Positions 1-64,000 of a stretch of 64,000 nucleotides of DNA are shown here, piece after piece; positions within the stretch are counted from its first letter, which is position 1; each line of letters opens with the position of its first letter. Both the position numbers and the translations under genes were made by a program. The notes below the pieces were generated by a model. The model did no database searches. It worked only from the letters and a program-made list of their open reading frames with translations, and had not been told where the DNA came from. This DNA is from Trichoplax adhaerens (taxonomy: Eukaryota > Animalia > Placozoa): NCBI RefSeq assembly GCF_000150275.1, contig NW_002060943.1, positions 5,538,008 to 5,602,007 of the forward strand, read 5' to 3'.

Positions 1-624
1 AAACTCTAATCTGGGAGCATCTTCTCCATCGAAAGTAATTTATTGTCTTAATTACATTCATAAGAATTATATTTTTAATGATGAACCCAATCATAATTAT
101 CCTTTTGTTCTTAGAATCAACAAGCTAATTGCTATTTCGGATCTAAAATAATCTAAATTACTTTTCGTATATAAAGCTGGAAGTGAGTTGACTGTAGCCA
201 AAAACAATCAATGCAGATCCATGACGGCTGTTGGCAGGTTAGGTTACATTGGTACTTGTTACTCTGTTGTATCTATTTTTCATTAGCTATTTTGCTTGAT
301 AAATGAACATAAATCCTGCTACAAGAGAGTTATAATTTTTATTTCAGTTTATCATTAACGTACGTTTTCATCAATATCGCCTTCTAAATTTGACAGTGGG
401 TACTTTGATTTTACAGCATTATTAGATGATGTAGTGAATTACGTTTCCTTGTATACAGTAGAATACATAAAACTAATTCGTCATGTTTTAACAACAAACG
501 ATGTCTACAATGTCGTTATAATATCCGATTAATTTCAGTAAATAATATATATTTATTATTTATAAACTAGGAAAATGATCAATTCTCCAATACTCAGCCC
601 CTGTTGTCTTTAAGTTCTCCACAT

Positions 625-963
625 ATGAAATTTCCTTCCACATTTACATATCAGTATTCTAATTTTAGCGATAGAAGCGATCAAGTCATCTTGTTTAATT
701 TTAATTCACTGAATGATTTATGACAATCTTGAAGATAATTGCTACCAAAGTTTATTCTTAACCGTGGTGAGCTATTAATAGTGGTATGGCATTTTCTGAG
801 CATGAAATTTCCCTCCATATTCATATATCAGTATTGTCATTTAGCGATAGAGCACGATCAAGTCATCTTATTTAACTCTCTAAATGACTTATTACAAATC
901 TTAAAGATAATTGCTACCAAAGTTTATTCTCTAACCATGAGTAACTATTAATGATAGCATGGC
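625..963. repeat. Diverged tandem duplication, 2 copies, period ~177 bp
   Basis: atgaaatttcc...tatcagtatt...ttagcgataga...cgatcaagtcatctt...aagataattgctaccaaagtttattct...atggc starts at 625 and again at 802. Confidence 0.85.
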
Positions 964-1405
964 GTAGCCATCTATCAATTGGATTCGTCATCGTTAGTTT
1001 ATCTTAGGTACTCATTGATGACAAAAATGATGGCCTTCTCGGTGAATAATAAAATAGACTTTGATTTTCTTTATCCTTTACCATCAAGCAGTTCTTCCCA
1101 TTGTATAATTTTCACGCATTTAATTGGTTCAATTTTAAGATATTTATATTCTAGAATACTTTTTAAATCAATATTGTCATTTCCTAGCCTGACTTGATTG
1201 ACAATATTCATGAAATTGCATTCCCTTATATATGTATAATTTCATCGGCGTGCCCTGAACCAATCTATTTGCAGGAAGATGGTTTCTATAGTAAGGCTCC
1301 GATGTTAAATAATAAGATGGCGGCACCAGTCCGAATGGGAATATAGTAGTGGTGCCAAAGTTATCACTCTTAGGCGCTAGGATAATCAAGTGCTGCTATA
1401 GAGGA

Positions 1406-1440
1406 TATAAAAGGCTGGCTCATTTTGGACAGAATCAGTT
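1406..1440 (+). promoter_or_regulatory. Candidate Pol II core promoter (TATA box + initiator) upstream of GPCR-1
   Basis: TATAAAAG at 1406-1413 and TCAGTT at 1435-1440, which puts the TATA T at -31 from the Inr A (1437). A splice acceptor (cttcattcttgtttcag, AG 2556-2557) lies 30 nt before the GPCR-1 ATG. Confidence 0.45.
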
Positions 1441-2586
1441 GATAATCTGCGATCTAACTGTTTACAGCTACATAATCTGAGTTTACTACCGTAATATTCC
1501 ACAATAATTTTATGTAATAAACTATTTTAACCAATAGATTTAGGAAAGAGTGATTGACAGCTTGAGTAGGGATAGAGATTGTACTTTATTACATTATCTT
1601 AATTTGATGAGTAATATTATTCAACATTTTCGTAGAGTGGAAAAATCTATGGAATGTTGATGCCGCGGGTAGTGCTGCAAATATTGACCAATAATTTTTC
1701 TTTCAGGAAATCGAACTGAAAGCTTAATTAAAGTCTAAACACTACCTTAGGCGATAAAATTGTTAGGCCTTAAGTATTGTAAATCGTTCACTTTGATAAT
1801 ATTGCCTTGAGATCATCATATTAGGATTTAGTACATCACTAAATTTCAAATTATACTTAGTTGACATTGGTAGCTAAGTGCAAAATAAAGTATGGCCTAG
1901 CAACACAAATTGGTTATTTTTAACCGATAATCTAATTACTATCGTAATGGCTGCTACTTTCGCTAAAGCTTAGTCCATATTACAATGCAAAGACTGATTA
2001 AAGAAATTTACGAATACATATTTCATTATATATACGTCTTGGATGAATCAAAATGGAACTCGAAATATGTATTATTGGAGTAATATTATATCATTGGAGA
2101 TTAAATAATTGTTTAGATATTGAAGTATATGATAAGAGGCTTATACTGTTAGATGTAATGATTACATTGATTTAGGGCACGAATGTAGCTTTAAGGATGC
2201 AGTAATTTTAATTGGAGATTATTATCAACTGTAGATTAGCGGTGAGTACTATTTACCGTATTATATGTTATATATTTATCTATAGGAACTTCAGAGACTT
2301 CAAAGTTTAGAAAGAGCTAAGCAAATCTTATCAAGCATTTGCTCAGTCCCTATTATAATTATAGAAGAAAATAGTCTAGTAGAAATTTGATTTCTCAAAA
2401 TAAATCAGCAGCTGATCTAGTCGTGATTCTTATTACTGTAATTCATGTCTGGACAAATTATAACGGAGAAATTCAATTCTATTAGTGTGCATAAACCTGT
2501 AACAGATGAAAAACTGATCAACCCTCTTTTATTAAATTCACTTCATTCTTGTTTCAGGGCAATTATTTCAAGAGTACAAAGCTACC

Positions 2587-3780
2587 ATGAATTCCTGGAT
2601 AACGAACATTTCATCATTAAATCATTCTCTGTATTCTCATGCTGCGTCAACGAATACATCTGATATATATCGGCTACGGATTGAGATTTTTTATGGCATT
2701 GTGGCCGTCTTAACAATTCTGAATAATTTAACCGTACTGCTGATAATTCTCTCCAATCGAAGACTTCATAATTCTGCCAATGCGGTCATGGGAAGTATGT
2801 TTTTTGCCGGAATTGTGTTTGCATCAGTTTATATCTTTCCACGATATGTTATACCCGAAATAAGTATGCAGAATAACATCTACTGCAGTTTAGCCGGGAT
2901 TATTGCACCAACTGCGATAGTTATCATTAATCTACACTTAATGATGATCAGTTGGGATAAATATCATGCTGCACATGATCCATTTGAGCATAGAGCAGTA
3001 AAAGATAAGAAAGCTTTTGGTATTATCTCTAGTTTAGTCATTTGGATCTTGGCTATATACACTGGATTGCTACCGATTATTCTACAATTTCGAGTCATAG
3101 ATCAACGAGATTGCAGCCAAATCAGCTATATCAACATTCATTATGAAAGAGTCTACTACTATTTAGTAGTAGGGATATTTTTTGTATTACCATTTATTAT
3201 CAAGACTTATTTTTATCTCAGTATTTATCAAATAATTAAAAAGAGTACAGCCAAGGCGATAGGAGATACAAATAAAATCCAAGATATTCGAAAACATTAT
3301 AAAGCTGCAAAAGTAATCGCCATTTTAGTTATTACTTATTTCTTGATGTGGACCCCTTTCGTTATCTATCTCGCTTTTTGGATTGGCATCAGCTCAGAAA
3401 AATTATTTTACAACCCCCAATTATTTAAAAGCATCTTAGATTGGCGCCAAGCTAGTCAATGTGTTGCTTTCACCTATCCAGCTATAAATCCTATCCTTTA
3501 TGGATATTTTATTCCGGATATAAGAAATTATTTTGTCAGTTTATTTTATAAGAGGGAAAGATTGAATACTTCTTTAAGTAGAACCAAATTGACTAATGCA
3601 TCCTTTGGAGCTTCTGAGATGAAAGATGCGCAAAGAAATTATGACAACGCTAACAGATCAAATGAGCAAATTGCATGCGTCCAAAATTATGATAATTCCG
3701 TAACGAAACTGGATCTTAATCCTAACATTGTCGATGCAAGCTTTTCCGATTCCAGTCAACTGAATGTGGCAAGTTTCTGA
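2587..3780 (+). CDS. Class A (rhodopsin-like) orphan GPCR, paralogue 1 (397 aa, intronless CDS)
   Basis: Seven hydrophobic segments, TM3 Cys (YCSL), DKY in place of DRY, TM5 FVLP, TM6 MWTPF, TM7 YPAINPILYG (NPxxY), N-terminal N-glycosylation sequons. Confidence 0.93.
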   Translation: MNSWITNISSLNHSLYSHAASTNTSDIYRLRIEIFYGIVAVLTILNNLTVLLIILSNRRLHNSANAVMGSMFFAGIVFASVYIFPRYVIPEISMQNNIYCSLAGIIAPTAIVIINLHLMMISWDKYHAAHDPFEHRAVKDKKAFGIISSLVIWILAIYTGLLPIILQFRVIDQRDCSQISYINIHYERVYYYLVVGIFFVLPFIIKTYFYLSIYQIIKKSTAKAIGDTNKIQDIRKHYKAAKVIAILVITYFLMWTPFVIYLAFWIGISSEKLFYNPQLFKSILDWRQASQCVAFTYPAINPILYGYFIPDIRNYFVSLFYKRERLNTSLSRTKLTNASFGASEMKDAQRNYDNANRSNEQIACVQNYDNSVTKLDLNPNIVDASFSDSSQLNVASF

Positions 3781-6700
3781 TGCTATTGCGGATATAAAGT
3801 TCAGCAATGACGTGTTTAAGCTTGATAGTGCGTAGAATAATAATATAAACCGGATATCACAATTATTGCTTAAGCTAAAGGTCTAAGATACAATGAATAG
3901 TAATTTTCGTTTGTCAAAAAACTCGGGTAATCGGAGATTGACGATAAAATTTGTATAAATGAGGTCAAAGTCTGACTAATACGCGTGGATATTCTAAAAT
4001 TATAATTTTGATACGAAAGTATTTCATGTTAGTAAAATGAGTGCATTTGAAGTAATAATTTGAAGTATTTAAGATAAAAACTGATCTACTTTAAAGTAAT
4101 GATATAAATTTCAAAGTAGTTTCATCTACGTTACAAGTAGGAAGTCTCTCAAAGATTCAAATGATTAATTTTGGATAATTGGATGGTTAATCTTCATACG
4201 GTACCGTACTTTGCTAAAGCAGTTGTTATTGTATTTTTTTACAAGTATACAATTGCGTGCTAATAACTTCTTGGCTAGGCAATTTTTTTTCTGACTGTTC
4301 CTAGGATGCTTACCTCTATTAGGATTGTAATCCTTACGAAGAATCTACATGTATTTTCCAGTACGTGACCGTATCCTAATATTTAGCCCTTTCATGGGTA
4401 TTTATTGGAACTGAAAGAAAATATCAGCCGTATTTGCTATCCATTCTTTTATACTAATGTCATCAACACTAAATTTTCGTAAAACGTTTAAGATTTAGAG
4501 ATATTGTTTGCGATAGATAATAAATCAATGGATTATACACATCAATATTTATATACATACTATACTAGATAAAATCAGCGTGAATTATAAAATACGGCTA
4601 AATATCGAACATTTGAATAATTTTAAGTAGATCTTATCGATAAATGAATACAAGTTAATATGCATAATTAGATACTGCGGCATGATAAATGCAGTGATCT
4701 ACTCAAATATAAATGGTGTTGCTCTTTCTATGTATTTACTTTTCAAGTAATACAAATGTATGTTCAGATTTTACTTGTGCATATTATTTTTATTATAAGC
4801 ACCGATAACTATTCTTTATTTATTATCAGCTTAAATGTTAAAAATATTATAAGGAGAATGTCCGAGTTGCAAATCAGTCGGATTAACTGCACGTTACTAC
4901 TATAATATCATCATATGTATCACATAACGCACAAGTTATTCCTCAATCATTTAATTTAAGTAACCCTAATATTAGCTAAAATGCGACCTCTTTCTTCAAC
5001 AATATACTTCTATTTAGATACTAATACTCATCTAAGTTTGATATAAACTGCAATAATCAAATAGTAAGTTATACATATTGGTACACTGTAGAGAATGTAA
5101 AATGGTTAGCAAGGCTGATTAAATAAATTCTATCTTAATACTGTTATTAATGTTCATCTTGTGCTGGAGTCAAAGAAATAAGACTATGTTTATATACATG
5201 CATTCTATTATTATGATTGCTATCATTTGCGGTACTGATAAAATGCCATTTACGGTTGATTTGGCGTTTATTCTACTATAGACTGTATTTACTCAATATT
5301 CATTCAGTTTCCATATTGTTATTACAATAGAACCTCAGTTAGAAATGAATAACGGCTGCTAAACAGAATTATGTTAGGCTGCCAAATTTTAGGTAAACCT
5401 GAAGTTCATTATCAGACATGGTGTAACTGCGTTATTGCAGCTCTATAATTTAGCATGAGACAAAAGTTAGATTTGGTGATATAATAGCAATTGATAATAG
5501 CATCTGGAAAAATATTGAGTACATAAGATTAAAAACATGCCAATTACACAATCTATTAATTAATTTCTTAATAATGATGTGTAAATGGTCTCCAATTAAT
5601 TAGTTTAGAGAAATTTTCATGCGCAGCGTTGAGATAATTAGCAAAAGTAGTATGCTATTTAGTAAATGAAACATTTTAGTTGTTGTGATTCAATATTTTG
5701 ATTATAGTACCATTAAAAAATAAAGTTTCATTAATAGATTCTTTATAACTTACTGATATGACTAATTGAATGCTGTAATTGAACAGCAAGATGACGTTTA
5801 ATGTAATGAGAGAGACTATCAAGACTAGTTTAGTTACATGCATACAGTGCACTTTTCTAATGGGGGTAAAGTAGTACAATGTGTAAAAGTCGTTAATGAG
5901 AACTTATTAATCGGCAGTGATAAATTATTTGCAAGTAGTAATGTGCTAGTTTAATTTATTTTATTCTGCTTTTATCTATCTGAACAGTAATTGTGCTGCA
6001 GGATTGCCCTCCAGTAAAAAATATATACAATCAGGGGTAAATTTTTGCTACATTTTATCTGATATTACTTCGCTCAAGTATATCAACGTTTAAACATAGA
6101 CTGCTTTATTTGGCAGTGTAGCGGTAACATGTTACTTATCATTTTTTATGTTTGATCTAGCAGCTTCCTGAAAATATTAATCGGCGAACTAGTATTGTGC
6201 TTAATTTCGAATTAAATTGATTTAAAGCCTAGATAATTTTATCAGTCATTAATGGGTCAAATACAAGCGTAAATATCAAATTGAGCGGCTGGTTAACATA
6301 TCGCGACCTGTATTCATGAAGGTTGTAACTATTAATTAAAATTTATCTTTTGTTGTACGCAAATATAAATTTACCTTATTAACAATATTGAGAACTGCTT
6401 ACATAATAAATACAGTACAAGCTTATATATAAACAAGTTGGTAATTAAATAATGCATTACAGTCATTCTTTTAGTATCGAAGAGTAGCGTGATAACTTAT
6501 ACAGAGAACAAATCTTACTGCAGTATTGCCGACTAAAACACTGCAATTCTATCTATTAAATTACATATTCAAAATCAATGATATTGACGAGAGATGATAT
6601 AAAGCCATCGCCCCCGTTCATTAATGAAATTACTTCACGATTATAACAATTTGATATTGGTGGCAATCTTACAACCGGAGCGAAAAACTTAGAGACTAAT

Positions 6701-7741
6701 TACTAATAAATGATGTGCTTGCTTGTAATATTTTATGTTATAAAATTCCACCCTTGCGGATTTGATTACCCATCGATAGAAAATACATTCTTTCTTGAAT
6801 AGATCCACTTAAATTACTGTAGAGAGTAATGACTAATTAAGTAAACATTAGATTAAAGATACAATACACCCTTAATTAGGATTCTGTTGTGGTAAGAAAG
6901 AATCTTCAAGGGTTATTTGACTTTTTGTTCTATTTTGATATAAACATGCTTGATAACAATACTGTAGTGATGAAAAGCTACGCCTACTGTTGTAACTGAT
7001 CAATCCCACAGAGCTATCTAATTTGCGAAGTCGGTTTGATGATTAAATTGTAGTAAAACTAATATTGTCTCGCAATACGAATTAGTAATTCCAGTACTAG
7101 TTAAGAATTGAACTTCAATTCAAAACTTACCGCATAAAATGATTGTTAAATATTCTACCATGAAGTTATAAGTCGCAATGCAAAAGTCACGGCACTATAA
7201 TGATTATCAAGTATTTTTTAGCGTGAAGTCTTAAGGATTGGTGGTGGTTCGATCCTTTGATAGGCTGTATTCATATGCTAATGTTAATTGTGTTTGCCAT
7301 TAAGAAAGATATAAAATTAATGAGAAGCTCGCATTTCCGCGTCGAAACTTGTTCTTTTTGACTTACATATGGTAAAAAGTACTACTGGCCTTTTATTAGT
7401 GTGGTAAAATCTATAGATAAATATCAAAAAACAAACCATATTCCGACGACTCTCGATATTATAAGCTATTGATAGATTAGCAAGAAAGTAAATGTTCGAA
7501 ATCAATTTTCCATCGATGTAGAGTTATTGACAAACCAGATTTACACACAGTGATTTCTACTTATTAACATGAAATATATTTCCTCACTTGGCCTTAATCT
7601 ATCTATAGCAGCAGCAAATTAATTTTGCGATCAAAGTGATCCTAATTTTAGCTTTATTATCATTAAATCTACCCTGTAACTACAATTGCAGTTTACATTA
7701 AAATAAGCAATTATTAGAATCATTTTAAATTATCTATTGCA

Positions 7742-8734
7742 ATGGCTAATAACTCTTTCTCACCAACATGGTTACCAGTCAATGATACATTCGAGGGTAT
7801 CCCATCGCAAAGTATCCATCCATTTCGAATATTTCAAGCAGCAGCTTACGCAATTATTGGCAGTGTAACTATTTTAGCAAGTCTTGCAACTATTGCCATT
7901 ATTATTCAAAATTTACGGCTTAGAAAAAATCAAGATTTTTTAGATGGTGAGCAACAGAAAATATCCAATGTAATTATGATTAGTATGTTTGTGGCAGATA
8001 TTATCTTTTCAATTGGATATCTTTTCCCTCGATTTGTGATTCCTGCATCTTATAATAACAACGTTTATTGCAGCCTTGTAAGCAGCATTGCTCCGACTAT
8101 CATAACTATTATTAATCTTAGCCTGATGGCCATTAGTATAGATACCCTTGATTGCATTATTAATCCTTTCCATTTACGATTTCGAACCAACAGTAAAAGG
8201 ATTGGATTACTAATATCGATCGGGATTTGGATTATCGCAGTGCTTGTTGGGATAACACCTTTCATAGTCAGTTTTCGTCCTATTAATCAAGATTACTGTA
8301 TACCTATGAATATCGACGAATTTGAAAAGGAACAAGCATATTTTTTGTCCGTCATTGGGATATCCTTCTTATTGCCTTTAATTGTCATGATATACTGCTA
8401 CACGCGTATCTTTATGCGAATTAGAAGGAGCAATTTCAACGATAAGATAAAAAGGAAGACAGCTAAAGTTCTGAGCGTATTTGTCTCAATCTACTTCGTC
8501 ATGTGGTTACCATTCGTTATTTGCTTAATACTAAATGCTATTTATCGACCAGTGCAACTAGCGGAGAAATTTCCGCAATTTGGTATGGTTGTTGCTATTT
8601 CCCAGCTTATTGCCTTTAGCTATCCAGCCATCAATCCAATCCTTTATGGATATTATGTTCCCTCGGTGCGGCGTTTTATGGTTTTTGTTGGTAATAAAAT
8701 ATTATCAAAGTTATTTTATTGGCGTCGGAACTGA
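7742..8734 (+). CDS. Class A orphan GPCR, paralogue 2 (330 aa, intronless CDS)
   Basis: 7TM; SMFVAD (TM2), YLFPRF, YCSL, DTL in place of DRY, MWLPF, YPAINPILYG; clearly paralogous to the other three. Confidence 0.92.
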   Translation: MANNSFSPTWLPVNDTFEGIPSQSIHPFRIFQAAAYAIIGSVTILASLATIAIIIQNLRLRKNQDFLDGEQQKISNVIMISMFVADIIFSIGYLFPRFVIPASYNNNVYCSLVSSIAPTIITIINLSLMAISIDTLDCIINPFHLRFRTNSKRIGLLISIGIWIIAVLVGITPFIVSFRPINQDYCIPMNIDEFEKEQAYFLSVIGISFLLPLIVMIYCYTRIFMRIRRSNFNDKIKRKTAKVLSVFVSIYFVMWLPFVICLILNAIYRPVQLAEKFPQFGMVVAISQLIAFSYPAINPILYGYYVPSVRRFMVFVGNKILSKLFYWRRN

Positions 8735-11700
8735 GTTTAACATTTCTATTGTCTCATTGAAATAGTCGCTGTATATCAACGATAGATTTTGTACATTTTC
8801 TTTTGAATGGATATACATACATATTGCTCCCTCTATGACCCATACTTTCGAACAAGAAACTTTTCTAGGTTATGCTATAGATGTTATAAAACCTTAATGT
8901 TATAGAGTTTAATATATATGTTCGGATTAGCTAAGTCACAAGTGACACTTATTATGGGTGATAAAATTCTCAAGATTGTTCGGTTGTGGAATCTGCAGTC
9001 ATATTATAACAGGCTCTATAATAACTATTTTAGCTATTTTAATTCATGTACAGACCAAGTTGGGTAGTTCATAGTAAGTTAAATAGCATGTTTTCATGAA
9101 GGATAACATGTAATGTATTGCTATATATATACGTAATCCGACTCTTGCTCTAAAGTATGTTATAGATTATAATCCCTTCAGTATAATATTGATATCAAGG
9201 TACAGCCATGAAGAAAATAATGTTTACAGTTTACTAATTTCCTGTGAAGATTAATACACTTAGTAAATTCGGATTGTATCCATGCAAGTTTGCTTTATTT
9301 TTACATCACTAAGTCAAATTTACGTCTTGAAATCATCTTCCAGTACTTTTTTATCTGCCGTACAAAATAAAATTTTCCTTCTACCATAAACAATGTTTTA
9401 AATGATGTCTATCTTAGTGAAAGATCGCCCAAGGGATTGATCGAATTAGCCCTTGCAGCGATTTGGAAGTCATAGCATTTCCTAATTTGGTCTAGCGTTT
9501 ATCTTCTACGGTAGTCTATAGCCGTCCCTTATCATTTCCCAAGTCAATTAAAAGACTGAATCAACAGACTGTCCTAGGATTACATTCATCACTGATATCA
9601 TATAATTATATAACCAGTTTAAAATTATGCAGTAGATCGCAATAACACGATTTATTGAAACTACTGTAAGTAATTATTAAAAATATTAGAGATATTTATG
9701 TTTGTCGATATCGGCTGGCCAGATTCTCGAATTGATTCAACAACAATTACTATTAAATGATAAAAATGTACAGGAGGAGAATGAATGGAAGGTTTTTAGG
9801 GCAAGCTGTTTAAAAAAGATCTTTAAATGAAAGGACAAGAATTAATGGAAGATCTTTAGGGCAAGCTCATGAGCTAGATAGGAAGAGAAATTAAAAATCC
9901 TATCAATCTTTAATTTGAATAAGAGGAAATTCTTTAATCGCTGCACTCTTTTTCGTAAGACTTAGCAAGAAAGTAAAAAGGAATGTTCCCATTTTGGAGG
10001 GTATAGAAATGATAAAACTAGTGGTAAAAGTGAGAAATTAATGTGATTGTATTAACCAGGAGAATCTAACATACTTGATAGTTATGCGATATTGTGCAGC
10101 AAACTACTGTTTTTTTTAATTTGAAATCTTCGTTCATACGGTCTATGTAAAATGTTTGCCTATATTTATTTAATATTTTCGTCATGTTTGATCGCTATCG
10201 CTAATTTAAATTAGCATTTCAATAATAATTATGAAACAGTTTCATCATGTTGAAGATGAAGTTATATGCTAAATTAATCTCTAATGTACTAAATAAATTG
10301 AAGCAGTGGGTTAATGTTCGGTATACCCGGATGACAGCATAACCTTTACAACAGATTTTATTTTATTTGCATAATGCCTTATAAATACAATATTTGCGCT
10401 AATTTGCACCTGCGCTGCCTAATATATAGGAAATGTTTCTCCAAAATAACGGGTATCTTGTGCTACAAATAGTAGAGTTCCAGTGGATTTTATTTTGAAA
10501 TTTTAACCGTAAGTCTATCCAGTTGATAGTTTGGTATAATTTTAGTTTTATTGCATAGTTTTTAATAACTCATGGACGGGAGAATTTCTGTTTCTAATAG
10601 CGGGCATAAAATAATTAATCTTAAATTCACATTCAGTCGTCTTTGCAGGCGAGTAAACCACTAGATGTGTTAAGCATCTCATTTAAAATTAAATTCTTTC
10701 ACGATTAAGAAATGAATGTTTTGAATTCTGCTAATTTATGGTTGCCCCAGGTATACGTCATCAACGATTAGTAAAGCAATACTAATAGCCTTCTTGCTTC
10801 GAAGCCATTTTGATCTAATTGAATTTATGATGATTGTGAGAAAATGACTCATTAATTAGAATAGCTTTAGAGTCGTCTGTGATATGTATTCAATTACAAT
10901 TTAAGATTCATAATCGTGATGAGAAAAACATCAAATGCCTATGAAGAGTGGAATTTAAAATTAGCTAGATGCTTAGTAATGTTTTGTTTGGTACTGATTG
11001 TCTCCAAGACAGTATTACATATTTGGTATAAAATAGATTTATTTTCTCAAAAGATTTATCGATGAAATAACTAATAATAGCAGTTATCTTAAAAACTACT
11101 AATGAAAATTTTGAATGCATTCTTAAATTAATTATATCCAGTTTTATACGGATTATCATCCTTAATAATTTAAATTACTGGGGCCTTTTAAATCAGAAAA
11201 ATAATAATTATTAATGAGGTACAGAGTTGGAAAGAACTATGACAATTTTAAATGAATATTTTAATTCAATAAACAATAAATTTCGGTAAGAACGAATCCA
11301 TAATCATTAAAATCATTATGGTCTTTCAATTTAGTAAATAATCAAAAGATGAAATCAAAAGCTAAGCTGGTTAATGATTAATGAAGAAATAATACCATAT
11401 CTCACCGCTATAATCTATTTATATCCAACTTCTCTCCAACTTTGATCACTTTTGGATCACGTATCCTATGTCATCATGAAGTTCTGGAGATCTTGGTGGA
11501 TATTTTGGCGTAGAGAAACGGCAGTAGTTCCTTTCCAACAAGATTCCGGCATTCAGATGGAGAAGGGTACCAAAAAAGAGAAAATCGTGAAATTTCTTAT
11601 ATCGACCAACTTCTCGCATTTGGAGTAATGGTCTGGTACGATGACACAGATTCGGATGGGATTCAAAGTTTATAATGATGATGGCTAACATAAAAATGAT

Positions 11701-14700
11701 CGCTAAATTAAAGGTTTATGGGCCAGTCATTATTATATTAGGAGTATTATAGAATTAGATATAGGTTGGCTATTCTTGTATTTATATTTTTATTAAGTAG
11801 AACCACGGATAGAATAGACCAAATATGGTTTAGCCAGTCCCTTATTAATTTTCTCTATTAATCTAGTATTTTATAAATGATTTATTCTAGAAATAGATAT
11901 TAGTCAGATAATGTTATACACTGATATATTTACAGATGGCTGAGATCAAGTTTTCTTAGATCACTATTTTAGATATTGAGAAATGTCCACGATGTTATTG
12001 AATTAGAAATTGACTGATACTATTGCTTCATCGTTAGCTGTGTCTATATGCTTCACAGAAATACATTTACAGAGCCTGTTCTAATTGATTGATTGATGTT
12101 TAAGTTATAGAAGCTGTTATAAATTTAAACTTATTAAATGATTGTAACAAAATAAATTTAGAATAGACTAAAGTATCTCGAGTGTTTACGGTGAATGGTG
12201 TTTGGTAGTTTATCGATTTCTTCAGCTCTTCGGCATACTCGATAGATGCGGATAGGACTTTACCTTATAACTGATTTAATGATTTTGATCCAAGTTTTTC
12301 TTAAATTTTAAACATTCCTAATTCCATAATCTTTATCATACTGTAGATGTATCAAGAAATATTCTATACGTCATGTATCTTAGGAACTTGACTTCTTCAC
12401 GTTCCTACCACGTTGTTATCAAGGCGTTCGTTTAATTTAAATGTTTTCATTCTTGATCTTCATATAACCATTATGTCTGTTGGTAATTAGAAGCTAGTAC
12501 GACTAGATATCAACTTATTAGTTCTATGACATAAAATACTTAAAATTACATATGTAAACTTGTTTCAGTAGGATTCTTCTTATTATAAATAAAATTATTT
12601 TATTCAAGTAAAAATCTCAGGTCTTTGTATTTGCAAATTAACGCTTGGCTAATTTTACGATTGCTGTTAGAAAAATAGTTGCTATCAAGTATAGCTTAAA
12701 CAATGCTACTGAATTATAATCAGATTTGAAAGTCAACATTATTGAATTAAAATTAAGATTTGGAGGTCAATCTTGAAGGCTCGAAAGCTATTTGTAGACG
12801 GCAAATTAAACAATTATCTAGTAATTGTTGAAATTATATCAATAGATATTTACTTCGTCCTTTATAGGTCCAAAAGACTCTTTCTATACGGAATAGCTAT
12901 TAGACATTTTATCAATAATAAAACAATTATTTCCTTATTCAATTAAGCTTGTAGTGTACGAAGATTGTTTATAACAATATTAGAACTGTGTCATTATTTT
13001 TATCCAATAATTAAAACAGATGTTAAATAACTGAGAATAGTAAATAACTTTGATAAAGAATTATCGACCTGACTACAAAGCACCACAACACTTTTCTCTA
13101 CTTTTTATTGATCGTCTCAAAAGGGTTTAACTTATTCAATCATGTTAATGTACGTAAGATCTAGCCAATAACGGCTTAATTTTTCCATTCCATGGAATAT
13201 ATTTAATTTCTTATAGTATTAGGAATTTAATTATACGTAATATCTAATCATCAACGATTTAATAATTTCTCAGGTCTTATGGAGTAAACTTATTGCTACA
13301 TGATTCAAATATGGATGCAATTAAGATCTGTCAACCAGCGATTAAATAATTTCTGATATCATATGGAGTGAACTTTGTTCGAATTTGAAAATTGTTGTAT
13401 TCATTAGATAAAGTTTCTGGGTCATTATTGAAAGCGAATCTATCTTCACCTTGCCAACTTTGATAGAATTCGATTTAATTTGATAAATTTTGTCTTAATG
13501 GTAGTAAACTTTATGTAGCTGAGCCATAAAACTAGCTGATAATCGATTTAGTTTCGTAACTTAGTTTACTTCTTGAAAGATATTAGTATTGACTGATAAC
13601 TAAGGCTTTAAATGTTTATGGCTGATTAGATAGTAGAGAAAGCATATCGAGTTGTATATCTAGATGTACACTCGTCGCTTTATCCTCTTGCCAGAATTCT
13701 GCTTGTAAATTATTTCTTTGTAATCGGATAGGATTATTTTAGACAAATACAGTGTTAGTATTTTGAATAAGAGCTGATTAAGCAGAGTACAATACGATCG
13801 GCGCCGTTACTATTTTAGGCTTTGCTATAAAAATTTACTTTCGGTATGCCATAAAACAGCTTTGCAACACGATAACGGAATGTACGATCAATAAGTCAAT
13901 TCCTTGAACTATGTATTAAGGAACGATATTTGTACCATCAGGAACACTTTTGCTCTACTAGCAGACTACATAAATACTAACGCCTCGTATTTACCTTAAA
14001 CACTAAATTTAAGAATTAACTTTATTTCAAGATATATTGCGTTTATATACTCTTCCTCAAAAATTCATGAATCATGGTTAGTGCGATTAACTTTGGAATC
14101 ATTGACTGAATTAGACATTAATTTTAGCTACTCCTCCCTAATGCAGATAACAGTATTTACGAACATAGACATCTGATGACTAATACAGAATAGACCGATT
14201 ACGATATATCCTATCACGGGACATTTCCACGATAATTTACAATCTACCATAAGTAAGTTACAATCACAATGATTCGAACTGTTAAGTAGATAATTCGTAT
14301 TCCCTAATATAACTATTAATTTCAGTATATGTAGTAAACGATATATATGTCACTGTCAAAAAAAGTCAGTGCTATATTAAAACGCAGTATATCCAAATTA
14401 GAAATTAACTAAATAAGGATAGGCTAACAAAATTGTCCTAACATAAATATTTCTACTTTAATATAGTATTTCACACTGTCACACGGTATTTCGATGACGT
14501 CAAATTCGGTAACTAGAGATGCGAATTTTGTTTCATAATATGCAATAAAGGACAATAGAATCACCATGGAATATTATTGATGATTCTATAAACAAAGATT
14601 GTTAATTTGACTTTTGATAAAGCTTCTGGAGGCAATAAGAGGTCTTAATGTACGTGAGATGTAGAATATGACCCTATTTCTACAAAAGATTCATTCTTTT

Positions 14701-16494
14701 AAACTTAAAACTATTACTGAAGCTGTCATTATGTCAACTAAAGTGTTCTAATCAGCCGTAACCAGAAACTTGGCCAGTTCAAGGTTTGGAATAATAATGA
14801 TTTATTTTATAAAAATCCAGCTAAATATAAAATTTGATACATTTTTCTAGCTATGGAATAAAATATTACTGATCGCTTTAATGAATGCCTCTTTTTGATT
14901 TGCTGTTAATTTCAGAATCAATCAGTAGTAGACCTTCATTATAATCCGAATTTTACTAACTGATTTATATATGCTTGGATTATATATTTATTATAAGTAG
15001 ATGATGGTTGGAATTACTCTAGCACTTGATTTCATAGCGATGATCAAAATTAAAATTTCAAAGTTTGCTATTTGATCAAAGCATCTGTCCCGCATTAAAA
15101 GGAAATCGCATTACGGTACTATTCTATCAGTTCACGTACCTTCAGCCATTTCATACAGTAAAATTTGATGTTGTAATGATTGATCGCTACCGTAACAATT
15201 AGTGTTAGCTGATATTAAAGGCTTAGAATCATCTTTAAAAGTTAGTTGTTAAATTTGGTTATGACAGACGTATTGCTACTGAAAGAGCAGTGTTTTTTAA
15301 TTTTTCTACTCTTGTTAAAAACGATATTTTATAGTGTAAATTTGTCACTGGAAAAAGCATCATACGCGTATATTTAAAATCAAATCTTTAAAAAAGGATT
15401 AACCTTAAAACATTGCTTAATTACAGTCATTATATGAATAAATCATAGACAAAAAAATGAATCACGGTCAATTAAAAGTGAATTTAGGTGCGATAAACAG
15501 GCTATTAGCCACCTCTTGCCGTTTTATCTAATTAAGCAGATAATCGACTGTTGATAAGGGTTACATAATTGCTGTTACTTAGAATCCATAAGTTCATGGA
15601 ATGGCCATTAAACTACAGTAAAGCATTCTTCTTGACAGAAGTTAAATATGCTACTTTGAAATTAACATCAATTAGCGACATGACAGCACGATCATTTATC
15701 CAACTTCCGCATCATTGTTTTCGTCTACTCGCTTACAGATTATTGACATTAGTAAACAGTACATTCACTATCCTTGAACAATATGTCAAAATGCCTACAA
15801 TAAACCAACAGAAAGAACTTACGTAATAAGGAATGATGAATAGGCCAAGACTGTACTTTCGTACTGCGGACAAAGTTGTATTATTACTTTGGTCTAAGAG
15901 ATCATCAGAATTTGACTGGGTAAACTTATTCCATGCATTAACTCGGCCTTATACTGAAATAAGCATGTGAACAGATATTCCTGTTTCTGCGACATGATAT
16001 TTAATTATACTTGTATTAGCTCTCAAAATGTCATCTACAACAATTTCTAAAATATTTATTACACAAATGATTCGCGATTGATCGTATTTAGTTGATAGTT
16101 AAATGGGAGATTTTCTAATCAACATATGATATAAACAGGTTTGTTCTAGTACTGTAGTGCACACTATTATATTATATGAAGATGTTTCGTAAACTGATTC
16201 GTGATTGAGTATAGAAGTCGTTAAGAAACACAATTACTTTAAAGTCTTGTTTTCCTGCTAATTTTATATTTTTACTGATATAAGATGCTCGTTTTCTGTA
16301 TTTATCGTCAGGTCGTCTAAGTGATGAATAAAGGCTTCGATGTAGTGCTCTGGTTCTCAATCTGGTTTACTTAATCGTGATGGTCAACCATTGGATTTGC
16401 AACTCTAGAGAACTGTACGAGCCCATTGACTGTTATTTTCCACCTTTAGGTTTACTTACATTAATTGAAAGCGTGAACAGTCTGCGTCTGAATT

Positions 16495-17544
16495 ATGACC
16501 TCAAATAACGTCAATTCTTTAACGAGCGGCTGGTTGTTGCCAACTTTTATGCCCTCAAATAGTTCTTTTGATGATGAAGATCTTCCAACGAATGCAACCA
16601 GTAATAATGACTTTATTACCACATCGATCATCTGGGGATTTATTGGAGCTATTACTGTCATGCTAAATTTCGTTGTTTTGGCTATAATTATAGCTAGAAA
16701 AAGGTTACATAATACGACCAATGTTATTTTAGGCAGTATGTTCTTTAGCGATATTTTATTTGCAGCAGTCTATATATTTCCTCGCTGGGTCAATCCGTTC
16801 TACTACCGCGATTGGCTATACTGCTCACTTGTGGCGGTTTTTGCTCCATTAGCTAGTGCAATCATTAACATGCATCTAATGGCAGCAAGTATAGACAAAT
16901 TTATTGCCACTCAATTTGCTATACGCTATAAAGTATCTGCCAGGCCTTTGCATGCTTACCTTGCTGTTGCTTGTATATGGATTCTAACGTTACTAATGGC
17001 ATTTATGCCACTAATAGCATATCGACCAATTTACCAGGGCTTATGTTATCCATGGCATAATGCACAGCAATATAAAGAAACGATCTTTAATATGATTTTC
17101 CTCGCTCTCTTTTTCATCTTGCCCTTACTGGTGATGATTGGCTGTTACACGCGGATATATTTTATTGCTAGTAAATCATTGTACTTTAATTCTCCCATAA
17201 ATAATGATGCACGTTCGATGAGAAAGCACTACAAGCTGGCTCGTGTTCTAGGCATTCTGGTGTTGACTTATTTCATCATGTGGACACCATTTACCTCCAT
17301 TTATATTATTTCCTTATTTTATTCACCGTTTGAGATTGCTACTTCCCTTCAAGGCTATAGAGAGGCTTTAGCTGTGGCACAATATATTGCCTTTACTTAT
17401 CCGGCAATTAATCCTTTGCTGTATGGATATTTTATCCCTGAAATACGAAATCCGGTCATGCGAGTGTTATGCCGTTCATCGCGCGTCTCGCCATTATCAT
17501 GTACGCCTATCGTCAATAATGCAAGAGTTAAAATATCTTCCTGA
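16495..17544 (+). CDS. Class A orphan GPCR, paralogue 3 (349 aa, intronless CDS)
   Basis: 7TM; GSMFFSD, YIFPRW, YCSL, DKF in place of DRY, MWTPF, YPAINPLLYG; splice acceptor (ttttccacctttag, AG 16448-16449) 46 nt upstream of the ATG. Confidence 0.93.
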   Translation: MTSNNVNSLTSGWLLPTFMPSNSSFDDEDLPTNATSNNDFITTSIIWGFIGAITVMLNFVVLAIIIARKRLHNTTNVILGSMFFSDILFAAVYIFPRWVNPFYYRDWLYCSLVAVFAPLASAIINMHLMAASIDKFIATQFAIRYKVSARPLHAYLAVACIWILTLLMAFMPLIAYRPIYQGLCYPWHNAQQYKETIFNMIFLALFFILPLLVMIGCYTRIYFIASKSLYFNSPINNDARSMRKHYKLARVLGILVLTYFIMWTPFTSIYIISLFYSPFEIATSLQGYREALAVAQYIAFTYPAINPLLYGYFIPEIRNPVMRVLCRSSRVSPLSCTPIVNNARVKISS

Positions 17545-20500
17545 TCAAAATCTTTCTACTGGCTACCGTGTTGGGGAGATTGAAAATATTCTTTTTAAAA
17601 TTAGGGTTGGACAGACGTTAACTGTGGTACCAGTAGTTATTCTAGATATTGATGTGGAGATAATACTACCGATGGACAGATAGGAAAGTATTTATAATTG
17701 TCTCGAATTGGCTTGTACTGCTGAGATTATTCCAAGCGTAAAGGCTTTCACGAACTCTTCGATTTTTTATTAATCTAAAAATTCGCCGGAATCATTCGCG
17801 GAGCTATCAGTTATCTTATGATTATAGATATTGTATTTAAGTTTCGATTTTTATTTCCTGTACAAGAAAAAATATTGGCCCTAAACTAGGATGGGCATCA
17901 AATAATATATACGGTATCGCTAGTCTCAAGCTATGATAGAATGTGATAATTTTTTTATGGACCTGTCAGTTGCTAAAAAAATTGCCTAGAATTAGATTAA
18001 ACATGAAAAATAATTACTTATTGTATCGCCTATGGCAATTTCTGATCGTGAAATCATTTAGCAACAGAGACTATGTAAAACCATTATATGGTTCTTTAAT
18101 AAAATACTATTTTTATCTCTGCTCTGAAACGGTCACTTAATAACTTGTCTCCCAAATGTAGCGAATGAAATAGCTTATTACCTAAAACTGTTGTTGAACA
18201 TTACGATAGCAAACTTGGACCAAGTAACCTATAGACAGTTAGATTTCAGGCTGAAATCTCCTAAAAATGTAAAACTTTCATATCGCTCTTTACATGTTGA
18301 CAAACATGAACTAATCAGACACTGGTTACTGAGATATGCCGATGCCGCCTACCGGGGTGTCTTGCGTTCTCAGTTAAGGGGATAAACTATCGTATCTAAA
18401 TTATTGTATTGTCCACTAACAGCGCTCAACTACCTAATGCATAAGTATAACCCTTGATATTGCCAGTTAATTCAAGTCTAGCGCCGTCATCTTACTTGCA
18501 GTTATCGGGATTCGCTTCGGAACCTATTTTTTATAGGTTCACATTATAATAATTTAAGTCGATATTAGTTTTGTTATTATTTATAGGTTAGTTTTTTATC
18601 CAATACTATTGGCGTTTATAATTAATTTAAGGCATTAATAAGTCTTTATTTAGTAGTGTGATTTATCGAGATGATTCTCTGTGCAGTAAAAATTATTTAT
18701 TTCCTAATATTAAGATAAATGTATATAACTTGGATCCGTAAAACGAGAATATTCTTTTTGACAAGCTCCGTTTCTAAGCTTCAATCAACGAATTAAAATG
18801 TACTGTTTGCCCACTTTCTCAATTTGCCTCAATATGCAAAAATACTAATTGTTTTTCTAAAAGCTGACAACATTAGAGATTATTTTAATAAGAGAATTAG
18901 GCAGTCTCTAAAAATATCTATAGGTATTGAATTTGCTAAAGGATGTCTTTTCGTAAAAATTTGTATTGGGAGTAAATTTGTAAAAGTTTTTTAAATAATG
19001 ATGAATTAAAGAGACGGCAACAGAAGGCATCTATAATTAGGTTATTACTCATAAATAAAATGGACTTCGTTAAATCAAAATTTTGCATTTAATTTTGTTA
19101 ATTAGTTTGCTATATTTAATCTAATAGATAAGTTTTAATGTGAAGATACCATCAGTTTTTTAAGAAATTCTTATTTTTAATAAATTTTAAGGATTCATAT
19201 TCAATTCGCCATTTACGAAGTTCTGATTTCTTAAACAACATTGGCATGATTCGAACCATAGAAGCACATTTTATTTTAATTTTTTGCTTACGTGGAGTTG
19301 GCGAATAGTAGATAAAGAGATAGACGGAAGTCATAATATAATTTGGACTTTGTATTTGCAAATATCGATAGATAAATAGCAATTATGATGCCCGATGAAA
19401 ATATTTGAGTACACGCTATACCGCTTCAATAAAACCAAATCTAAACTATACCTTTTAATTGTAAAGGTAATATATTAATTGAAGGACATAATAAAACTTT
19501 TAAATTTAAAATCTTTAGTGTTGATAAAAATATAATTAATAAATCACCAGAATAAGAACATGATAGTAATGAATAACATATTGTTTTGCCTACGCATTTA
19601 TTTCATAATCTATCGATATTTATTGTGCAATATAAAGCTTGGTTACGGAAGACTAATTTTTCTTTTCTTGATCAATTAGAAATATTTCCTTTCATAAGGT
19701 AATCATGAAAATGAAATGTTAAAAATTTGACAAATTCTATTAGTTAGTAAATGCAGCTATGTATAAAGTAACTTTAATTTACGTTCATTCTTTCTTGACT
19801 TAAAAATCATGAAGTTAAGAATTTCAGTTTAATTTTAATTTACAATTTTGGAAATGGCACTATCCTGCAATACATTTTAGCCTGAGAAAGTTATTTACTC
19901 TGATAGACTACCCAAGTTTTTTGCAGTTATGCAAATGCTATCGAGCAGTAATCGTGATTTAGCCAGATAATTTAACTTTGTGCATGTTGGTAATAAGCAC
20001 ACTTATACGTACCAACAGAGCATCACCTATACTTATGGAAAATGCAGTATTATGAAAACATTCTTCGTGTAAATTTAATCAACGTAAATGAAGCATAGCA
20101 GCTACAAATGAGTTGGCATTTCATTTGAGCTTAAAATTTCAGCTTAGGAGAGGTGCATATTGACGATTACCTCTTGGTGGTAAATTGGTTATAAACTCAT
20201 CGTATTTTCTCTTTACAGACTTCGATTTATGATATTAGAAATATCAGATATTGATTCAGATAATTTCTATAGCTGAGCTGCATTAGGTTATATTTGATAA
20301 TTTAATTTCAATTACCAATTATGGTTATGGAGCACCAATTATGTTGGACTTTACTTAACCAAAGAATACGATTTGTTTGCAGAAAAACTGAGAAGTAAAC
20401 AAAAAACCTTCGATAGTAGAAGTCTTAATCTCATAATATTTCAATGTATATTGATAATCATTATTAGAATATAGCTTGATGATATTGCCACTAAAAATCA

Positions 20501-23500
20501 CCGATAATGACGAAATTACAAATAGATTAAGATGGAGATATAGCTAATGATTTCATAGCTTGCTGATTGTAAATTTATTTTAGGGTAGACGGAAAATTAG
20601 AATTAGATCTATGTTAAAGGGTTCTGATCAATTACTACACTAGTTATTTATATAGCTTTCCAATTAATATATTATAAAAATCACGTAATTTAATTTAATG
20701 TTCTTGTAGTCATTGTGATACCAATATGATATCCTTAGAAGTATCTTTAAACATGAACTAAATTTGAATAGAATTTAAAATTCAATATTATCAATAATAT
20801 AGTTGTAGTTCGTTTCTGATAATTTTAAGATGAAATGAATGACTTATAATTGTTTGAATCTGACGGCTGAAAGTAATTAATTAATTTGCATTCAAATGCA
20901 ATGATTTGGTTTGTTTATTATTTGAAATTCTTAAATTAATAAGTTACTTCCCATACTATATGGTCAATGTTAGCAGCGAGCGTAATTAAACTAATGATTG
21001 CTCCTGTTAAAGGCTATGATTTTATTATTATTTTAAATTTATTTCTTTCACCAAAACTAGAATTGTCAGCAGGATTTTTGAAGGCGAAATCCTAATAGTT
21101 AGAAATAGTTGATGGTTTTATAGTGTTATTAAATCATATCATAGTATCATCTTTCACCCTTAGCGTGAAGAAATACTCATGCTATTACGACCTATCATCT
21201 ATTATTATAACACTTTTCAGTTGGCTTTGCTTCGTATTAGATAAAAAGTAAATAATTACTTCGTTAAGAAATAACTAGCTTTTATGGAATTTACAGATAC
21301 TAGCAATCATTTATCTGTTTGGTTTAAAAGGAAATGAAATTACTTTTTCATGGTACATGCATGTGATCTTAATAACTGTTCTACAGTGTTTAAATTATAA
21401 CTATTACTGAAATCTTCCTAGTAGATAGGTATACTAGCATAAGACGATGATAGTAAACGTATTCCTACCTATGTCCTGCTATCGTATAGAAATGGTAAGT
21501 ATTTAAAGCTACCTAAAAAAACTAATTTAGCATGCATTTCGGTTCATTTTACTGGCGTAAGACGACATGTTTAATACCGATATAGTAAGTAAATAAAATC
21601 TATTTTCCCTTAATAATGAGGAAACAGATTTCTGATAAAATCGATTTACTTATATTGAATTGCTTTAGTCTTAATTAGAAAATTTTATTCTATAGAATCT
21701 ACAATAATCGGATTATTTTACTAAGAATGACTTTTTGAGTTCATTGTTGTAGCTATTTTAGTGGCTAATTGTAGGAGATATTTATTTTAGGTTCGCTTTC
21801 CACTGCTTTACATGATTATGATTCATAAGTTATTTGAGTAAAGGATTTTCTTTCTCTTTAGTATCAATACACGTTACAAAGATAGAACTAGAATTAGTTA
21901 AAAGGCATCCATTTCCAGTGAAAATAATTATAAAATATGAAAGAATCAAATTGCCTTACTGAAGTTGGGATATCCCTTCATTATTTTAATTCTTTTTCTT
22001 TTTAATAATTGGAGATCATTTATTTTAGCCTATCATTTAACAAATATATATATGACGTTGAAGATAGCGATTCATAATATGATCGATGAGTATGCTTCTT
22101 TATTTCTTAAAATAAAAAGCGGGCATTTGTTATAAGCCATAACTATATAATAGCTTAAAAATGCTTCGACTTGCAATAAAAGCATTGAAACAGAAAAAGA
22201 ATTAAATTTCCTTACTAAGAATGGCTTTATTAGCTCATTCTTATAGGTTTTTTCTTCTATTGATTATGTTTGAGAAGTTGTTTACGCAAGGCTAACATCC
22301 ATTAATTTTCCATTATGGCGATAGTTCATGGCCTACGGTACGGTATATGCTAACTTAATCGATTAAAGCGTTTTATCTGCGATTGTAAATAACTTTTATA
22401 CTATTTTATGATATCATGGTGATCTGCTGTTGTTTGTAAAATTAGTAAAATGTAAATAAAACTTGGTTTTAATAGACTACCATGTATTAACTATTGTATT
22501 TCATCGCTACCTTGTAGAATGTATTTCTGTACTTTTCAGTAAGTAGTTCTTTACTTCTTGTTGAGGTGCTTAGTGAATATTAGTCAATCTTATCTTGGTT
22601 GTGCTGCCCATTTTAAGTATTACCGTATGCTAAATATTAGATTTTAGTGTTAATTCGATCTATTCATAGCTCATTTAACATTCTTGCCTCTATTTATCTA
22701 TTCAACGGTAAAGGTATTTTATTGTTAGTGACCATGACTTTCTTGTTAATTTTTATTAAAATTTACGCCTATTCTTTTTTTACTATTTATAACATGAAGA
22801 GTAAGATGATTTTTGATCATGACGATAACGATCTTATTATCTTTAAGGTCAATTGATTTATTTTTCGTTATCTTTACCTTTTTAATCAATAGATAAAATC
22901 GAATACAGAAGGATAGTTGTCAGTCTACACTATTTCCATTGGAAATTGATAGATTGGGCGGATAGTATCGACTATACTAATTCTGTTACTTCCTCGATAG
23001 ACGTTTGCATGGCGACGGCATAAAAACAATTCATATTTTAATCATTTGTTCAGCAATAGATCAATAACTGAATTAACTACGACATCAAAGGATTAAATCC
23101 GATCTGTTTATTGTTATGCATTCAATGGTGACCGGGGTGGATTGATTGTTAAAATAATTAAATGATTTATCAAGCTTTTGTGTCTTGTATTTTATCAAGC
23201 TATGGGCGACCCTGGGATTTATTCTATACCCTCATGTTAGCCACTTACTATTTAGGGTACAATTTTTGACTCTATTTCAAAGTTAAAGGTTAACTCTTTC
23301 ATAGCAATTGAAACTTACAAGATCTCATTGGTGTAAATGGAAAATTAAAATTCAATACGATTTTAGAGCGAATACGAATTCTAATAATCTAGTCTTACTG
23401 GCTACATCTTTTTCAGGTATTTTCTACTGCGGAATGAGCCATCTTATAAGTTGTCAAGTGGTAAGAAATAAATATATTTATCATCTGGTAGCTCTGTAGA

Positions 23501-26500
23501 TTTATTTCCGTTGAATTGTTTATGTTGATATTCGGCAACGAAACTTTTTACTTTAATATATTCTTCTAAAGTATTATCTAGATACTGTAATGACTACTAT
23601 AATTCTTTTACCGAATCATAGCCCCTAGTGCGACCTAATTCAAGCACTAACTGAGGATAAATTCGGTTATCATATTAGAACCTTCGAAATCATAACTCAA
23701 GAATTTATCGTTTTGATTTTTAACTTACGATAGTCATTTTTCTTAATTAGTATAAACGTAAACATATAAAGATTAAATGGAGAAAATAAGAACATTGAAT
23801 GATCTCCCTCTGAGTTTATTTTATTTTATCACCTGATTTTAATAAGCGCGTGAAGTTTTTGTTTTATAGTCTTTAATATAACGTAACGATAATATTAATT
23901 TAATCATCAATTTCATTTTTATCCATGGTCAATCTCGATCGCTCTCATTTAGTTAAATTATCTATGAGGTAGATTTTCGATACATGGACATTTAATAGCT
24001 TATTGATAATGATACTGAGAAATTTTGCCGAACAATATAGATTTAGCACTTTATTTCCAAAGAGTCTTACAAATGCTTTTCTATAATCTATTCTGGATCT
24101 GATATTACCAAACAATCCAATCTAGGCGTGAAGGTTGCTAACATTAAAAATTATTAGTACGATATGTATTTAACCTCCTACTGTGTTATCTATATGACAT
24201 ACTCTTAGATTAAGCTTATATTCAAATTCGACAGCGGTATTTATCATTAGTGAAATCTCTCTATAATTATCATAGATGGTAACGCTTGAAAGTTGATTGT
24301 GATCAATTCTCACTGTATCAATCATTGACCTATAATTTATATCACCTTTAACTGTGAATGCGGTCTAGGACATTATTTAAAAAAGCAGCTCCAAACCGTA
24401 CTTTTAGAAAGAATTTGATTAATAGTAATCAAAGTATTAAAAGCATCCAGAACCCTTTAATAGTGCTATGAGTAACCTAACCACCTGATTTTTAATATTA
24501 TGAAGATTATTACTTGATTATGTGTTATATTTCATGTTCTGGTTTGTCTAAGTATAAATTAGCTAACTAGGACTGACAAAAAATCGTAAACACCTCAGAA
24601 TCATCTTGACTTTTAAAGTTATGGAGCACCATATATTTCCTGAACAGTATACAGCTGTTACTTGAGTTTTAATTGTTATTATCTTATCTTCCCTCTATAC
24701 TTATTGCAAGTCCTTTCAATATCGAAATTTGAGAAAGATTCACTCTCAGTGCTGTCCAGTTAGAGGCATTTGAAAAATTGTTGAACTCTTCTAATTACTA
24801 GAAATCATTTTAGTTGAGGTTAAGCTACGATTTTAAAGCTTGCAGTAATACTAGGGAAATAGTATGCTTTGATACTTGTGCATACTGAAGGAAGAAGTGA
24901 AATTCATACAGATGATATATGGCTTCGTTTATAATATTGATCAGATAAATTAGATGATTAATTTTGATCTAAAGACGACGTTAGATGTAAAATTTCTTGA
25001 TAGACTGAAGCCATAAGACTTTTTTCGATATTATAAAGCTAAAAAACTCAGTTATCGTTTTATGGATGGCAAATAAACCGACTTTGTAGAGGGAGACATC
25101 GAGCGGGCAGAGAGTGTTACAGAAAACGCTCATATTCGAGTTGGAATCTGTCTATTATGACTCGTTATTTTATAGAGTAAAGAAATTGTGATAAAATCAG
25201 TCTTAGGTGATAGTCGTTCGATTTTCTTATTTTAGAGTTGTACTGATATTGAATAGATTTACCTAGTGGTTGTAGAAACGAATCCTGTGACAGTAAGTGT
25301 AGAGTAAACTGCTAGATCCATAATTTCATTCAATTTAGTATTAATTATGATATCAGAAATTCATAAGAAATCCAATTGAGATAAGCGATCATTGCATTGT
25401 ATTAGGATGAAAAATTTATAGCACGGATCTGCCTTAGATATTGTAAGGTTATAGAAGGATAAATATGATTGTAAAGTTATGATTCGATTTTTTGAAAGCA
25501 GCCAGAAAGTTTTCGCTAAGTCACCGACAGCAATATTACGATGCTGTAATTATTATTAGCAGTTTTTAGCAGATTGCAAAATATGCTTTGTACTGGACTT
25601 TGCGAAGCGGTCTTATGTAGTATAAGTAAAATTGATGAGGAGTGCTACTAGTTCTTGAATTTATCTAGCCTACAGTAACTAAAGATTTCGTTTATGAAAT
25701 TTCAAAATTACTACCTAGAAAATATAGTTGATGCTACCTTATACTTCATTCCTTATCAAGAACAGCGATAAATGCTATAATAGCTAGAAAAAGCGGTATC
25801 AATTTCGGAGCATATAACTGCTGCAGAAAGATATATTCTTATATTAAGATTGCAAATTATGGCTTTATATCGATCAAATTAGTAACTGTGCTTATATCGA
25901 ATCATCGCAGAATTTTAATTGCCTGCAAGAAGAGAATTTTGAAGGAATAAGTATTCGGAATTTTATCGCCGAATAAAGACTGTTCACGAGTAATGGAAAT
26001 CCAAAAATTCTATTCGACGACAACATACTATATAGCACTCACTGAGTAGGCTTTAATTAATATTAAGTACGCGTAAACATAATTATGGTATCGCCTACGT
26101 CTGCTCTTATGTGTTTCTTTAGCATTTACCGCACTCGATAATCTGTCATAACTTAAAACTCAATTTTGATAAACTAAAATTAATTGTAGTTACGACACTA
26201 CCGTTCTATATGTATGTAGGATATCCAGAATTATTATTTTCACTTTATCATCAATCTTCGGTCTTTCTTAGCGGTTTGTCGCAACTAAGAGGACGTCTTA
26301 ACCACTGGAATAGGGAGGAGCAGTGTTACCAGGAGATGAAATTTTACTATCTCTATACAGATATGGATGATGTTGATAGCGTTTACTCTGTTATGAAATA
26401 GCGTACAGTGATTCTCCTGTCTTTACCAAAAATTTTACGGACGATTGTTTCAATAGATAATTGGTTGAGCAGTATTTGAAACTAGGAATTCTCGACTAGC

Positions 26501-29500
26501 AACGCTTACGATTTACAAAAATTTTGAGACATAATTAAAATTTACTGTAGAATCTGTTTGACCTTTTACGTTCGATCAGTAAATATTTGGTAAAAGTTTA
26601 TCAAATACAGTGATAAAAATTGACAGTAGCTATATATTCACTATCAAGATTTCAATTAGATATTCATTATGGTGCGAAGTTACTGAGTATAAATTAAAAA
26701 TGGTTCTTGCAGTCAAGTTAAATGAATTTTCGCTTTTTAAGTTTCCAAATTTCATAAGACTAATGAAGTAATATCTCAAATTTTCTCAAATATCACTGAT
26801 AATTAATAAGCTTTCAAAGTAGTTCTGTAATAAAGGCAATATGTTTAAAAAATTTTACGCTATTGCGTAATGTAATGAATATAAAGAGAATTTGCTTTAG
26901 TAATCAATGCCATCGAAAGTGTTTTGTACGTAAAAAAGATCAGCAATATAAGCTAAAAATGCTTTATGTTTTGCTAATGAATTTACTGAAACTTTAAATA
27001 AAACAATTCTGAAACAGAATGAGCTTAATTAATGATACCTTCCATTTGAATTATTATGAAGAGATTCACTTGGCAGAGGATAGACTGTTATCACTTAATA
27101 AGCGAAGTACGTCTAGCAAAGATTGTTTCAAGCTAGCAAAATACATAGATGTTTTATTGCTGTTATTCATAAAGATTTCATTCCTACAATTCACGTAGCT
27201 TGAATAAAAATACAGGTAATGCTAAATGAGTTTTATGACAGAAAAATTTAGATGCCAGCAAGTGCTAATACGAGGAATCTCTTGTTTTATACATGAGCTA
27301 TAGCTTGCCTTTAATTTAATTTTATTGTCACTTCGTATCATTAAGACGCGATTTTACAGTTAGTCATTATCATTATTTAGTATGGCTGTGAATATATTCA
27401 GTGTTGTCTTTGTGAAAAGAATTAATAATCGTTACGATCTATGATCAGTTTTCTTTGTATTTTTTGTCACGCGACAAATCCAAAAGTATGAATCTACTTG
27501 TAAATTTGTTATTGAGATTGTTAGTTACTTGAGTGATGAGACTTGAGAGAAATATTTTTAAAATTTTATTTATTGATAATAATGTCGATAGCATCCAAAA
27601 TTACCGTGAGACTAGAATTGAATACGGATTCTTTGAGCTATAATAATGTGCTTGTGAGCTTTTAGTAAAGTCTAAAAGCCGATACTGAAAAGGCATTACT
27701 TTATGAAAAACAACAAAGACTGGTTTTATTTAGGGTTATCCCTGTTTTTATGTAACTAAAATGAAATATTATTTTTATTTCTTAATTTAATCCTGCAATT
27801 GAAATGTTGACAACTACATATATTAAGATTAATTTTCAATTATAGTTGATAAATTTTTGAATTTCAAGTAACGATTAAATATATACTATTGGGTGAGCTA
27901 AGAGCTATAGATGCGAGTGCATGATAGTGTAATATAGCATTTGAAAGTCATAGTAAAATTTTAAAAATGTTTCAAATTACACGATGAACAATAGTAAAAA
28001 GTGCACATAGTATTGCAAAAATCGTCATTGCTTATGCTTGCATTGCTTCTATGCTTTTTGAATTAGTTTCTTGTAAGTAAAGGGAATCTGAATGCAGATG
28101 TAATTAATAATTTGGCTTATGACAGTTGTCGAACCTCTAGGCAGAGGCAAAGTATGGCATGCTATTACTGATCTATTTCAACATTAAATTAGCATATGGA
28201 AGGGATGAGGAATTTTTAATGATGTGGTCGTGATCCTAAATAATTTTATAACTTCTCTACTGTGACCACACTATAATTATCAATTTATTCCTGTATGCTA
28301 TACAAAAATCCGTATTTTTCATCTATCATATTGGTTTAATAATTTTTGAATATTAAGATTATATTTTTATTATCTCATAGAATAGTAAGATGATTAGTAT
28401 TAACTCATCATTAGTTTAAATGTAACTCCAGCTTCCGTTACCAAGTTATGTATTTCTGTACTTATTTAGAATACTGCAGATAAATATAGATCGAACTATC
28501 TTTTTGTCTTAAATATTAGAACAATTGTTATACCGAAATTAGCATTCTTAGTTTAAAAGCCAGTTTTTGGGATGATCAATATGAATGATACTTGAAACAT
28601 AGAAGAATAAAAAATCCATGTACTGTACTAGTACTAATTATAAAGAAAGAGTAGATGACGATGTGATGTTCAGAAAATAAGATCCGGTATTACCTATTAT
28701 AGACATCCTTTCCATTCTTAGTAATACTGAAAGCTTACTTCATTCCCAAATGTCATTTACGTCATCATAGAGAACATTAACGTTGCAGATTCCACGCCAC
28801 CTTTTAATTGCCTTCTACATGAATACATATGCTACTCGTAAATTTTATTCGAGGTTATTAGAGACATCAACTTATAATTCTTCTACGGTATTAGTTAGAG
28901 CTATAGTTTATTGTGGTTGTATGTTAATAAAATTTTGCAATATCAGAAACTTGTATCATTTTGATACGGCTTAAAAAACTGGTGTCGAGATAGTCGAGTC
29001 ATTAGGCAAGTAATCTTCACTATTTAATGGTTCATCTTTTTATTATACATGTACTTATAATTTTTGTTAGAACCTTGTAGAGATTTGAAACTGTCCATAT
29101 ATTAGCGTACAGTAGTTGATATCAGCTAATGTTATGTACAATAATAGTATTAATTTGATATGATTATAAATTTTTGATAAGGCGATAACAACTAGGGTTT
29201 TCATTTGCGTATACTTATCAATAACAGACGGCAATAATGATTTTATTAAAATTTCTCTTCTTTCACAATTTTCTATTTTCAACTTTCGTGTAATTCTTTT
29301 CCCTATTTGCGTAAAATATGACGACATTACAAAGTTATAGTTACTTTCTCAGTTATGGCAAGTCTGTTAAATATTGGACTAGTTTCTTTTCTTGTTGGGT
29401 GCCTTTCAATTTTTATAACAATTTATGGTATACTTATTCTCTGTCAGATTTGCTGCTAATTACAACGTAGAAATTTATTTATGAAACTTTAAATTTTTAG

Positions 29501-30065
29501 TTAACTTATTTCTACTATTGTTTTGATTTCATCTTAGATTTTTATGCGATGTTATTACTTTAAGTTATTTACTAGCCATACCACTCATTTTGTGAACAAT
29601 GCATTCATCTTCTTAAATTATGCAGCTCGATTGTGTATTGATCAATGCTAAAATTAGTATCTTTGCTAAGTTTATTTTAAATGGTAAAAATTGACAGAGT
29701 GGATAAATCATTATTTCAGATTAACTAATAGTTTCTCTCCTAATACAGCTACGAAATAGTAGTACTGTTTTTAGGCGTATTATAGCATCTTATTTGTTAT
29801 TCATTCGCTTCAAGTCCGTTGATATTAACTTTTTGCGATCTATTTATTTTATTAATATCATTATTTCTACTAAAGTATTATAGCTTTTGGATATATGATT
29901 TTAATTTATTGCGCTTCTATTTAGCAATCTTGATTAATCTATATTGTTTACAGTAATTTATTTTCTCTAATTTTTATTTTTGATACAGGAGCGTTAAGAA
30001 TTCATGGTCATGACTAATATCCAGTATTGAAATTAACATCGGCAGGAAAACATTAAAGAAGAAAA

Positions 30066-31052
30066 ATGTCTAATCTTCCCGTTAATACTACCTTTCCTCC
30101 ACAAGTTTATGTCTTGGATATTCCTACTGCTGTTGTTTGGTCGTTAATAGGAGCTGCTATTATTATAAATAATTTAACTGTTATGGTTATTATTATAAGT
30201 AAGAAAAAATTATATACACCGACCAATATAATTATGTGTAGTATGTTCTTTGACAATATCTTGTTCGCTTGCGTTTATATCTATCCACGTTTTACTAATC
30301 CGCGATTCATCCAAAGCTGGTTATACTGTTCATTGACGACCGTAGTTGGCCCAATGTCATTAGCCATCATTAACTTGCATTTAATGTCAGCAAGTCTCGA
30401 TAAACTAATAGCAATGGAATATCCAGTTATGTATAGAAATTACTCATCGGTTAAAGTATCCATAACTATTACAATAATAATTTGGATTGTCGCTCTTTTT
30501 ACGTCTTTTTTGCCTATATTTACATATCGACAATTACGTGCTGGAGTTTGCATACAATGGTTATCAGGAAATCAACAATATAAGGAACAAATCTATAATT
30601 ATGTTATTATTTGCGCATTCTTTATCATTCCTAACATAGTAATGGTTTATAGTTATGTACGAGTTTATATGATTGCTAAATCTCACTCGATTGGTGATGA
30701 TAAAATTAAAGCAACATATAAGCGGGATTCAAGGCATCATTATAAGACAGCCTACGTCTTAATGACTCTAGCAATAGTATATTTTGTGACTTGGACACCA
30801 TTTGTTGTGTGTTACATTTTTTCATTAGCTATAACGCCAGATGATCTAATTCATGGGCGGTATCCATTTTATCCGACAGCTGTCCGAGTTAGTCAGTATT
30901 TAGCTTTTAGTTATCCAGCAATTAATCCTATCTTGTATGGTTATTTTATTCCAACAATTCGGCGAGTTTTTATGAAAGTATACCAAAGCACTTGCCATCC
31001 TAATCGAGTCCATGTCCAATCTGTTGATGGATTTGGAATGAGATCGACATAA
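30066..31052 (+). CDS. Class A orphan GPCR, paralogue 4 (328 aa, intronless CDS)
   Basis: 7TM; SMFFDN, YIYPRF, YCSL, DKL in place of DRY, TWTPF, YPAINPILYG; acceptor (ttttatttttgatacag, AG 29987-29988) upstream; AATAAA at 31238-31243. Confidence 0.93.
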   Translation: MSNLPVNTTFPPQVYVLDIPTAVVWSLIGAAIIINNLTVMVIIISKKKLYTPTNIIMCSMFFDNILFACVYIYPRFTNPRFIQSWLYCSLTTVVGPMSLAIINLHLMSASLDKLIAMEYPVMYRNYSSVKVSITITIIIWIVALFTSFLPIFTYRQLRAGVCIQWLSGNQQYKEQIYNYVIICAFFIIPNIVMVYSYVRVYMIAKSHSIGDDKIKATYKRDSRHHYKTAYVLMTLAIVYFVTWTPFVVCYIFSLAITPDDLIHGRYPFYPTAVRVSQYLAFSYPAINPILYGYFIPTIRRVFMKVYQSTCHPNRVHVQSVDGFGMRST

Positions 31053-33012
31053 TCAAGTATATTTCAGATTTGCTAAGGATGATTTTGAAATATTTCGTTA
31101 TTGTTACTAGTATTCATTTTGTTACGTTGTCATATATCGCTAATATATTGTATTTATATTCATTAGTATCGCTATAATATCTATGTCGATACGCTTTGTA
31201 AATTGAGTATTCATCTTGTATCTGTTAGAGTTACAAGAATAAATAAAATTGAAATTTTAAAATATAACTGATTTGATTGGACTGCAATGGCTTTAAACGA
31301 TCTTCAACCTAGCAGATAATTTGGTCTTAATTACAAAGTTTTGTGAGAGGTGTGCAGTATTGGTTCTTTGGCTATTAAATTTGTTAATAGGATTCATTTG
31401 ATTGGATGAATTTCATAAGAACTTTCCTGACGACAGCAAAGTATTAGCTTAAAGCATTTTGGACGATATTCATTTTATTGATTGAGTATCGAGAAGAAAT
31501 AGTGACAATAGCCTATTCGTTCTAAATGACAGTGTAGTAGCTTCCATCTTAAAGGAGCTGCCGCTACTGTATTCCCTCATGGGTAGACAAACAAACCTCG
31601 CCAGTAATAATGGCTGGGTATGCTGAAAGATGAAGCATTTCAGCTGGCAAATACAATTATAGAAGATTTTTTTTATTTTTAATATGTATAAACTGAAGAG
31701 AAATGTAAACTATAGGAGATTATTCAATTATTTTTGTTGATAGTAGTACTGTAGTTTTGATATTATAGCAAGATATACTATACTGGCCAGACTTTACATA
31801 TTCTACCACGGTGCGCTCATAATAAAAAAGCGATAGAGAAATTAGATGAACGCATTCTTCCAAGCTATTTTCAGTTATTTGTCAAGATAATTATGAGCAC
31901 ACGGCATTCATTAGGCAATAACATGTGTGATAAGTTCTTGAGCAAGTGTAGAGACAGCGTATTAGCAAAGCATAGAACTTTATTAAGACTTATAAGTACG
32001 AACTAATAAAATATGGCAGTAACGCTCATATATATATTCTATCATGGAATATTATTTTAGAACTTGTTAGTGGCTATTATATTATACATAGAATGAGTAT
32101 TCTAGAAGGTTCTGCATGCATTTGAGGTTCGAATGCGTGCACATCGAAGATTGATCCTTACGAAGTCACTCTACTAATACTTTGACAACATACAAAAAAT
32201 GTGATTTCAATCAGAGGTTCCTTTCGCTTTTGAATTTTCAGATTATCATTAACGATCAATTTGTTCATTGGTATTGGTGTCGATATTAAGTACGCATATC
32301 GGCAGTTTTAGTTGATACAGTTATGCCCTACATCACCTACTATTCGATTGTAGTTCATTTAATCCTATTTTAATTCTATATCCACGGATAAGTAGAAATT
32401 GAACCATATTAACTTCTCTGTTATCCATTTCCTGGATTAACTGTTAAACAGTATTTGTTTAAATTAGTTTCATCATTTCCAGCATTTCGTCCACGTGATT
32501 TGCATCGTAGTGTCCTCCCCATTCCCAGTGTTCCCCATCAAGGTATTTGATGATGCTATTAGTAATAGATTACGTTATTGTTTGAGAATTTAAAATGTTA
32601 CTTAATTTACTGGCAAAGGTATGATTTCAGTGATACAGTAAGCAAGCTGTCAATGGAAACTAGTGTAATCAAGTAATTGCTATTGAGACTATCGTCGTAA
32701 CATTCTTTTTATGCTTGAACTGTGACTTTGGATGCTGTAGGATTAATCGGCTATATATACGGTACAGTATACTCCATTCTATTCTATATGCCCAGTATTG
32801 GAAAGGCGGAAGTGCTAAGATTTTTAACGAAAATTTAGCCTGTCTATGACTATTCAAGTACTTTGACTACCCCTTTTATTGGCAATTACAGGAAATTGAC
32901 CACAATTTGTAAGTTTCGTATACTGTACATCATTGTTTTAATAGATTGCCTAATAACACAGAGAGCTTTGCCATTAATCACTCTTTTAATTGACATGTTG
33001 ATAATACTCTAC

Positions 33013-33310
33013 ATCAAATGCTTTGTATCAATTCTATTCTAAAAATACTTGTACCTTTTTTAAGCGTAAATAGAATATTGTAACACTTTATAAGGACTAT
33101 TACTAGTCTATGATATTGTAGTATATAGTTTATAAACCCGATGATATAAATCTGCTGTAAATCAAATGCTTTGTATCAATTCTATGCTAAGAATGCTTGT
33201 ACGCTTTTTTTTTTAGTATCAACAGAATATTGTAAGACCGTATAATTACTATTACTAGTCCATGGTATTGTAGTGTATAGTTTATGAACCCTATCATATA
33301 ACTACTGTAA
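33013..33310. repeat. Diverged tandem duplication, 2 copies, period ~148 bp
   Basis: atcaaatgctttgtatcaattctat...agaatattgtaa...actattactagtc...tattgtagt...tagtttat...ctgtaa starts at 33013 and at 33161. Confidence 0.85.
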
Positions 33311-33716
33311 TTAGCCGAAATTATTACAGGATAGATTGCTGAATTCCTGACTGATGCCACGTTGAATCAGTCAGACTTCGATTATAATTTATTACTAGGT
33401 GATTCGCACATGAAATACTTTGGGTGTGTGTACTTTACCAGGTACTGCTCGAAAGAGATTCGTGACACTCGAAATCATAGGGGTAGAAAAAAATTCTACT
33501 GCCACGGCTGAAACTTTCGAGTTGTCCATGACTGTAGTACAGTGATAAATACGTATAACCTATACACTCCCTATACATTCTAGTACATCGTCGCAAAAAT
33601 GAAGTTCATTACAAGGTAAAACACTTTCAGCCATCGTATCCAGGGATTGGAGAAAAGAGTCCTTACAGTAGGTATCCCCATTTCAGTTTGTAACTTGCTT
33701 GTCGTTCTTCAACAAA

Positions 33717-36700
33717 ATGCCGCCGGCAAGTGTTGGTGGGTGTGTAACGTGATAACTAACTTGATGTATGTCTGATACCATGTGTATTTCAGCATAATAG
33801 TCTCTGCTTTGGTCTGCATATTGTTGATCTACTATCCAATATAGTAGATAGTATAGAATATTTAGAACTTGATGGCAGTCATGAGATCCAAGTCTCTGGC
33901 AGGCCTAGTTTCGTCAACCGCACTCACTACCGTGCTTGAAATGAGTCTGTACAGGCGCTAAGTTACATCAGCGGTCATGCACATAGGGTTAAAGGACTAA
34001 CTCGAGTCAGTTCACTGCAAGCATCGAATAGGAGTTTACCAAATTACAATTTTCGATTAGCTTACGATTTGACCTTTGTATCGGATAGGTGCTAGATTGG
34101 TCGCATTGGCTATTGCAGTTGATATTCTCTTCAAGCAAAGTACGTTCCTGTAGGGTGCCATCATTCGACTGATAGTATATTAACATTGCTTTTATCAATT
34201 GCTACACGTTCTACAGTACAAGTGATTGTGTGTCTGACCAATACTATAATTTATAGAAGAACTTGGTATCGACACTCTGGTATCAATACGATCCATTTGG
34301 AAAGTAGGCTATTCCTGTTAACTGCTTCCACTCTTTCAACGCTATCCTATCTAAAAAGACAAGTCATGCAGGAAGGGGAAAGTATGCCGTAAGTAGAACT
34401 ATCTTTTATCGTCTCTTTTAATCGTAACTGCTTATGTATTGTGTATTGTATTGTTACTGTATTGGAGAATGGGTTACGAGTAAAAAAAATGATTCAATGC
34501 TTGAAGTAATCAAGAACAAGGACGAAGTTGATTGCCATCGTATCTTGCTGCTCATATCATTGATTAATCGCATTGATTTTCATCTGGACATAGCATTTAG
34601 TGGATTTTACGATATGCTAGTGATTTCTTATAGAAATGGAAGTGATTACTACATTGAACGACCAGTATTCTTCCCCAGTACTTTATAAGCAAAGACCTAC
34701 TACTGGTTATTGATGTTTAGTTGGTAGGCTAAGAAGTACGCCCAACATCGATCTTATCATCGTCGAAGGAAACGTACCGTATAGATGAAACTGTTGTGTG
34801 ACTAAAGATAATAATGGTATACAAGACATGAGTAGGAGTAATATTTTAATCTATTGAACCAATTAGAAAAGAATTGCAAATGATTCGATTATGGGATTGA
34901 GTTCAAGCCTACCGTTTGGGGATGCTTTTAATAAAGCTGTTATAACGTGTATATTTTAATCAACGGTTGGCTTATGACGTATCGTTATCTGCATGAATTT
35001 CGATGGATTAGATTGATAAAGATACACAGATGTAGCCTTTACTAACAGAGTTTGATTTAGCGATAACTCTAGTTATGCCATTAATAATAATGATGGCGAT
35101 AACTCCATCAGTAAGTAGGCATAATAAAGTCTTGATGTCTTGTAAAGTGATAGGTAAGTGATGACAGGAGTCATGCCCGGAAGACGTTTGCTATTGTACT
35201 GCACATTCTCTACTTTGTAAGTTAAATTTATGCTTACAGTAAAATAGCGACAGCAACTTGAGTTTGGTCACGCTCAATTTCATGTAGGGTGGATACAATA
35301 TCTGGTTCATATTTTTAGTAAATGTACGTATCTCGAGTACAGTCGATAGTTACTGTTCTTTTCTCTTTTTCTAGTCGGATATATGACACATACGGTATTT
35401 AGCGATGAAGTACAGAAGAAAGAAATAAGCTTTCTATTCTCGTATCGTGACGTTATATTTCATTAGCATAGATTGATGCTCCAATGTCCTTTTAACAAGG
35501 AGTATTAGCATCTGGATTGAGTCTCTGCTACTGTAATCAACTGTAGATGCGTTTCTATTCTATGTCTGAGTCATCCAGCATTACATAATTCGGTGTATTT
35601 ATCACAGGCAAAGTGCGGCAGCATCAGGATATACTTATAAGCGTCGATCGTTGTTCAACTACTTCGTCAATATTTAGAGTCAATTACTAGTTAATTAATG
35701 TTTTGTAAGACACTCAATTACTCCTTCCATACATGCACTTTTTGATACTAAAAAACCTGTTCGAAATTACGGTTTATGGTCTTGCATGGGTAGGAAGTGA
35801 ATATCTTCGCACACAAAGTGCATTTTGTGTTCTAGAATTCTGATGTTAAAAATATCGGAATTATGAGTTGTTGAAGAGTGGGTGACATTCAGGAAAAAAA
35901 AAATTTTATCCAGATATCTATGAAAATATTGAGGTGCATGTTATAACGAAGATGGTATACTCTTGATTATCGGCATTATGCGATGTTGTATAAGTTAACT
36001 ACGTACTTCATTTGCTCGATTGCTATCATACTTATATTGGGATCAAAATTGATTGCTTACCATTCGTAAAGGTCAATATTCATGTTGGTGTAGTGACAAT
36101 TCGAGTACGCTGCATAAAAGAGGTTGCCAATCTTTTAAATGTTATACGTACGACGCAGTATTATAACAATTTTTATTGTATACAACTACTACTTGATTAT
36201 AAAGCGTATCATATATCATACGTGTATATGAAGACTGATATTTTTTATTCTGTATTCATGTTTTAATGAAAGTACAAACATATTTTTTTATTCAGCTGGT
36301 TCCATGGCCCTTTATCGCGTGGTCAAGTGGACGAGCTACTTCGAGGCTCGCCTCTCGGTAGTTTCCTAGTTCGCTCTAGTACGACACGGCCAGGAGATTA
36401 TGTTTTATGTGTTCGGTAAGATAATACTTGAAATTGCACGGTAGATCTAGTTTGAGCAGCTTTCAATGTAATGGTCTATGCTATGTCATTTAAGCGTATT
36501 ATAAAAAAGAAGCGCTTAGAAATATTTTACCCTACTTTTGATACCGGAATTTGATATAGAATACCACTTATATTGTCCTATTGAGAAAATACAGTAACAG
36601 GCTGTATAACTAGTACTCTGGTATACCTCGCACTCAATGGTTGTGTTTGTCGCATTACTTTGCATCTAAATTAGCAATGGAAGATTCTCATTTAAATGGT

Positions 36701-38904
36701 GCATGAACGCTAGACCTAAGCATAGAGAGTATTGTGCACTTTGTGTTAGTAAGAGTAGTGGACGATTGTTGTTAAACATTTTTCTATATCTAGCTCTCTT
36801 GTAATGAAGATATGAAGATTTATATTACCTTACAGAGGGTATTGCTTATTTTATAATTATTTATTAATTTAATCGCACGTAATGCTTGATGAAAATTAGA
36901 GTTAATGAAAAAATTGTCATAAATTAACGATACGCTATTACCAGACAAAAGCGATTGGTTGAGAATTCGTAATTTCAGTTTTCTTTATCTTCATTACATT
37001 TCCTATATTGCTGATTTGAAAATACTACAGTATAGTATTTTGTATTTTATATGCTTCCTTAGCGTAAGTTGATTGAAACTGGTCGTATAGTATATTTAAC
37101 AATGTTATGATTGAGTGATTTATGTTTTATAATATCGTAGTTGTCTCGTGGTCGCTTATTTTTCGTTAAAACATGTATCAGGGTACATGCCACCACATTT
37201 TGATGATGCTACGTTATTACAGATTTTTATTAATCCATGATTTATTTGTAAACTTGTAATATTTAAAAGCACTGTTTGTACATTTTATGTGAAGGCTATT
37301 TTAACAGTAAATAATACTAATTTACAAATTGTGATCTATAGGGAAAGCAACATGGTGAAGCATTATATCATAGAGAAGAAAAGTGATTCTGAGTACGAAA
37401 TTGGATCACAGCCTTTTCCTGATTTATTATCGGTCATAGATTTTTATAAAATTCATGTTCTTGATACTACTGTCCTTACCGGTGCTGTTGAGGTGAGCGA
37501 GCTAATTTTAGATATGTTATGACGTAGAAATTGGGATTATTAATTCGATACCATCGATGCTATAATATACTAATCGGTAAAATTTTTACGCCTATTTAAT
37601 GGTAAACCGACTTAGGTTGAAACAGAAACGAAGGAAACAGAAGAGAACGAATCAGAAAAGAAGGAAACAAGTACACCTCCCAATAATAATAGCAATTCAA
37701 ACACTGCGTATAAACCAAACACTGCAGAGTCCAAAATGAAGGTTATGATGCGCGTAATTGCGTTATACGATTTTAATGCAAGGGTAAGTCATTATGTGCA
37801 GAGTTTACGCTTTAGTTATAATTTAACAATTCACTAAGTGGCTAGATAGCGTTCATTTGTTACGCATTGATTTGAGCTGCATCGTTGTGTGCTAAAGCAG
37901 GGACTGCTCGAAAATGGGACAATCGAAATGGCCAACAGAATAGTCGGCTTACACATCGCTATTATAGTCAACGGCCGTTTCCTGTCCCTGCCTCTTCTTT
38001 CGATTAGTCCCTGGCTATAGTCATTTTTCGAATTAGTTTCATAACCCTTAACAGATATTTCTGCTCACAATAGTTAAATTTGCTGTTATTGTCTTTTATT
38101 GCTGGTAATATGCAGTACTGTGAATGCATGCCAAAGCAAGTCTTACTACGTTTGATAATAGGATGCTATGACCTTACGTGTCTATCTTTAAAAGATTGAA
38201 TAAACTGGCTGTTCATACTATATTAACTTTAGGATGAAGAAGATCTTCCGTTTACAAAGAATGAGATATTAGACGTTATCGGGATGCAAGAAGCCAACTG
38301 GTGGACAGGTAGAAATTCAAAAGGAGCTGTAGGAGCTGTTCCTGCTCCTTATTTACGACCAGTAAGTATACAAGGATTGCTACGAAAGTTATTTTCGGAA
38401 CATTATAGAATTAGCTGTTACTATTTGTATATTAAGAAATAAGATTAATGTTGTTATCATTTCTCTCACAGCTTCCGGAAGAGGAGAGCGAAAAGTTACC
38501 CGTTATGGCAAAAGCCATTTGTGATAGGCCAAGAAATCCTTACGATCCAACCGCTCTGTCTTATCAAGTAAGTAAATCTAGGCAACGTAAATTTATCAGT
38601 AATGCTATATGAAATTTCTGCTTAAGTTACTATTTCATGGAGATTTTCTTTCCTGAATCTGGCGAGAATATAAAGACCTAATTATTAGTTGGTTTATAAA
38701 TGAAAAATAAGGGGTTATTTGTAAGTATTGTAATTTATTCTTGCTTTACAGTCCGGCGATATAATTAAAGTTTTAGAGAAATCTGATACTGGCTTATGGA
38801 CTGGTGAATTGAAAGGACACACTGGTAAATTTCCTTTCACTCAGGTGGTACTACTTAGTGAACTGGATGGGTCAAATGATACATGGGAAAGTTTTACAAA
38901 TTAA
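33717..38904 (+). CDS. CRK: Crk/CrkL-family adaptor (SH2-SH3-SH3), ~279 aa, 7 coding exons
   Basis: Exons 36296-36415 (WFHGPLSR...GSFLVRSS...GDYVLCV), 37342-37492 (VKHYII...FYKIHVLDTT), 37616-37783 (..ALYDFNAR), 38233-38361 (DEEDLPFTKNEIL...NWW...VPAPY), 38472-38567 (RPRNPYDPTAL) and 38752-38904 (GLWTGELKGHTGKFPFT). All are GT-AG and phase-consistent. The first exon, 33717-33739 (aacaaaATG, MPPASVG, phase 2, donor gtgtgt), is phase-compatible but less certain. Confidence 0.9.
37898..38013. mobile_element. Putative 116-bp MITE-like element (hAT-like CAGGG termini) in a Crk intron
   Basis: Left end cagggactgctcgaaa matches right end tttcgattagtccctg as an inverted repeat (14/16). Inner gggaca/tgtccc also pairs. 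Flanks gctaaag / gctatag look like a degenerate target-site duplication, and the element is GC-richer than the intron. Confidence 0.4.
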
Positions 38905-39580
38905 ATTTTTTAATCGTATTCGGATAGGCTTGAAAGTATTCAGTAAAGACAGTACAAGTTTGTTCTATCAGCTCGTCAATGCGTAATTATAACGGCGACT
39001 GCAAAATGATTGTAATGTAATACAAATTATGATATGTAAGGGCAATTAAAGTTGCTGTCCAGTTTAAAGAGGTACTTTTACATATGTCACTGCGTTAGAT
39101 CCTTTTAATATATCAAAATTTTGTTCGCTCATTTTGGTTAGTTATTGATAAGTTTTGCGTTGGTAAGAGATGAAATGTGTATGTTTTGTACTGCAGTTTA
39201 TTACTTGATACGGTTTATTTTACTGATTAGTTCTTGTATATAGGTAACCATTAAAAAGGACCATTGATAGTAATTATCTGATAAGTCATACTCGATTTTT
39301 GAGGGTTATCATAATATTTATTATTAATACAGTATTGGTCTCATACAAGTTATTTTGCGTAATTTAAATTGCTTGCGTCTTACATCGTCTTATCAAGTAC
39401 AGTAATAAGAATGTATTCTATTAAAAATTTGGTATTAGTGACTTGATGCTATTCACATAAATGATCTTGTGTACTTTCATGCATCAGTATTGCTGGCTTG
39501 GTGAAACAGTAGAAAGTTTTATTTACAGCATGGACATTGAGGTCATTTACAGTACAGCTCGCTCGTTTGGCTAAACGAAT

Positions 39581-40054
39581 TTTTGGGTTAAGATTCTTTG
39601 AGAAGTGTTGAAGGGAAAAAGCTTTTAAAAAGTATTTTCCATTTTCAAGTCCCGCGTCCATCCCAGCATTTTTGGGTTAAGATTCTTTGAGAAGTGTTGA
39701 AGGGAAAAAACTTTCAAACGGTATTTTCCATTTTCAAGTCCCGCGTCCATCCCAGCATTTTTGGGTTAAGATTCTTTGAGAACTGTTCAAGGGAACTACT
39801 GTTCTATTAAATTTTTGGGTAAGATTCTTTGAGAACTGTTCAAGGGAAAAAGCTTTCAAACAGTATTTTCCATTTTCAAGTTCCGCGTCCATCCCAGCAT
39901 TTTTGGGTCAAGATTCTTTGAGAACTGTTCAAGGGAACTACTGTTCTATTAAATTTTTGGGTTAAGATTTTTGGGTAAGATTCTTTGAGAACTGTTCAAG
40001 GGAAAAAGCTTTCAAAAAGTATTTTCCATTTTCAAGTCCTGTGTCCATCCCAGC
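39581..40054. repeat. Tandem minisatellite with long (~89 bp) and short (~54 bp) unit types
   Basis: Core ttttgggt(t)aagattctttgagaa(g/c)tgtt(g/c)aagggaa occurs about 6 times (39581, 39670, 39759, 39813, ~39901, ~39970). Each copy is followed by either ...gtattttccattttcaagtcccgcgtccatcccagca or ctactgttctattaaa. Confidence 0.92.
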
Positions 40055-40903
40055 GCTAGATTGATGAAAATTGAATCAATCAGCATAGAGACGCACACCT
40101 ACGGCGTTGTAAGAGAGAATTTCTCTTCGGAAATCCCTAGCAAGCAGCATTTCCAGTTGACTACTGTAGTCCAGTAAGTGTTGGGAGATTAATGAATTTT
40201 CCTACACTGTACTTGGCTGCAACTTTGCCAATACTGGACAGTGTCCAGTTTGAGTGAAGTGTAGGAAAAAAACATTTTCAACGAGTGCAGAATGCGAATG
40301 CAATTGTCAAGAAAATGATGTCACTCATGACGATTCACTGCAGCAGACTGTGACGTTCCTTTTGCGTCAGAGCTATCCGTACGATCGTGTACAGTGTACA
40401 GTCTGAATTGCTACAGTCCATTTTCCATCAAAGGGCCGATTGCCACCCAACAGACATGTGTACAGTTCAGTACTGAATGGACTGACTGTACTCTACGTAC
40501 ACTGTATAGTATGGGCCAGACTGCAGCAGTTACGCACTTCACGTGTCGTTTTTTCTTTTTCTGTTGCTCCTTTTACAGTACAAAGTTACAAGAAATCTCC
40601 ATGGTACTCACCAGTACAGTACTGTAGGTACACTTGAGTACAAAACTGCACAGTACAGTACAACGAGCTATACTCTACACTTGCCTGTCGTTCAAACACT
40701 TGTACAAGACCTGCAGCAGTTGGACATTCTTTTGTCCAGTGTTCAATCATTAGATCATCAGCATTTTTTGACTTCTCAATCATTGCTAATAGGGCTGAAA
40801 TTAGCTGTAATTAATTGAATCTGCAAGACAGTCCTGTCAACCAATTACGACTGGAAAGCGTGAAAATTAGACATTACTACTGAATCAAATATCTAAATGC
40901 CAC

Positions 40904-43900
40904 ATGGCTGATAGCGAAACGTCGATGATTGCCAATTTTGTCAGCATAGCTGGCACGGATGCTGATCAAGCCAGATTTTATTTGGAAGCTTCCAATTGGA
41001 ATTTGAAAGTAAGTTCTTTTGACTTTGCTGCGTCATGGACTACTAGGTTTTCTTCTAGTGGTCCATGGCTGCGTGCATTGGTTTCTATTTGCTTACGTAT
41101 ATCTTGTACAAGGGTTGCACTTCTTTGGCCATGTAGTCTTTCTGTACTTTAGAAATGGATCAAGTCATTTTGGACTTCTAGAGTTCAAAGACTGCACCCA
41201 GCAGACCACGAAGATAATTCGACTTGTTGTACTGTACTGTACTGTACTTTGCTTACAGAACGACTTCCAAGTCACGTACAAGTTGTCAGCGGATGGAGAT
41301 CGCATTGCATTATTTCAGTTAAAGAACGCATCTTTGATCGATTTTCACTTTTCACTGTCAATGTTGATCCAGAAGACGATCTTGTAAAGCTCAAACTAGT
41401 ACGTTAAAATAACCAGCATAATACTGTAATGGAGTCAGTGAAAGCTCTTACTATTCCCTTGTCATCCTTGATACATTTTCACTTTTCAGTGGCAATGTTG
41501 ATCGAGGAGACAATCTTGTAAAGCTCAAACTAATGCCTTAAAATTACCAGCATAATACTGTAATGGAATAAGTCAATGCTGTTACTATTCCGTAGACATT
41601 CTTGATACATTTACACTTTTCAGTGGCAATGTTGATCCCGGCCGGAGACGATCATGCAAAGCTGAAACTAGCGCCTTAAAATAACCAGCACAATACTGTC
41701 ATTGAATAAGTGAATGCTGTTACTCTTCCATACCTAGTTTTATCTTTCGCGATTCAACCTGATTCTCTTCTTTTCAACCATGACGAAAAGTAACATTTCA
41801 TCCCAAACGCTATTGTATATTTTTAATTAAAAGCTGATATTTACCCCATCATGTTGGGCCAATTTGTAAAATTTGTAGTTTATAAAATTGTCTTTGTAGA
41901 TGACGCTTAACTAATCTAAATTATATACGTATGTCATTTATGATACGTACGCAGCTTGCACTTGCAAGATATTATGACCGTGGCGATGATTCTTTCGAAG
42001 ATTCTGAAGTATCAACTCAGGTAAAGTGATGCTTACTTACACTACGATGTAGTTTTGAGTTCGCCTAGTTTGAAGTGCTTGTCAATGGCATTGACTCGAT
42101 ACAACCAACATCTTGGTCTTAATGATTAATTAAAAGTTTTCGTACTTAGTGGTGCAAATGTTTGTAATTGTTTAATACTACGTGACTCGAAAGAGTTTTT
42201 ATTGATAAATTGATCTTTGCAACAGTCGTTCGTAAGGGAGGACCAGCGTGCAGGTGGTGGTGTCAGGCAGCAGAAACAAAAATCCAGGTTGATAATTAAT
42301 TCAATTCTACATTTAAAGTAGATTGAACTTGTACAGTGTCACAAACTAGAATATTCTTCATCCAATGAAGATGCATATCAGATATTAGCCGGCTTTAGCT
42401 TTCATTCTCTAACTCTACTATCTTAACAATGTAATTATACTCTATATGTAATATTAGACCCAAGTTTGCGTCTTCATCTGATTATTTTAAACCGGATGAT
42501 GATGAGGAAGAAGATGAAGCTGGACAAGAATTTTATGCCGGCGGTTCTGAAAAGAGGTAACGCCACGCATATTCACCATTGGTTTGCTAATTAAGAAAAT
42601 TCTTCGATTGTCATGTAATGTATATCGTGTTTGTAAACTAGTGGTCAAGTTGTAAAGGGTCCCCCTAGGAAGAAAACGCCTTCATCGATTGCGGAATCCG
42701 TTTTTAAAGAAGCTAAGGCGTATGTAGATTAAAGGTGTTAGCGTTTGCCTTAATCTCATTACTTAATTACTTAATTGAAATCATTATAATTGACAGTCAT
42801 GGAGCTGAAGCAGTGTCACCTGACGAAGACGATGGTGAGAAAGCAAAGATGGCGCCCTTTGGTGGATCAGGTATATACAGTACTATACGGTAGACTGATG
42901 AATTGCGAGACTACAAGTAGATAATGTTGTCGCGATGTACCGTTTTAATATGTCGGCTTCTGCATATCTGCGATAAATCCAGGACACCGATTAGGTGACG
43001 AAGACGGACCTTCTACTGGCGCCGCCACGTCCCTCACTAGTTCTCAAGCACCAAAAGATACCAAAAAGGTTTGCAACAATTACTACTATAATTATAATAA
43101 GTATGTATCAGCGACGAATAAAAACACGCTGATATTCAATTTTATTATAATTATCAACCGTCAATGGTAATTGAATTTAGGTAAATATAAATATACAATT
43201 TTGGGCTAATGGATTTTCTGTCGATGATGGACCTCTTCGAGATCCGAATGATCCAGCGAACAAGCAATTCCTAGAAGAAGTTAGTAAAGGGTAAGCATTG
43301 CATTTTTTCCAAATGTGCCAAATATAGTAAAATGGTGAAATTGATCTTATTCAGCGAAATTGTATTTGTTGTACTGTTAGCTATGTCCCTTCTGAGTTAA
43401 TGGCGATGGCAAAAGGCAGAGAAGTCGCAGTTAATTTGGTAGACAAACGTTCAGAGGATTACGTCAAGCCTAAGCAAAAATTAAAAGCTTTTACTGGACA
43501 AGGACATATGCTCGGAAGGTATGCTAGAATATTAATTATGTTTAGACCTTTGCTCATAATAGCAATTTATAAACTTGCTTTGGTAGTCTTGTATAAAATG
43601 AACGCGGAAAATGAAATGTGGTTATAAATCTTCACTATAATTATTAACTACGATCGTAGTGATGATAACGGAGAAGATAATGATGAACAGCCTTTACTTG
43701 ATGCCAGATATTCAAATAATTCATGGTGGCGTAGCATGTACATTGTTTTACAGTTATTCGTCATGCGGATGTTAGTCAATTTAGGCTTTTTCAGGTATAA
43801 CACAGGTTATATTAATGACTGAGTAGAATGTAGTAGTATTCGCGTATAAGTATAGCTGATTTGAACGGTGCTACTCTGGTACTTTTATTGCCACTGTTCG

Positions 43901-44536
43901 ATGTTCGGCTGTCAATTAAGGGCTATAGTTATAGTATTTAGCATTAGTAGCTGATAATACAAATCTTGCGATGCTGAAGTGTTGTAACGAACTTTCTTCA
44001 CTTTTATTTTTATCTTAGTCCAGCACCGGCGGTTTCTTCTCAAACTTCTTCAACTAGCGCCACTTCAAATGAACCTCAAAATACAGTTAAGCCAAACGTT
44101 GATGAAAGCCAACCGACGACTTCGATAACTATCCGTTTATCTGATGGAACAAGGTTATTGATGACGTTATTAGATATTTTTTTATCACTTTTTTTTGGAG
44201 TTGATATAAACTAGTAATTAATTGTTAAATTCAATTTAACTTGAAATATTTTTCTTCCGTATTCGGTTGCTAGGCTTGTAACCAGGATGAATGTATCAAG
44301 CACAGTCGGAGATTTGAGGCAGTTCATTAGTCGGTATGCATTTTGTTACACGACTTATTTCCATGTTGCTTTCTAAGTTTTTCAACGGGACATTTTTATA
44401 TAGGGCCCGACCATTACCTCCCGGTAGTAAATTCAATCTATTGACTACATTTCCTAACAAGATTTTGGACAATGATTCCTTAACGTTGGAAAGTGGAAAT
44501 CTGCTCAATTCGGTTATTGTTCAGCGATTGGCTTAG
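40904..44536 (+). CDS. NSFL1C: p97/VCP cofactor p47 (UBA-SEP-SHP-UBX), ~381 aa; ~426 aa if the cassette exon is included
   Basis: Exons 40904-41008 (UBA-like, [12 protein letters not shown]), 41955-42020, 42226-42287, 42458-42556 ([12 protein letters not shown]), 42642-42719, 42797-42870, 42983-43068, 43181-43290 (SEP: [14 protein letters not shown]), 43381-43518 (SHP: [10 protein letters not shown]), 44019-44153 (IRLSDGT), 44274-44333 and 44404-44536 (UBX: LLTTFPNK). Total 1146 nt in frame; AATAAA at 44884. Confidence 0.93.
41342..41730. repeat. Tandem repeat, 3 copies of ~134 bp, in p47 intron 1
   Basis: cacttttca(c/g)tg(t/g)caatgttgatc...aaagct(c/g)aaacta...ttaaaat(a/t)accagca(t/c)aatactgt...ttact occurs three times (~41342, ~41476, ~41610). 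Confidence 0.88.
43660..43794 (+). CDS. NSFL1C: Candidate symmetric (phase 2-2) 135-nt cassette exon of p47
   Basis: Acceptor ttattaactacgatcgtag, donor TTCAG/gtataa. Open in the p47 frame, encoding [44 protein letters not shown]. Flanking introns would be 141 and 224 nt. Confidence 0.62.
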
Positions 44537-45298
44537 AAAGTAATTTACTGATGAACTCATTAAAATTATTACCTCAAAGTGTATCATCGAGTAAATTTTT
44601 CATGTTATAAACCATGGGTACCCTTTGTTGCTGTTGAATGGATGCTTTGCTAAAAATTGTTGCTACGGCAAAAAGGGATTTGTTATCATATTCCTAAATA
44701 TAATGTACTTGGCTTCGTTATTGTATTTGGCCCTCATGTCTGAAATATTATTAAAAGCTTTCATGAGTTTGGTGATTGTAAATGTGTACAGTGTTATATC
44801 GAAGCCAACAAGCTTTCTTTATCTCTTAGTGATATTGTAACTCTTTTATTCTTGCAGTAACATGCATGTTCTGTATTATTGGCAATAAATTCCTTTTCTT
44901 GTGAAGTATGTAATTCGTAACTATATATCTGTCGATTTTAATGTCTACCACTGATGGCTCAAAGTCTCCCAACCCTCTTGTAAGCTATTTTCAGATAACA
45001 TGATTAAGGGTATATTTAGCTCATAAGCGTTATTTTGGAAGGTCATTTAAAGTGCTTCGATTTATTTATCTTGGTTAATACAGTATACAGGATAGTAAAA
45101 GAATGTCAACGGGTTATACGTGATTTATGTGCTTAGTTCAATTTTAATCATTATTTTCGATACAATGCAAGAGCAGCACATGCTGCCGCATGCTAAAGAA
45201 ATCATTCTATAAGTAAATATAATTATACAATGCCAGTATTAAAATAAATATTCATAGCAGCAATTTAGTGCAACACGATAGTCTAATTTATATTGATT

Positions 45299-46471
45299 TT
45301 AATGATTTCGTAAAAAGGTGAGGAAAATGCTCATGTTGCTTTCAGCTTCCTGTCTAACGAATCGTCTATCACTAGCTAAAATAAGTTGTTTTAGTATAAC
45401 TTCATCACTTCTACCGACTGATTGCAAAAATTGATAACGTAATTTTATCTTATTAAAGTTGCATGTAAATATAGCAGGTGTTTCTTTAATTTCGTCCAAA
45501 CTGCATTTGAGGGTATCGTGAGCAAATTGAAATCTATCTTGCAGAGACGAAAGACTGAAACTTAATAAAGTCGGAAAAGTTAGTATAAGAGACTTAAATT
45601 CTTCATCGGTATAACCAGTTTTCAAAATAAAGGTTTTGGTATCTTTCATGACTTGAACATCACGTCGGAGTATGCCAGGATATTCGTTAATGATTGCCCT
45701 AATTTCTTTATAGCTGTAATCATCAGATCTTAGCCACTCGACAGAACTTTGTATAGTGTCGAAATTTTTAATTAGAAAGCTAGGTAATCTTCTAATGATG
45801 GAGCCAATATCATGCTCTTTAAATCCTAAACTAGCTAGCCAATCTATTCTCATTTCTACGTCTGATAATGTAAAACTAAACAGCGAAGGCTGTAATTGAA
45901 TTAAATGAATTATGACCCGCCTTTGTTTTATTAGTGATAGTAAAATATTTAATTTCGGTTTAATTTCAGTCTCTATGCCTTGTAATAGTATCTGAGGTGC
46001 TTTGATAATCATATTATTTAGATTTTCTTCATAAAGTCCAAAATCTTGCCAAAATTGGATGCTCCTTTTTAATCTGTTTTCTCCAAGTGTTAATAACCAA
46101 GGGGTTGATTCAATAGTTGAAATCAAGTCGGCAGTGCTAATACCAAGATTTTTTAAACATGTAAAATTATTTCGTACTTGGTTTACATCATAGCTTAGCA
46201 GTGAACTACATGATTTCTCTAAAATTGCGATATTAATACCAGTACTAATCAAATAATTAACAGTTTTAAAGGAATAGTTCGGTTTTATGTCTTTATCCGG
46301 TTGCGTAGAAAGAGCATTTCTATGTATTAATTTACTGGTAGCGACTGTGAACCAATTGTGATGATAAATCCACGATGAATTTTTAAGTTTTGTAGATTGA
46401 TTTCTATACGATATTAAAGATGCTAATCGAATCAGTAAATAGTTTTTGCGGAGAATCACTACGGTTGCCAT
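45299..46471 (-). CDS. Mitochondrial transcription termination factor (mTERF) family protein, ~390 aa, intronless CDS
   Basis: Repeated ~35-aa mTERF motifs (PWLL, PQIL, PSLF, PSFL, PGIL, PTLL, PAIF, each followed by an L..lG helix) and a basic N-terminus poor in acidic residues, typical of a mitochondrial presequence. The ORF track starts at a TTG (46510); the first in-frame ATG is at 46471. Confidence 0.88.
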   Translation of the reverse strand: MATVVILRKNYLLIRLASLISYRNQSTKLKNSSWIYHHNWFTVATSKLIHRNALSTQPDKDIKPNYSFKTVNYLISTGINIAILEKSCSSLLSYDVNQVRNNFTCLKNLGISTADLISTIESTPWLLTLGENRLKRSIQFWQDFGLYEENLNNMIIKAPQILLQGIETEIKPKLNILLSLIKQRRVIIHLIQLQPSLFSFTLSDVEMRIDWLASLGFKEHDIGSIIRRLPSFLIKNFDTIQSSVEWLRSDDYSYKEIRAIINEYPGILRRDVQVMKDTKTFILKTGYTDEEFKSLILTFPTLLSFSLSSLQDRFQFAHDTLKCSLDEIKETPAIFTCNFNKIKLRYQFLQSVGRSDEVILKQLILASDRRFVRQEAESNMSIFLTFLRNH

Positions 46472-46989
46472 GAAATACTGACTGAGCCTAGAGATCGTTG
46501 TATAGTTCAAATCAATGGGAACGCTGTTTCAGTGAAGTGTCCGATGGATATCAATGTTTCTGGTTCTTCCTGATCTGATATTTCATTTTTAATCTGGCAA
46601 TATAGAGTTGAATATTAAATCCATAGCATTGGCAGCATTACTATTGTTTAGCACGACATATACTATATAGCATTGTACACCTAATAATTTACTAAAAGAT
46701 AGTTTTAATAGCTCATGACTGAAGCTTACACTTGAGGAAGGTTCTGCTGTCAACATGAACTAGACATAAGTCATATGCTATACATTATATAGCACTTTAC
46801 GTAGCAAAAATCAAAGGGCAAATAGTTAACTCACGCCCTTTGATTTTTGGTCCAATAATCTAGCCTTCCAGATTAAGAGATTTTGCACAATTTAAAATTG
46901 AATTGAATTTATGATTTGGACAGGCTTGGATGCTCCTTTCTTTCTGCAAGCTTGATATGGTGTCTTGTTCAAGATCAACTCTTAACTTA

Positions 46990-47270
46990 CAGTCAATAAC
47001 TTACTGTATCAAAGGCGACTAAGTAGTCCAGTACACTGAACAGTAGGGTACTGGCCGCACTGCACTGGTGTCCCATCCGTACGTCTGTACGTCCCGGTTA
47101 CGCTTGCTTTGTCAGTACTGTAAGTACGGTATGGTTACGTAAGGCAATTTTTAAATCAGCCGCCAACTACTGTAGTGTGATTTTACTCTGTCCACCAGAG
47201 GATAAAACGTCGGAACTACTGTATTCAATTGATTATTGCTATAACTGGCCTCGTTAGATGGATATCAAGG
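46990..47270. promoter_or_regulatory. Probable bidirectional promoter between mTERF (-) and PHAX (+)
   Basis: Divergent genes with ATGs ~1 kb apart. A GC-richer core contains cagtactg/actactgta motifs, and candidate 5'-UTR splice donors face outward on both strands. Confidence 0.5.
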
Positions 47271-47514
47271 TTACCTGCTAGATTTATTGTGCCCTGTAAC
47301 GTATACTACACTATTACTACAATAATGGAAACGATTGATTATATAATATTATGAAATAAGTGGCATCAACTTATTTCTAGTTATTCAATTGTAGCTATCT
47401 CATTTTATATCCATTACTCTCTACTCTAAACTCACATCCAGACATCCTGTCTTTTACAGTGCACAATCTAGTCTATCAAGTACAGCGGAGCACTGTACAA
47501 AATAGGAAAAAGAA

Positions 47515-49240
47515 ATGGACTTGAGTGATATATTAGAACCTGGAGAGATCAGCGACGATATCTTGACTGATGCAGCCAATGATAGTTATAATATAAAGGA
47601 CGAAGAGAATGTATCTCCGTTGGTATTGAATCAAGCTGATTTCGAAGTCGATTATCAAGACGAAAATACTGATGAAGCTACGTTACCTAAACTTCAAGAA
47701 AAACATCAGAAACGGCATCAGCAAAATTGTGCCAGTGAAAGTGAAGAGAGTAGCAGTGATGAAGATAAAGCTTGGCAGAGGAAAAAGCACAAGACTGAAG
47801 GCGATGTAACTAATACGAAAGGTTAAACTCTAAATCTTTACTAAAGTGCTGTATACTCGTATAACTGCTATGAATCATACTTAATTATTAGCCATCTTTA
47901 TAAACCTTACGTATTACAGTGCAAACCGATTAAGTTACGAGTATGATATAATGGAGCATACGTGTATATTATACGTATCGATTAATTAGTTGCAATAATA
48001 TATAATTTATCGTTTACATTGTACATGTTGTATAATCGTACGGAAGGTTTACTAGCTCATAAATGTGCTACCTGTCCGAATAGGTGTAGTTACATATGTT
48101 TACTAGTACAATATAAAATGATTATATTATATTATTGGCTTAAGGTTAAGATGCTCTAACAGACCTACTACAGTCAGCGACTTTAGCTTAATTTGTTAAT
48201 GTAGATTTTAAAGGTAGATAACTTGGTGCTACGAATGATGTATCAACTGTAAATATTTAGCTATTGATATATATATATATAATTATTTCAGACGTGTAAC
48301 ATAGACGTACAATACAAGTATTACTGTTCAACTTTTAGCTAATGAATTCTACCTTGAGGGTAATTATAGGCAGCAGGAGCTTAATAAGTATTTAGAAATA
48401 ATTGAAAGCTATATATGCGTATCTTCAGCATAGGAATATCAGCATACACTACTCGTATATTTTATGTTGCACGTATTTCGTAGTGCATTCTCAGCATACT
48501 ATCATCAACTCTAAAATTGTATGGCTGTATGCCTAAGCTTTTTTTGCATTATTGCATATCCTAGGTGCACTAGCGCTCCAATCAAAAGTATTACCTGCTG
48601 ATTGGCTCCAATTAGATCTTTTGCAAAAGTTTAAAATTAGCAATGATAGAATTGCCAAATCAATTGCACATCATTTACATGAGGTAAAGGGCTGAAAAGT
48701 TATCAGTAGGACAAGTTGAACAATCATTTCTGATTTTAAATAATTGCATAGCTGGACAGCTAAAAATTGAATTTTAGGAGGCCTTATGCTGTAATTTTAC
48801 AATGTTATATATAGATATGCTGATTAAAATGATTACTGTCATTTGTTCAGCCAAAGGTGCAGCTAGTTCAAGATGTGGTCAACATGATCGGTGTTGAGAA
48901 GGCTTTATTGTTGACACGATTCACTCTCGCTATTCAGAAAGGTGGAGGAATGCTTACTAAGGACGGCAAAAGGAAGTAATGATTTCTTGACATTTTCGTA
49001 ATGATTAATTACATTACAATGGATAATAATATTAAATAATGTATTTGTTGATAAATTTTCATTTGTACTTTTAAAATATCGCAACTACTACATAGGCGGT
49101 ATCCAGGTGGTGTATTCTTGTACCTCCTAGGCAGTGCAGGAATTATAGAAGATGCAACTTATAAAGAGATTATCAAGCGTGATCGGCAGAGACAGAAATA
49201 TGCAAAGGCTCAATATAAGGAGAGAAATGATAAGTCGTAA
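47515..49240 (+). CDS. PHAX: PHAX-like phosphorylated adaptor for snRNA export, ~231 aa, 4 coding exons
   Basis: Exons 47515-47821, 48565-48683, 48851-48975 and 49096-49240 (696 nt, in frame). RNA-binding domain IAHHLHEPKVQLVQDVVNMIGVEKA...GGMLTKDGKRKRYPGGVFLYLL; N-terminal LEPGEISDD and a Ser/acidic cluster followed by WQRKK. Confidence 0.88.
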
Positions 49241-50135
49241 GCCTTTATTTCATCCAGCTTGGTTATGGTGTGTAGAGTAAATTTGTTATAGGCCTGTTTT
49301 TTATCGTTTATTATCTGTGTAAATGTCGTAATGCCATTTTGATACGATGTCATCGTAAGCACAATTTCAAAGGTTTTCTTTGAAGTGGTCGTCTAAGACT
49401 CAAGAGTCCTGTTTATGCGTCAACACGTAGACATATTTAATGATTATATCTTACAGCTTCACAACTGTCATATAGCAAGTAATAGTTTATTTATGGTTGA
49501 GCGTAAGGCTAATAATGAGTATAATGTGTCATAATCTTGAAAAGTTTCATTGTAAATTGCCGTTAGTTTTAGTCAGTGGATAAAAATACCCATCAATTAC
49601 TAGTACTCTAATACGAGGAACAGACATATGCACCTTTACAGTTGTAATAAAAAAAATAAAATGATGTATAATGGCTATTAGTTCGTAATTTTTAATGTAA
49701 GATTATACATTGATGGCCAAACTGGCATCGCATGACTGAGGCTATTCATTAACGTACGGCTTACCAATACATTGTATCCGGCCACCGTATGTTAAAGAGA
49801 TTCAATCTTTTCACATAGTACATATCTTATCTACTGCGTAACTACATTAATTGCTATTTATATTCGCCTTTATCTTAATACTTGGGATAGGAAAAAATTT
49901 GTTACAGTAAAGCCAATAGACATAAGTACATAGTGCATATAGTACTTCATTCCACTTTTCGAGGTATGGATTTCGTAAAGGAATCGACAATTGCAATTAA
50001 AAAAAATTGAAATTGTACTATCTCAACCATTAATTATACTGTAGTTTCATATCTGACCAAGTTGCACCGTGGCAAGGAAATAATTTCCTTTGAGGTATCA
50101 AAAATAATGCTGCTGGGCTGATAACTGTCTAAAAA

Positions 50136-51997
50136 TCAGCTACTTTGTTGTTTGTACTTTCTAAGGTATTTCTTTGTTATCGCAATCATTGATTGCCACA
50201 TTTCGTTACAATAACCGCTGCGGCGCACCATTGGAAGGTACTTCTTCAATGGATCGTAGATACCTTTAGGGACCCCTACCTTAAAGTCATAGCCATGTAT
50301 TACATCATACACCATACGGAAAGGTGGAAAGTCGTCTTTGTGAAATATTTGTCTATTTCCATGCAACAGCGATATGCCGTTTTTGTCTGCATGTTTGCAG
50401 TCATTACGCCCATATCGACAATGATCCGGACGATAATTCCAGTCACATGTAAAGGTATATAACATTTCTATATAAAAAGATATATTAATATCAATGCATG
50501 TATCATTCTATGTCTATTATCCAATCAACTCGTTGCAAATTTGATGTACCTGGATGAAAATGAAATACAACGTTTAAAATATCTTGATCTCCAAATACTA
50601 TTCCAGATTTATATTCCTGATATAATTTTAACACGATATCATTCCAATTTGCTTTCCGCATTCTCGTTAGATTCATTAACATTATACCAGAATTTATTCC
50701 AAGTTCTCCATAATAGGGATGTCGTGCATATTTATTGTACCATCCAGTCGGAGCATCTTCACCTTCAGGTGATACTGCTGCTAGCTGAGTTGAGTTCAAT
50801 TTATCGAAAAATTGCCATAAATCTTCAGGGGGTCGCATAAAAAGAATATCTGTGTCCAAGTAGATCAATGCATCGGTCTTGACGAGTATGTCCTTCATAT
50901 AAAAAGGAATTTAGCATGAACTGCTCAATGACGTATTGTACATGCAGTACAGCAAAGTAGATTTATGTTAAGCTAAGCTATTTATTAGCATTGTACTCTA
51001 TCGTGCAGTAATTCTTACGGGTAGAAATAAGCGTTGGCAAGCGCATGGTTTAAATAACTTTTTCCACATATCTTCATTATCCGCAGGAAATTGAATCGGT
51101 AGTACGTCATACGTTATGGTGTTTTGATTGACTTTAGACATTTCTTTTAACTGAAATAGGAATTTGAATAGAACAAGTATAGCTATTCAACATTCATCGA
51201 TGCGATTAAAATATAGTAAAATTATCCTAGCGCCCGTTGTGTACTTACCCTTTCACGGATTGGAGTATGTAAGTGATCTTCCGCTAAAACGTGATAGTGT
51301 AAATTGGTAAATGAAAAAATGGCAGCAGATTTTAACATTGTTAAAGCTTCTTCCATTCTATCGCCACATATTACAACAGCAAGATGAACAGTCAGGTCCT
51401 TCCTAGAGTTGATTTACAGTCAGTTTATACGCGTAAAAGAATGACATACTGTAAGTACTGTAACATAGAATTGATGATAAACAAGTTCAAATCAAAGTAT
51501 TTGACCATTAGTACAGTAATACTGTACAATTTGGATATTATGACTTGCAGAGGTATCAATATGTGTACTGTATACTGTCTATGTGCGCATATACCTAGAT
51601 CGATATTGATCATTTAAGTTGCTTTTAACCGATTAAATCACAATCCAATTTCGATACTACAGGTAACTTAGTAAGTGAACTGCATAAGCTCCTATCTACT
51701 GTACCTTCCTTTGATCGCATCGATGGATTGATTTCCTGGTTGACTCTCGTGGAAAGTTTCAGCTTTTCGATTCTCGTTGACCTGATCATTCTTTTGGCTT
51801 CTATGAGCGATTACTTTATTTAAATGGGATAATTGACTATGATCGGCTTGAATGGAATCGACTTCCTCTTGGATTTGTTGCATCGTACCATCTTGTGCAT
51901 GAACGTTATTTCTTCTGATAATATAGAATAGGATTAATGTAGCAATGAAAGCAATAGTCGTTCGTCGCATATTTAAGAGCTTGAAACGTAAGAACAT
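50136..51997 (-). CDS. GXYLT: Glucoside xylosyltransferase (GT8, GXYLT1/2-like), copy A, ~417 aa, 5 exons
   Basis: Exons 51997-51705 (type II signal-anchor), 51402-51249 (HLAVVICGDRMEEALTMLKSA), 51150-51019 (WKKLFKPCACQRLFLP), 50892-50550 (YLDTD, HPYYG..GINSGIMLMNLTRMR, GDQDILN) and 50467-50136 (CDWNYRPDHC, LHGNR); 1254 nt in frame. Confidence 0.93.
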
Positions 51998-52219
51998 TCA
52001 CTGGGTTCTCGGCTATGATTGCTTGCAATTCTTATCGTGTTAATATCATATTACAGTATAGTTAAATTGAAATGAATTAATTATAATTATCGTTGTATTT
52101 GCTTTTAAAGATTGAAATGGCTGGTACTGACTAGTGAGGAAGATTGAACTCTTGTACATACTATAGCTGTTACGGTACGGTAGAGTACTGTACATTATTA
52201 GGTAGGGGCACAGAGTATA

Positions 52220-53125
52220 CCTAAGAATGTAATGTACTGTACCAGTTGCAGTGCTTTGCCAGTAACGTTTTGACTACAGGATAACTGGAGTGTACAGTGT
52301 ACAGTCCCGATTCTGTACTACAGTACTGTACACTGTACATCCACCGACACCAACCTTTCACTACACTGTCGGACTGTCCAATGTCCGTGACACTGGTGTT
52401 CAGTATCAACAGCGTCCACCTAAGAATGTACACTGTGCTGTACTCTACTGTACCAGGTGCTATACTGTACATTGCCAGTACCGTACTGGCAATGCATACG
52501 CACGAGTAACGTTTTGACTACTGGATGACTGGAGTGTACAGTGTACAGTGTACAGTCCCGATTCTGTACTACAGTACTGTGCACTGTACATCCACTGACA
52601 CCAACCTTTCACGACACTGTCGGACTGTCCAATGTCCGTGACACTGGTATCAATTATTCAACATTCAACAGCGTCCACCTAAGAATGTACACTGTACTCT
52701 ACTGTACCAGGTGCTATGCATTGCCAGTAACGTTTTGACTACTGTACTGGATGGATTACTGGAGTGTACAGTGTACAGTCCCGATTCTGCACTACAGTAC
52801 TGTACACTGTACATCCACTGACACCAACTTTTGATGACACTGTCCATTTGTCCAATGTCCATGACACTGGTATCCAGTGTCATGGTACATTGTACAGTTA
52901 CAGTATTGTACAGTACAGTACTGTACCAGGTGCTGTGCTTCGCTAGTATCGTATTGACTGCTGGATGACTGGAGTGTACAGTACAGTGTACAATGTACAG
53001 TCCCGATTCTGCACTACAGTACTGTACACTGTACATCCATCGACACCAACCTTTGATGACACTGTCCATTTGTCCAATGTCCATGACTCTGGTATCCAGT
53101 ATCAACAGCGTCAGTATCAAGTGTA
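52220..53125. repeat. Tandem array of 4 units (~220-250 bp), each containing a hairpin, between the divergent GXYLT genes
   Basis: Marker cagtcccgattctg at 52302, 52553, 52776 and 52998. Unit 1 has arms tgtacagtgtacagt (52291-52305) and actgtacactgtaca (52325-52339), a perfect 15-bp inverted repeat with a 19-nt loop. Confidence 0.93.
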
Positions 53126-53317
53126 TGACTCGACCTTGTATAATATTAGACATGAGTAGACAAAGTTGAATGGTTGCAATGCCATTGGTTGCAACGTTGC
53201 TCCGCCATACAAAAGCAATCGACATTTCTTCGTCGATATTGCATCCAAACGTCTGGTTTTACTAATAGAAATTGATCTTTTAGTTGATAGTTGATTGGCC
53301 AATTTCAACTATCGTGG

Positions 53318-56086
53318 ATGTTTATACAATTGAAATCATGTAGAATGCGACCAACTGGAATTTGCTTCTTGATTGCATTGATAATTATTTATGTTCTAAT
53401 CAAAAAGCATTATGTTGTCGCTCCTGATGGTTCCTTTGAAGAATTAATAGCGGACGCCAAGTCCATTGAAGCCGATCATGGCAGATTGTCGCGTTTCAAT
53501 AAAGTAGTCGTATTTAGGAATGGAAAAAAGGGCAATATGAGCCAAAGTGGAAAGGCAGCTGCCTATACTGAAACTGGTAATTTCACCCTTTCTAAGTATA
53601 GGATGAATGAAAGGTAAGTTATGCTTTCATTGGACTAACTAAGCCTGCAATGATGCATGATTATTGTACAACTGACGCCATTGTTGATAGACTGACTTTA
53701 CGACAAAAGCGGATAACACAAAATCCTAGATACACTACTGTACTATGTACTATTTTAGATGGCATTGATTGAGCTATTATCTTCCAACTAAACTTAATGT
53801 GCTTCCATTACTCGTTATAGAAGCAGGCTGAGTGGTCTAGTAACGCCTAAAATTGAGAAAAGTTAATTATTTGTTGTCAAAGAGTAATTTTTCTTGCTTC
53901 CAAATATATGCCTGCTGTACGCCGTACGCGTATAGTTCGGCCAGATCGATATCGTAATAGCAATAGAAAAATAATTCAACTGTACCTTTTAATTTCTTTA
54001 AGTAAAGTTAGAATTATCGACCATTTCTATTTGCGCTAACTCAGTACACTGTGTATAAATTAAGTGTAATTACTGTACACTCCGTTATTTACTGATTATA
54101 TCACGTTGATGCATAATTCGGCAACTTATCATACTCCATGTTACCGAATTTTGTACCATAATGAATTGTTGATCCTCATACTATGTAACACTGTATACTA
54201 TCATTTACTGTACTGTACAGCATATGCTTTTGGGTATTAGAAAGCTGCAAGATAGAACACTCTGATAGCTGGCTTGTAGCTTCCTTTGATGAATCAATAA
54301 ACAAATATTAGCATTAATTATAGGCTAGTGAGCAATGAATTATAATTCTATGGCAGGCATACTGGCTAGAGTCTCAAAGATCTTGTATAATGTAGACTAT
54401 CTGAAAGGAAGTGTCTTCGCTTGCGATGATTCGCTGTACTTAAATAATATAGCTGTACCATAGAGGTAAGAAAAAAAAGAGGTCGATTTTTTCTTTCCTC
54501 CACAAGCTAGAATACAGTACACTGTATTCATCAGCTACTCTATCATCTGTACAGCATACTGGATTTCATCATTTTTGAAGGGCGTAATTTACCCCTAGGA
54601 TGATAATTTGCAACAAGTTATTCTTTTTAATGGTAATCATAATTCGAATTGACGTTTATCATATTATTAGGAAGAATCTTACTGTTCAACTCGCCGTTGT
54701 GATATGTGGCACCAGACTGCAAGAAGGTTTAATGATGTTAAAATCAGCTGCCGTTTTCACGCTAACTAAGTTACATTTTCACGTTTTTGCTGAGGATCAT
54801 TTACACATTCCGATCCGCCAGAGGGTAAATTACACGTACAAATATCAATATTTTGATGCAAACTTTGCATTCAAGAGTCACTTTCGGTCATTAATTATTG
54901 ACAATATTTCAATCATACTAAAATTAGAATTTAACATTTGTTTTTTCGCTTTCCTTTCAACTGATACTTTTATAGTTAAACGAAATATCTGTTATCAGCC
55001 AAAATACCATAACCTACGACGTACTACCGATCAAATTTCCTAAGGACAATGCAGATATATGGAAGAAATTATTTAAACCATGCTCTTGCCAACGCTTATT
55101 TTTACCTGTAAGAATTGAAGGAATATCGTACAATATAGTAGAGGAGAAATGGACAACTTACTCTTAATACTTGTATAACAAACATTTACAATATAGTAGA
55201 GGAGAAATGGACGACGTACTGTTAATACTTGTATAACAAACATTTACATTGTGTATGAAAGCTGTGATTCGATCTTCCGTAAAATAATTCTGCAAAGTCT
55301 ATCAATCTTACGCTATGAAATGTTTCATTTCTTGTCTTTTTCAGTATCTACTGAAAAAAACCGATTCACTAATCTACTTGGATACTGACATTCTTTTCAT
55401 GCGACCCCCTGAAGACTTATGGAACTTCTTTAATAAATTTAACGCAACTCAGCTAGTAGCAGTATCACCAGAAGGCGAAGATATCCGAACAAGTTGGTAT
55501 AATAAATTCGCACAACATCCTTATTATGGAAAACTTGGAATAAATTCCGATGTAATACTAATGAATCTAACGAGAATGAGAAAAGCCAATTGGAACGACA
55601 AAGTAACGAAAGTATATCAGAAATATAGATCTAGCATTGTTTTGGGAGATCAGGATATTTTGAATGCAATATTTCATTTTCATCCAGGTATATTAAACAT
55701 AATTAGCTGATTGACAGTAGATGTACGAGTAGATGTAAATTGATGTTGATATATCTCGTTGTATAGAAATGGTATATGTTTTAACATGTGCCTGGAATTA
55801 TCGTCCAGACCATTGTCGATATGGTCGCAATGACTGCAAACATGCGTATAAAAACGGCGTATCCCTGTTGCATGGAGATAGACAGACATTTCATAAAAAT
55901 GATTTTCCATCTTTTCGCATTGTCTATGAAGTAATACAAAATTATGACTTCAAGACAGGCGTCACGCGAGGCATCTACAATCCATTAAAGAGGATTTTGC
56001 CAATGGTTCAAAAGAGCTACTGTAGTAGAATATGGGAATCGATGATTATGATATTGAAGAGATACCGAAGAGAACATAAACTGTAG
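53318..56086 (+). CDS. GXYLT: Glucoside xylosyltransferase (GT8, GXYLT1/2-like), copy B, ~414 aa, 5 exons
   Basis: Exons 53318-53613, 54671-54824, 54976-55107, 55345-55687 and 55767-56086 (1245 nt, in frame). Internal exon lengths 154/132/343 are identical to copy A. YLDTD, GDQDILN and WNYRPDHC are retained; AATAAA at 56290. Confidence 0.92.
55129..55248. repeat. 58-bp tandem duplication in GXYLT-B intron 3
   Basis: tacaatatagtagaggagaaatggac...ttaatacttgtataacaaacatt at 55129 and 55187. Confidence 0.9.
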
Positions 56087-58335
56087 AACCAATGAAGAGC
56101 TACAGTAACTGAAAATTGGAACTGCATTTTTGACATATTAACTGATATTGTATTATTCTTGACAGCCCGCAAGGTGTTGCCGAATACTTCATGCCAACGA
56201 CGTAAATGTTTTTACAATTACCTAGATTCGCTAAATGAAGAGTAGTAATGCTTATAAATGTGTTCTTATGTGTTGTATATTTACTGTATAATAAAAATTT
56301 TCACATTCTAGTGTTATTGTTATTTTCAAAGTGACGATATGAATGTAGATAAGCAACGCCGAAACGATGGAATATAAATGTGTATTAATATGGCGTAATG
56401 AAATTAAAAATTAAAGATAAATCAGCTGCACACTACGAATTTCATATACAGCTTGATTTGAAACTTTTGCATTAATACTACTGCATTTCGTTAAATTATA
56501 TGAGGTACTTATGTGTATTATGAAATGATTGATATCAAATTGTATAAATTTCTTAATTGTATTTGACATTATTATCACAAGGTAATATACCTTTGGTTCA
56601 CTTAATTATAGACTTCTGAAACCTACTAATATTTAAACAGGATTCTAAAGGTCCATGGCCTCATTTTGCTGGATGCACCGTTAAATTATTTTCTTTCAGA
56701 CTGAAGTTTATAATCTATTTATATACTTTAAGTTGGCTTGATGCCTACAAATGTGTAAGAAAGTTATTTGACAGCGGTATATCACTGCCAAGTTCTATTT
56801 ACGTTAAAGTTTGATTGTATTAATTTAAATCTCGCCAACTGTAGGCTAGGACTATCACATACAGTGATAATGCTAAAAGATATTTATATGTATTAAATGT
56901 GCTTTAAGAAAAGATTATATCCGTTATGTTGGCAGTGGGGCCACATTAAATATGCTAAATGATTAAAAGTTGGTAACTTGTAGCGTTTATTTCGTGTAAA
57001 TTTTTGACGCCACCTTGAAAAATTGTAAATACTCTTACGTGACGCTGCTATTCAGGCGAGTGATTTCCATATGACCCATATTGCATGCGAAGGAATTGGG
57101 AATCCTGAATTTTCCATGTATCGATTAAATAATAATTATTGAAATATACACTCGGTTTCTTCTTGATATCTTCCCAGTTTTACTGCAATTAGGATGTTTT
57201 GATACTGATTGCGTCTTATGTCGTAGTACTTGCTGAATGATAATGATAAGGTTGCATTAACAGTGGTAAAGTGTGTAAATGTACTACAGTAGTATTACAT
57301 GCCTTGTATCGTTATTCTGGTAAATCCCACCTTCCCTCTTCCGAGCTAGAAAAACCCTGCATCTTTTTTATTTTCTACTGACATTAGCGGTAACATATTC
57401 ACCTCCAGTCTTGACTTCTACAGTAATAAATTACTCCAATAATTATATATAATAGCTAGTCTAACCCATGCTGTCGAGCAGCACTTGAACTTTTGACTTT
57501 ACTGTACTATCGCTGACTAATAGCGGTCCATGTCCAATCGCACGAATAAGATTTTATACTGTACTTGTAATAAGACAGTTACAGTACGTAGACTCTTAAA
57601 TCTCTTCGCAATAAGAGTTATGAACTGCATGCAATGTTAACACAAGAGCAACAGTTAGCGATGTTTACTATTATTTATTTAATTCACGATTTCCACTCTT
57701 TTAAATTATCAAGTGCTCAGTCCTCATTCACCACTTGCCATCTGCTGTATATGAAATACGTTGCTATATGGAGTGCTATAGTTTGCATCCTTGAAAGATA
57801 TATTTTAGCTTGATTTATGGAGTTTTGATGCAGCTTAATTACTAGTTCGAGTTGCAAGATCTGGAGAGAAAATGGTTAGTGTACAAGTGCGAGCCAGTGT
57901 CACATTTGCGCACCTTATCTGGGTGATATAATACCACCGGTTGCTATCGAGGAGGTTGGCAGTACTTGGTGTTATGTATGTAAGAATACAGTAACTTGTT
58001 TTACTGCACCTAACGTGTTAGCAATAAGATAAAGGTAATGAATTACTAAGACAAGGGTATAATACGTGTTAAGGCCATACTATTTCAATGCAGTAAATCC
58101 TAAATAAAAGAGACTTTTTAGTAAGCTTACTAGGAGGAGTGTATCAAAGTCTCTTGTGCTAACGTTAACGACTAAGAGTGGAAACACAACGCTTGGTACA
58201 GTGCAGTACAGTACAGTACTGCTGTCTCCATGACGACCAGTCGGTGTCTGCGCGCTTTCCAAACTATCTCAGTAACTTTTTCGAAGGCATTTGCCACGTG
58301 CTTTCTGCTCCATCTTGACAGGAGAAAAAGTTGAG

Positions 58336-58481
58336 GTAAATCCATTTTGTCATCCAGCCAATTCAGTCTTAAGGTAGTAAAATCATTGGTTTAAAGCTCA
58401 ACTATTCTTATCAACACTGTTATAAGCCATTGTAAAGGCAATACATGAATTGAAGATTTCTTTCTATTTGTGAATCTACAG
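58336..58481 (+). other. Probable 5'-UTR spliceosomal intron of the GHKL/DUF3883 gene
   Basis: Donor GAG/gtaaat at 58336; acceptor tttctttctatttgtgaatctacag ending at 58481, 22 nt before ATG 58503. Confidence 0.55.
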
Positions 58482-58502
58482 TATTTTAAGTGCTATAGCG
58501 CG

Positions 58503-61500
58503 ATGGTGCTGCCGCGTGTAATCGAGGAGAAATCGCACATTGAAAAGTTATTTCGCCAACGCGCTCAAAATGATACCAATTCAACGACTTTAGCCAATAC
58601 CTTGGAAAAAGATATACAGACTGTATTTAATAGTCCGGAAAAATTTGTAATGGAATTATTGCAAAATGCAGACGATGCCAGTTGTGGTGATACATCGGTG
58701 GATGTACGTTTTCGATTTTATAACGGTTATTTAGCATTTTCCCATAATGGTAAACATTTTGATGAAGAAGATGTCGAAGCAATTTGTGATAATGCCCAAC
58801 AAAACTTGCATTCAAAAAGGCTTAATATCAATAAGACCGGATATAAAGGGATTGGCTTTAAATCGGTATTTATTATTGCCGATTGTACTTATATTATTTC
58901 TAGGAATTATTGCTTTCGATTTGATCGTGATTATACTAATTGGAAAGAAAGTGATAGTGATGAAAATCGAGCTGGCCGTTATCCTTGGCAAATTATTCCA
59001 ATTTGGACAGAACCATGTGATGTACCCAAGATATTGCAATTGAATCCAGCTGATGTCAATTTTTTATTTCGATTACGCAGTAATAATGATGTTATTGTAT
59101 CTGCGCTAAATATTTTGAGTAATACACCACGAACTATGCTATTTTTACGCCATATCCAAAATATCGTCATTGATAATCATGGTAGTATTACATGTATTAA
59201 CCGACGCAATGAGCTTACCTCGCAGCAACGTTATGACTTATACCTAAATAATGTATTGAAGAGCTCTTGGCATGTTATGGCCTATAGTGTCAATATTCCA
59301 AAGACAGTCTTAGCTCAGTTACAGGCAATGGGACCGCAAGAATGCCCCGAAAAGCTTAAAAAAGCTAAAAATATAGAGATTAAATTTGCAATTAATATCG
59401 ATCCTGTAGAAAATACCAAGTTAAACGCTCTCGATAAGAATGCCAACTTATTCTGCTACCTACCGACATTGGTCAATTGTGGTTTACCCTTTCTAGTGAA
59501 TACAGATTTTTTGTTAACAGCCGATCGAATGCAATTATTATCCAATGCATGGAATAATTTCTTATTCGAAAGTATTGGTAAGCTACATATTACTTCATTA
59601 GCTGAAATGGTTCAGTTTCCTGGTTTTCGGGATGATATATTAGCGTTATTCACTCGACGATTGCAATCATACACTCAACAACAATTTATCAATGCTTACG
59701 ATAAAGGACTTTTAAGCGAAATGCGAAATGTCGCATTTGTACCATCCAATACTGATGATTCAAGATTGCTAAAATACAACGATGCTATTGCTGATAGTAC
59801 GGGATTTTTCAAGATTTTTCCTGGTATCGATCCACCAGTTGAACATCGGTTAATAAATTATAACTTGAGTAACGTTAACAAATTGCAACATCAATTTACT
59901 CTCTACGAGTTATCAACCATAATTGAAAAGTATGCCGCGAAAAGTACCAGTCTACAATTTCATCGCAAGCTGTTAACTTTCCTAATGCAACAATTTGTTG
60001 GACCAGATAACCTTGCACGTGCTAGCCTTGGAAATATACAACATTGTCTAAGTGGAAAGCGAATTTTATTAGCTGCCAATTTTAAGTTAATTTCTAGCGA
60101 TATTGCATACTTTCCTACTAAGAATCATCTTCAAATTTACCCTAAATTTCTCAATATTGAAGCTATCCATCCAAAGTTATTGCATGTGCGTGGATTAAGG
60201 ACATGGTTAAGGATGGTTGGTGTTAAAGAGTTGAACGATGTTAACTTAATTTTGGAAATAGAAAATATCGTCAGAAATAATATGGAAAAATTTAAAATAG
60301 AATTATCTATGGAGATAGTAACATTATTGTGTAACATTGATACTTCATTAATTTCCGGCGATTCAATATTAAATTGCTTACCGTTATTAACCAAGGATGG
60401 TAGTATGATCTCTGCAAAGTATTGCTTTTTGCCGTCTCTACTCTACCCTGATGTAGATATCGAGGAGATAATACAGACCGATGTCGGGTTTGTTTCTGAA
60501 AGGTATTGCTTATTAAATACAACTGAAAAATTAAGAAAAACATTGCTAGATTTAGGAGTGCAACAAAATCTTCAATTATGCTTACAATCACCTGTAAACT
60601 TGGTGGATAAAAATAGGATTGACTGTTTCAAGGATTATTATGAACATCTTGTTCAAAATGATCAAGCTGATGTCTTGATTGTTAGTCAAGTAAATTTAGC
60701 TTATATGCCATTAATGCGTTGCTTATCCCATGAAGATTACGCTGAACATTTTTTTCGCCAGTTAATGGAGCAGGAGGATGCTGTCATTGAAAATTTAAAG
60801 GATTTTAAAGTTAAAGTCCGATCCAGTAGACAACGCAATGATTGCCCTATACCATCCTATCTAGCTTTCATGTTATCCTTTACCCAGTGTATCCAAGCCA
60901 ATGATGGTAAATTGTATAAAATGTCGGAGTTGTCCACACTAACATTACGAAAACGATTAGGTAAACACTTAGCTGGATTATTACCACAAATGAAATGTGA
61001 CCTTGGGCAATCAGTGATTAAATTGTCTGATGACCTTATGCTTTTACTTGGTGCTCGCGATATTTTAGCTATTGAAAATGCCGTAAAATTACTACAAGTT
61101 GCAGCTATGGATAGCTCACCGAAGCAACAAAAGTACTTTAAGAGAATTTATTTGGCAATGATTAAGTCATCATATACTGCTGATGAGCAGAAATATCTTC
61201 GACATCAAAATATATTACTCTTAGCTTCGGATAATTCATTGCAAGATTTTAAATCTTTATACTTTATTTGTGGCGACGATTTTGACATTAGCCATAATAA
61301 GAAATTAATAAAATCAATGCCAGGTCTAACGAGTGATGCTATGCTCGTAATTTGTCGGTATTTTAAAATTCGTGAAATAAAACTCGATGACTTGCAAATT
61401 AAATATAGAAAGGCAAAAGTCAACACAAATTTAAAAAGGGATATTGTTAATCTTTTTAAATTAACTGCCAGTATTGAAGAAGATGTCGAATCTGATAAGG

Positions 61501-62858
61501 TAGCTATGAACTCAAAATGGATTGACAAATTGACTAAAATTGATTTTGTAGCGGTTGAAGAATTGGTATTGGTTTACTCATCGACATCTAAAATTTGCTT
61601 TGAGGCAAGAGCATTTCTTCATAATGGAAGACTCTCATACGAACGCAGTTGTCCTCGTTATATGCGACGCATTTTAGATATTTTGGTCAATCATTTCGAT
61701 TTATCAGTAGAAGCTACAAGTTTATTGTTTGAACTGGCATCTATGACTACTCAAGCTGATCGTTTAGATTGGTTGGAAGATAATGGTTATGACATTCGTA
61801 AGCTAAATTATATTGAAAAAGATGAATGTCGTAGCTCAAGTAGAAGGAAAAAGTCGAACTCCTTGCAATCCAAAGAAGGTTTTGATGGTAATAGTAATTC
61901 TCCTAGCATTCAGGGACTAAATAGGACTCCAGCAATGGATACAGGTTGTGCAGTAGCTGCCATGATTACAAAACGAAGAAATCGTATGCAGTCGGATGTA
62001 TCAAATGGAATGATCCGTCCCAAAGAATTTGTCATAAAATTAAGAAATGACCAGGCTTTGTTTGCTAATTCTGCTAATGGTAATACTGATGCTTTGACAA
62101 ATATGAATGATAGTGAATCACAAATATTCTCTTCTGACCATGATATTGGTAGTCCTAATGGTTTATCATCAGTACAAGGAACTGTAGCTTCTAAAGCTTC
62201 TGACCTAAGCCTCGATCGAGGAAACAATAAAATGAGTTTAAGTAAGAAATATTTTTCTTCAGTTCTTGAATTAATGAATAGAAAGGCAAAACTTCCACGT
62301 AAACGTAAGCATGATGAATTGGATTTATCTACGGAAGGCCATTCTTTAGGTAATCATTGCTTTGTAAATGAAGAAGGTTATGAAATTAGGAATGAATCAG
62401 TTACTGAAGATCATGAAAGTGCTCAATGGGGAGTAGAATTCTTATTCTATTACTTACAAGTGCATTATCGGGGAAAGTATCCTACATGCAGTTATGAAGA
62501 GACTGACGAAGGGTTTTTATTGAAAGGTGTTGATGAATACAACAAAATGTTATCGCTAAAAGTAAATTGCCATGGTTTAAAATCGAATAGTAAGGATCGT
62601 CCGGTTGACATTGAAATTATAAAAAATAACAGCAAACGATTTATCAAAGTGAAATCTACTACCAAGGATGGAGATATGATTATCAAAATCAGTAGAAATG
62701 AGTGGAAGTTTATGCGTGCATCGGGAAGTCGCTATCAGTTATTTTGTGTCTATGGTATACGCCAGCTAGATAAAGTTAGAATAGAGAAAATTGAAGACCC
62801 GGCTTCAAAGTTCTTTTCTAATGATTTAGTTCCGTTGGAGATATGCTTTAAGGTGTAA
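58503..62858 (+). CDS. Sacsin/NO-VEIN-type GHKL ATPase with C-terminal DUF3883-like PD-(D/E)xK domain, 1451 aa, single coding exon
   Basis: N-box FVMELLQNADDA, HNGKHFDEEDVEAIC, G2 box KTGYKGIGFKSVF and sacsin/NOV-type LFCYLPT...GLPFLVNTDF. C-terminal QWGVEFLFYYL...PVDIEI...RFIKVKSTT...ISRNEW. The ORF track starts at GTG 58470, which lies in the predicted intron; the first ATG is 58503. Confidence 0.88.
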   Translation: MVLPRVIEEKSHIEKLFRQRAQNDTNSTTLANTLEKDIQTVFNSPEKFVMELLQNADDASCGDTSVDVRFRFYNGYLAFSHNGKHFDEEDVEAICDNAQQNLHSKRLNINKTGYKGIGFKSVFIIADCTYIISRNYCFRFDRDYTNWKESDSDENRAGRYPWQIIPIWTEPCDVPKILQLNPADVNFLFRLRSNNDVIVSALNILSNTPRTMLFLRHIQNIVIDNHGSITCINRRNELTSQQRYDLYLNNVLKSSWHVMAYSVNIPKTVLAQLQAMGPQECPEKLKKAKNIEIKFAINIDPVENTKLNALDKNANLFCYLPTLVNCGLPFLVNTDFLLTADRMQLLSNAWNNFLFESIGKLHITSLAEMVQFPGFRDDILALFTRRLQSYTQQQFINAYDKGLLSEMRNVAFVPSNTDDSRLLKYNDAIADSTGFFKIFPGIDPPVEHRLINYNLSNVNKLQHQFTLYELSTIIEKYAAKSTSLQFHRKLLTFLMQQFVGPDNLARASLGNIQHCLSGKRILLAANFKLISSDIAYFPTKNHLQIYPKFLNIEAIHPKLLHVRGLRTWLRMVGVKELNDVNLILEIENIVRNNMEKFKIELSMEIVTLLCNIDTSLISGDSILNCLPLLTKDGSMISAKYCFLPSLLYPDVDIEEIIQTDVGFVSERYCLLNTTEKLRKTLLDLGVQQNLQLCLQSPVNLVDKNRIDCFKDYYEHLVQNDQADVLIVSQVNLAYMPLMRCLSHEDYAEHFFRQLMEQEDAVIENLKDFKVKVRSSRQRNDCPIPSYLAFMLSFTQCIQANDGKLYKMSELSTLTLRKRLGKHLAGLLPQMKCDLGQSVIKLSDDLMLLLGARDILAIENAVKLLQVAAMDSSPKQQKYFKRIYLAMIKSSYTADEQKYLRHQNILLLASDNSLQDFKSLYFICGDDFDISHNKKLIKSMPGLTSDAMLVICRYFKIREIKLDDLQIKYRKAKVNTNLKRDIVNLFKLTASIEEDVESDKVAMNSKWIDKLTKIDFVAVEELVLVYSSTSKICFEARAFLHNGRLSYERSCPRYMRRILDILVNHFDLSVEATSLLFELASMTTQADRLDWLEDNGYDIRKLNYIEKDECRSSSRRKKSNSLQSKEGFDGNSNSPSIQGLNRTPAMDTGCAVAAMITKRRNRMQSDVSNGMIRPKEFVIKLRNDQALFANSANGNTDALTNMNDSESQIFSSDHDIGSPNGLSSVQGTVASKASDLSLDRGNNKMSLSKKYFSSVLELMNRKAKLPRKRKHDELDLSTEGHSLGNHCFVNEEGYEIRNESVTEDHESAQWGVEFLFYYLQVHYRGKYPTCSYEETDEGFLLKGVDEYNKMLSLKVNCHGLKSNSKDRPVDIEIIKNNSKRFIKVKSTTKDGDMIIKISRNEWKFMRASGSRYQLFCVYGIRQLDKVRIEKIEDPASKFFSNDLVPLEICFKV

Positions 62859-64000
62859 TGATGATTGCGTTATTAGAAAAATGGAGATGCTTTACGAAAG
62901 GGGTGTGCTGAATACAAGTATAGAATATGTCGTGTAACACATTATAGTAAAAGTATTTGTAAGCATTTACGGAAACAACGCAATGATACCCGCTTTTGTG
63001 TTGGATGAGAGATTAAATGAGAATAGTTCATCGTAAGATTTTGTTCTATAAAAGTATATCTTCTTATGCACTATGAACTTTTTATGGGATTTGGCGTCGA
63101 GATGCAATCTTTGCCTGGGTAATATTTGTTGTAGCTATTAATTTTTGATTTTGTAAGCATTAATATCGAAAGGTTTACCCTGTTGCAAAGTGCTAAAGTT
63201 CTTATATATTGATTTTAAGATTTAGAATCGTATCGAATCAGCCTTTCAGGCGTTGCGTAGTTGGTAGTTCACGTTGTAAATATCGTTTTTACTGAAGCAT
63301 GTTATAGTAAGAATTATTGATAGTATGAGAATTAAGTTAAAGGTGAGAATAGCGCAACTAGAAATAATCCTGTGTTGCCTAATTGGTAGTGCAGTAATTC
63401 TAATTATTAGCAGGTTGTGCGATTTTATGCAGTTACATTTTTTTTGCAATGATAAATTGAAATGAAGTAGTTACAACATTACAAAATAATTGTTTTGATC
63501 ACGGTCTCTGTTGTAAATGGTAACATATGCACGTTTATCGACGCATTGTAAAAAGTAGTATTTTACGAGGTAGTAAGAAGTTTTAGTGTATGTATGGCGT
63601 TTATAGCCGTAGTAAATTATAATTATCAGAAGAATAAGAAATTGTAAGCTTTCAAATACGTAAAAGAGCCGGTTTATGTATAAAGTTTTCATATCAAGCT
63701 TAAAGGACTTTCAGAACAACAGAATTTGTAATAGCAACCCAACATTTTATGACAATAATTATGTTTTGAGTACTGCTATAAACAAATGAATAAAATGTAT
63801 AAAATTTCAATATAGTACAGAATTATAACTCGAAGTGTATTTCCTGTAAGAAGCGATTCGAATCAGTAATTTAGAAGATTGCATTCACATGCCGTAAACA
63901 TCGTAAATCCCTTATTGATACCTAGCCAAAATAAGTAGATGTACGTCTAAGTACAAGCCTGGTAACATTCTTTATCGTATATATAAGGTTTATAATAACG

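What the first reader, a model, noticed from the sequence alone, without database searches (positions are those of the whole stretch)
43660..43794. Hidden cassette exon that could make soluble p47 a membrane-associated, dileucine-sorted p97 adaptor
Seen: the intron between the SHP-box exon and the UBX exons holds an AG/GT-bounded 135-nt segment. It is stop-free and phase 2-2, so it can be included or skipped without a frameshift. It encodes an acidic stretch ending in DEQPLL, then [23 protein letters not shown]. Skipping gives the canonical ...GHMLGSPAP. Established: [DE]xxxL[LI] motifs bind AP adaptor complexes for endosomal/lysosomal sorting, and p47 is normally soluble, whereas other UBX proteins (UBXD8/FAF2, UBXN4) use hydrophobic hairpins to bind membranes. 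Inference: alternative splicing produces an isoform that recruits p97 to endolysosomal or Golgi membranes. A monotopic or hairpin anchor would keep both SHP and UBX cytosolic. I do not know of such an isoform being described.
Basis: partly seen in the sequence, partly recalled or inferred. Interest (0 to 1): 0.8.

Follow-up and report, generated by a model that had tools for sequence, protein, structure and literature searches.

The report
Conserved extra exon in placozoan p47
The 135-base segment is almost certainly a real exon of the only p47 (p97-adaptor) gene of the placozoan Trichoplax and is already in the public protein model, but it is conserved as RNA rather than as protein, so the membrane-anchor idea is unproven.

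Summary
The window is Trichoplax (Placozoa), not human. In detail: 43660-43794 is AG/GT-bounded, 135 nt, phase 2-2 and open, and it encodes the stated peptide.

The exon is not hidden. The public proteins XP_002107905.1/B3RL52 (T. adhaerens) and RDD44992.1 (Trichoplax sp. H2), both 426 aa, already contain it.

An open segment like this arises by chance in about 20% of random introns. But the segment is kept, with no indel, in two other placozoan lineages at 87-89% nucleotide identity. It is the best-conserved block of the gene, and the intron around it is about 50% identical. A conserved block framed this way by chance has p of about 0.007. I read it as a real exon (about 0.85).

Its evolution is not protein-like:
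- dS is 0.1-0.2, against 1-3 in the neighbouring exons.
- dN/dS is about 0.5-1.4.
- Variable sites by codon position are 8/6/6.

A second conserved intronic block (43868-43945) can pair with the exon's 5' half over 35-42 bp.

Best reading: a regulated, probably alternative, exon under RNA-level constraint. No transcript data were reachable. The peptide is an acidic stretch with DxxxLL followed by one marginally hydrophobic helix. Membrane or dileucine sorting stays speculative.

The parts
40904..44536 (+). p47/NSFL1C-like gene (UBA, two SHP boxes, SEP, UBX). It has 13 coding exons in the public 426-aa model; it is the only SEP-domain gene found in this genome.
   Evidence: Pfam hits on single exons. 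Exon model. Public proteins P0155 and P0156 match the window's exon translations apart from two residues in P0155. SEP search of the own genome.
42226..42287 (+). Exon 2b of the public model (62 nt). I first missed it. The next exon then starts at 42458.
   Evidence: P0156 sequence against window sequence. A diverged, still open counterpart with an in-frame length difference is present in L007 586-720.
43381..43518 (+). Exon with the end of the SEP domain and the C-terminal SHP box (FTGQGHMLG). Its donor is at 43519.
   Evidence: Coding-type evolution: dS 2-3, dN 0.05-0.08, variable sites 7/2/26 by codon position.
43519..43659 (+). Intron upstream of the cassette (141 nt; 144 nt in L006, 72 nt in L004). 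It is not conserved.
   Evidence: 45-57% identity with many gaps.
43648..43659 (+). 12-nt palindrome (a 4-bp stem with a 4-nt loop in all three lineages) that contains the acceptor AG. It is extended by neighbouring bases into a longer hairpin in the window and in L004.
   Evidence: Sequence. Stem present in the minimum-energy folds of the window and L004, and as a shorter 3-bp stem in L006. Conserved 9-10 of 10 nt.
43660..43794 (+). The cassette exon: 135 nt, phase 2-2, 45 codons. It is the best-conserved block of the whole gene.
   Evidence: Contained in P0155 and P0156.
43676..43735 (+). The 5' half of the cassette, which can base-pair with the downstream intronic block.
   Evidence: RNAalifold. 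Present in the whole-intron minimum-energy fold of all three lineages. Duplex energies -33 to -42 kcal/mol, z -2.6 to -5.4. 105 of 111 pair cells canonical, against 27-58% when the partner is slid.
43795..44018 (+). Intron downstream of the cassette (224 nt). The donor GTATAA sits in a small conserved 7-bp hairpin with 43781-43788.
   Evidence: pairs at columns 134-153; donor score 6.0, within the range of real donors, top 0.7% of decoy GTs.
43868..43945 (+). Conserved intronic block. It is the only block at about 80% identity in the gene that is not an exon, and it is complementary to the cassette's 5' half.
   Evidence: (81-83% identity).
44019..44153 (+). Next exon (linker and start of UBX).
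   Evidence: Coding-type evolution: dS 1.1-1.6, variable sites 19/8/28.

Best explanation
43660-43794 is a genuine, placozoan-specific internal exon of the single p47/NSFL1C gene. Its sequence is held mainly by RNA-level constraint. The acceptor and the donor each sit in a small conserved hairpin. The 5' half of the exon pairs with a conserved block about 75-150 nt into the downstream intron. The most likely purpose of such a structure is to control how often the exon is included, so I read it as a regulated, probably alternative, cassette exon. Inclusion inserts 45 residues directly after the C-terminal SHP box: a disordered acidic stretch with DxxxLL and one 20-residue hydrophobic helix. Skipping restores the ...LGSPAP junction that p47 proteins of other animals have. 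Shown: the anatomy, conservation, substitution pattern, complementarity and presence in public models. Inferred: that the exon is alternative, that the duplex controls splicing, and anything the peptide does.
For: - Three lineages keep the 135 nt with no indel and with AG and GT intact.
- Identity is 87-89%, against about 50% in the flanking intron and 64-80% in the neighbouring exons.
- All other blocks at about 80% identity in the gene are exons.
- A conserved block framed in phase by AG...GT and open has p of about 0.007.
- Donor and acceptor scores lie within the range of the gene's real sites.
- The exon is part of both public protein models.
- dS is 0.08-0.20, against 0.6-3.0 in E8 and E9, and variable sites are 8/6/6.
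- Low dS with conserved flanking intron is the published signature of conserved, regulated alternative exons (PMC1543662, PMC2784930).
- The exon-intron duplex is supported in all three lineages.
- Sense-strand folds have z of -1.8 and -2.9 in two lineages; antisense folds are near 0.
- p47 proteins of other animals have no insert at this junction.
- Only one SEP-domain gene is present, so a soluble canonical form would have to come from this gene.
Against: - No transcript, junction or peptide evidence could be reached. Inclusion and skipping are both unobserved here.
- The two public models are not independent: the H2 annotation used T. adhaerens UniProt proteins as evidence.
- The duplex has no double compensatory change: 6 one-sided changes keep pairing and 6 break it in one lineage each.
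- One lineage (L006) gives no fold z-score signal over the sub-region.
- Only three lineages were available.
- Keeping the frame open through the observed substitutions has p of about 0.22 by chance, so it is weak evidence on its own.
Confidence: 0.55

Rival explanations
1. Constitutive exon, as in the public models. Every placozoan p47 carries the 45-residue insert, and the RNA structure is simply needed for correct recognition of this exon.
For: Both public 426-aa models include it. Its splice sites are as good as those of the constitutive exons. Exon 2b of the same models is also real-looking, so the models are credible.
Against: Constitutive coding exons of this same gene show saturated dS and a strong third-position excess, and this one does not. 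The sole SEP-UBX adaptor of the animal would then always carry a hydrophobic helix between SHP and UBX, which no other sampled p47 does.
Confidence: 0.25
2. Not an exon. It would be a conserved intronic structured RNA or a cis-regulatory element (for instance one governing splicing of the long intron, or an unclassified intron-hosted RNA), swept into the gene models by ab initio prediction.
For: There is no coding periodicity in any of the six frames and dN/dS is near 1. A paired conserved partner block exists. The region is also open in a second + frame and on the - strand. The H2 model may merely copy the older one.
Against: The block ends coincide with in-phase AG and GT around an open frame (p of about 0.007). 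The donor is in the top 0.7% of GTs. There is no Rfam match at E below 1. A UGAUGA...CUGA pair exists, but with no terminal stem and about 160 nt spacing, and no conserved ACA box. The two flanking introns have ordinary lengths for this gene, while 500 nt would be unusual in its 3' half.
Confidence: 0.13
3. The cassette makes a membrane-bound, AP-adaptor-sorted p47 isoform that brings p97 to endolysosomal or Golgi membranes.
For: DxxxLL with an acidic run (net charge -6) lies about 12 residues before a 19-20-residue hydrophobic stretch in all three lineages. Kyte-Doolittle 19-residue mean is 1.75-1.85 and hydrophobic moment is low. AlphaFold2 models it as an isolated helix (residues 294-313, pLDDT up to 81) between disordered linkers.
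Against: Selection acts on nucleotides, not on the peptide. The LL codons lie inside the RNA duplex, which alone can explain their constancy. It is too short for a UBXD8-type hairpin, and a single span would separate SHP from UBX across the membrane. No relative of the peptide was found anywhere.
Confidence: 0.15
4. Alternative last exon. When the hairpin-embedded donor is not used, translation stops 5-9 codons later. This would give a UBX-less p47 with a C-terminal hydrophobic helix (tail-anchor-like topology).
For: Read-through reaches a stop after 9, 5 and 5 codons in the three lineages. The donor lies in a conserved hairpin. The topology would keep UBA, SEP and SHP cytosolic without needing a hairpin anchor.
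Against: The donor GT and its context are conserved and strong. No conserved polyadenylation hexamer lies downstream. The helix is weakly hydrophobic for a tail anchor.
Confidence: 0.05
5. Chance open reading frame in an intron, with no function.
For: About 20% of random 500-nt introns hold such a segment.
Against: 87-89% identity across lineages whose synonymous sites and introns are saturated.
Confidence: 0.01

Closest known systems
p47 / NSFL1C (with p37/UBXN2B and UBXN2A): UBA-SEP-SHP-UBX cofactors of p97/VCP
   Same: Same domain order, two SHP boxes, and the same intron position right after the C-terminal SHP box. The skipped junction LGSPAP equals the animal consensus.
   Different: A 45-residue insert with a hydrophobic helix lies between SHP and UBX. 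It was seen only in placozoans among the roughly 30 full-length homologues inspected. One other protein (P0067) has an unrelated 75-residue insert at the same site, which looks like a retained intron.
Conserved, regulated cassette exons under RNA selection pressure (low dS, conserved flanking intron; PMC1543662, PMC2784930)
   Same: Frame-preserving, dS far below neighbouring exons, raised dN/dS, and a conserved downstream intronic element.
   Different: Those sets come from vertebrates and have transcript proof of both isoforms. Here no transcript was seen, and the organism is a placozoan, where splicing regulation is hardly studied.
Exon-intron duplexes of ADAR editing sites (exon plus intronic editing-complementary sequence)
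   Same: A very conserved exon lacking synonymous change, together with a conserved complementary block in the downstream intron.
   Different: Placozoa lack ADAR and editing. The only A_deamin gene has no dsRBD next to it. No ADAR has been found in T. adhaerens, and it was the only animal examined without an A-to-G editing signal (PMC4323055, PMC9989829).
Membrane-bound UBX proteins UBXD8/FAF2 and UBXN4/UBXD2 (hydrophobic hairpin anchors; from general knowledge)
   Same: A hydrophobic segment in a p97 adaptor that could keep both flanks cytosolic.
   Different: There is no sequence relation. The segment is about 20 residues with R, Q and N inside, and it is not a hairpin of 30 or more residues.

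Membership tests
p47/NSFL1C family | N-terminal UBA-like domain | tested here: met
   PF22566 and PF14555 on exon 1, E 3e-12.
p47/NSFL1C family | SEP domain followed by an SHP box (FxGxGxxLG) | tested here: met
   PF08059 on exon 43381-43518 and on 43181-43290. FTGQGHMLG is read directly.
p47/NSFL1C family | C-terminal UBX domain | tested here: met
   PF00789 is precomputed for the whole protein P0155. The last exon alone scores 16.5 bits, below the cut-off. The AlphaFold2 model has a confident beta-grasp region at residues 351-425.
Conserved alternative cassette exon | Length a multiple of three, open, with splice sites conserved between species | tested here: met
   135 nt with AG/GT in three lineages.
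Conserved alternative cassette exon | Depressed synonymous rate and conserved flanking intron | tested here: met
   dS 0.08-0.20 against 0.6-3.0. Conserved intronic block at 43868-43945.
Conserved alternative cassette exon | Both inclusion and skipping seen in transcripts | not testable with these tools
   No placozoan transcript data were reachable. Junction patterns were absent from JGI metagenome contigs.
[DE]xxxL[LI] AP-adaptor sorting signal | Motif present and conserved | tested here: met
   D-E-Q-P-L-L in the window and D-E-M-S-L-L in the others. However, the codons lie within the RNA duplex.
[DE]xxxL[LI] AP-adaptor sorting signal | Cytosolic, membrane-proximal position in a membrane protein, with binding to an AP complex | not testable with these tools
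   Needs localisation and binding assays.
Transmembrane or hairpin membrane anchor | Hydrophobic stretch long and apolar enough to span or dip into a bilayer | tested here: inconclusive
   Kyte-Doolittle 19-residue mean 1.75-1.85 (above the usual 1.6), but Q, R and N lie inside and the summed insertion energy is about +3.4 kcal/mol (scale from memory). It is a single 20-residue helix.
Box C/D or H/ACA snoRNA hosted in an intron | C and D boxes closed by a terminal stem, or two hairpins with H and ACA boxes; a match to an Rfam model | tested here: not met
   UGAUGA at 43660 and CUGA at 43819 have no terminal stem and lie about 160 nt apart. ACA near the block's end is not conserved. The best Rfam E-value is 3.5.
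ADAR editing substrate | ADAR enzyme present in the organism | tested here: not met
   One A_deamin locus without a neighbouring dsRBD. The literature reports no ADAR found and no A-to-G editing signal in T. adhaerens.

The most novel reading that the evidence does not exclude
Placozoans use one p47 gene to make two p97 adaptors. A structured-RNA switch (exon-intron duplex plus hairpins over both splice sites) would decide whether a 45-residue module with an acidic dileucine signal and a hydrophobic helix is inserted between the SHP box and UBX. That would tether p97 to an endomembrane, an independent invention of what other animals do with separate genes such as UBXD8 or UBXN4.
Probability: 0.15. 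Interest if true: 0.7.

Novelty: new variant of a known kind. Interest (0 to 1): 0.45.

Why it matters
p47 is a core, normally soluble cofactor of the p97/VCP ATPase. A lineage-specific exon that is the most conserved stretch of the gene, yet evolves as RNA rather than as protein, is a clear candidate for structure-controlled splicing in one of the earliest-branching animal phyla, where splicing regulation is almost unexplored. Two simple experiments are set up by this result: RT-PCR across the exon, and minigenes with the pairing broken and restored. For annotation, the reference 426-aa protein may describe only one of two isoforms. If the insert does bind membranes, it would show a second evolutionary route to membrane-tethered p97 adaptors.

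Tried and rejected
- **Paralogue or transposon origin:** the peptide and the 311-nt region are single-copy in the own genome.
- **Relatives of the peptide:** Pfam gave nothing. The word search found only the orthologous ORF P0154. The ESM Atlas gave only generic lone-helix look-alikes.
- **Known RNA family:** none in Rfam. The snoRNA boxes do not fit.
- **Antisense or other-frame coding:** no three-base periodicity in any phase.
- **ADAR editing substrate:** rejected, because there is no ADAR.
- **Synteny route through the mTERF neighbour:** the hits sat on contigs too short to reach the intron.
- **Exact look-up of the mTERF protein:** own-genome records are withheld.
- **Splice-junction patterns (inclusion and skipping) in JGI metagenome contigs:** both blank, which is uninformative.
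- **Proteomics paper on Trichoplax (10.1038/ncomms2424):** not held.
- **Gene or protein accession in the paper library:** no paper names it.
- **My first 358-aa exon model:** it missed exon 2b and was corrected from the public protein.
- **Global fold z-scores:** inconsistent, at -1.8, -2.9 and +1.0. I lean on the specific duplex, not on overall stability.
- **One script timed out** and was rerun with simpler shuffles.

Full report
**Origin and rules.** The window is AT-rich (about 32% G+C). It lies on a 13.26-Mb contig of a 105.6-Mb, 1414-contig assembly. The window's p47 exon translations agree with TRIADDRAFT_63499 of Trichoplax adhaerens. It is a placozoan, not human, so the rule on human contigs does not apply. 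No joined spliced model was handed to any search tool. Searches were made exon by exon by reference (including alignment A4, whose rows are single exons) or with public protein ids. Exon coordinates were concatenated only inside the sandbox, to check frame and length.

**The observation.** Searches confirm it. AG lies at 43658-43659 and GT at 43795-43796, with 135 nt between them. The segment is open in the phase set by the exon that ends at 43518 (two bases carried). It encodes an acidic stretch with DEQPLL, then WW, then a hydrophobic run. Skipping yields GHMLGSPAP. The surrounding gene is a p47/NSFL1C orthologue (UBA, SEP, SHP boxes, UBX). On its own the segment is unremarkable: 18-21% of simulated 500-nt introns of this composition contain an equally long, phase-compatible AG/GT-bounded open segment.

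**It is not hidden.**
- A profile search with single-exon rows returned "NSFL1 cofactor p47 [Trichoplax sp. H2]", RDD44992.1, 426 aa.
- Its 90% cluster also holds XP_002107905.1 / B3RL52, the reference T. adhaerens protein, also 426 aa.
- Both read ...[19 protein letters not shown]...NLGFFSPAPAV....
- They also contain a 62-nt exon at 42226-42287 that I had missed. That exon has a diverged but open counterpart in another lineage.
- The cassette has therefore been in the public proteome since 2008, as an ordinary exon.
- The two models are not independent, because the H2 annotation used T. adhaerens UniProt entries as evidence (PMC6057997).
- No paper in the library names the gene.

**Conservation.**
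- A search with the SHP-box exon found ORF fragments that had been called on genomic contigs of two other placozoan lineages. These fragments led to the contigs L004/L005 and L006-L008.
- These lineages are distant. The neighbouring mTERF protein is only 57% identical, and synonymous sites of the flanking p47 exons are saturated (dS 1.1-3.0).
- All three carry the cassette: exactly 135 nt, no indel, AG and GT kept, frame open.
- Identity is 87-89% to the window. The flanking intron is at 45-57%, the SHP exon at 79-80% and the next exon at 64-69%.
- In sliding-window comparisons across the gene, every block at about 80% identity is an exon, except one intronic block at 43868-43945. The cassette is the longest and best-conserved of all.
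- A conserved 156-nt block that had nothing to do with splicing would be framed by an in-phase AG...GT around an open frame in only about 0.7% of simulations.
- The donor CAG|GTATAA scores within the range of the gene's real donors and above 99.3% of decoy GTs. The acceptor is average for this gene.
- With the cassette as an exon, the flanking introns are 141 and 224 nt, which is ordinary for this gene.
- I put the probability that it is a real exon near 0.85.

**How it evolves.**
- The SHP exon shows dS 2-3, dN 0.05-0.08, and variable columns 7/2/26 by codon position.
- The cassette shows dS 0.08-0.20, dN 0.06-0.15 (ratio about 0.5-1.4), and variable columns 8/6/6.
- The lack of periodicity holds for all six frames, so an antisense or shifted-frame gene is excluded.
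- Keeping the frame open through the observed number of random substitutions has probability of about 0.22, so it says little.
- Selection therefore acts on the nucleotide sequence. The data give no separate sign that the peptide is what is preserved.
- Low dS together with conserved flanking intron is the published mark of conserved, regulated alternative exons (PMC1543662, PMC2784930).

**RNA structure.**
- The intronic block 43868-43945 is complementary to the cassette's 5' half (about 43676-43735).
- The helix appears in the RNAalifold consensus and in the whole-intron minimum-energy fold of each lineage.
- Duplex energies are -34.4, -32.6 and -41.9 kcal/mol for 35-42 pairs. These give z of -3.4, -2.6 and -5.4 against shuffles, and this is the best partner among all windows of the gene's long introns.
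- 105 of 111 pair cells are canonical, against 27-58% when the partner is slid by 1-4 columns. Six variable pairs stay paired through one-sided changes, six are broken in one lineage, and none shows a double compensatory change.
- The acceptor AG lies in a small palindromic hairpin, and the donor in a 7-bp hairpin.
- Sense-strand fold z-scores are -1.8 and -2.9 in two lineages but +1.0 in the third. Antisense values are near zero.
- This structure is a well-supported hypothesis, not a proven one.
- An ADAR editing substrate would look the same, but placozoans lack ADAR and editing.
- No Rfam family matches and the snoRNA boxes do not fit.

**The peptide.**
- All three lineages keep an acidic run (net charge -6), D-E-x-x-L-L, WW, and a 19-20-residue hydrophobic stretch containing Q, R and N.
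- The Kyte-Doolittle 19-residue mean is 1.75-1.85 and the hydrophobic moment is 0.12-0.14.
- AlphaFold2 on the public 426-aa protein gives a disordered 273-292 and a lone helix at 294-313, with pLDDT up to 81.
- About 30 full-length p47 proteins from other animals go straight from LG to SPxP.
- The genome holds only one SEP-domain gene.
- The peptide has no relative elsewhere.
- A peripheral or marginal membrane helix is possible. The dileucine codons lie inside the RNA duplex, so their constancy needs no protein-level reason.

**Verdict.**
- The claim of a hidden, undescribed isoform is wrong, since the exon is in the reference protein.
- The idea that the exon is alternative fits the evolutionary signature but remains unobserved.
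- The membrane and sorting function remains speculation (about 0.15).
- What is new here is that the exon is the most conserved part of the gene, evolves under RNA-level constraint, and has a conserved intronic pairing partner.

Noticed in passing
window 41329-41729: Three tandem copies of a 134-nt unit (85% matches) lie inside intron 1 of the p47 gene. This accounts for much of that intron's unusual 946-nt length.
   Followed up: partly
window 39579-40054: A tandem array with 89- and 142-nt periods (89-95% matches) lies about 850 nt upstream of the p47 start codon. It produces repeated short open frames on both strands.
   Followed up: partly
window 45299-46510 (- strand): An intronless mTERF-domain gene (PF02536, E 8e-55) lies tail to tail with p47, about 760 nt from its stop. 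It is only 57% identical to its orthologues in the other placozoan lineages, and synteny with p47 is kept in L006.
   Followed up: partly
window 42226-42287: A 62-nt exon of the public p47 model has no counterpart in p47 of other animals. It is open but much diverged, with an in-frame length difference, in L007 586-720. Unlike the cassette, its divergence looks ordinary; no rate or codon-position analysis was run on it.
   Followed up: partly
protein P0067: A p47 homologue from another organism carries an unrelated 75-residue insert at exactly the same position after the SHP box. It is probably a retained intron in that model, and it shows that this intron position is shared among animals.
   Followed up: no
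I did not examine it.
   Followed up: no
G000:C1411:4492547-4493632: This is the only adenosine-deaminase (A_deamin) locus found in the genome. It has no dsRBD exon nearby, so it is probably ADAT1 rather than an ADAR.
   Followed up: partly
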